Virus record (IMG/VR): IMGVR_UViG_3300032277_002983 | Span: 1-37,701 of that record | Origin: a virus | Taxonomy: Duplodnaviria; Caudoviricetes | DNA length: 37,701 bases | Strand: one strand, 5' to 3' | Shown: positions 1-37,701 of the stretch, in pieces | Numbering within the stretch: the stretch's first letter is position 1 | How the letters are laid out: each line of letters begins with the position of its first letter | The notes under the pieces: model-generated | The model's database searches: none | What the model was told of the DNA's origin: nothing | Seen by the model: only the letters and a program-made list of their open reading frames with translations | Translations under genes and position numbers: made by a program

Positions 1-144
1 ATGACCCAGGCAAAAATTGTACTTAACGGCGGCGCATTGGGATTCAATAAAATAGAAGTGGAAGGGTGCGACTTAACAAGCATGACTAATTTCATTTCAA
101 TCGATATGAAAGCTTATCGAATAGATACGACCGGAACTAACTGA
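1..144 (+). CDS. Small hypothetical protein (47 aa, MTQAKIVLNGG...)
   Basis: ATG at 1, open to TGA at 142-144; overlaps the convergent ORF 114-269. Confidence 0.35.
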   Translation: MTQAKIVLNGGALGFNKIEVEGCDLTSMTNFISIDMKAYRIDTTGTN

Positions 145-269
145 TTTCCATCAACAACAAAATCCAATGCTTCGCTGTTAATACCAAACGCATGAATAAT
201 AACAACCTGTTTTCCATCAACAACGCCGTTATGGGAGATTTTTAAATCTCCCTGGACGTTTTCTAGCAT
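114..269 (-). CDS. Small hypothetical protein (51 aa, MLENVQGDLKISH...)
   Basis: Hand-translated; GCAGGAA RBS-like sequence upstream; follows 281-484 in the same operon. Confidence 0.5.
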   Translation of the reverse strand: MLENVQGDLKISHNGVVDGKQVVIIHAFGINSEALDFVVDGNQLVPVVSIR

Positions 270-280
270 TTCCTGCAGCG

Positions 281-484
281 TCACGCTTGCTCGCGAGCTG
301 CCGCAATAGCTCGATCAAGCTGATCATTGTCACCTGTTTTCATCATCTCGAAAGCTTGGTCCATCGTAATTTCGTTAGCTTTTACGCGCCTGGCAACATC
401 CGCAATGTAATTTATTTCGTTAGCTAGCAGTTTATCGCCGACTAATAAAAATATGGCAATCTCAAGTTCTGTTTTATCGTTCAT
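281..484 (-). CDS. Hypothetical protein
   Basis: 67 aa ORF coupled to the upstream lipoprotein gene. Confidence 0.65.
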   Translation of the reverse strand: MNDKTELEIAIFLLVGDKLLANEINYIADVARRVKANEITMDQAFEMMKTGDNDQLDRAIAAAREQA

Positions 485-876
485 TATTTTGGCCTCAGTT
501 CATTTTGCAGGGTAAGAAGTAACATTAAAATTCGATCCTGCTCTGATTCGCACGGTAGTTCAGCGCCCGCGTATACAATTTTGCATTGACTTAAATCGCC
601 ACTAGCGAGCTTGTAGGCTGAGCGGATATCGTTGATGACGGCCTCAGCCTTGCGAGTTTCCTCATCAACTTTTTCCGCCCTGGAAATCGGTATAACGCCG
701 TTGTGTAATGCAAATACGGTCATATTACGCGCCGCTCTAATCTGCCCATGAGTCAGCAGCAAGGCTTCTTCAAAATTATCAGGCGCCGGTATTTGTTTCA
801 CGGCATTATAAGTGCTACAGCCAGTGATGGCGGCAAGCAACACAATTAACGGGACAAATAAGCAGTATTTTTTCAT
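484..876 (-). CDS. Lipoprotein, possible spanin/lysis accessory
   Basis: MKK, hydrophobic stretch and lipobox ITG-C; located at the end of the late operon. Confidence 0.6.
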   Translation of the reverse strand: MKKYCLFVPLIVLLAAITGCSTYNAVKQIPAPDNFEEALLLTHGQIRAARNMTVFALHNGVIPISRAEKVDEETRKAEAVINDIRSAYKLASGDLSQCKIVYAGAELPCESEQDRILMLLLTLQNELRPK

Positions 877-1088
877 GATTTTTTAGCTCCAGGAATAGCG
901 CTTGGTTCCTGCTTCATCGATTTAAGATCATTTGCGCCCGCGACCAACCCAGTAATTAACATTACAAGCCAGGAAACCTCGCCAATATCTGCAATTTTGG
1001 CGTTTGGGTCCAGATTTGTGGCTACCGCTAAGAAAGCGCCACCAAAAACAACCACCACTGTTAAAAGGGCTCTGATATATACGTTCAT
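873..1088 (-). CDS. Holin-like two-TM membrane protein
   Basis: 71 aa, two hydrophobic helices, basic C-terminus, downstream of tail genes. Confidence 0.55.
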   Translation of the reverse strand: MNVYIRALLTVVVVFGGAFLAVATNLDPNAKIADIGEVSWLVMLITGLVAGANDLKSMKQEPSAIPGAKKS

Positions 1089-1096
1089 AGGTCACC

Positions 1097-1573
1097 TCAA
1101 TTGTTAATTTTCGACGAAAGTTCTTTAGTTTGCTTGTTTAAAATAAACCAATAGTCAGACATTTTTGAAACAATGTCATCAATCCGTTTTGCGTTATCCG
1201 CTTGCTTCTTTGTGTTATCCACCTGCTTTGATATTACGTTGTTTTGCATTTCAAACAATCTAATAATATTTTTTTCATTCTTTGCTGATAACGTTGATTG
1301 TTTTTCTAAAAACTTTCTCTGCGAATCTTGATTGCTTGTAACTTGAGTCATTTGAGCGGTTATATTTAATAGTGCGGCCACCTGCACTTCACGATTTATT
1401 TTATTTTCTTTTTCTGCATCATTAAGCGCTTTAACTATTTGCTTTTGGAATTCTACGCTTCGATTTTTATCTGACAGATACACGTAACTAACGACGCTAA
1501 TGAGCGACGTAATTAATATAACTATAATCTGCATTATTATTGTTGGTATTGCTACTATTTTAAAATTAGGCAT
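1097..1573 (-). CDS. Single-TM coiled-coil protein (lysis module candidate)
   Basis: N-terminal TM followed by a Q/K/N-rich helical region; AT-rich. Confidence 0.5.
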   Translation of the reverse strand: MPNFKIVAIPTIIMQIIVILITSLISVVSYVYLSDKNRSVEFQKQIVKALNDAEKENKINREVQVAALLNITAQMTQVTSNQDSQRKFLEKQSTLSAKNEKNIIRLFEMQNNVISKQVDNTKKQADNAKRIDDIVSKMSDYWFILNKQTKELSSKINN

Positions 1574-1623
1574 TGCATTCTATACCGATTATTTTTTCTT
1601 TAATCATCATTTTGCGAAGAAAA

Positions 1624-2247
1624 TTAATAGGTGTTTACAACAAAGAAAAAAGCAGAATCAGTCAGTGTGCCGCTAACGTCGCGAGTATTTACCGAGAATG
1701 TATTGGTGTTATGAGAGCCGAGAGAGCACACCGGCGCTGCACCACCGTTAGATGTTGCCTGTACTGAATAAGTAAGCGCCCCTAGATTGTGTGTTATCAA
1801 ATAGTTGCCAGGGGACAACTTCAAAAAAGACCAGCCCGATATACCAGCGGCGGGTTGAGTCAAAGCGCCAGCGCTAGAAACAAGGCCAGAGAACATTTTT
1901 TTAAAGTTGACTTTACCCTGTAAAGTAGATGGCGCGATAGCCCGCCCGGAATCGGTTCCTGTGTCTGCTTCGGCTTGTGTGGCTAGCTCAATAAGTCCTA
2001 TTGCCGTTGTGCTTGATACTTTGCTTTGGAGCGAAAACGGTGTTACCGCTCTTATGGAGTCAGCGCCTGCTTGTGTTTCAGCGGGTGTTGCAAGCTCAAC
2101 AGGGCCAACTAGCGTTGACGTTGCCGATGCATTTTTCATGTCGTTGACGTTATCGGCCATTTGCTTTATTTGGGCACGTGCATTTGCTGGATTATCTGTG
2201 CCCGCATCCATAGCCGTTGTGTCAATTGTTACTGTAGGCCAAGCCAT
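1624..2247 (-). CDS. Short tail fibre protein
   Basis: Two 36-aa GxxELATxAExxxGxD...P..LQ fibre repeats and a beta-rich C-terminal tip; follows the J-like gene. Confidence 0.75.
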   Translation of the reverse strand: MAWPTVTIDTTAMDAGTDNPANARAQIKQMADNVNDMKNASATSTLVGPVELATPAETQAGADSIRAVTPFSLQSKVSSTTAIGLIELATQAEADTGTDSGRAIAPSTLQGKVNFKKMFSGLVSSAGALTQPAAGISGWSFLKLSPGNYLITHNLGALTYSVQATSNGGAAPVCSLGSHNTNTFSVNTRDVSGTLTDSAFFFVVNTY

Positions 2248-2250
2248 AAT

Positions 2251-4734
2251 TTAACCTTGATTTATAGTGATGTTTAACGCGGATAACTCAATCAATCCGC
2301 TACCAATTGCTAATGTTATTCTGTATTCGACATAACGACCATTCCGGATTGTGCCTGTAATGGTGGTCCACGCGGACCATGCAATTGCATCATCGGACCA
2401 TCGAGCCTCACGCGTTATTGTTGTCGCGTTTGTTGTGTTTGAGTCGTTTATTACAAAATTTACAATAGCGCCTAAGTCGATTTGAGTGTGCTCATATCGA
2501 ACGCCAGACAAATATGGGTTATCGATCCAGCTGGTCCATGCGTCCCATGTACTGGGTAATGTGGCCCATGTAGATTGTGATTCAGCATAGATATTTCCGT
2601 TTGTTTCTTTCCGTGCCTGAGTAAGCGTTCCGGGCCACCCGAGCGCTTTTGCATCCTCTGTCAAAATTGCGGTGCCAAGTCTTTGAGGTCCTAACGTAAC
2701 CTCTGTTGATACTGCGTTAGTTGACTCATTTCCGGTGGTGTCAACCGCTTTCACCAAAAAGGTGTAAGCGCCTGCGCTTAACTGGTTAGATTCAAATAGT
2801 CTTAATCCGCCATCTATCAACTCGCCGCCGGGCACGTCTGTAGCAGTAGCCCACGTTCCTCCAGTTCCTGATTTGTAGCGGAAATGAAAGCCACGAAGGT
2901 CAACTGGCGGCGAACTATAAACCCACGAGTACTCACGCGTGCCGTCAGCTTGGCGTTGCACGGTAATTGAATTAACATCACCAGGCGGGGCGCTTTTTCC
3001 CTCAATTAATTCTGAGGCGATAACCCAATCGCTGATAGCGCCCTGACCGTTAACGTGCCTGATTCGGAAATCATAGTTTGTGTTATCCTCTAAATTCTGG
3101 ATATAAACACTATTTCCTGTCCTGGCATGCGCTGAATTACCTGGACGGTAATCGCTATCCGATGATTTTTTGAACTCAACCTCTGTTCTAACAACAAAAA
3201 TATCGTTAGGTGAATTCCAGCTTATCAATGCCCTTGTAATTAACGTTTTATCCTGAGCTATTAATATTTGCGACTCAGACCCATCTATAGCCAATCCTGT
3301 CGGGTCAGAAACGTCGAAAGGGTTTGGTAATTCAGTGTTATCAGGCGGTGTTTGTTCCGCGCTAACGGTACGGTCATAAACCGCATCCTCATGCTCAACC
3401 AACGCAACGGCAACATTACCAAATTGTGTTAAATCAAGGTTTGCAACACGGAATTTTTTAGCCGTCCATCCGGGCGTATCATGAGTTACTGTGCAAATAC
3501 TGCCAGCCTTTACTTTTAATGCCTCAATGGTGGAAACAAAACCAACCGTTATATTTTCACGGCTTTCCTTCAGAATTGTTTCGGCACGATGCAAAGCGCG
3601 AGAATAGCTTGTCTCGTAAAGATTTGATATTTCTTTCTCAAGAACAAGCCCATTATCATCATTCAAAAATGTGACAGAATCTTTTATTGCAACGTCTGCC
3701 TGATAATCTTTAGCAGGATTTGCAAAGCGCACTTTAACTAAATTAAGCCTGTCTGTTTTGCTTGTACCTTTAAATGACCAGCCGCCAATTATGTTTGTTT
3801 TGTTAAAATCAAAAACGCCCACACCCTGATCTCTAATTACTAACTCGTACTTCCCCTGTACGTACGGCAAAATGCCTCGGCATGTTGTAAGTAATAATTT
3901 TATATTATCAAGCACTTTTCGTTCTGTGTTTACTGACCCGTTTATTGCAAAAGTGTCCTCTGTGCTTGCATCAGTAGTGCTTATAGTTTGCTGCACCTCG
4001 CAGGTATCGGCGGCAGAAATGATTGCTGCGTCATCGACATCATTGGCTGCCGTCAAACCACGGCCATAAATTGTATTTGTTAAATAGTCACGTATAACTA
4101 GCGCTGGATTAGTTGAATATACCGTTGTTGTTGTACGTGGGTCATAAACTTTTTTGCCTTTAACGTCGCATGTAATGCGCGGGAACCCTGAATAAGCCTT
4201 TCTGTTTTCATCCCATTTAAAACGACATGCGAGATACGCCAAGCCTTTTAATTGATGAGCGCTAGTCCACAGTGACGGAAATGCAGCCATCATTGTCGGG
4301 TCTGCGGCTTGGGTCACTGTCCCGGTATATTTTGTCATATCAACAAGCCCGTTAAATTTAGGGGAAATTGTATTTTGATCGTTGATATATACGTCGTTTA
4401 TTGATTCAATTTCGCCCTCACACAACACAAGGACAATGTGCAAATATTCATTGTTTGTGCCTGAGACCCAACCAGGTACAACGCGAATGCCGCCGGTCCG
4501 TCGTTCGCCATAAATTACCGGTATCTTTTTTGTTGCGCTATCGAGATTTAATAAAATTCCTTTTTCTGGTTCCGGTGCTTCTGGCGCATCTACATCCAGC
4601 ACTGTTCCCAGCACGTTGCTTATTGCGTCACCAGCTAAATCCAGTATTCCCTCGCCTACATCCTGGATTCCATCAACAACAGATTCGCCAAAGTCCTGTA
4701 CTGCGTCCTTGATATCACGAAATGGATTGCCCAT
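2251..4734 (-). CDS. Tail tip / host-specificity protein (lambda J-like, FN3 domains)
   Basis: 827 aa; IPVIYG, LCEGEI, VKGKKVYDPR and STNPAL.IRDYL motifs; FN3-like segments (YDFRIRHVN, YTFLVKAVDTTGNES). Confidence 0.85.
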   Translation of the reverse strand: MGNPFRDIKDAVQDFGESVVDGIQDVGEGILDLAGDAISNVLGTVLDVDAPEAPEPEKGILLNLDSATKKIPVIYGERRTGGIRVVPGWVSGTNNEYLHIVLVLCEGEIESINDVYINDQNTISPKFNGLVDMTKYTGTVTQAADPTMMAAFPSLWTSAHQLKGLAYLACRFKWDENRKAYSGFPRITCDVKGKKVYDPRTTTTVYSTNPALVIRDYLTNTIYGRGLTAANDVDDAAIISAADTCEVQQTISTTDASTEDTFAINGSVNTERKVLDNIKLLLTTCRGILPYVQGKYELVIRDQGVGVFDFNKTNIIGGWSFKGTSKTDRLNLVKVRFANPAKDYQADVAIKDSVTFLNDDNGLVLEKEISNLYETSYSRALHRAETILKESRENITVGFVSTIEALKVKAGSICTVTHDTPGWTAKKFRVANLDLTQFGNVAVALVEHEDAVYDRTVSAEQTPPDNTELPNPFDVSDPTGLAIDGSESQILIAQDKTLITRALISWNSPNDIFVVRTEVEFKKSSDSDYRPGNSAHARTGNSVYIQNLEDNTNYDFRIRHVNGQGAISDWVIASELIEGKSAPPGDVNSITVQRQADGTREYSWVYSSPPVDLRGFHFRYKSGTGGTWATATDVPGGELIDGGLRLFESNQLSAGAYTFLVKAVDTTGNESTNAVSTEVTLGPQRLGTAILTEDAKALGWPGTLTQARKETNGNIYAESQSTWATLPSTWDAWTSWIDNPYLSGVRYEHTQIDLGAIVNFVINDSNTTNATTITREARWSDDAIAWSAWTTITGTIRNGRYVEYRITLAIGSGLIELSALNITINQG

Positions 4735-4737
4735 TAA

Positions 4738-5295
4738 TTAAGACCTGCCCCATTTTAAATCCACCACTTTATCACCGGAATATTCTAAACCTTTATCACC
4801 CGGATAATAATATTGCTGATCTTCGTTGTTAGACCTTCTTCCAGCAACACGCTCAAAGTCAGCCCAGTGGCTCGCTAATGCCCAAGTTAAGGATGCGGTT
4901 CCTTCGCTTGGATCTTCTTGAAATGAAAAGTTTGTTACATAATAGTCATGTTGTATCGGGCTGGCGATTACCTGGGGTTGCGAATCAAGTATTGCGCGTA
5001 AAATTGTAACTTTCCGGTTTATATAGTTTTCGCTTAATGCCACCGAAACATTAGACAAATTTGCCCCGGAAAGCGTTATATTTAAGCTGTTAAGCTGCAC
5101 ATTTGCCGTTTCTTTTATTGACGATATTTTTAATATTCCGATACCTGGCAAATAAGTATTGCCGCCATAAACAATTGATCTACTCCACGTCGTCAAATAA
5201 ACATCAGTGCTAAATGCAAAATGTATTAATAAAAATGTTTTTATTTGTTGCTGAGATAACGCTGATTGCATTTCAGCCGATAATGTTCTGCTCAT
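4738..5295 (-). CDS. Baseplate hub / minor tail protein (gpL-like)
   Basis: C-terminal DQQ.YYPGDKGLEY....DLKWGR motif; lies between Dit and tip genes. Confidence 0.75.
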   Translation of the reverse strand: MSRTLSAEMQSALSQQQIKTFLLIHFAFSTDVYLTTWSRSIVYGGNTYLPGIGILKISSIKETANVQLNSLNITLSGANLSNVSVALSENYINRKVTILRAILDSQPQVIASPIQHDYYVTNFSFQEDPSEGTASLTWALASHWADFERVAGRRSNNEDQQYYYPGDKGLEYSGDKVVDLKWGRS

Positions 5296-6704
5296 AACGA
5301 CTCTATTAAGTCTAATTCGAAATCATGCAGCATTGGCGGATTTACATCGTAAATTTGACTGTCATCGACGAGCGATACTGTGTATGCAACATTGTTTACT
5401 GTTGCGGCGACTCCATCGGCAGGCATTATGTTTAGTTCCGGGTATACCGTAATGTGGCATGCACCATCAGGTTCTGTGCTAACGTCATCTGTGTTTATGT
5501 AAACCTTTGAGTCCCCCAAAAAACTAATTAAATCGCCAGCGCGCAACCAATTAACCTGCGATTTTGTCGCATTTGATAAAATCAAACTGTGCGCCTGATC
5601 TGGATTTCGAGTGACAGTTATATTGTCGAATGTTGATATGTTTGTTGCCGATTGCCCATCGATGCACCATATATATGTAATTTCTGATACAGCTGTGAAT
5701 GTAAAAGTCCGACCTACTCCAGTACCATCAATGAAACCTAAATCAGGCCCATTTTCTGGGTTAGCTATTGTTGGGTGAGCCGCAATTCTTGATAGCGTTT
5801 GACTGCCGGTTATAATGTCGCCAACAACGGTGTATTGATCTCCTGTTTTTGTCAGCACTGCTTGACGCCTGCCCATCCAGACAGAATTGCTGCCCTGTGT
5901 TATTGTCAATATCCCAGAAGCAATTGAAGTGCTTCCGCCAGACGAAGAATTCAGATCTTGAGCCCAGCAAAAATCACCATAAAATGTTCCGTTGCCGACT
6001 AAATTGGACGACCCAACAACCGAAATGTTATCAAATGTTGATGACGAACTTGCAGATTGACCATCGATACACCAAATGTAAGTTGTTTCTGATATGGCAT
6101 TAAATGTTAATGACTGACCAGCCCCTGCGCCAGCAACGTCAGCCAATTCAAACGGACCTGATCCAGGATTAGTTGCCGATGAACTAACGCCGACCCTGGT
6201 TAATGTTGCGTGACCCGATACTATATCAAAACCTACGGTATAAGCGCGACCTATAGCGGTTGATATGGCCTGATACCTGCCCATCCAAACAGAGCTTGTC
6301 CCTTGCGTGACAGTTAGAATGCCCCCTGAAATTACTGTCGTGCCACCAGGCGAACCGTTTAGATCTTCAGTCCATCCTGTATCCGACCCAAAATCGCCTG
6401 ATGATACCAAGTCAACAAACCCAACAACAGGCGATCCACCACCTTCACCGCGCGGCGAAGCCGTTTCAGGCGGGATTACCGTGAAATTACCATAACTGCC
6501 CTGCTGTGACATAATAAACGCCCACAACGGCCTGAATTCATCTTTAGACATATCACTGTTATAAGTCAGCGTTAGCCCCCATAGGTGGCCCCCGACTTGC
6601 CGGGAATTCTTTTTACCTGATTGAGCTACATCAGAAACATTCGCATAACGTGATTCTACCGTTACTTTTTTAAATTTCGGCGATGATGGTAATTGTCCAC
6701 TCAT
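5292..6704 (-). CDS. Distal tail protein (Dit) with two inserted carbohydrate-binding-like domains
   Basis: Immediately after the tape measure gene; Dit-like N- and C-terminal parts flank a tandem ~133-aa duplication. Confidence 0.7.
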   Translation of the reverse strand: MSGQLPSSPKFKKVTVESRYANVSDVAQSGKKNSRQVGGHLWGLTLTYNSDMSKDEFRPLWAFIMSQQGSYGNFTVIPPETASPRGEGGGSPVVGFVDLVSSGDFGSDTGWTEDLNGSPGGTTVISGGILTVTQGTSSVWMGRYQAISTAIGRAYTVGFDIVSGHATLTRVGVSSSATNPGSGPFELADVAGAGAGQSLTFNAISETTYIWCIDGQSASSSSTFDNISVVGSSNLVGNGTFYGDFCWAQDLNSSSGGSTSIASGILTITQGSNSVWMGRRQAVLTKTGDQYTVVGDIITGSQTLSRIAAHPTIANPENGPDLGFIDGTGVGRTFTFTAVSEITYIWCIDGQSATNISTFDNITVTRNPDQAHSLILSNATKSQVNWLRAGDLISFLGDSKVYINTDDVSTEPDGACHITVYPELNIMPADGVAATVNNVAYTVSLVDDSQIYDVNPPMLHDFELDLIESL

Positions 6705-8812
6705 TAAAAATTTGCTCTACGGCCTGATTCATTCATTGCTTGCCTCACGCCGCGCACCGCCATGGCCTCGATAACCTGGCTCTGTTGTCGAATTATGCGC
6801 TTGGTCTCCCGGGTGATGTCCCCGGTAATATTAAACTGAGGTGCTATTGTTATTTCGACCTTGCCTGATCCAGATTGACGGCGTTGCAGTTGGTTATTCG
6901 GCGTTATATTGCCGCTGGCATTTGGTGTAAACAGCTCTGGCCCGCGCTCACCGACCAAGAAAGTTCTGCCTGGCTGTACTGGCCCGCCGCGCTCCCTGGC
7001 GCCAGAAAACAATGATGCAGATAATGCGGCAACGGCGGCGATGCCAGCCAATGCGATTGGGATGTTTGTACCGGCAGTGGCGATTGATGTAGCGGCTGCT
7101 GCTGGTGCCGCGCTAGCTGCGATAGCGGTGTTTGATGCCACAGTAGCCGATGTTGCCGCTGCTTGTGCGGTGAGCGCTGCTGCTTGTTGTGATTTTTCGA
7201 GCGCGAATTCCGCAGTTTTCCTTATGCCGATCTCGACAAGCCCGGAAATAACGGACTGCACTGCGCCCCGGGCAACCGCCCTGGCCAAATCGCCGAAATT
7301 CTTCTGCTCAAGTACCGCAGTGGCCACGGCGTCGCCAATTCCAACCGCGAACCTGCCGCCCGCCGACTCCCACGCATCCGCCCATTGTGGCGCAACATCA
7401 ACGCTATCACGCTGCTCAGCTACCGCATTAGTAAATGTATCGTTTGATTGATTGATGGCGCGAGAATAGGTTTCTGATTCTATTTTTCCCTGGCGCCATA
7501 GCTCGGTAAGGCGCTCAATGTCCCTGGTGTAATTTTCAAGCGGCGTGCGGGTTGCTTCAAATATCCGCAATAGTTCGCTTTGTTCTCGTTTAAAATCACT
7601 GGCAGCGGTGGTTTGTATGCTTTTCGCTAATGCTTCTTGTTCTTTTTTGCGATCTTTCGTTAATTTGATGGCTATTTTTTCTACTTCTGCCTCTTTTTTC
7701 TTTATTTCAATATTATTTCTATCAATCTGGTTTTGTATGCGGGATTGTTCTTGTGATTGCTCGCCTGCGATTCTGGCGGCGTTCTCGCTTTTTTGCTCTA
7801 ATGTTCTTTTTTCGGTTATTAGGCTTATTTGTTCGTTAATCAGGCTGAGTTCTTCCTTGGCGTTAACCATCTTTTCGGCGGAAAATAGCTTGCTTAAAAT
7901 TCCTTCTTGGTTGATTAATTCATTTAACCTTTCGCGGCGCTGGACCAATGCGCCAAGTTGGCGTTCTTGGCCGGGGAATAGGTCAGTATTTATGTTATCT
8001 AATAGCTGGCTAAGTACATTTGTTGTTTTAGTAAATGCGGACGAATCCCCAAAATTTTCTTTTAATTTTGTCCATCGCTCACCAAGGGTATCAACTGCGC
8101 CGGCCAAACCACCGGCTTCCGCTGCGCCTGCACCGCCAACCTGTTGTTGCAGTTTATCCAGGATTAGCGCCTGCGCTTCGGCGGCTTGTCCTGTATCATT
8201 TAACGCAACAATCACATCTTTTTCGGACTGCGTAAAACTAACACCTGATCGACGAAGCGCATTTAATCCGCGCGTTGGATCTTCCAGCGCTTTTGCCAAT
8301 TGCAATGTTGATGATTTTAAATCCTGCCCCATTACGGCCGATAAATCTTGTGCCAGCTTTAGCGTACGGGTAAATGTATCACCTGACACCGATCTAAACG
8401 TTAGGAGTACGCCTATTGCATCCCTGGCGCCATTGGCACTTGCCATCGTTGCCTCACCTAAGCTGCGAGCCATTTCGTCAAGCTGTTTTGCGGTAAAACC
8501 AGACGCGTTACCGGTTGCTCTTAACAGCGCCTCAAGTTTTAGTGTTTGTTGCTCCAACAAAATACCGGCATCCAGCGAGCTTTTTAGAACGACGGTTAAC
8601 CCTGCAAAGGCAACACCGCTGGCCAAAACGCCAGGGTTCATTACACTTAATCCTGATGCGATCGATGAAATACGGCCTGATACGCCACCAAGCGGGCCTT
8701 GGATAATTGCCGCTGATCGACCTAAATTTTGGATGTTTGATTGCGCTTTTTTTATAACAACGGCTGATTCGTCATCGGCCCGTATTTTAAATTTCGCGGT
8801 TGATGTCGTCAT
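6704..8812 (-). CDS. Tail tape measure protein
   Basis: 702 aa, Ala-rich and helical; QLAKALEDPTRGLNALRRSGVSFT and ARERGGPV...VGERGPELF motifs. Confidence 0.92.
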   Translation of the reverse strand: MTTSTAKFKIRADDESAVVIKKAQSNIQNLGRSAAIIQGPLGGVSGRISSIASGLSVMNPGVLASGVAFAGLTVVLKSSLDAGILLEQQTLKLEALLRATGNASGFTAKQLDEMARSLGEATMASANGARDAIGVLLTFRSVSGDTFTRTLKLAQDLSAVMGQDLKSSTLQLAKALEDPTRGLNALRRSGVSFTQSEKDVIVALNDTGQAAEAQALILDKLQQQVGGAGAAEAGGLAGAVDTLGERWTKLKENFGDSSAFTKTTNVLSQLLDNINTDLFPGQERQLGALVQRRERLNELINQEGILSKLFSAEKMVNAKEELSLINEQISLITEKRTLEQKSENAARIAGEQSQEQSRIQNQIDRNNIEIKKKEAEVEKIAIKLTKDRKKEQEALAKSIQTTAASDFKREQSELLRIFEATRTPLENYTRDIERLTELWRQGKIESETYSRAINQSNDTFTNAVAEQRDSVDVAPQWADAWESAGGRFAVGIGDAVATAVLEQKNFGDLARAVARGAVQSVISGLVEIGIRKTAEFALEKSQQAAALTAQAAATSATVASNTAIAASAAPAAAATSIATAGTNIPIALAGIAAVAALSASLFSGARERGGPVQPGRTFLVGERGPELFTPNASGNITPNNQLQRRQSGSGKVEITIAPQFNITGDITRETKRIIRQQSQVIEAMAVRGVRQAMNESGRRANF

Positions 8813-8813
8813 A

Positions 8814-9427
8814 TCAGCAGGACTCTATTAAATTTATTATTTCTATGTAAGCGTTGGATTGCTCAAGAATTCCGTGACTGTCTGGCAGATAACCGTTTTT
8901 ATAGTGATTGTACAGCTGGATATAAAAAGATGCTTGGCCATCCGTCTGATCTCTTAGGCATTCGCGAGTTTCGATGATTACCTGTCCATTGTGCTCGATT
9001 GATAACCCAGCGCCTTTGCAGGGGCAGTTTTTGCAGTTGAATTTCTTTGGCGCCCTGCCAATTTCTATGGCGACAATTATTTTTTTTTCTCGTCGTCAGT
9101 AATATGGCTATTTTTAATAATATGGTTGGTGATATACCGCACGATTTCAAATGGCAATCTATCGATGTTTTCCTTTGTGATGCGCGAAAATTCAACATCA
9201 TTGCCGTCTGCATCTTTAAAATTTTTCCAGCCTTTAAGGCCAAATGATAATATGTGAGAAAGGCCGTCACCAACATACGCACATCCACCGCCCGGCAATA
9301 TCTCGATAAACTGCATGCACGTTTCAAATTCTACGCCACTTAGCGGCTTATATAGAAATTCGAAATCGCCATCATCAAACGGCTTTTCCCAGGTTGGCAA
9401 TATTTTTGCAGTTGCTACGACGCGCAT
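8814..9427 (-). CDS. Tail assembly chaperone GT (via -1 frameshift)
   Basis: A9 run at 9080-9088; the -1 frame is open (IIVAIEIG...YKNGYLPDSHGILEQSNAYIE...ESC) to TGA at 8814-8816, just before the tape measure start. Confidence 0.8.
9077..9427 (-). CDS. Tail assembly chaperone G
   Basis: Between tube and tape measure genes; LKGWKNFKD motif; ends DDEKKK on a slippery A-run. Confidence 0.85.
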   Translation of the reverse strand: MRVVATAKILPTWEKPFDDGDFEFLYKPLSGVEFETCMQFIEILPGGGCAYVGDGLSHILSFGLKGWKNFKDADGNDVEFSRITKENIDRLPFEIVRYITNHIIKNSHITDDEKKK

Positions 9428-10365
9428 TAGGTAAACACCATGGTTAACTCATCTTCACCGGCATTTTCAGTGCAGCCAAAAGGAATGTCGAGCGTTCTCA
9501 CGGCGTCCCGGTCTGCTGGCGTAATGTTTCTGTAGTAACATTTATCAAGGTCGAATTGCACGCGGTTACCGGCAACAGACCCGATCACGCCGGTTGTTAG
9601 CGCAACCAAGGTGCCAGCCCTTAATGCGGACTCCCAATCCTGGGTTGCTGCCAGGGTATGTTCTGGGTCAAATGACCCCTGTACATCACGCCCTGTAATT
9701 AAAATGCATCCGTAGCCATCAACAGACGAGATATCTTGAGTTGTTGCGATGGCGTTACCAAGATCAACGGTTAGATTGTTTATCACTGCCCCATAACCGT
9801 TGGCGGTAAATGGCACGCCGATTAAGCCGACTGGTACGGTAGCGTCATACGTTGCGGCTGGCAGCGTTACGTCAGTTGGTGCGACACTGTGGCCTGTAAA
9901 CTCAAAATTGGCCATTAATTTTGAGCCAGCCTCAATGGAATAATTAACGTTTCCTCTGCATCCGGTCAATATGTATCTTAGGCCGTCTTGAAAATAGTAA
10001 ATGGTTATTGTTTCATGCCCGGTGGAAACTAACCCATACGTTACCGACGTTGACGCAACGATGGTTTCACCCATGGCGCATGCTCGCAATAATGGCCCGA
10101 TCTCTGGCGCCGTTCCAGCCGCGCCTGATCCTTTAATTTCGCATGAAAAGGTTACTTTTCTGAGGGCCCCAGCAAATGTTTGCTGTTCCTTTGAAAGATT
10201 AGGTTTTACCACAGGCCGGTCAACCATGCGAAGCCCTTCCAGCGACCAACTGGCTTCTTCAACCAGAACGGCATCTACCCCAGCAACTGGTACTGCATCT
10301 GTATTTTCAGTGGTTTCTATTTTCGCTAGTATTAGTTCTCTGTTTTTCAATAGAGATCCTGCCAT
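9427..10365 (-). CDS. Major tail tube protein
   Basis: 312 aa; LAKIE and APEIGPLLRACAM motifs; upstream of the chaperone gene. Confidence 0.85.
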   Translation of the reverse strand: MAGSLLKNRELILAKIETTENTDAVPVAGVDAVLVEEASWSLEGLRMVDRPVVKPNLSKEQQTFAGALRKVTFSCEIKGSGAAGTAPEIGPLLRACAMGETIVASTSVTYGLVSTGHETITIYYFQDGLRYILTGCRGNVNYSIEAGSKLMANFEFTGHSVAPTDVTLPAATYDATVPVGLIGVPFTANGYGAVINNLTVDLGNAIATTQDISSVDGYGCILITGRDVQGSFDPEHTLAATQDWESALRAGTLVALTTGVIGSVAGNRVQFDLDKCYYRNITPADRDAVRTLDIPFGCTENAGEDELTMVFT

Positions 10366-10409
10366 TAGAATTTCCTTCTAGTTGGGAATGCTCGCTTCAC
10401 AGCGGGTAT

Positions 10410-10436
10410 AAAAAAACCGGCTATTTTGCCGGTTTT
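10410..10436 (-). terminator. Rho-independent terminator inside the late operon
   Basis: Minus strand AAAACCGGC-AAAATA-GCCGGTTTTTTT. Confidence 0.7.
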
Positions 10437-10519
10437 GTTTTTGGTGTTTCTTTTTTTGGTTGATCTTCAGAGCTTCCGCCAGTTTTGACGATAACGGTTT
10501 TTCTCGGTCGTTCACTCAT
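10421..10519 (-). CDS. Small basic protein (32 aa, MSERPRKPLSSKLAEALKINQKKETPKTKPAK)
   Basis: Hand-translated; GAGGG RBS upstream; fills the gap between the tail terminator and tube genes. Confidence 0.55.
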   Translation of the reverse strand: MSERPRKTVIVKTGGSSEDQPKKETPKTKPAK

Positions 10520-10550
10520 CAGTAAGCCCTCATAGGTTGTAAATAAATTG

Positions 10551-11006
10551 CTATGCCCCTAAACTTGGATCAGTCACCGACGCGCGATAATCAATGCTGA
10601 AATTTAACGTTTGTTTTGCGGTGACTTTTTCGCCTGCCTCTATTTCAGGGGTTTCCGCAACCCCCGCCAGAAAATTCCGCGCGAAACTTAGCCCAAGCGT
10701 CCTGTCAGCCATCAGCGCAATATGTATTTCTTTGCGTATCTGATTAAGCTGTTTACTAATTGGTATTTCAGAGCTCTGTTTAACGTGGATGTCAACACTG
10801 ATATCCAGCTGCTTATCTTCCAGTTGCCAATTATCCAAGCCGCTATCAAATGGCGTGTCATCGCCCTGGTAGACAGATAGTGCGCTGCTTATGCTCTCGT
10901 CGATGTTATAAGGCCGGTCGCGGACAACATTGGCGCCGGTGGTAGTAAGGCCTGTTACCAGCGCCGTAAATGCATCCAGTATCTGTTCTGCACGATGATC
11001 AGCCAT
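10551..11006 (-). CDS. Tail terminator / completion protein (gpU-like)
   Basis: H.AEQI, IH.ALMADRTLG and YR....DP pattern; synteny. Confidence 0.75.
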   Translation of the reverse strand: MADHRAEQILDAFTALVTGLTTTGANVVRDRPYNIDESISSALSVYQGDDTPFDSGLDNWQLEDKQLDISVDIHVKQSSEIPISKQLNQIRKEIHIALMADRTLGLSFARNFLAGVAETPEIEAGEKVTAKQTLNFSIDYRASVTDPSLGA

Positions 11007-11328
11007 TATTATCTTCCAGTATTAATAACGTCAGTCCATCACCGCTGCTCTCGTATTCTCGGACAATGTATTTTTTTCCGTTTAACGATGCATCTAAAAC
11101 GCACACATCAATCGTCACGTTGTCGCTATTTGCAATATTTGGTAAGTTGCTTGTCTTTGTTAGGATCGTAGGAAAATGGCTCGATAACCCGTTAATTTCT
11201 ACGTGCTGATAACCAAATACACCCTTTAAACAGATAGTCTTTGACGATTTGTGTGGGTATGCGTTTTCCGTGTATGAAAACGCATCCCAATCATCAAAGA
11301 TATCATCCAAATCATCTGAAAATGACAT
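10999..11328 (-). CDS. Head-tail joining protein (gpFII-like)
   Basis: C-terminal Y.VRE.E..GDGLTLLIL; synteny. Confidence 0.7.
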   Translation of the reverse strand: MSFSDDLDDIFDDWDAFSYTENAYPHKSSKTICLKGVFGYQHVEINGLSSHFPTILTKTSNLPNIANSDNVTIDVCVLDASLNGKKYIVREYESSGDGLTLLILEDNNG

Positions 11329-11338
11329 TGTTTAGTTT

Positions 11339-11602
11339 TTATTGTTTCTTGTTTGAATCATCACCACCGTCATTATTTCCGGCTGGTTTTTCATCAACAA
11401 TAGCCGTTGCTTTTTGTGAAAACAGCAACTGTTTGGCGAGTTTTTCAGGAAGGTCATAGACTTTTCCGGTTTTTAACGGCTCGCCGTCATGCCGTGATCC
11501 GCGAATCATTTTTACTTTCATTGTTGGCGCCCCTGTTTCTTCTGTAGTGTTGTGTTGTGCGGCGACTACTAGAGCCGCCGCATTAGTTGTGGCCAACATC
11601 AC
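11339..11602 (-). CDS. Small capsid-associated protein (gpFI-like position; true start probably MKVKM at 11521)
   Basis: G.VYDLPE..A..L....KA pattern directly after the capsid gene. Confidence 0.55.
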   Translation of the reverse strand: MMLATTNAAALVVAAQHNTTEETGAPTMKVKMIRGSRHDGEPLKTGKVYDLPEKLAKQLLFSQKATAIVDEKPAGNNDGGDDSNKKQ

Positions 11603-13504
11603 TTAGATGTTGCGTGCGTCCTGTACGGCTGAAAACGACTCAGGATGTCGAATGGCTATATCCATATCTTGCAACGCAACAACGCGCACGGTTCCGCTGG
11701 TGCTGTTTGTGTACGGGTCAACCGTTAAATCAAGGCCTCCCCACATGCCGATTAACAAATCTGCAAAATTACCGTATAGGATCGCGTGACAATCGCTACT
11801 GGTTCCCTTTACTAGATTGCTTGGAACTTGATTTGTCACCTCTGCCGGGTAGCCGTTCATTTCATTGCCATCCCAGACAAATTGAGCAGTATTTGCGGCT
11901 TTCTCCACTTGCTTAAGCTTACCGCGCATCACTGCCGTGCTAACGTATCGCAAGCTGCCGATGTCAGCATTTGAACTGGCAACATCCGATTCCAGTTCTA
12001 CAATGTGTGCCCAGGTAGGAGCTCCACCGTTAGTGCCAATGGCAACATCACCGATACCGGACGCATTTAAAATACCGGTTGGTTGATTGCTGGCACCGCT
12101 ACCGTTTATCCCAGCTAAATCAATCGCCAAGCCTAATACTTTGGCCAGGTCACCGCGAATGAACGCCTCTACATCAATGGACGATTGCAGCATTAATTTT
12201 CTGCTGAAGTCGGTGAACGCACCCACCGTATTTGGCGATAACGTCACCTGATCAAACGTTTGCTGACTCTCGGTTGGTGCTCCAGATTCTGCGACCCAGT
12301 ACGATGTTGCTGCTCCGCTCTGGCGAGGTATGGCAATATTGCCGTTAAGCTCGGTCATTAGCGTACTGATGCCCAGCAACAACGTGCGGTTTCTGAGCAA
12401 GTCGATAAAGCTGCCTGACAATAAATCGGTTGCTACCGTATGACCGCCTGCTGTCGCTGTGCCGACGGTCAAATCGCGCCGACCAATAGCGCCCATTACC
12501 GACCGTCTCAAAACATCAGTAGGGATGGTAATGCCCCGCGAATCACGGCCCAGCTTTTCAGCGGCTGCTGAGCTTATTTCAAACTCATAACCAGCCAACG
12601 ATTGCGCGCGCCTATCCGTTGGATTCGCCAGCGCGTTTATAGCGCGCATAAAACTAAATTGTTTTACTTCGCGTTCACTCATGCCAATATCAGGCGTTTC
12701 TGCCTGTACGGCGCCAGGCTCCCCCATGGTTTCCAGTAGTGCACGCCTGAATTCGTCAACACTTTTATCGGTATTAATGAATTCTCTTGCCAGGTCGATC
12801 TGGCTATACTGGTCACCCAATGATAGGATTTCTTGCACGCGTGTTCGCTCGCTGTTGCGGCTCTCGGTGCGCGCCTGGCTGTTGTCAGTATTATTTGCGG
12901 TGGTTTGCGTTATGGGTTGTTCGGTTACTGGATCAGGCATTGCCCTCTCTCCCTTTTCTGCTATTTGTAATTCAAATTCGTATTCGTCGCCAATGTCACG
13001 GTCTACGCCAACACTCGCATCAGCCGGTACAGAAACCATACTGACTTCATAGGGCTCCCAATCGGTCACTCGATATACATCCGATTGATCGTCCCCGGTT
13101 TCCTCCAGTACTGCTTTGTGTATGCGGTAACCAACTGATATCGATGTACGAATACCATCCACCACGTCCTGCAATATTTCCGATGCCCTGGCGCTTTTAC
13201 CAAAACGCACAGTTGCCCGCCCCCGGCGGTCTTTGTCTACGGAAACAGACTCGATAACACCGACGTGATCACGGTGATCGTGGTCTACCAATACCGGTCC
13301 CCCATTCTGCAGGCGGCCCAGCCTGATTGAATTGGGTGAATGGTCTAGGATTTCTTGCCCAAACCAGCGGTCGACTGGTTCTTCGCTGGAGAATGCAATT
13401 TCAGCGGTGCGCATTTCTTCATTGGCGCTGCCGCGCTCAAATAATGCTGAGCGAAACAGCGGCTTTGCTTTGATTTTTTTCGTCGTCATCTTCTTCGTCG
13501 GCAT
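11603..13504 (-). CDS. Prohead protease - major capsid protein fusion (HK97 fold)
   Basis: N-terminal protease motifs (LVDHD, SISVGY, EVSMVSVPAD), then capsid motifs (WVAE, SRKLMLQS, GNFADL, RHPESF). Confidence 0.92.
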   Translation of the reverse strand: MPTKKMTTKKIKAKPLFRSALFERGSANEEMRTAEIAFSSEEPVDRWFGQEILDHSPNSIRLGRLQNGGPVLVDHDHRDHVGVIESVSVDKDRRGRATVRFGKSARASEILQDVVDGIRTSISVGYRIHKAVLEETGDDQSDVYRVTDWEPYEVSMVSVPADASVGVDRDIGDEYEFELQIAEKGERAMPDPVTEQPITQTTANNTDNSQARTESRNSERTRVQEILSLGDQYSQIDLAREFINTDKSVDEFRRALLETMGEPGAVQAETPDIGMSEREVKQFSFMRAINALANPTDRRAQSLAGYEFEISSAAAEKLGRDSRGITIPTDVLRRSVMGAIGRRDLTVGTATAGGHTVATDLLSGSFIDLLRNRTLLLGISTLMTELNGNIAIPRQSGAATSYWVAESGAPTESQQTFDQVTLSPNTVGAFTDFSRKLMLQSSIDVEAFIRGDLAKVLGLAIDLAGINGSGASNQPTGILNASGIGDVAIGTNGGAPTWAHIVELESDVASSNADIGSLRYVSTAVMRGKLKQVEKAANTAQFVWDGNEMNGYPAEVTNQVPSNLVKGTSSDCHAILYGNFADLLIGMWGGLDLTVDPYTNSTSGTVRVVALQDMDIAIRHPESFSAVQDARNI

Positions 13505-15047
13505 CTTCTGTATTCCCCGGCTGATCTGATACTGTTGTTTTTTCGGTTTCCTGTTTTATGCCTTTTGCTTCCAGCATGTCCTGCCATTCTTGCCACTCGT
13601 CCAGCACCTGGTCTGGATCTTCTCCCATTCCTCTGATGACTGATTGAGGGCTACGGACTTTATGAGTGAATTCTTTTTCGTGTGCTGCCATGGTTTTTAG
13701 TGGGTCAACTGATTGCCAACGCCTTGGTTGCCACCCCACGCGCTGATATTTTTTTTCTGACGATGCCTTTAGTGGGCGACCATTAACCGTTAACTCATCG
13801 GTTAATAATGCTATATGCAACCAGTCTCGGTAGACAACATCACAAAAACTTTCTATTGCCCAATCTTGCAATGATGTCCAGACATCTTGATCATCTAACG
13901 CGCCCTTTCTCAGGCTGTTATAGTTAACGTTTTCTAGATCATTGGCCAGTGAGTTATAAGACACGCCCAGGCCTGCCGAGATACCGCGCAAGCAGGCTTT
14001 CACAAAATCTTTGTAGGCGGAATTTGGGTGTTGAGGGTCAATTAGACTAAGTTTATAACCATCTGGATTGACTTCAATTGTACCGGATTCAAAATCACTA
14101 ACGAATTTACCATCTGCATCCTTTTCCAAATCTTTTGTGGGGTTTGATGATGGCATTTCGTCGTCGGTTTTCTCGTAAACGGCAAACTTAGACGCCCCGG
14201 CCCGGCTGGCTACCAGTTCCGCTTCTTCGTACCCGGCTAACATGTTTAGTCTGAGCAGTCCAGTTGCTACCCACGGTATTCCTCGCGTTTGCCATACCCA
14301 TTCTGGTAAAAATTCATGTATTATTTCATCTGCATCTACGCGCTGGTATTTCCGCCCTTGATAGCTGTAATCATCCGCCGTCTGCTTCGTCGTCAACAGG
14401 TAATACGCGACTGGTTTGCGCCACTCGTTAAGCTCCACGCTCATGCGTACGGTATTCCCGTTGGATAAATCAACGTTGTGATAAACGTCCAGTAATTCTG
14501 TATCCAGGAACTGAAGAGAAAACCTAAATTTGTTGCCCTTGTAATTCCTAACCTTTCGTATAAGAACCTCACCATCACGCGCCAGTGTTTCTATATATAA
14601 ACGGCATACCATGCGCCATGACATCCGGCCGGTCACTTCGGCGCTGCCTTTTCGGCCCCATTCTTGCCATCCATCGAGTATTGCCTTTGATGCAAGTTTG
14701 TCGGGCTTTCCATTTGGGTCTTGTATTCTTGGCCGCAACACAATTCCCTGAGAACCTATTACATTTATTTTTACTAGCGATATAAAACGTTTAACATAAT
14801 CGTTATTTTGTGCCTCATGACGCGCTCTCGCCCGTAATTTCCGCAAAGATTCACGTATATCGGTATCAATTGGTTTTGGCTGCGTTGCCCATCCGCTAGT
14901 TATGCTCGTTTGCTGAGCGCCAGAAAATTTACGCTGGCCATGCGCCTGGTGTTTAGCTGTGCCTAGTTTTTCACCTTTATTGATGCGTATAACGCCAATC
15001 GCTGCCAACCCAGACACAATGGTGCGCAATATGGTGCGGCTAACCAT
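13437..15047 (-). CDS. Portal protein, lambda family
   Basis: LRARAR...NND, QTRGIPW, NYNSLR and W..VDPLK motifs. Confidence 0.92.
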   Translation of the reverse strand: MVSRTILRTIVSGLAAIGVIRINKGEKLGTAKHQAHGQRKFSGAQQTSITSGWATQPKPIDTDIRESLRKLRARARHEAQNNDYVKRFISLVKINVIGSQGIVLRPRIQDPNGKPDKLASKAILDGWQEWGRKGSAEVTGRMSWRMVCRLYIETLARDGEVLIRKVRNYKGNKFRFSLQFLDTELLDVYHNVDLSNGNTVRMSVELNEWRKPVAYYLLTTKQTADDYSYQGRKYQRVDADEIIHEFLPEWVWQTRGIPWVATGLLRLNMLAGYEEAELVASRAGASKFAVYEKTDDEMPSSNPTKDLEKDADGKFVSDFESGTIEVNPDGYKLSLIDPQHPNSAYKDFVKACLRGISAGLGVSYNSLANDLENVNYNSLRKGALDDQDVWTSLQDWAIESFCDVVYRDWLHIALLTDELTVNGRPLKASSEKKYQRVGWQPRRWQSVDPLKTMAAHEKEFTHKVRSPQSVIRGMGEDPDQVLDEWQEWQDMLEAKGIKQETEKTTVSDQPGNTEDADEEDDDEKNQSKAAVSLSII

Positions 15048-15609
15048 TATTAAATCTGACCTTAATCAATCTTGCTGAGTTTCCACCGTTGTCGGAATTT
15101 TCCGCTGACACCTCATTTTTATACAGAAGCTCGTAATGATTTTTCCACTTAATCAACTCGGCGGGCTCCATTCTGTTCAGCGAATACCCGTTAATTGTGT
15201 AGGCCATTTGATCTTTTGTGGCCTTCCCAAGTAACGTTGCTTCCAGCGAGTCAAGCACCTTGCGTACATGGCTTCTTGAGTCCCTACCCTTAAGGTCGTT
15301 GACAAAATTAGGTTTTACTTCTAAGCGTCCATCACCAACACTATAGCGCTCACCGGCCTTTGTAACGTACGATTGCCAGTAATAAATACCAATCTTATAG
15401 TTGCTGGTATTTGCAGCTGAGACATTCACTAAGTGTGAACCATCGCCGTTATCTGAGGCAGTTATTGTTTGCTGGTTACCATCTGAAACCAGCGCATATG
15501 TCAATACCCAACCATCGTTCGGTAAGTAGTTAATTAGATTTTTAGTCCATTTAACAGTATCGCCAGAGATAAAGTTTGTTGGTTCTTTTTTTGCAATTGT
15601 AGCTGTCAT
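15040..15609 (-). CDS. Head completion protein (gpW-like C-terminus with Ig-like N-terminal extension)
   Basis: Between TerL and portal; YTINGYSL.R....EL motif. Confidence 0.65.
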   Translation of the reverse strand: MTATIAKKEPTNFISGDTVKWTKNLINYLPNDGWVLTYALVSDGNQQTITASDNGDGSHLVNVSAANTSNYKIGIYYWQSYVTKAGERYSVGDGRLEVKPNFVNDLKGRDSRSHVRKVLDSLEATLLGKATKDQMAYTINGYSLNRMEPAELIKWKNHYELLYKNEVSAENSDNGGNSARLIKVRFNNG

Positions 15610-17660
15610 TTTTTCCAGTCATTCACAAAGCCGCCGCGCTTGCGGTGACGTGTATTTGTTTGCGTCGATTCTTTTTTGATCGGTGCTTCTATCATGTCGC
15701 TAAACAGGTCTTGCTGCATTAATTTACGTTCCAGCGCTTCCCATTGCGCCTTGCTCATGATATGCAGCTTAAGGGCTCGTGCCGCATGTACCGCGCCAAC
15801 GGTGCAATCTAGCGCTTCCTGCCGAACTCCGCTTTTAGGTTGCCAGCAAAGCTTGTTTCTCATGTTTCGATGTGGTGCTTTTACTTCCGCTGTCAATTGC
15901 TCGTAAAAATCAGCCCTAACACCCTTATACCAGTGCATGCGGCCTGGGCCTCTGCCTGTCAGCGTGATTCGCCCCTTGTCGCCTATCAATAAATCCTTGG
16001 CCTTGTGGGTTCCAATCGTGTATATCTGCAACCCGTATTTGCTGGCCTTGGTTTTATTTTTGTGGTCTATCTTTTTTGGTAGGCTATAAATCTCACGCTG
16101 GCCATAGTCTGCGCTTGATCCCTTGGTGGCCATCATACCCTGCCTCTGGTACTTCCTTACGTGGTGATATACAGCATCGTTGGTCTGTCCATCACCGGAA
16201 TCAACTGATACACCCCTGGTTATGAGACTAAAACCATGTACGCTTTTTATTGGTGTAAACAACAATTTGTTAAGCTCAACCCAAACCGGATCATTTTTAT
16301 CGTTCACGTTGGTTTTGGCGTAAAGTTCGCCCCAGTAAACCAGAAACATTTCCTCGTCGCGGCCCCACGCCCAAATAGTCACCGCCAATCTGTCGTGCTG
16401 CACATCAACGCCGGCTGTTAATACTAAACCGCCATCTGGCACCGTTAGTTCCTGATAATCTTCAGCGCGACTTTCAAGCGCTTCCACTTCCGGTGCATCG
16501 CTGGCGTATTCGTAAGTTCGCGCCAGCTTTGAGTTAACAAACACGATTCGCGCGGATTGATCGCCCTTATCGGCTTCGTGTTCTGCTTCCAGGTAATCGC
16601 GGACAACATCGGCTAATTTTGTGCCGGGAATGCAAACGTAAAGCTCGCTTAATTCTTTGAATCCAGCAACCCCACCGGTTGTTTCTGCTGTTGCTGTCCA
16701 TCCATAAAATGGATCACCATCTGCAGCAGATTTTTTTACGGTATTCAATATGTTTTGTTGGCGTTGCCAGTCGTCCCACGCACTGCCGCAATGTGGGCAG
16801 CTATAAATTGCGCTATCTGGATCAGCTTTTCCGTATACGATATGTTCAACGCTGTCGCCACGATCCATCCATGTGACGTTATCCCAATCTAATGGGTGTT
16901 TTTCATCGCAGTCATGGCATGTAATTGGTAATACGCGCTGGTCAGATAGCTGGATGTTTTCTTCTACTCGCGAGACACCGGCAATTGATGGTGTTCCGCC
17001 CAGCACTAATTTGCTATCACGCCAGCGTTTTAAACGCTCCCTGGCTAACCGAATGCCATCGCCCTGCTCTTTGATGTTTTCGTTGGTATCGTCTGGCTCT
17101 TCGATGATGACGACCGGTGTCGGCGTTGACTTAACGTTACCAATGGAATTCGAGCCCATCATTGACAAAAAACCGCCTGCGAATTTTTTAAATAACGACC
17201 GGTTACCATCCTTGCGGCTGGTTTCGACGTTTATCAGTCTGTTTATTATCGGTGAAGCCTTTACCGATGGTGTAAATTTCTCGTCACTGAATTTCCGTGC
17301 GTCGCCATCTTTGGGGAAAACGGCAATCATTGGGCTTGGACTCACATCTACGCGCTTGCTAATCCAGCCGATTAAGCCAAACGTCCAACCAATTTGTGCG
17401 GCCTTCATCATGACGACGACGCGAACCGATTCATCATCAAGCGCGGCGAACACGCCCCACAAATATGGCACGTAATCTGGGTTGTATGGGCCTGGCAAGT
17501 CAGCACCTTCGGCCGGCAATCGATAATTAGTGGCTAACCACTCCAGTGTTGGCACTTTTTTCGGTGGCAACCATTTCGTTGCCACTTTCGCCACCAACTT
17601 CAACCAGGTTTTTTGGGTAGTCCGAAATAGCGTTGAATGCATTTTGTAATGCTGCATCAA
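15606..17660 (-). CDS. Terminase large subunit, lambda gpA family
   Basis: KAAQIGWT Walker A, IIEEPD, GGTP, zinc-ribbon motifs CHDC and CPHC, AGVDVQ, EALDC. Confidence 0.95.
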   Translation of the reverse strand: MMQHYKMHSTLFRTTQKTWLKLVAKVATKWLPPKKVPTLEWLATNYRLPAEGADLPGPYNPDYVPYLWGVFAALDDESVRVVVMMKAAQIGWTFGLIGWISKRVDVSPSPMIAVFPKDGDARKFSDEKFTPSVKASPIINRLINVETSRKDGNRSLFKKFAGGFLSMMGSNSIGNVKSTPTPVVIIEEPDDTNENIKEQGDGIRLARERLKRWRDSKLVLGGTPSIAGVSRVEENIQLSDQRVLPITCHDCDEKHPLDWDNVTWMDRGDSVEHIVYGKADPDSAIYSCPHCGSAWDDWQRQQNILNTVKKSAADGDPFYGWTATAETTGGVAGFKELSELYVCIPGTKLADVVRDYLEAEHEADKGDQSARIVFVNSKLARTYEYASDAPEVEALESRAEDYQELTVPDGGLVLTAGVDVQHDRLAVTIWAWGRDEEMFLVYWGELYAKTNVNDKNDPVWVELNKLLFTPIKSVHGFSLITRGVSVDSGDGQTNDAVYHHVRKYQRQGMMATKGSSADYGQREIYSLPKKIDHKNKTKASKYGLQIYTIGTHKAKDLLIGDKGRITLTGRGPGRMHWYKGVRADFYEQLTAEVKAPHRNMRNKLCWQPKSGVRQEALDCTVGAVHAARALKLHIMSKAQWEALERKLMQQDLFSDMIEAPIKKESTQTNTRHRKRGGFVNDWKK

Positions 17661-18075
17661 TCAACCCCTGGTCAACCTCAATATTATGCTGGCTATGAAT
17701 CCCCGTAATAATTTTATCAACCGCATACCCTATTTCTGATCGAGCCACCACGGCCCATTGCTCTAATGTTGGCTCGATAGATTCCAGCGGCACCAAAGCG
17801 CCCACCTCTTTAAAAAATTGCAATTCTTTCAGTTGCGCGTTTGCCTCTGCTTCGCGAATGCGCGCCCTACTCAAATTCATTTGGTCATCGCCGCTACGCC
17901 CTGCCGCCTGCTCCCTGTAATGCGTCAGCAGCTGCCGCAACCAGTCTAGCAACGTGCCATTATCAACAAGCACGCCCTTGTCAATATGGGACTTTATCGC
18001 TGGCTGAGACAGCCCTACAAGCCTACCAAACAGCGATTGATTAGCCGGGATATCTAAAGCGCCGAATTCACTCAT
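17527..18075 (-). CDS. Terminase small subunit (Nu1-like)
   Basis: N-terminal winged HTH, REQAAGR and coiled coil; overlaps the TerL start. Confidence 0.88.
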   Translation of the reverse strand: MSEFGALDIPANQSLFGRLVGLSQPAIKSHIDKGVLVDNGTLLDWLRQLLTHYREQAAGRSGDDQMNLSRARIREAEANAQLKELQFFKEVGALVPLESIEPTLEQWAVVARSEIGYAVDKIITGIHSQHNIEVDQGLIDAALQNAFNAISDYPKNLVEVGGESGNEMVATEKSANTGVVSH

Positions 18076-18172
18076 TAATACACACCCAGCTATAACCCCC
18101 TATAGGCTAAAATATCTGCAAAAATATTGCGCGCTACGTACCGTCGTTGTGGATATCCCAGAAAGGACCCGC
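18076..18172 (-). other. cos packaging site with exact lambda cosQ (GGGTCCT at 18164-18170)
   Basis: Minus strand CGGGTCCTTTC upstream of TerS, as at lambda cosQ; by spacing, cosN expected near 18125-18147. Confidence 0.75.
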
Positions 18173-18736
18173 TTATATCTTGGATATCTCTCTATTGATT
18201 TCATGTTGGTAGTTCTTTAACCACTGTTCTTCTGCGCGCCTAACGATTGCTTGTTGTATCTTGCGCTGCACGAATGAGCGCGGCACACTCGGTCCTTTCA
18301 CTTCTTTTGGTACTGATGGCTTGCTTGATGTGCGCTTGAACACCAGCATCTTACCACTGCTTCTACCGCGACCGACGAACGTTCGAGGATACAGTTTTGA
18401 CCTCCCCCACGCCTTAGCTGTCACGCCGGAATTTTTTCTGAATGACCTGGAGTTTCTGCGCGATGGTGATACGAATTCGATCAGGTTAAATACTCTTGGT
18501 TTTGCTTCGAGCACCGCAACTAATTTTGTCCTTCGCGCTTTGCTGACCACTAAAACTTCCCTGACTTTCTTTTGTGGCTTTATACCTGTTTCTTTTGAGA
18601 TTGTACGCGTTGCCTGAGTCTTTGCGCTCGCTATTGTTTTATTTAAAGCCCTGGATGCCGCCGCTTCAGTTTTCGTGTTCAACCCTTTCAGCATCTTTGT
18701 TACGTCTTTAATGTCGGCGGTCACATCTAAATTCAC
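18173..18736 (-). CDS. Lambda gpZ-like minor tail/neck protein
   Basis: Basic 187 aa; RALNKT, VFKR and GPSVP motifs. Confidence 0.75.
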   Translation of the reverse strand: MNLDVTADIKDVTKMLKGLNTKTEAAASRALNKTIASAKTQATRTISKETGIKPQKKVREVLVVSKARRTKLVAVLEAKPRVFNLIEFVSPSRRNSRSFRKNSGVTAKAWGRSKLYPRTFVGRGRSSGKMLVFKRTSSKPSVPKEVKGPSVPRSFVQRKIQQAIVRRAEEQWLKNYQHEINREISKI

Positions 18737-19056
18737 TAGATACCATCCATGTTGACTAACTGATATTCATACTTATCGGTGATTTTATCATCGGCTCCGT
18801 ACGTACCCTCTACTGTCACTCGGCGCAACTCGTTAACGTTTGATTCGCTCTGCATAACATTAAGTGTTGCGTCTATTTCTATCTCCTGTATAGCGGTTGG
18901 CGACGCAATAGCCGTCCATTCGGCAACTACTGCGCCAGTAGTTTTGCAATCTACCCTGAAACGGGCGCTGCCGGGCGCTGCATTTGCCGCATTCTTATCC
19001 TTGAACGTTGCGGTGATGTAGCAAGTAGTCCCTTCATTTACTGTTTCGAGTGACAT
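18736..19056 (-). CDS. Hypothetical virion protein (Ig/BppU-like beta sandwich)
   Basis: 106 aa, beta-rich, coupled to neighbours. Confidence 0.5.
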   Translation of the reverse strand: MSLETVNEGTTCYITATFKDKNAANAAPGSARFRVDCKTTGAVVAEWTAIASPTAIQEIEIDATLNVMQSESNVNELRRVTVEGTYGADDKITDKYEYQLVNMDGI

Positions 19057-19577
19057 TATGACAACGTTATATCGAGATCCAGCGTCCAGGTTTGTCCGGA
19101 TGCTTTCGTGCCCTGAGCGCTCACTTTTCGGTTTAGCGTTTTTAGTGCTGTTGCGCCGTTATCAACAACAAATTCCTGCCACGCATAATTTGCGTCACCG
19201 CTAGCAAAAACAGAGCGCCATGTTACCGTTTGTGCTGACCTGCTTGGGTATGTTGCTTCCATTGCTTTGTACGTCTTATTGGTTGCGGCTTGTAGGTCAG
19301 TCTGCGTGGCAGCGGCGGCTGTTGCTGAATCACCAACGCCAAGCCGTGCGTTTGTATTATCAAATTTAGTGGATCCAGTTGTAATTGCTAGATCCCATAA
19401 TTCAGCAATACCCTCATTGAGCAGCAGATTACCATTGATTTCTTTCGTCTCGTACGGATCGAACCCAGCTTCTCCTGCAAAGTGCTTTTTTGACACCTGC
19501 TCGCTGGATAGACCATTGACTGCCTTGAATTTACGAATTGTCCATTTTGTTTGGTGGTTAGCTTTATCGCATAACAT
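19056..19577 (-). CDS. Putative fibre-attachment / minor virion protein
   Basis: NLLLNEG...LGVGD..TA.....TDL...AN.AW.E...GTK.SGQTW.L pattern recalled from phage minor structural proteins. Confidence 0.6.
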   Translation of the reverse strand: MLCDKANHQTKWTIRKFKAVNGLSSEQVSKKHFAGEAGFDPYETKEINGNLLLNEGIAELWDLAITTGSTKFDNTNARLGVGDSATAAAATQTDLQAATNKTYKAMEATYPSRSAQTVTWRSVFASGDANYAWQEFVVDNGATALKTLNRKVSAQGTKASGQTWTLDLDITLS

Positions 19578-19592
19578 TTTAAAATACTCGCT

Positions 19593-20948
19593 CTATTTTC
19601 CGTTTACCATACTAAGCGTTAGACGCCTAGCCTTTAGTGTTAAATACATTGTTACGATCTGTGTTTGTGCGTCGAATGAGCTAACAACATCGACGCCGAT
19701 GGCAGTTTCAATTATTGAAATTAATGTAGTAATTGAACTAGCATCCAACCCTATGCCAATATCTGAAACTGGGACATTAATCTCTACTGATAGCGCGTCA
19801 TTTCCTGAGCCAATATCCGATATTACTTTTAGTGATGTTTTTATTACGTTAAGTACATCATCGCCAGTTGCTGTATCAATAACGGATAAACTGACAGTGA
19901 TTAGTTGCGCATCTACGCCTGCCCCATTGTCTGATACTGTTGCGCTAACGCCTATATTATTTATTACATCGCTGCCGGTTGCCTGGTCTGATAGGGCCTT
20001 AAGCACCGCTGACAAAACGCTGACTGCATCAGTGCCTAACCCTGAATCAGTGATGGAAAACGTGACATTGATCCCGGATATTTGATCAGCGCCACTACCG
20101 GTATCTGCTAGCGAAAAATCGTTACTTGGCCCAGGCGCGGAATCATCACCTGTGCCGATATCATTTAACGAAAAACCTACCGCTATTGAGTTGATCGAGT
20201 CAGACGCTGAGCCGATATCTGTTATAGTTTTTGTAACTCCACCGGACGCCGATGCGGCGATAAATATCGGCTCAGGCAAAACCCGGCTAATCGGGAAATC
20301 CTCAACCGTTGTAGGCGATCCGTTGCGCGTGCCATTATGCGCGCCAGCTACATCGTAAATAGTCGCCTCAGCAGAAACCATTGGATGGTAGCAGTCTGGC
20401 GTATAGCCTAGTTGCCAGATTGTCATGCCCGAGGCCAGCGCCTCTATCTCGGCATTAGATAGAAAAAAATCACCTTTGAAAAATTCGCCAGCTACGCCAC
20501 CATAATACCTATCAGCGTTGGCGTCAGCCCGGCGTCCAATGTTAAATGCCCCGTTATTTATGGCTGATGTAAATGCTACTGACGCTTCTGTTACTACAGA
20601 CCCCCCGGAAACGCATGCCTGTAAATAGCATGTCGTTCCGTCATTTTGCAGTATCAGAAGTCGATTTTTACCATCGGCGCCGTATGCGCTGGTGCCTTGC
20701 AATGCTGCCGCCTCAACTCTCGCGCTCCATTTATTGGCGTTACCCTCCCCGGCCTCGGAAAGATACAAATGCAGCGAATCTGCAACGGCAAAGTTTCCAC
20801 TGCTAAATAAATACTGGAATAAAGAACCAGAATTATCATCCACACGAGTCCATATACCGAAACACCACGGCGATGCAGCAGGGCACGACATAGCCGCCGA
20901 ATCTGCTAATTCATACCATTGGTCCGTTTCGTTATATTTTACTGCCAC
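19593..20948 (-). CDS. LamG/concanavalin-like domain protein with repetitive stalk
   Basis: N-terminal FNIGRR...YYGG.......LS.AEI.AL LamG-like motif; about 10 D-x-G-x-G-x-D repeats in the C-terminal half. Confidence 0.7.
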   Translation of the reverse strand: MAVKYNETDQWYELADSAAMSCPAASPWCFGIWTRVDDNSGSLFQYLFSSGNFAVADSLHLYLSEAGEGNANKWSARVEAAALQGTSAYGADGKNRLLILQNDGTTCYLQACVSGGSVVTEASVAFTSAINNGAFNIGRRADANADRYYGGVAGEFFKGDFFLSNAEIEALASGMTIWQLGYTPDCYHPMVSAEATIYDVAGAHNGTRNGSPTTVEDFPISRVLPEPIFIAASASGGVTKTITDIGSASDSINSIAVGFSLNDIGTGDDSAPGPSNDFSLADTGSGADQISGINVTFSITDSGLGTDAVSVLSAVLKALSDQATGSDVINNIGVSATVSDNGAGVDAQLITVSLSVIDTATGDDVLNVIKTSLKVISDIGSGNDALSVEINVPVSDIGIGLDASSITTLISIIETAIGVDVVSSFDAQTQIVTMYLTLKARRLTLSMVNGK

Positions 20949-20952
20949 GGCG

Positions 20953-21432
20953 TTATGCTGCCGTGTATGTCAACGAAACAGCAAGTAACTCTAAATCGCC
21001 AGCCGCTGTATCGCTAGCGTTGTTCGCATCCCGGCTTAATTTTATAGCGGCCCAGTCGCCAGCCGCTACACCATCGGCATTTGTTAGCGTTATTGATATT
21101 TCATCAATATATCCGGCTGTGCCTGGCACTGCTGTGGCGGCTGATGTATTGGCAGTATCATAACTATCAGAATCAACGGCAGCGGCATCTCCATCGGATA
21201 AGGCCATTACCTCAACCGCCATAATAACGTTGCCACTGGTTGCTGACGCCATTGCATATTGTATTTTTGCGGTCAGCGCTGAGCCGTAATCAGCTGGCAT
21301 GCGGAATGTCCAATGCATTAACTCATCCGTTGCAGCATCGAACAAGATACGCGGCTTAGAGTTAAATAGCCCAAAACCCGGTGGATTTGTTATATCAAAA
21401 TGCCCAGGTATTGGTAACAGTATCTCGCTCAT
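20953..21432 (-). CDS. Hypothetical beta-sandwich virion/fibre-like protein
   Basis: FDAATDE...F.MP.DY...RDA....DT pattern; Ala/Thr/Asp-rich. Confidence 0.55.
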   Translation of the reverse strand: MSEILLPIPGHFDITNPPGFGLFNSKPRILFDAATDELMHWTFRMPADYGSALTAKIQYAMASATSGNVIMAVEVMALSDGDAAAVDSDSYDTANTSAATAVPGTAGYIDEISITLTNADGVAAGDWAAIKLSRDANNASDTAAGDLELLAVSLTYTAA

Positions 21433-22169
21433 TGTATCCTGACCGCATCAGCATTTGCTTGACCGCCGGATGCCGGTACAGTGATGACGACGATTGCGGC
21501 GACAGTAAAATTATATTGAGGCAACGAATTCCATTGACCACCGTTGACCTGCTGGTTAACAGTCAGCGTATCAAGCAACGTTGGCCCATCGTATATTTGC
21601 ACCTGGACTAATGTCGATCTATTAACGTGAGCCGTCCACCACAATGACACGATGCGGCTACCAGTAAGCGTTGATGTGTATGTGTAACTATCACCTGGCT
21701 GGTCTGAATAAACCGAATCAGGACCATACCAACCAACGGTAGTGGATGTTTGCCACGAACCTACACCAATCGCTTCATCGTCAGAATTATCAATAATCAA
21801 TGTTGGCGCCGCACCAACCACCAATTGCACACCACCAGGCACATCAGGCGGACCCACAGTAAACGACTCACTGACAACGTTGCTATATGCGCTACAACCC
21901 TCCACGGCATGGCATGCCCTAACCTGGACGTTATACGTGGTGGTCACAACAGGATCCGTAACGGTTATTACAGATTGATATTGCGCCGGTTGCGGCGCCT
22001 GCGTTTGCACCACACCACAGCTAATGGTCGGCGCTGCATCAACTCTGTATAAGCACTCGTAACTTTCAGGCAGCGCGCCAGCTTGATTACTATCCCAGCT
22101 AACCGTTAAATCCAACGCAAATACATTAACGCTGTACAACAGCGATAACAACAACACTATAATTTTCAT
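21429..22169 (-). CDS. Secreted protein: FN3 plus golvesin/xanthan-lyase-type C-terminal domain
   Basis: Sec signal peptide (MKIIVLLLSLLYSVNVFA), FN3 (VSWD...Y.VQVRA...S..S), IIDNSD...VNQQVNGGQW..L..Y.F...ADAVR. Confidence 0.7.
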   Translation of the reverse strand: MKIIVLLLSLLYSVNVFALDLTVSWDSNQAGALPESYECLYRVDAAPTISCGVVQTQAPQPAQYQSVITVTDPVVTTTYNVQVRACHAVEGCSAYSNVVSESFTVGPPDVPGGVQLVVGAAPTLIIDNSDDEAIGVGSWQTSTTVGWYGPDSVYSDQPGDSYTYTSTLTGSRIVSLWWTAHVNRSTLVQVQIYDGPTLLDTLTVNQQVNGGQWNSLPQYNFTVAAIVVITVPASGGQANADAVRIQ

Positions 22170-22184
22170 TTTTTGTTACGCCCA

Positions 22185-22210
22185 CAAAAAAGCCGCCCTG
22201 CAAGGCGGCT
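22185..22210 (-). terminator. tR'-like terminator ahead of the late operon
   Basis: Minus strand AGCCGCC-TTGCAG-GGCGGCT-TTTTT. Confidence 0.8.
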
Positions 22211-22284
22211 GACATTGATAACGAGAGAAAGTACGCCTTATTTGTTTGGCGTTATTGCAGTGACAACTTTACACAGTAATGATA

Positions 22285-22312
22285 ATCATAGAGCATTCCC
22301 TGGTTGATTCAA
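22285..22312 (-). promoter_or_regulatory. pR'-like late promoter
   Basis: TTGAAT-16 bp-TATGAT just downstream of the Q-like gene and upstream of the terminator. Confidence 0.5.
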
Positions 22313-22343
22313 GCATATAAATGCAAATACAGGGAAATTAGTA

Positions 22344-22991
22344 TTATTTCCCTGTTTCACGTGAAGCGTGCAATGTTGGGTATCTCGTTAATTTTTGCTG
22401 TTCACGTTTTCGTTCTGCGGCTCTTTTGCGTATCACATCGCTTAAGTTAAAGGGTTTGTGTTGGCGATCTATTTTATATAACTCACAAAACAAATCGTGA
22501 TACTGTGCATGCGTTCGAATCTTGCTCGAAATCACATCGTATATTTTCGAGTATCGCTCTTCGAGTGTTTTTGCCGAGCGGTTTCGTTTTTCTGCGATCG
22601 CATCAGTCAACAGTTTGTGTTTAAATCGGTCGTACACCAAATATTTTTCAATATCATTTAGCCCCACAATGATCTGATGCAAAATATTCATTTTTAGGTG
22701 TTGGTCGTACCAGGGCAGTTCTGGCTTTTTTCGGCTAACGGTGGAATTATTGGTGATGTAGTGTGAAGCCCGGTACTCTCGCAACCTGGCCTGATACACG
22801 CCATCATCGGCATCGTCCAGCTGGCCACCAGCTGACCTGACTACGCGACGAATATCGGGCTCTGAAAACGTCGTGTAAATATTAACGATCTTCAGCACCT
22901 CAGACGGGTAATCAACAAACCCGATTGGACAACTTTCCCAGCCGCCCCAGTCTGCCAGATAAATCTTAACCTGCTTTCTGTCGCCCTGCAT
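22344..22991 (-). CDS. Late transcription regulator / antiterminator Q-like
   Basis: Sits in the Q position; L.DWG.W N-terminus and C-terminal HTH-like IAEKRNRSAKTLEERY. Confidence 0.55.
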   Translation of the reverse strand: MQGDRKQVKIYLADWGGWESCPIGFVDYPSEVLKIVNIYTTFSEPDIRRVVRSAGGQLDDADDGVYQARLREYRASHYITNNSTVSRKKPELPWYDQHLKMNILHQIIVGLNDIEKYLVYDRFKHKLLTDAIAEKRNRSAKTLEERYSKIYDVISSKIRTHAQYHDLFCELYKIDRQHKPFNLSDVIRKRAAERKREQQKLTRYPTLHASRETGK

Positions 22992-23208
22992 GTTTCACCT
23001 CACCGCTGCTGTTCGATTTATAATGTAACTCACACGCATCCACCGCCATCCTCACGCCCTGCTCACCGCTAAAGTATCCAATAGCCACGCTCCTTGATTC
23101 TGGCGCCCAGGCTACATAAACAGGCGCGCCGTTAACCCGGCAAACACAAATCCTATAACCCGCATGAGAATCGCTATAATACGTATTTCGCTTGGCCCAC
23201 CGCACCAA
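22966..23208 (-). CDS. Hypothetical protein
   Basis: 80 aa ORF with YVAW and A..ACE.H pattern of small phage proteins. Confidence 0.6.
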   Translation of the reverse strand: MVRWAKRNTYYSDSHAGYRICVCRVNGAPVYVAWAPESRSVAIGYFSGEQGVRMAVDACELHYKSNSSGEVKHAGRQKAG

Positions 23209-23215
23209 ATCACAC

Positions 23216-23466
23216 CCTTGCCAACCCTTGCCAACCTAAAAAGCCTAGGTTGGCAAGGGTAACTAATTGATATATATAATAATATACACACATAGATAAC
23301 ATAGACAACGTACATGCGCGCGCGCGCGTGCGTGTGTGCGCGCCTGCGCACATGTATACACGAGGAATAGGTTGGCAAGGTTGGCAAATCGCTGTAGAAC
23401 CGCACCACAGCTGGCTTTGCGCTTGCCAACCTACGGCATTTGAGGTTGGCAAGGGTTGGCAAGGTT
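23216..23466. repeat. Putative replication origin: eight TTGCCAAC iterons in both orientations
   Basis: Forward at 23218, 23228, 23423; reverse at 23249, 23371, 23380, 23445, 23455; flank an AT-rich patch and an alternating purine-pyrimidine tract; directly downstream of the helicase gene. Confidence 0.75.
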
Positions 23467-23485
23467 GACTAAAAATGCTCATAAA

Positions 23486-24949
23486 TCACTCATTTGGTAA
23501 GTTAAAATCGCTATTATCATCAAGATCAACCTGGGTTGGTGTTACTACCGCCCACCCTGCAGGCCGTTCATAAACGTGCCGTTGGCTCTTTTTATTACCG
23601 ATTAAAACTATACGGCGTTTCTTGTTCCAGCCAATTTGTTTTAAAATTGGCGCAATACGATTCTGGTCAGCCCGGGTAATGTGAGCGTTATCTTTCTTCA
23701 GTGCCGCATTAAGTATCATGTCAGACGTCACGTAATCCGCCGTAATGCTGTGTAAGTAATCCTCAATAGGATACTGCCACGGATCAATTTGCAGCCGTGA
23801 GTCTTGCTCACGTTCAATCTGAGCGCGTTCGTTGTCGGCTGGCCACCACTGTTCACCAGCGTTAAAACGATGCATCGCCTCTGCCCACAATTGATCACGC
23901 TGCTCAATGACGAACGCCGGATTGACGGCATAACACCGCACCGGCCAATAGCGCCGGTTACCGGTATAATCTTTTAGGTATTCGTCTTGGTTGGTGGTAC
24001 CAACGAAAACCACCTGGCGCGGGAAATCCTGCGACGCATGCCCATAACTAGGCCGGTATCGATCCCGTGTTTGCGAGAAAAACGCTTTTGCTGTTGTACT
24101 TTCGGCTTTATTAAAACTATCTAACTCTGGCAATTCAGCGCCCCAGACGCCCTGGATGTTCTGATATGCGTCCTTATCACCCAATGGCATGGGTGCATCA
24201 GAATACCATTCGCCGAACAGCGCTTTAACAACGCTGGACTTACCGCGCCCCTGCCGGCCCTCAAGAATCAGAACATTATCCATCTTAACTGGCGGCCGCA
24301 TCACGCGAGCCACCGCACCGATTAAAAATTTGCGGCCGACAACCGCGAGATAATTATTATCCGCGGCGATGTCATCCGCCAACAACTCCACCCTGGCACC
24401 CAGGGCGTCCACCAACCAATGATCAAGCCTATCTATGCCATCCCATTCTAGAGCACCAAGGTATTCGCGTACTGGATGAAAGCGCCTATCCCGAGACACC
24501 TTAACCACCGCATCAATGATGGCTTTTTCAGACGGATTAAAATAATGCTTCTCTCCCAACCACACCGACAAAATCGACTTGTCGGCATCCTCCCACTCAC
24601 CGGCAGTACAGCGCCCAATCGTGGGTTGGCGCTTAATAACCCGATACGAAAAATCGCAATACGCCAGTTTTTCGCGAAATTCGGCGTCATTTTCCAGGAT
24701 TAGCGCAACATTGAAGGACCATGGCAATATGCCACCCTTCTCATTTCTGCGTAGATCCAGCTGCCATTGACTATTCCAGCCATCCGAAGACTCAGGCGCC
24801 GTACTTGAATCAAGCTCGCGCTGTACAGTGTCATTATCAGCGTTACCGCTGTTTAACCCCTCGGTAAATTGACGCCTGACCTCATCAATACCGAAACAAC
24901 AATGTAAATCATTCCAATCGGTGAACTTACTATCAGTTTCCGACATCAA
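23486..24949 (-). CDS. VapE-like (virulence-associated E family) P-loop helicase
   Basis: FHPVREYL..LEWDG..R, LEGRQGRGKS Walker A, R.SYG, GTTN..EYLKD.TGNRRYWPV. Confidence 0.9.
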   Translation of the reverse strand: MMSETDSKFTDWNDLHCCFGIDEVRRQFTEGLNSGNADNDTVQRELDSSTAPESSDGWNSQWQLDLRRNEKGGILPWSFNVALILENDAEFREKLAYCDFSYRVIKRQPTIGRCTAGEWEDADKSILSVWLGEKHYFNPSEKAIIDAVVKVSRDRRFHPVREYLGALEWDGIDRLDHWLVDALGARVELLADDIAADNNYLAVVGRKFLIGAVARVMRPPVKMDNVLILEGRQGRGKSSVVKALFGEWYSDAPMPLGDKDAYQNIQGVWGAELPELDSFNKAESTTAKAFFSQTRDRYRPSYGHASQDFPRQVVFVGTTNQDEYLKDYTGNRRYWPVRCYAVNPAFVIEQRDQLWAEAMHRFNAGEQWWPADNERAQIEREQDSRLQIDPWQYPIEDYLHSITADYVTSDMILNAALKKDNAHITRADQNRIAPILKQIGWNKKRRIVLIGNKKSQRHVYERPAGWAVVTPTQVDLDDNSDFNLPNE

Positions 24950-25791
24950 CGGCGAGCCTGCGAAAAATCAGGATAAAAAACCTGACCACCCACGGCCGTT
25001 GCCGCCTCTTTCCCTTTTGTCAATCCTGGATTGCCATTAGTGTGCGCGTCGTTGTCCGCGCAGATTATAAGACGTGCATTGCTGTATTTTTCCGCGAGCG
25101 CTTCGGCAACTGGTTTAAGATTGCCCGCATCAAACGCCACCACTACCGGCCACCGCATTGCCATGTGCATCGTAGCGCCGGTCGCATAACCTTCCGTAAT
25201 TAATATTTTATTGGTTTCGCCGGTTATTTCACCAATCAAATGAAACCGGCCCTTTTTTGATGTGCCGGTTAGGAACTTCTTACCACCCAAACCGTCGATA
25301 AACTGCAAACCCCACAACTTTCCATCAACATCACGCACCGGCACAGCAATGGAACCACGCGTAAACCGTATACCGAAATTCCGGACCTTCTTGCGCGTTA
25401 AATAATCAGACGAACCACCTTCCGGCAACCCCTCCCAGATTGTTTGTGCGCGCTGCGCCGTTTCCTCGGCCAGCGCCGCACGCTGTTTAACAGCCTCGCG
25501 CCTGGCTAATTCTATTTTTTGACGCGCTTCAGCCATTTCCTGCTGCGATAATTCCGTCTTAATATCCGACAAATCAAACGTAACGCGCTGGCCGGTGGCG
25601 TGATTACACGCCACCCCCAGCACCACAACATTGTTGTTACGCAACACTTGCTCAGTAAGGATATAAGAGCCGCGTTTTTTTGATTTCGACTTGCCCTCGA
25701 TGGGCACATAATGCCAACCACCATCGATAATTACGTTGTCAATATCCAGACCGATTTCACGGCACTCAAATAAAATATTATTCGCATCCAT
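24946..25791 (-). CDS. TOPRIM DNA primase (TraC/P4 alpha-like)
   Basis: YL.RK.V, LQFI...G.K.F..G, ITEGYATG, VAFDAGNL, ICADND, NPG. Confidence 0.9.
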   Translation of the reverse strand: MDANNILFECREIGLDIDNVIIDGGWHYVPIEGKSKSKKRGSYILTEQVLRNNNVVVLGVACNHATGQRVTFDLSDIKTELSQQEMAEARQKIELARREAVKQRAALAEETAQRAQTIWEGLPEGGSSDYLTRKKVRNFGIRFTRGSIAVPVRDVDGKLWGLQFIDGLGGKKFLTGTSKKGRFHLIGEITGETNKILITEGYATGATMHMAMRWPVVVAFDAGNLKPVAEALAEKYSNARLIICADNDAHTNGNPGLTKGKEAATAVGGQVFYPDFSQARR

Positions 25792-25794
25792 AAA

Positions 25795-26142
25795 TCACCA
25801 TTTAATTAACTGACCTATAAACGGTAGCCCGTGTGTTTTTTTAAAAAACGCCTTGAATTCGCAAACACCATCAAAGCCATCGGAAACCGCCAACGCATGA
25901 ACCTGGTGACCATTCAGTGTTTCACAATTAACATTCACCACGTCGTCATCAATAAATATCTGATCCACCGATTTTGCAACTGCCTGGCCCAGTTTTAGGC
26001 AACTGGGTGAGCGCATCCCGGTATACAAATAGAGCGTATCCCCAACCCGGAAAGGCCGTTTTCGATAAGCGCGAATGGTTTGCCGTTTTTTGAACGACTG
26101 AATACGATCCGCAAAACACGCCATGAAATTTAGCGCCGGCAT
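25795..26142 (-). CDS. ASCH/PUA-like domain protein
   Basis: K.QTIR.....F.VGD.L.LYTGMR...A..DGF...I.W. Confidence 0.8.
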   Translation of the reverse strand: MPALNFMACFADRIQSFKKRQTIRAYRKRPFRVGDTLYLYTGMRSPSCLKLGQAVAKSVDQIFIDDDVVNVNCETLNGHQVHALAVSDGFDGVCEFKAFFKKTHGLPFIGQLIKW

Positions 26143-26339
26143 CAGTGCATCTCACTATATTCATGCATCACATCATTAACGATGCGTGCAATGTCGTCAT
26201 CTTCACCAGCGATTGAGTAAATCTGTTTGATGGCAATCTCCAGTTCAAATATGCGGTCATGGCAATCATTAAGCTCATGCTGTAACAGGTTGGTTTGTAC
26301 GTAGGTAATTGAAACTTTTTCGTTGTTGTTGTTTTCCAT
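26142..26339 (-). CDS. Hypothetical coiled-coil protein
   Basis: 65 aa ORF coupled to the ASCH gene. Confidence 0.55.
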   Translation of the reverse strand: MENNNNEKVSITYVQTNLLQHELNDCHDRIFELEIAIKQIYSIAGEDDDIARIVNDVMHEYSEMH

Positions 26340-26451
26340 TGCCAGTCTTTTGCTTACAACGTTTCAGAATTTGCCGATTGCGTTTATTATTTTAGGTTGA
26401 TATCGTCGCTTAAACGGATACAAGCAAAATTAACGGACGAAATTACATGCA

Positions 26452-26673
26452 TCACTTCGGTTTACATAGCTCACCATTAAATAGCGCCCTTAAAAGATCG
26501 CCGCTGTTTAGCTCACCACCTGTTTTTGCCTCGAACTCCACAGCCTTTCTTGCAGATACTTTTCTACGCCCACTTTCCACGTGAGTGATATAGCCCTGGG
26601 TAACACCCAGCATATTTGCAAGTTGTAGCTGCGTAAGATTCTTCGATTTTCGAAATTCTCGCAATGGATTCAT
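26452..26673 (-). CDS. Cro-like HTH regulator
   Basis: LTQLQLANMLGVTQGYITHVESGRR XRE HTH; divergent from the repressor; start taken at MNPLREF. Confidence 0.88.
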   Translation of the reverse strand: MNPLREFRKSKNLTQLQLANMLGVTQGYITHVESGRRKVSARKAVEFEAKTGGELNSGDLLRALFNGELCKPK

Positions 26674-26679
26674 TATAAA

Positions 26680-26707
26680 ACAATACACTACGTATTTATT
26701 TTGTCAA
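26680..26707 (-). promoter_or_regulatory. pR-like promoter overlapped by operator AATACACTACGTATT (26682-26696)
   Basis: Minus strand TTGACA-16 bp-TATTGT; palindrome AATAC-N5-GTATT. Confidence 0.65.
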
Positions 26708-26758
26708 GCATAATAATACGTTCAGTCACTTTTATAACGGCAAGAACAGAATCAAAAT

Positions 26759-27112
26759 ATGCGGATGAATAAACTTGATTGGCGCTCACGCTTTATAAAG
26801 CGATTAGAACAATTAAAACGTAGCGAAAAACTGACTCAAGAACGCCTGGGTGAAATTTTAGGTGTGACCCAGGGTACAATCGGGCACTGGAAAACTGGCA
26901 AGCGCTCACCCGATAATCTCGATCAGTATGAGAAATTAGCAAAAGCGTTGAAACTGCACCCCGCCGAACTGCTATACGGCATAAAGCCGCTGGATTGTGA
27001 CGGTAAGTACGTCATAGAGGCGTGGGACCGACTGTCGTCCAGCAATCGAAGATATATTATCGGTATGATCGACGGGCTTATAAAATCACAACAAGAATCG
27101 ATTAAAAAATAA
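26759..27112 (+). CDS. CI-like repressor (XRE HTH, no S24 peptidase domain)
   Basis: LTQERLGEILGVTQGTIGHWKTGKRSP; only 117 aa. Confidence 0.85.
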   Translation: MRMNKLDWRSRFIKRLEQLKRSEKLTQERLGEILGVTQGTIGHWKTGKRSPDNLDQYEKLAKALKLHPAELLYGIKPLDCDGKYVIEAWDRLSSSNRRYIIGMIDGLIKSQQESIKK

Positions 27113-27122
27113 AGGTGCACCA

Positions 27123-27722
27123 ATGAAAAATGAAAACCAAATTACCGCTCTCGCAACTGCTTTGATCATATTGATTATTTGTCCTACTGAAAGCGCATCA
27201 GCCAGAGAAATTGAGCGCGGCACAGTAAGTTTCTCTGCTGGGTCAGAATTTAGAGTTGGATCATCAGTACTAAAAACGCCAGGCGAGACGGACACAAAGA
27301 CAGATAAATCTGGGATAGACCTGTTTGGATTTTACTATTTATCAAAAAATGTCGGTATAGGCGGAACTTGGTTGTATGAAAACGAAAAATCAACACAGGG
27401 GCAGGACGTAGAGAAAACAAAATCCAACCTTATCGGACCCGCCTTTATATTCTCCCATAGCGTCACAGAATCCACAAATTTCAGCTTTTCAGGCGCCGCG
27501 GTATTTGGAAAAATAGAAACAGGAAACGGCGACATAACAACTGAAGTCGATGGCGACGGATGGTCGCTAGGGTTAAATATCAATCATTTTTTAACAGACA
27601 GCATGTCAATTGATACTGGATTCAATTACACATCGTTATCGTTCGATGGTAATTCGCTCATTCCAGACGTTGATATTGACGGAGCAGCACTTGCGGTTTC
27701 TTTATCCGTCTATCTGAATTGA
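27123..27722 (+). CDS. Outer-membrane beta-barrel protein (8-stranded OmpA/Lom-like moron)
   Basis: Signal peptide ending ASA, alternating amphipathic strands, terminal strand LAVSLSVYLN. Confidence 0.8.
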   Translation: MKNENQITALATALIILIICPTESASAREIERGTVSFSAGSEFRVGSSVLKTPGETDTKTDKSGIDLFGFYYLSKNVGIGGTWLYENEKSTQGQDVEKTKSNLIGPAFIFSHSVTESTNFSFSGAAVFGKIETGNGDITTEVDGDGWSLGLNINHFLTDSMSIDTGFNYTSLSFDGNSLIPDVDIDGAALAVSLSVYLN

Positions 27723-28019
27723 TTGTTGGCGCGTATCAATATTCAACTGTTCGGCCAGCTCATCCAAAAGCTTTAAATGGTCTGACGATTTACCAAAACC
27801 TTGCCTGTTTAACTCTTCAGTAATTTCCCTGCCATTCAGCAGGTGGCCCGGTAATAACCCCTGGTCAGATGCTACAGCAACGCCAAAGCAGTTCTGCATA
27901 AATGATAGCGACTCATATAAACCTGAAAAGATATCGTGCACCGATTTAGATTTTAAAGTCGCTTGATGCCCCTCTTCGCAACAGTGATTTTGGTTAAAAA
28001 TAGCGTGATTATTCGCCAA
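27702..28019 (-). CDS. Hypothetical protein
   Basis: 105 aa, TTG start with G-rich RBS; convergent on the barrel gene. Confidence 0.45.
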   Translation of the reverse strand: MANNHAIFNQNHCCEEGHQATLKSKSVHDIFSGLYESLSFMQNCFGVAVASDQGLLPGHLLNGREITEELNRQGFGKSSDHLKLLDELAEQLNIDTRQQSIQIDG

Positions 28020-28212
28020 GACCCCACCCCTTTATTGTCCGTTGTTCGGTAGATTATTTTTATATAACATCACATCAGTATAGCTAATACGCTCAGCGTC
28101 ACAAACAAAACAACCAAAAATTTATTAGTAACCCACCGCGCCCCCCCATTACTAACATTACATTTACCAATTAATTCAACAAGTTAAGAATTTGCAGGTT
28201 AAATTAAATAAT

Positions 28213-28253
28213 AATACATTTAGTATTGACATAATTAATACATGGTGTAGTAT
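28213..28253 (+). promoter_or_regulatory. pL-like promoter with operator AATACATTTAGTATT (28213-28227) and partial copy (28237-28251)
   Basis: TTGACA at 28226, 16 bp, TAGTAT at 28248; same AATAC-N5-GTATT palindrome as at pR. Confidence 0.7.
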
Positions 28254-28285
28254 TTAATACATCTAATCAAAATTGGATTATGGAA

Positions 28286-28456
28286 ATGATACAAAATATT
28301 AACTTTTCGTCACCCAGAACCATCCACGAAAAGCGAATCCAAGCGCTGGAAATCGCCAGGAATCTACATGCATCAGTAAAGCGCTTGCGAGCACTAACAG
28401 CCAGGCGCCCGCACAGCGACGAACTGCCAATGTTTCTGAAAAAACAGGCATGCTAA
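28286..28456 (+). CDS. Small early protein (56 aa, ends LPMFLKKQAC)
   Basis: Hand-translated first ORF after pL; TAATG coupling to the next gene. Confidence 0.6.
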   Translation: MIQNINFSSPRTIHEKRIQALEIARNLHASVKRLRALTARRPHSDELPMFLKKQAC

Positions 28457-28671
28457 TGAATACGGTCAACACACAATTCGACATCATATCAGCATGCCAG
28501 GAAATCGGGCTAAACGCCGGTTGTAACGCAGCATACACACGATTGTTCACGGACGCGATCAACCGAACTGAAAAATTAATCGGTGAACTTACCGTGTTTG
28601 AGTTGCTGAGCATTACTCGCCACTGCACCGAACAGTTCAACAGCACCTACCAACAGAGGGCACACGAATGA
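28450..28671 (+). CDS. Hypothetical early protein (likely start 28456)
   Basis: ORF in a coupled chain. Confidence 0.6.
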   Translation: MLMNTVNTQFDIISACQEIGLNAGCNAAYTRLFTDAINRTEKLIGELTVFELLSITRHCTEQFNSTYQQRAHE

Positions 28672-28877
28672 ATGAAAGACCACCGGGCTTGCTCGACAAG
28701 CTCACCGACATAATACCCGTTGACGTGAGCGCGGTGGAAGATCACCCCAACCACGGCGTTAATATGTGTCGAAAGCTCACCGCCCTACGCCACCGAATCG
28801 TTTTTAGTAGCGGTTATTTAAAACGAGACGACCCAGAGTTATCGCAATTTTTAGCATCGCTGTTAGATGGTCTCTAG
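28668..28877 (+). CDS. Hypothetical early protein
   Basis: GAGGG RBS, ATGA overlap. Confidence 0.6.
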   Translation: MNERPPGLLDKLTDIIPVDVSAVEDHPNHGVNMCRKLTALRHRIVFSSGYLKRDDPELSQFLASLLDGL

Positions 28878-28886
28878 GGGAAAATA

Positions 28887-29225
28887 ATGGGATTAGACGC
28901 ACTCGACAGTTTATTACTCGGTATCGCGCTGATGGTGGTTGTGGGGCTATTGTTAGCGCTATTTTTTGGGTCATTCACACATCGCGGCACGAATGACCGC
29001 CCCCACAAAAAACGCATCATAATCGAAATTGGAGACACGAAAATGATATTAATTTTACCCGACGAAACCACGGCGGCTGATTTGCAAAAAATGGCGGACG
29101 CTATTAATTGCCGTGTTTATAGCAACCCAATCAATAATGAGGTGTTAATTCTTAAACCAAAGACATCACCGCAAAACATGGCGGACTCAAAGGAAAAACG
29201 CACACCTAAACTGCGTTTGCTGTAA
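28887..29225 (+). CDS. Hypothetical protein with N-terminal TM (possible internal start at MILILPD)
   Basis: AGGGG RBS; internal GGAG precedes a second ATG. Confidence 0.55.
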   Translation: MGLDALDSLLLGIALMVVVGLLLALFFGSFTHRGTNDRPHKKRIIIEIGDTKMILILPDETTAADLQKMADAINCRVYSNPINNEVLILKPKTSPQNMADSKEKRTPKLRLL

Positions 29226-29234
29226 GGGGCAGAC

Positions 29235-29462
29235 ATGAAGCCAGACGCAATAGAGCTAACACTACAGGAATGCGAATACCTGGATATGCTTCTTAAAAAA
29301 GACCTTGATGCTATCGGGCATATAGAAAGGCTAACCAAGCGATTGCGCAACGCTACGCCAAACGTGCCAACTGGTGTTAGTGGCGCATTATTAATGCTGC
29401 GGGAAAAAACAACCATAAATGCAGCGCTAACCGACAAAATTCGTACTGCGATCGGGAATTAA
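29235..29462 (+). CDS. Hypothetical early protein
   Basis: AAGGGG RBS; 75 aa. Confidence 0.6.
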   Translation: MKPDAIELTLQECEYLDMLLKKDLDAIGHIERLTKRLRNATPNVPTGVSGALLMLREKTTINAALTDKIRTAIGN

Positions 29463-29463
29463 C

Positions 29464-29856
29464 ATGCGCAAACCACCCACATTACAGGAGGTATCAAAAC
29501 AACTAAACGTTGGATCTGTGTTGCTGTTTAGGTATTTAAGAAAACAACGAATCATTGGAAAAGATAATTTACCTTTTCAGTGCTTCATTGATTGCGGTTA
29601 TTTTACGATCTTTACCGGCGAATACTGCAACGAAATCCAAGGGCGTGTTTTTCGTCGCACATATCGCCGAACAGCAGTAACACCAAAGGGCGTTGAGTTT
29701 CTTAGAGAAAACATTGCGCCAAAAATTGCAAAACCAGTTAAAGCAGCCGTCAGCGATGATGGTGAACAACCCACTAAATCAGCGACACAAACCGAATACC
29801 AGAAATCCTGCAATATTATACTGCATGGCAGCTGGCGAACTAACCAGAAAGGATAA
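29464..29856 (+). CDS. Phage antirepressor KilAC-domain protein
   Basis: K.L.VG...LFRYLR...N.P.Q..ID.GYF...T.VTPKG..FL. Confidence 0.8.
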   Translation: MRKPPTLQEVSKQLNVGSVLLFRYLRKQRIIGKDNLPFQCFIDCGYFTIFTGEYCNEIQGRVFRRTYRRTAVTPKGVEFLRENIAPKIAKPVKAAVSDDGEQPTKSATQTEYQKSCNIILHGSWRTNQKG

Positions 29857-29859
29857 AGT

Positions 29860-30228
29860 ATGGACAATACAAAACCCGTTAGACCGTTTTTAGACACCAT
29901 CCGCGACATTGAGCACGGGCACTTAATCGACGAGCTGTCATACAAACAGCAGGCGGTTGTGTCGTCTGTCATCGAGACAATGCAACAGGGTGAGATAACC
30001 ATCACCCTAAAATACAAACTGGAAACCAAAGGCCAAGTATCCATCAGCGCCAAAGTGAAAAGCAAAGTGCCTGAAATGAAAAGCAAAGTGCCTGAAATGT
30101 CGCGCGGTAAATCCATCTTTTTTGTAACGCCAGACAACAACCTGCAGCGCGACAACCCGCGCCAGGGAAAATTACCACTAACCGCCATTGACGAACCAAA
30201 ACGCAAAATTGCCGACGTTAACGACTAA
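29860..30228 (+). CDS. Conserved phage protein (usual neighbour of DUF2303)
   Basis: G.ITITL...K.P...S.FF.TPDNNL.R..PRQ..L. Confidence 0.7.
   Translation: MDNTKPVRPFLDTIRDIEHGHLIDELSYKQQAVVSSVIETMQQGEITITLKYKLETKGQVSISAKVKSKVPEMKSKVPEMSRGKSIFFVTPDNNLQRDNPRQGKLPLTAIDEPKRKIADVND
30056..30099 (+). repeat. Perfect 21-bp tandem duplication (KSKVPEM x2)
   Basis: TGAAAAGCAAAGTGCCTGAAA twice, in frame. Confidence 0.95.
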
Positions 30229-30247
30229 CACAAACGGTGCCGCCACC

Positions 30248-30577
30248 ATGAAAAACTGCACATTAAAACACTATTTAAACGCGCTGCGGCTTATGGTCGT
30301 CATGATATCGCTATGCGCAATAAGCGCCAGCCCGGCAATAGCTGGAAAATTAAACGTGTTTATCGGTGGCGGCTACGACAAAGGCCCGGCTGCACCGTTT
30401 AATCAAAAACCGGTTAATGGCGGCAAGTACAGAAACTCATGGCAAGCACAACTTGGCGCGGAATACACATCAAAAAAATGGCGAGTGCAATTGATGCACA
30501 GCTCTACCACAGATAACGGCCTACATGTTAGCGACGGCGATATAAACATGCTGTCAGTTCACTATTTTTTATTCTAA
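30248..30577 (+). CDS. Small exported beta-strand protein with H-x-S motif
   Basis: Signal peptide ending AIA; C-terminal aromatic strand SVHYFLF. Confidence 0.6.
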   Translation: MKNCTLKHYLNALRLMVVMISLCAISASPAIAGKLNVFIGGGYDKGPAAPFNQKPVNGGKYRNSWQAQLGAEYTSKKWRVQLMHSSTTDNGLHVSDGDINMLSVHYFLF

Positions 30578-30607
30578 ATAACCGATAACGACTATCAAGG
30601 AAATGCA

Positions 30608-31465
30608 ATGGAAGAAAAATCGCAATCAAAACAAATTGAAAACCTGACAACCAGAGCCTTGGATATCAAGAATACAGAAGGGTTTGAGCCCTTCGCAATC
30701 GTTCCCAAAGATTGCCAGCTGGAAGATGTCGGTCACCTGCGCGTTAGAGACACGCCAGAGCGCATAAACGAGCACCCAATATTGCAAGATGCCAATAGCT
30801 TTATACGATATTGGCTACGTCACCGCGCTGAAAACAGCGTGATATTTTGTTCAGGCGGGAAGTCACCATGCTTCACCGCGGTGTTTGATTATCATCATAG
30901 CGCCGCCAATAAAAATAAACCGCAATGGTTAAAGCATAAAGCACGATTTTCGTTTCCTAAATCTCTAGAGTGGGAAATCTGGACTGAACGCAACAAAAAA
31001 CCATTTTCCCAGGTCGAGTTTTCTCATTTTATTGAAGACAACCTTCTGGATATCGCCGGACCAGAGGACGACAACATACCCAACGACGCCCCGAGCGCCG
31101 CGCAAATGCTGGAAATAGCATTAAACTTCAAGGCCCATAAACGCGCCAATTTTGAAAGCGATATCGTTCTGCAAAACGGCCAGGTCCAGCTAATGTACAA
31201 GGAAGAAATACGCGGATCATCACAAGGCCAAAACACCGGAAAAATCGATATACCAGAAATATTTCACTTGGGCATATCGCCATTTTTAAATGCAAAAACG
31301 TACAAAATTGACGCGCGCCTGCGCTACCGCATTAGCGACAGTGGTGAATTATCAATGTGGTACGAACTAATCAGAACCCACAAAGTAATCGAAACCGCAT
31401 TTAATGAAATCAAAGCCGACATTGAAAAAAATTGCGAAACCGTAGCATTTGAAGGCGAACTTTAA
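30608..31465 (+). CDS. DUF2303 (YfdQ-like) family protein
   Basis: AVFDYH...W..H.A...S.EW..W...Q.EF..FIEDN...IP..F.L.I..F...ARLRYR. Confidence 0.85.
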   Translation: MEEKSQSKQIENLTTRALDIKNTEGFEPFAIVPKDCQLEDVGHLRVRDTPERINEHPILQDANSFIRYWLRHRAENSVIFCSGGKSPCFTAVFDYHHSAANKNKPQWLKHKARFSFPKSLEWEIWTERNKKPFSQVEFSHFIEDNLLDIAGPEDDNIPNDAPSAAQMLEIALNFKAHKRANFESDIVLQNGQVQLMYKEEIRGSSQGQNTGKIDIPEIFHLGISPFLNAKTYKIDARLRYRISDSGELSMWYELIRTHKVIETAFNEIKADIEKNCETVAFEGEL

Positions 31466-31478
31466 CGGAGGGATCAAC

Positions 31479-31658
31479 ATGATTTTTTTATTTTCTGATG
31501 TGGTCTCGGTAATGTGCATTATCACCATTGCCGCTATTTGGACGCTCATGTTTGCGCATACGGCAGCAATGGAATTCCAGGGTAGACCATCCAGGGCGCT
31601 GCTAGCAATTCAGCAGCATCAGCTAGCGCTGCAACGAAAAACCAGGCAGCTAACATGA
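31479..31658 (+). CDS. Small membrane protein
   Basis: GGAGGG RBS before ATG at 31479; hydrophobic N-terminus. Confidence 0.5.
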   Translation: MIFLFSDVVSVMCIITIAAIWTLMFAHTAAMEFQGRPSRALLAIQQHQLALQRKTRQLT

Positions 31659-31813
31659 GCAGCAACGACAGCACGATTGATAAATTGTTAATCATGGCCA
31701 TAATTTTGGTGGTCATGTTCCTGGCGTACACCATTGATGATATTTCTTGTGGTTATGATTATCCGGGAATAGGAATAAATCACACCACAACGCATAGAGG
31801 CAAAAATGGCTAA
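31655..31813 (+). CDS. Small membrane protein (52 aa, MSSNDSTIDKLLIMAIILVVMFLAY...)
   Basis: Hand-translated; overlaps both neighbours. Confidence 0.5.
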   Translation: MSSNDSTIDKLLIMAIILVVMFLAYTIDDISCGYDYPGIGINHTTTHRGKNG

Positions 31814-32066
31814 AGATCAAAAATCAACGTATTACGATGCAGGCGGTATAGAAACAATCGACATCATCAAAGCGAAACTGACGCCAGAGCAATACCAAGG
31901 TTATCTGCTGGGAAATGCGCTGAAATATCAATGCAGGATGATGCACAAACATGGCGATGAAGAAAGAAAACGTGACGCCGAAAAAGCTGCATATTATTCC
32001 CAGTGGCTCAGTGAAAGCTTTCAGTATGAGCAAGTTAATTACAATATAGACCATATTCCATTTTAA
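31806..32066 (+). CDS. DUF3310 family protein
   Basis: YY..GGIETID.I......GYL.GNALKY..R..K...D..KA..Y. Confidence 0.85.
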   Translation: MAKDQKSTYYDAGGIETIDIIKAKLTPEQYQGYLLGNALKYQCRMMHKHGDEERKRDAEKAAYYSQWLSESFQYEQVNYNIDHIPF

Positions 32067-32081
32067 TAACCGGCAAAAATC

Positions 32082-32294
32082 ATGCTACGCCAACGAATAA
32101 CATTAAAAACATACCTCGAACTCGTTTACCCCATGGGTGACGGTCCCTGTATAAATACGCTAAAAAATCGTATCAATAAGGGCGTCATCCAAGGCGTGAG
32201 AGAAGAAGGCAGTTATTATGTCTACCTTGATCAAACTGACAACAGTAAATCAGGACAGATTGCTAATGCAGTTTTAGCGGCTGTTGGTGGGTAG
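32082..32294 (+). CDS. Excisionase-like winged-helix protein
   Basis: ITL..Y.......P..NTL...I..G.I.G...G..YYV pattern; upstream of the integrase. Confidence 0.65.
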   Translation: MLRQRITLKTYLELVYPMGDGPCINTLKNRINKGVIQGVREEGSYYVYLDQTDNSKSGQIANAVLAAVGG

Positions 32295-32296
32295 TT

Positions 32297-32521
32297 TTGT
32301 TAGGGATACCGATGAAATACCAGAAACAAAAAACATATAAATTTACTGCAGGGGATCGATATCACCTGGATCAGGTGTACTCATTATTGGGCATTATACC
32401 TAACGACACATACGAGCAAGATGATATGTCGTTATATCGTTATGATAACGGTAACGATTGCGGCGAATCAGTTAAATTTTTAAAAAATGTAAAAATTAAA
32501 ATAATAATGGAAATAACTTGA
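32297..32521 (+). CDS. Hypothetical protein (likely start ATG at 32312)
   Basis: AT-rich ORF preceded by GTTAGGG. Confidence 0.55.
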   Translation: MLGIPMKYQKQKTYKFTAGDRYHLDQVYSLLGIIPNDTYEQDDMSLYRYDNGNDCGESVKFLKNVKIKIIMEIT

Positions 32522-32524
32522 CTA

Positions 32525-32655
32525 CAGTAACTTTAAGTATGCGCCCGACACTAGCTAAATCGAATTGGAGCGGCAACTCCTTGGTAAAAACTGTTGTTGT
32601 TGGGTTGCAGTGTCACACAATGCTTAATAACATGGGCGCATACTTAAGGTTGCTG
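32525..32655 (+). ncRNA. Putative structured RNA closed by a 22-bp helix
   Basis: CAGTAACTTTAAGTATGCGCCC / GGGCGCATACTTAAGGTTGCTG with both mismatches G-U on the + strand; inner GACACT/AGTGTC and GGAG/CTCC stems. Confidence 0.5.
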
Positions 32656-32660
32656 AATAG

Positions 32661-32954
32661 ATGAAAGAGATTGCAACAAAACATCTAAAACAACCTTATT
32701 TGACAATAAAGCATGGACAAAAGAGGGTAAGTTCGATTTGCGGTAGAAAACCGTATATCGTCAATATTGCCACTCACGATCCGCATACGCCATCAATCGA
32801 CGTATGTGAAAAGTGCATGGCCAGGCATCGCAAAATGCTGCTGAGACTGGCTGATACAATAGCTGATATAAAACATCGCGGGTTACCGACAGTCTCGCAC
32901 AAGAATGAGTACGTAGATTTAGTTAAACGAGTGAGAGTCAGCAGACCTACGTGA
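32661..32954 (+). CDS. Hypothetical protein (H..L, ICG, CEKC; possible zinc binding)
   Basis: 97 aa ORF. Confidence 0.55.
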   Translation: MKEIATKHLKQPYLTIKHGQKRVSSICGRKPYIVNIATHDPHTPSIDVCEKCMARHRKMLLRLADTIADIKHRGLPTVSHKNEYVDLVKRVRVSRPT

Positions 32955-32993
32955 TGTTGCGTCTTAATAATTTAGTTAGAACAGGGATAAAAA

Positions 32994-33827
32994 ATGAAGA
33001 AACTTTGCATTTACCACGGAAACTGCGCTGATGGTTTTGGTGCTGCTACCGTAATTAGAACTGCTTTAGGTAGCCACAATGTTGACTTCCACCCAGGCGT
33101 TCACCAAGATCCTCCGCCAGACGTAACAGACCGCGAGGTGATACTGGTTGATTTCTCATACAAGCGTGACGTACTCGTTGGGATGGCAGCCAAAGCCAAG
33201 AGCATATTAATTATCGACCACCACAAGAGCGCCGAATCTGACTTAGTTGATTTGTCAGACAACGTAGAAGCTCACTTTGATATGAGTAAAAGCGGCGCTG
33301 TTATGGCGTGGGAATACTTTCACCCAGGTGAACCCATACCACAACTGTTGCTGCACATTCAGGGTCGCTATTTATGGGAATTCAAGCTAAAAGGCACTCG
33401 CGAAATTCAAGTCTGTGTTTTTTCTTACCCATACGAATTTGAAATATGGGAACAGCTACTATGCGCCGATCCTAAGAAGTTGCGCGAAGATGGAAAAGCC
33501 ATTGAGCGCAAGCACTTTAAAGACATTGAGGAATTTATCGCAGCAGCGGCTTATACCGACACTATAGCTGGGCACGAGGTTCCAATTCTGAATGCGCCTT
33601 ACTTCTGGAGCTCAGACGCTGGCCACATCATGGGCGAAGGTAAGCCATTTGCAGCTTGCTATTGGGATACGCCAGGAGGCCGGGTATTCAGTTTGCGCTC
33701 TGCTAATGATGGCGTTGATGTTTCAGAGATTGCGGCAATATTTGGTGGCGGTGGGCATAAGCACGCCGCTGGTTTTCGGCTCGCGTTTGATGACCTGCAT
33801 AAGCTTTCCAGTGGGGTTATATTTTAA
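32994..33827 (+). CDS. DHH/DHHA1 family phosphoesterase
   Basis: YHGNCADG, LVDFS, IDHHKS, FSLRS, GGGGH..AAGF. Confidence 0.92.
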   Translation: MKKLCIYHGNCADGFGAATVIRTALGSHNVDFHPGVHQDPPPDVTDREVILVDFSYKRDVLVGMAAKAKSILIIDHHKSAESDLVDLSDNVEAHFDMSKSGAVMAWEYFHPGEPIPQLLLHIQGRYLWEFKLKGTREIQVCVFSYPYEFEIWEQLLCADPKKLREDGKAIERKHFKDIEEFIAAAAYTDTIAGHEVPILNAPYFWSSDAGHIMGEGKPFAACYWDTPGGRVFSLRSANDGVDVSEIAAIFGGGGHKHAAGFRLAFDDLHKLSSGVIF

Positions 33828-33835
33828 GGTGAATT

Positions 33836-34198
33836 ATGGGTGATTTAAGCAAATATTTTAGTCGTTATGAAATGGCGTGTAAATGTGGTTGTGGGCTTGA
33901 TACGATGGATATCGAGACATTGCGCATTGCTGATGAAGTACGAGAGTTTGTAGGTGTGTCAATTACGCCCGGCAGCGCTGCGCGATGTTTTGTTTATAAT
34001 CGATCAAACGCTGTTGGATCGAACGACAACTCACAGCATCCACGCTGCCGGGCGATGGACTTACCGGTGCCTAATCCACGCAAGGTTTACAAATGGCTGT
34101 GTGACAAATATCCTGGTCAGTATGGGTTTGGTCTTTACGCGACATTTGTGCATATCGATACGCGGACCGACGGCCCGGCGCGCTGGGATAAAACATGA
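33836..34198 (+). CDS. Peptidase M15A family zinc peptidase (endolysin-like)
   Basis: F...E.ACKCGCG, S..RC...N, SQH...A.D, G.G.Y.TFVHID.R...ARW. Confidence 0.88.
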   Translation: MGDLSKYFSRYEMACKCGCGLDTMDIETLRIADEVREFVGVSITPGSAARCFVYNRSNAVGSNDNSQHPRCRAMDLPVPNPRKVYKWLCDKYPGQYGFGLYATFVHIDTRTDGPARWDKT

Positions 34199-34244
34199 AT
34201 GGACGGCTGAGCGCGGGCTTGTTAGCTGCACTAAGGAGCGATGA

Positions 34245-34562
34245 ATGCTTAGATTTTACGAGAATATGCTGAAGAAGATTATTCGCAACTTGGAAGATCA
34301 TTTTAAAAATGTACATTTATCCCGTATCCATACAGATATCAAATGCCCTAACTGTAATGAATGGTTCTCTGTTTCAGGTATAAAGTATAAGCACTCCCTT
34401 GAAAAAGAGCCTAAACACGACTTTTCAATCTGCAAATGTGGTCAGTGTGGCTTTAAGTCGAATTGGTCACCGCACATAGCTCCATGTTTAATTAGGGTAG
34501 ATGATAACGGAATACCTATTACTGACAGCCAACAAAAAAATTGTTATAAGGCGGATTTATGA
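34245..34562 (+). CDS. Zinc-ribbon hypothetical protein
   Basis: CPNC...CGQC; AAGGAG RBS. Confidence 0.65.
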   Translation: MLRFYENMLKKIIRNLEDHFKNVHLSRIHTDIKCPNCNEWFSVSGIKYKHSLEKEPKHDFSICKCGQCGFKSNWSPHIAPCLIRVDDNGIPITDSQQKNCYKADL

Positions 34563-34771
34563 AACAAGATGAAAAAGACCTGCTAGAAAGACTGCAAAAA
34601 CGAACAAAGGAAGATACCAGCCAGCCCTATGTTCGGCAATTGGTTGCAGACTTAGAAATGAATGAAAAACGGGCTGCATACATTTTGGAAAAATGGGCTG
34701 ACAAAGGATAGTACCAGTACGGTGTTAGCGTAATGGCGGGCTGGCTAACAGAGGAAGGACAAGCCTTATAA
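34559..34771 (+). pseudogene. 70-codon gene interrupted by in-frame TAG at 34709-34711
   Basis: MKQDEK...EKWADKG*YQYGVSVMAGWLTEEGQAL; the frame continues to a TAA inside the GCCTTATAAC boundary. Confidence 0.6.
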
Positions 34772-34880
34772 CAGCGGCTTATACCGGCACTATAGCTGGG
34801 ATAAAACATGAAGGGCTTCTGAGCGCTGCAAACAGCGTCAGCGGCACGCCAACGCCAGACTTTAACAGAGATTGTGAATT

Positions 34881-35123
34881 ATGAGCCACGTATTGCATGA
34901 AACTAATGATTGGAATGAAGACCTTGGAAATTGCATATTTTTTCATTTCAATAACTTTGAAGAGCCACCAGAGGTTCTTTGTAGCACACCGTACAGTTCT
35001 GATTTTGAAGAAGAAGGCGGGGAATATTGGACGCACTTTGTGACAATGAATTTCAATCTAATATTTGAACAAGCTGGAGCGACTTTAGGAGCGTCCAAGC
35101 GAGGAATGAGCGATGTTGAATGA
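34881..35123 (+). CDS. Acidic hypothetical phage protein
   Basis: W.ED.G...F.....EPP....P...DF....YWTH. Confidence 0.65.
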   Translation: MSHVLHETNDWNEDLGNCIFFHFNNFEEPPEVLCSTPYSSDFEEEGGEYWTHFVTMNFNLIFEQAGATLGASKRGMSDVE

Positions 35124-35277
35124 TTTGCTATGTTTTTTAAGAAAACATTTTCAATGCAGGTTTGGTGTTCATTGGCGTATGAAGTATGAGGGCGGATTAG
35201 TCAACGATATTTGTCGTGCCGGTAAGTGTGACGATTGCGGCTATGAACGTGAAGAAGTTAAATGGCCTAGAACATAA
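35113..35277 (+). CDS. Small Cys/His protein (54 aa, C.FG.H...CDDCG)
   Basis: Hand-translated; GAGGA upstream; stop lies inside AACATAAC. Confidence 0.6.
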   Translation: MLNDLLCFLRKHFQCRFGVHWRMKYEGGLVNDICRAGKCDDCGYEREEVKWPRT

Positions 35278-35341
35278 CAGTGATTTATGCCGCACGCAAA
35301 ATAAAAGAATTATTTTTTCAATTAGATTAAGTTTAAAAAAC

Positions 35342-36484
35342 ATGACGCCAAGAAAACGCAACAAGAAGAACCAAGACCTTGCGGGTCTAAATTTGTACCT
35401 TGAAGAGCGCAACGGCATTATTTATTACCGCTATCGCAATAAGCGGGCATGGGTGACTGGAGAATTAAAATCTGTCAGCGTGATTATTGGCAATTCAAAC
35501 GAACAGAGTGAGCAATATATTACGCGTCAAGAAGCCAAGGCAACGGCTGCGATCCTGCAAGATAAATTCAGGACGCCTATTGCTGATGCATTGGCTGAAA
35601 AACTTGGCCGGTTGAAAAGCAGATCAACTGAATCTGTGCTAGGCGAATTCTACAGCCAGTATTTACCAACATTAAACCGGTCACCAAGCACCATTGAAAA
35701 TTACAAAACCAATTTTGACAAGATGAAACGTCAATTTGGCAATAAACCGTTTCCGCTGACCGTGGGCCAGGTCAATGATTACCTAAAAACCCTCACCGAG
35801 CATGCCTACATCAAGCACCGTGCGCAATTGTGCAAGGTCTACGATTGGGCCATAAGCCAGGGTTATTGCCCCGTAGGACAAAACAATGCCGCCGCCACGC
35901 TCAAGAAAGCGGAGCCACGCCGCCAACGTCCCAGGATACAAACATGGGCCCAATACCAGGCGATCTATAATCAGGCCGACGAGTGGCTACAGATAGCAAT
36001 GGACTTTTGCCTTATCTCGCTGCAGCCCAGGCAAGTTGCTGTCGAGGTAACCCACGATATGTTGCAGCAAGGAAAAATAAGGGTTGTACGCACAAAATCC
36101 ATGGACCACCTGGAAATACAAGTTGGCCCAAGCTTGTTGGCCGTCATTGAGCGGTCCCGGCGCACCGCTGTGCCCTCCCCTTACGTTATCCACCGCAAAC
36201 CAATCAAGCGTCAGCGCTCAAACTCACACTGGACCGCCGTAGCGCCGGATTATCTAACCAGGGCATTTACCCAGGCAGTGCGCAAAACAGGATTGTGGGG
36301 CAACAGCCACCCCACGCTGCACGAATTACGCAGCTTTGGCAAACAACTCTACAAAGCCCAGGGCCTGGAAACCCAGGATTTAATGGGGCACGAAGATGAC
36401 AGGATGCAAGCCCGGTATGACCGGGACCACGTCGAGTGGAAAAAATGTATCGCGGGTTTGGATGTGACAGATTTGAAAAAATGA
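35342..36484 (+). CDS. int: Tyrosine integrase, lambda-like
   Basis: Basic arm-binding N-terminus (MTPRKR...NLY...YYRYR), TLHELRS, LMGH, ARY; start taken at ATG 35342 rather than GTG 35216. Confidence 0.88.
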   Translation: MTPRKRNKKNQDLAGLNLYLEERNGIIYYRYRNKRAWVTGELKSVSVIIGNSNEQSEQYITRQEAKATAAILQDKFRTPIADALAEKLGRLKSRSTESVLGEFYSQYLPTLNRSPSTIENYKTNFDKMKRQFGNKPFPLTVGQVNDYLKTLTEHAYIKHRAQLCKVYDWAISQGYCPVGQNNAAATLKKAEPRRQRPRIQTWAQYQAIYNQADEWLQIAMDFCLISLQPRQVAVEVTHDMLQQGKIRVVRTKSMDHLEIQVGPSLLAVIERSRRTAVPSPYVIHRKPIKRQRSNSHWTAVAPDYLTRAFTQAVRKTGLWGNSHPTLHELRSFGKQLYKAQGLETQDLMGHEDDRMQARYDRDHVEWKKCIAGLDVTDLKK

Positions 36485-36562
36485 ACAATACTCACCTGCA
36501 TCAGAAGCCACATTTTCCATATGCATTTACTATCGCTATTGGATTTGCCAACGATTTGGCAG

Positions 36563-37219
36563 TTAACCAACAGGACAGCCCTTCATGTTAATTTCTTTAC
36601 CAATATAGTTTGCTTCCGCATCAATTACAGGCCAGACAAGAGATCTCAATTTGTCCTTCCTTGAATTTCGGATCCAAAACTTAAGCTTACTTAAATCCAT
36701 AGAAAAAGTCCGACTTAGAACTTTCTCCTGCGTTCTCTTTGTCAAATGAAATATTGCAAATACAATACTTAGTGGCTTCAATATACACCATAGCAATGGT
36801 GATGTGCTTATGATGTGTCTTAACATGGCATGATGTGCGCGCTTCAATGTACGAAGCACAAGTTTTTTATTGTCCATTGAAAGTTCATTAAACGCGGCCA
36901 TAAAATTCTGCTGATAATCAGATGATCGCCTACCCTTGTATATAAATTTATGTGCGTAAATCATGACAAATATTTGCATCAGATTTACCTCATGAGTAAA
37001 TTGTATCATCCCATTTAATGTGGTTCTTACCGTGCAATAAGACGGGTTTTGAAACGAAATATCTTTTCGCAATGCCGCATCAAAAAATTCATCTCTGATT
37101 GTAAATAGTCTCTGGCGGGTGTAATCCAGCCAGTAATTTTGCTGAGCAACAAAGAACAGCCACCAAGCTAAAAATACAACAATCATGAACAGTATAAACG
37201 TTATGTCACTTTCTATCAT
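36563..37219 (-). CDS. Hypothetical membrane-anchored protein
   Basis: 218 aa, N-terminal TM, AT-rich. Confidence 0.75.
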   Translation of the reverse strand: MIESDITFILFMIVVFLAWWLFFVAQQNYWLDYTRQRLFTIRDEFFDAALRKDISFQNPSYCTVRTTLNGMIQFTHEVNLMQIFVMIYAHKFIYKGRRSSDYQQNFMAAFNELSMDNKKLVLRTLKRAHHAMLRHIISTSPLLWCILKPLSIVFAIFHLTKRTQEKVLSRTFSMDLSKLKFWIRNSRKDKLRSLVWPVIDAEANYIGKEINMKGCPVG

Positions 37220-37701
37220 AAATCCTCCGGGTGCGTGTCCCCACGTGCTGTTAATCCGCTAGTTGATCTACTCGGATCTAGCTGTCGCTCGAGCAACTCG
37301 ATGCGATAGTGTAGTTTTTGGACAGTATCTTTACGTAAATGTCTTTCACGATACGAAAAAATAATAGACCCTATAGCCACAAGAATTGCGAATATTGTAA
37401 CTAAAGCTAGGTAAACATTCCATTTTGACCCTGCGTTATATTTAATCTCCGCATTAAAAGATGTGGCTTTACCTGAAAATGACGAGATCACCATTGCAAG
37501 TGGCTCCGCAAATCCTAATAGCGCTTTAGAAAGAGGTTCTACTGCAATATATACTATTATAACTATAGACCCCCATTTGATGAGCGTATTGACTGGGGCA
37601 CCAAAACCCTTAATCAATAAAGCTGCATTTATGGCTTTTGAGTTATGGCTTGCTTTTCGCCTCTCTTGTTTTTGTTTTTTATTATTGCTTTTATTAGTCA
37701 T
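37216..37701 (-). CDS. Hypothetical two-TM membrane protein
   Basis: 161 aa; basic N-terminus, two TMs, C-terminal coiled coil; ATGA overlap and GGAGG RBS for the next gene. Confidence 0.75.
   Translation of the reverse strand: MTNKSNNKKQKQERRKASHNSKAINAALLIKGFGAPVNTLIKWGSIVIIVYIAVEPLSKALLGFAEPLAMVISSFSGKATSFNAEIKYNAGSKWNVYLALVTIFAILVAIGSIIFSYRERHLRKDTVQKLHYRIELLERQLDPSRSTSGLTARGDTHPEDL

Follow-up and report, generated by a model that had tools for sequence, protein, structure and literature searches.

The window analysed here covers positions 1 to 37,701 of IMG/VR record IMGVR_UViG_3300032277_002983, DNA of a virus of the Caudoviricetes (Duplodnaviria). It carries about 3 kb of cargo between an excisionase-like gene and the integrase (Table 1). 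A tRNA scan of the window found none, and Rfam gave nothing at gathering level, with chance-level matches only at E up to 1.

Table 1. Genes, cassette remnants and site fragments from the excisionase-like gene to the integrase; a bracket is a core at one end of a unit paired with its reverse complement at the other.
Feature	Position	Strand	Remarks
xis-like gene	32082..32294	+	70 aa; left border of insert; ESM Atlas 0.95
Unpaired core	32299..32305	-	4 nt past xis-like stop; possible R'' box, weak; arm P 0.07-0.11, partnerless
69-aa ORF	32312..32521	+	without family or bracket
Strong hairpin	32525..32655	.	22-bp stem, AAC/GTT at base; z=-5.7; not an attC
97-aa ORF	32661..32954	+	weak phrog_2358; no bracket
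DHH phosphoesterase gene	32994..33827	+	phrog_4771, E 1e-98; no bracket; runs into core at 33816
M15 peptidase (endolysin-like) unit	33816..34198	+	gene 33836-34198; PF08291; possible 6/8 bracket 33816/34187, weak
Diverged R''-L'' arm	34199..34228	-	final 11 nt identical to end of intact L093 site; arm P 0.05-0.17
Cassette remnant A	34221..34533	-	7/8 bracket; gene 34245-34562 on +, extended beyond lost stop at 34530
Collapsed site	34526..34549	.	two cores 9 nt apart
Cassette remnant B	34543..34772	-	10/10 bracket; + strand gene from 34559, cut by TAG at 34709; former stop 34769-34771
Rearrangement scar	34772..34815	+	DHH copy joined to copy of M15 gene end
Orphan L'-R' arm	34847..34870	-	before gene C; arm P 0.026-0.027; resembles family arms
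Gene C	34881..35123	+	no bracket; runs into next site remnant
Best attC remnant	35085..35134	-	from phage attC family: R'' with mutated core, spacer, L'' and loop; no partner arm left
Cassette remnant D	35113..35278	+	7/8 bracket 35127/35271; gene 35113-35277
L'-R' arm or target site	35272..35295	-	integrase-proximal edge; no partner arm; arm P 0.02-0.06
Tyrosine integrase	35342..36484	+	380 aa, lambda-like; PF00589, phrog_1; not IntI

The excisionase-like assignment of the gene at 32082 comes from its ESM Atlas score, a feature score to a cluster with 23% PF07825; the gene had no Pfam match, its family phrog_33468 is listed as unknown, and BLASTP gave no match to the Xis of prophage L166. As the initial annotation held, the integrase is not an IntI: TIGR02249 did not match it, and the record contains no intI gene. 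The prophage ends at tRNA-Val. Relatives of the integrase were absent from the viral contigs, two distant proteins without context being found elsewhere, and blastn of the region against cultured phages gave no match. Nor did the searches yield a close relative whose xis-int gap is empty or filled differently. Prophages G414 and G415, considered as a second case of such a gap, were rejected because their integrase is located elsewhere. Contigs of three runs showed no joints in the region, a result that is silent on rare events. Those of runs X1 and X3 span it without differences or joints, and may be the window's own source.

Three units had been described as beginning with a GTTRRRY-like core and ending with its reverse complement, and every quoted motif is indeed at its stated position and the three brackets are real. 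Brackets of at least 7/8 occur in three of the eight accessory genes and in none of the 40 other genes of the window (Fisher P=0.003). Mismatched pairs of starts and ends reached 7/8 in 5.2% of cases (binomial P=0.006 for the observed brackets), and a stricter test with ends permuted among the eight genes was marginal (P=0.035 for the count, 0.12 for summed scores). The 10/10 pair of remnant B is the sole such pair in the window. The five other accessory genes have no 7/8 bracket, and all three brackets lie within the four integrase-proximal units. The complementary end cores of integron cassettes are therefore found here, and in intact phage arrays brackets of at least 7/8 occur in 21 of 22 units. 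Strictly, none of the six cores fits GTTRRRY, but relaxed cores are usual in real sites. The three unpaired cores are present but weak (arm P 0.05-0.4). A putative decay gradient toward xis is based on eight genes.

The reading frames retain traces of older gene ends. In remnant A, the proposed loss of a stop codon through the bracket mismatch agrees with the homologs, 14 of 15 aligned ones ending at or before residue 95. In remnant B, the TAA inside the bracket is a former in-frame stop and not, as had been suggested, the present one: the ORF stops at a premature TAG, through which 13 homologs continue, five of them exactly 70 aa long. Gene C has 80 aa vs 64-73 aa in its homologs, by read-through into the next site remnant, and gene D starts inside a site remnant and stops in the end core. 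The collapsed site between A and B, recognized as such before, compares with 57-123 nt between the cores of whole control sites.

For attC sites, we used our own covariance model (R1, trained on bacterial sites) together with a structure scanner. Neither found an intact attC in the window; the best match of the region to the model reached 10.6 bits (E 1.5), and none in the window was significant. The locus thus lacks the two or more clustered intact attC sites of a CALIN (an attC cluster without integrase). Arm counts over the region were not above shuffles (14/150 and 21-22/200 reach the observed count, P ~0.1), and generic arm matrices, nhmmer and short blastn against 90 sites returned nothing significant. 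The hairpin at 32525-32655, which the initial annotation had passed over, was rejected as an attC, having no R1 match and a near-perfect stem without unpaired features; searches gave no relatives of it, and its Rfam matches were at chance level only.

Attachment-site sequence is nevertheless present at the borders, firmly at 35085-35134 and weakly at the other arms. Positions 35090-35131 agree at up to 40/42 bases (in L228) with an attC family whose sites are intact in viral contigs. A 19-nt pattern from this remnant (35101-35119) retrieved 14 viral loci in 11 distinct contexts, and R1 matched over it on the opposite strand in 12 of the loci (9 of the contexts); outside the pattern, 14-22 of 23 bases agree with the window in 13 of the 14. 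In run X1, a second contig runs on from the remnant sequence into the intact arm. Read on the + strand, the same remnant contains the ribosome site (GAGGA) and start codon (ATG) of gene D. A pattern taken from 35079 gave three chance matches only.

The polarity of these pieces is opposite to that first proposed. Arm fit at the six bracket cores gives P=0.003 (bacterial model) and 0.0003 (phage model) for inverted polarity, and P=0.36 and 0.14 for direct polarity, a test that leans largely on the single site at 35127. When the cargo homologs (99 loci) were set on the + strand, 43 of 44 R1 matches fell on the minus strand, spread over 14 loci that include near-duplicates and amount by reading to about 6-7 lineages. 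For GC-rich phage loci the strand of the anchor gene was used, since antisense shadow frames over DHH misled the automatic ORF-strand labels. At bacterial intI loci, 54 sites were found in 17 of 20, with same-strand ORFs on both sides in 44 and opposite-strand ORFs on both sides in none. The locus therefore differs from a classical cassette with a top-strand ORF and attC downstream: its genes run antisense to attC and have their stop in the complement of the R' box. Of the flanks that had been likened to attC halves, the pieces that hold up do so only in minus-strand polarity, and the supposed left half after 34772 is coding sequence copied from DHH.

Homologs of part of the cargo are found as cassettes elsewhere. 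A homolog of gene A is an intact inverted cassette in L202 with a 9/9 bracket, the domain of gene C sits in an 8/8-bracketed cassette of prophage L166, and DHH homologs are perfect inverted cassettes in L012 and L015, with 8/8 brackets. For B, D, M15 and the two left ORFs, no homolog in an intact cassette was found. Most homologs are ordinary phage genes, and 12 of 13 gene A loci are without attC. Inverted arrays adjoin a true IntI in two cases, viral contig G410/L012 (IntI at 479 bits) and L090 (415 bits). By tblastn, none of the fetched loci combines two of the cargo genes, and profiles of genes B and C in viral contigs led to no confirmed locus.

A longer form of the attC family pattern was absent from 401 genomes of one bacterial class, and the profiles of two cargo genes matched none of 400 genomes each of that class, in searches without a positive control; IntI was present in 61 of 151 genomes sampled from it. 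The bacterial sample behind the IntI, pattern, cargo and hairpin tallies includes two unpublished genomes (G040, G118), which contributed no sequence to the analysis. The cassette pool is thus likely to be phage-borne, and neither an origin in the host pool nor exchange with the bacterial pool is supported.

The rearrangement scar begins with DHH positions 33544-33572, copied at 28/29 bases and starting exactly at the AA|C crossover base, which counts for integron-type recombination at the locus. A shared 6-mer joins this copy to one of the M15 gene end (34182-34202, 20/21). The DHH triplet at the scar departs from the GWT consensus, being GCT on the minus strand. At the integrase-proximal edge the triplet is GTT, possibly as part of an attC arm, and the arm at 35274 resembles the scar start at 15/19.

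Taken together, the three bracketed units and the broken attC arms very probably reflect a cassette origin with inverted polarity. For the whole route, we propose with a probability of roughly 0.6 that these units are fossils of cassettes from a phage pool, which an integron integrase acting in trans inserted and which deletion of the hairpins then fixed. A cassette would arrive as a circle, and its folded attC would recombine at G|TT on the minus strand. The gene would then be antisense to attC and co-oriented with the phage early transcript, so that presumably no Pc promoter would be needed. Insertion would have been repeated, probably near the integrase start, pushing older units toward xis, and slippage-type deletion would have removed the hairpins and kept mainly the parts with a stop codon or with a ribosome site and start. 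The sites themselves are dead remnants. The suggested cassette origin of the bracketed units has the support of the homologs and the attC family match, but the suggested host pool and exchange at the present day do not.

It is also possible, though unlikely, that the same fossil inverted cassettes were assembled in the integron of another phage and arrived as one block through ordinary phage recombination, IntI never having acted at the locus. Phages that encode an IntI and have a DHH homolog in an inverted array do exist, and no attI or intI was found at the locus; the 6-nt microhomology at the scar's second joint and the likeness of the arm at 35274 to the scar start would allow homology-guided recombination. 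Import would however require a short xis-int gap to break twice without homology, the scar start falls exactly on the crossover base, and in the loci fetched the cargo genes were never found together. That short inverted repeats merely arose by chance at gene ends of an ordinary mosaic accessory region is very unlikely for the cargo as a whole. The lack of a model match, arm counts near those of shuffles and the frequency of GTTRRRY in the window (86 observed vs 77 expected, not enriched) would fit chance. The near-identity to an intact attC family, the bracket-free control genes, the old stops in frame at cores and the intact cassettes around homologs speak against it and largely rule out chance for units A, B and D. 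In the left half (32299-33815) chance is still a likely explanation.

Classical, direct-orientation cassettes exchanged with a chromosomal integron of the host, as first proposed, are highly improbable. Brackets are identical in both polarities, phage cluster TJE1 has three sites on + and both ORFs seen on +, and IntI is common in the bacterial class sampled; but the arms do not fit that polarity, the family sites are opposite to their genes, and pattern and cargo were missing from about 400 bacterial genomes. In phage integrons such as L012 and L090, intI lies downstream of the cargo genes and in the same orientation, and the prophage's own lambda-like integrase occupies the equivalent place here. 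That it recombines the hairpins is nonetheless extremely doubtful: it has no IntI profile match, the prophage end at tRNA-Val is as expected for a normal phage integrase, and four of five viral records with intact arrays, two of those four rated complete, lack a tyrosine recombinase match. Motif AACAGAGATT was dropped as a sign of attI (9 contexts in 240 loci, near estimated chance), and by eye nothing resembled the intI-proximal junctions of L012 and L090 as attI or Pc, promoter-like sites being at chance level.

Beyond the fossil phage-pool cassettes favored here, we tentatively consider a wider scenario, with odds somewhat short of even. Phages may maintain their own cassette pool, with genes antisense to attC and the site giving the translation start; the xis-int gap would be a repeat landing site, with cargo ordered by age and xis pushed 3 kb from int, and ordinary phage genes would enter and leave the cassette state. 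If so, cassettes would be both made and retired in phages. Members of the same gene families are seen as ordinary phage genes, as intact inverted cassettes and as fossils, which offers material on cassette origin and loss. The locus points to a route of phage mosaicism via integron-type recombination that leaves few traces, and standard attC tools would miss it entirely. As it is dead, the intact arrays of L218, L226, L012 and PH101 are better test objects.

A lambdoid int-xis module has a lambda-like integrase at a tRNA gene, an excisionase-like gene and early accessory genes. The present locus shares all of these, but its cargo separates xis from int, whereas L166 has 15 bp between the two and its cassettes upstream of xis. 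Phage genomes with CALINs are published, and 5 of 6 phage attC sites tested, two of them from PH101, recombined with IntI1, according to Qi et al. (2023; PMC9892861). The likeness lies in attC-bounded small genes in a phage without IntI, and the difference in the lack of an intact site here, so that the present locus would not count as a CALIN. In PH101 three sites lie on + and all 8 annotated ORFs around them on minus. Inverted polarity as a described feature was not found in the literature searched, though this published cluster shows it, and the main-text sections considered of Qi et al. (2023) do not mention ORFs that run antisense to attC or start inside it, nor any decay. Loot et al. (10.1101/2022.09.11.507474) reported or proposed that IntI inserts at genomic GWT sites and that attC is lost by slippage. 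The cassettes described there as SALINs, with attG insertion, also lie apart from an integron platform; IntI likely put them at secondary sites, where loss of attC fixed them. They are, however, single cassettes in bacterial chromosomes, whereas here several prophage units carry inverted genes and the scar has GCT, not GWT. Classical arrays comprise IntI, attI, Pc and attC (Nivina et al., 2016; PMC5027507), and no intI, attI or Pc was found here. The R''/L''/L'/R' anatomy and complementary cassette ends are common to both; in the present locus, in contrast, the genes are antisense to attC, which heads the gene and can give it a ribosome site and a start.

The window is a lambdoid prophage with terminase, capsid, VapE-like, Toprim, repressor, antirepressor and DUF2303 genes. 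An identical copy of its right end lies on a 1.1-Mb metagenome contig (L165) that continues to tRNA-Val and uvrB. The tRNA-Val(GAC) gene (L165 8109-8185, ~290 bases past the right end of the window and adjoining uvrB) is likely the attachment site, and a 38,193-base contig found in two runs terminates within tRNA-Val(GAC). In lambda, xis and int are adjacent, and in a related prophage (L166) their spacing is 15 bp; in the window the gap holds eight small ORFs, all on the plus strand. The initial annotation described cassette-like units here without an IntI, and the window integrase did not match the IntI model TIGR02249. L166 also carries, at 3600-6270, inverted sites (gene antisense to attC), intact and decaying, upstream of its xis-int pair.

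Features of the window in and around the xis-int gap
Feature	Coordinates	Remarks
Outer-membrane beta-barrel gene	27123-27722	PF13505; adjoins repressor; possibly a lysogenic-conversion gene
Excisionase-like gene	32082-32294	left border of gap
Strong hairpin	32525-32655	between two ORFs; 22-bp near-perfect stem, AAC/GTT at base; ruled not attC; no Rfam family or relative found
DHH gene	32994-33827	
M15 peptidase gene	33836-34198	PHROG endolysin family; in early accessory region, distant from late genes
Bracket A	34221/34526	gene A (34245)
Bracket B	34543/34763	gene B (34559)
Gene C and flanking arms	34847-35134	L'-R' arm before, R''-L'' arm after, both resembling one attC family
attC-family remnant	35085-35134 (19-nt pattern: 35101-35119)	
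Bracket D	35127/35271	gene D (35113)
Tyrosine integrase	35342-36484	PF00589 and phrog_1 matches
Two ORFs past int	36563-37701	minus strand; phrog_13156 and phrog_27816; membrane-like; low G+C

The motif strings quoted in the initial annotation are all present where it placed them. Under one fixed rule, complementary GTTRRRY-like cores agreeing at 7/8 positions or better bracket 3/8 accessory genes and 0/40 other genes of the window (P=0.003), and only 5.2% of mismatched start/end pairs reach this level (P=0.006 for the observed brackets). The complementarity is marginal when ends are permuted among the eight accessory genes (P=0.035 for the count, 0.12 for the sum). The stop codon said to lie in the core is valid for ancestral frames, as the homologs of genes A and B indicate, but not for the present frames of these two genes, whose closing stops are now out of use. 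Gene A has CAA at 34530 and reads through, while 14 of 15 aligned homologs (51 were found) end at or before the equivalent point. In gene B a TAG at 34709 cuts the frame short; none of the 13 other homologs stops there, and five have exactly 70 residues, ending in the bracket. Since a bracket looks identical read from either strand, the first reading could not tell polarity.

As controls, 20 intI-flanking regions from bacterial genomes were used, 17 of which yielded 54 distinct sites with a structure scanner that gave 0 matches in 308 kb of shuffled DNA. A covariance model built from 40 of these sites (R1) gave no significant match anywhere in the window, the lowest E being 0.37 and the top score within the accessory region 10.6 bits, and region-wide counts from generic arm models were not above shuffles. 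The flanks regarded as attC-like fail as attC in the kind of test the annotation itself had proposed. The locus is neither an integron nor, by test, a CALIN (attC cluster without integrase).

R1 was also run on 99 of 168 phage and prophage loci, with the cargo homolog set to plus and near-duplicates and distant DHH matches omitted. It gave 44 matches in 14 loci (several of them near-duplicates), 43 on the minus strand; the sole plus-strand match is the shadow of a stronger minus match. In the bacterial controls, ORFs lay on the same strand on both sides at 44/54 sites and on the opposite strand on both sides at 0/54. TJE1 has a direct layout by R1. In the window, the arms of the six bracket cores, scored without the core, agree with inverted polarity under both models (combined P of 0.003 for the bacterial and 0.0003 for the phage one) and not with direct polarity (P=0.36 and 0.14), much of the signal coming from the single site 35127. 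The direct orientation initially assumed is contradicted. Intact dense inverted arrays occur in L218 (7 sites), L226 (9) and L223 (4), each within 3 kb, and no tyrosine recombinase match was found in these records.

The firmest remnant is the arm at 35085-35134, which belongs to an attC family. A 19-nt pattern taken from it retrieved 14 viral loci in 11 distinct contexts. In 12 of the 14, many inside arrays, an R1 match on the other strand covers the pattern. Beyond the pattern, 13 of the 14 share 14-22 of 23 bases with the window, and one locus (L228) is 40/42 identical to the remnant. The window copy has an altered core and lacks its partner arm, which is intact beside the same arm on a low-depth contig of run X1. 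A 24-nt form of the pattern was found in 0/401 genomes of one bacterial class. At six of 11 listed loci the equivalent ATG within the site, preceded by GAGGA, opens an ORF whose product starts with MLNDLL, MLNELL or MLNALL; gene D has the same in-site start and MLN-type beginning. In two further loci an upstream frame passes through this ATG. The arms around gene C would represent either a split site or two deletions.

Some of these ORFs have homologs in cassettes elsewhere, in inverted form. For gene A, the nearest relative among viral homologs (L202, 58%) forms an inverted cassette bracketed 9/9, the gene C domain in L166 lies in an 8/8-bracketed unit ahead of a whole minus-strand site, and DHH homologs in L012 and L015 are 8/8 cassettes. 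On the other side, 12 of 13 gene A homolog loci lack attC and no site was seen at two other gene C homolog loci. Adjoining the closest DHH homolog (L093) is an intact site whose last 11 bases are identical to the 34221 core, and the following gene ends in the perfect complement of that site's end. A true IntI adjoins the inverted arrays in L012 (viral contig G410) and L090; no tyrosine recombinase matched in four of five viral records with arrays. The layouts at L012 2128-7300 and L090 1481-3701 are complete and integron-like, with IntI co-oriented with the inverted cargo and a DHH homolog in or beside the array. Profiles of genes A and B each matched 0/400 bacterial genomes in a search without positive control.

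The locus has brackets, old stops, one arm of attC-family identity and inverted polarity, with no intact sites and no IntI, and is most likely a real but decayed fossil of inverted phage cassettes. Such cassettes would originate from a phage-borne pool and be inserted by IntI supplied in trans, antisense genes thereby ending co-oriented with the phage early transcript, and the hairpins would later be deleted. The 34533 and 34543 cores are now separated by 9 nt, compared to 57-123 nt for control sites, and genes C and DHH read into the following site. Because all three brackets lie within the four int-nearest units, repeated insertion near int is suggested from these eight genes; the main rival is that a ready-made cassette block was imported. 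For the left half of the gap (32299-33815) there is little direct evidence of cassette origin.

Bracket B is immediately followed by a copied piece of DHH coding sequence (28/29 identical), whose native place is the DHH gene, as shown by homologs. The first base of the copy is precisely the C of AAC, the match not extending to its left, and a 6-mer common to both pieces fuses it to a copy of the end of the M15 gene. This scar would be the expected trace of strand exchange at G/TT with a secondary site, although the DHH triplet there is GCT, against the GWT target triplet described for attG insertion in the available text of Loot et al., where attC loss by slippage is also proposed. Homology-guided recombination is possible as well, given the likeness of this piece to the 35274 arm.

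No description of inverted phage cassettes was found in the literature searched, which reached few subscription journals, and the accessible parts of 10.1101/030866, 10.1101/2022.02.06.479319 and PMC8618304 added nothing on inverted genes. The available sections of Nivina et al. 2016 (PMC5027507) give structural rules of attC and state that promoter-facing cassettes are never seen in integrons. Qi et al. 2023 (PMC9892861), in the portion available, report 17 phage CALINs and that IntI1 recombined five out of six phage sites, including two from PH101. In PH101 (KR534323 75916-77990) R1 places three sites on plus, with all 8 annotated ORFs around them on minus, so that an inverted array was already among their tested material; a figure of that paper may show this layout. 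In both the PH101 CALIN and the window, genes are antisense to attC, but the PH101 sites are intact.
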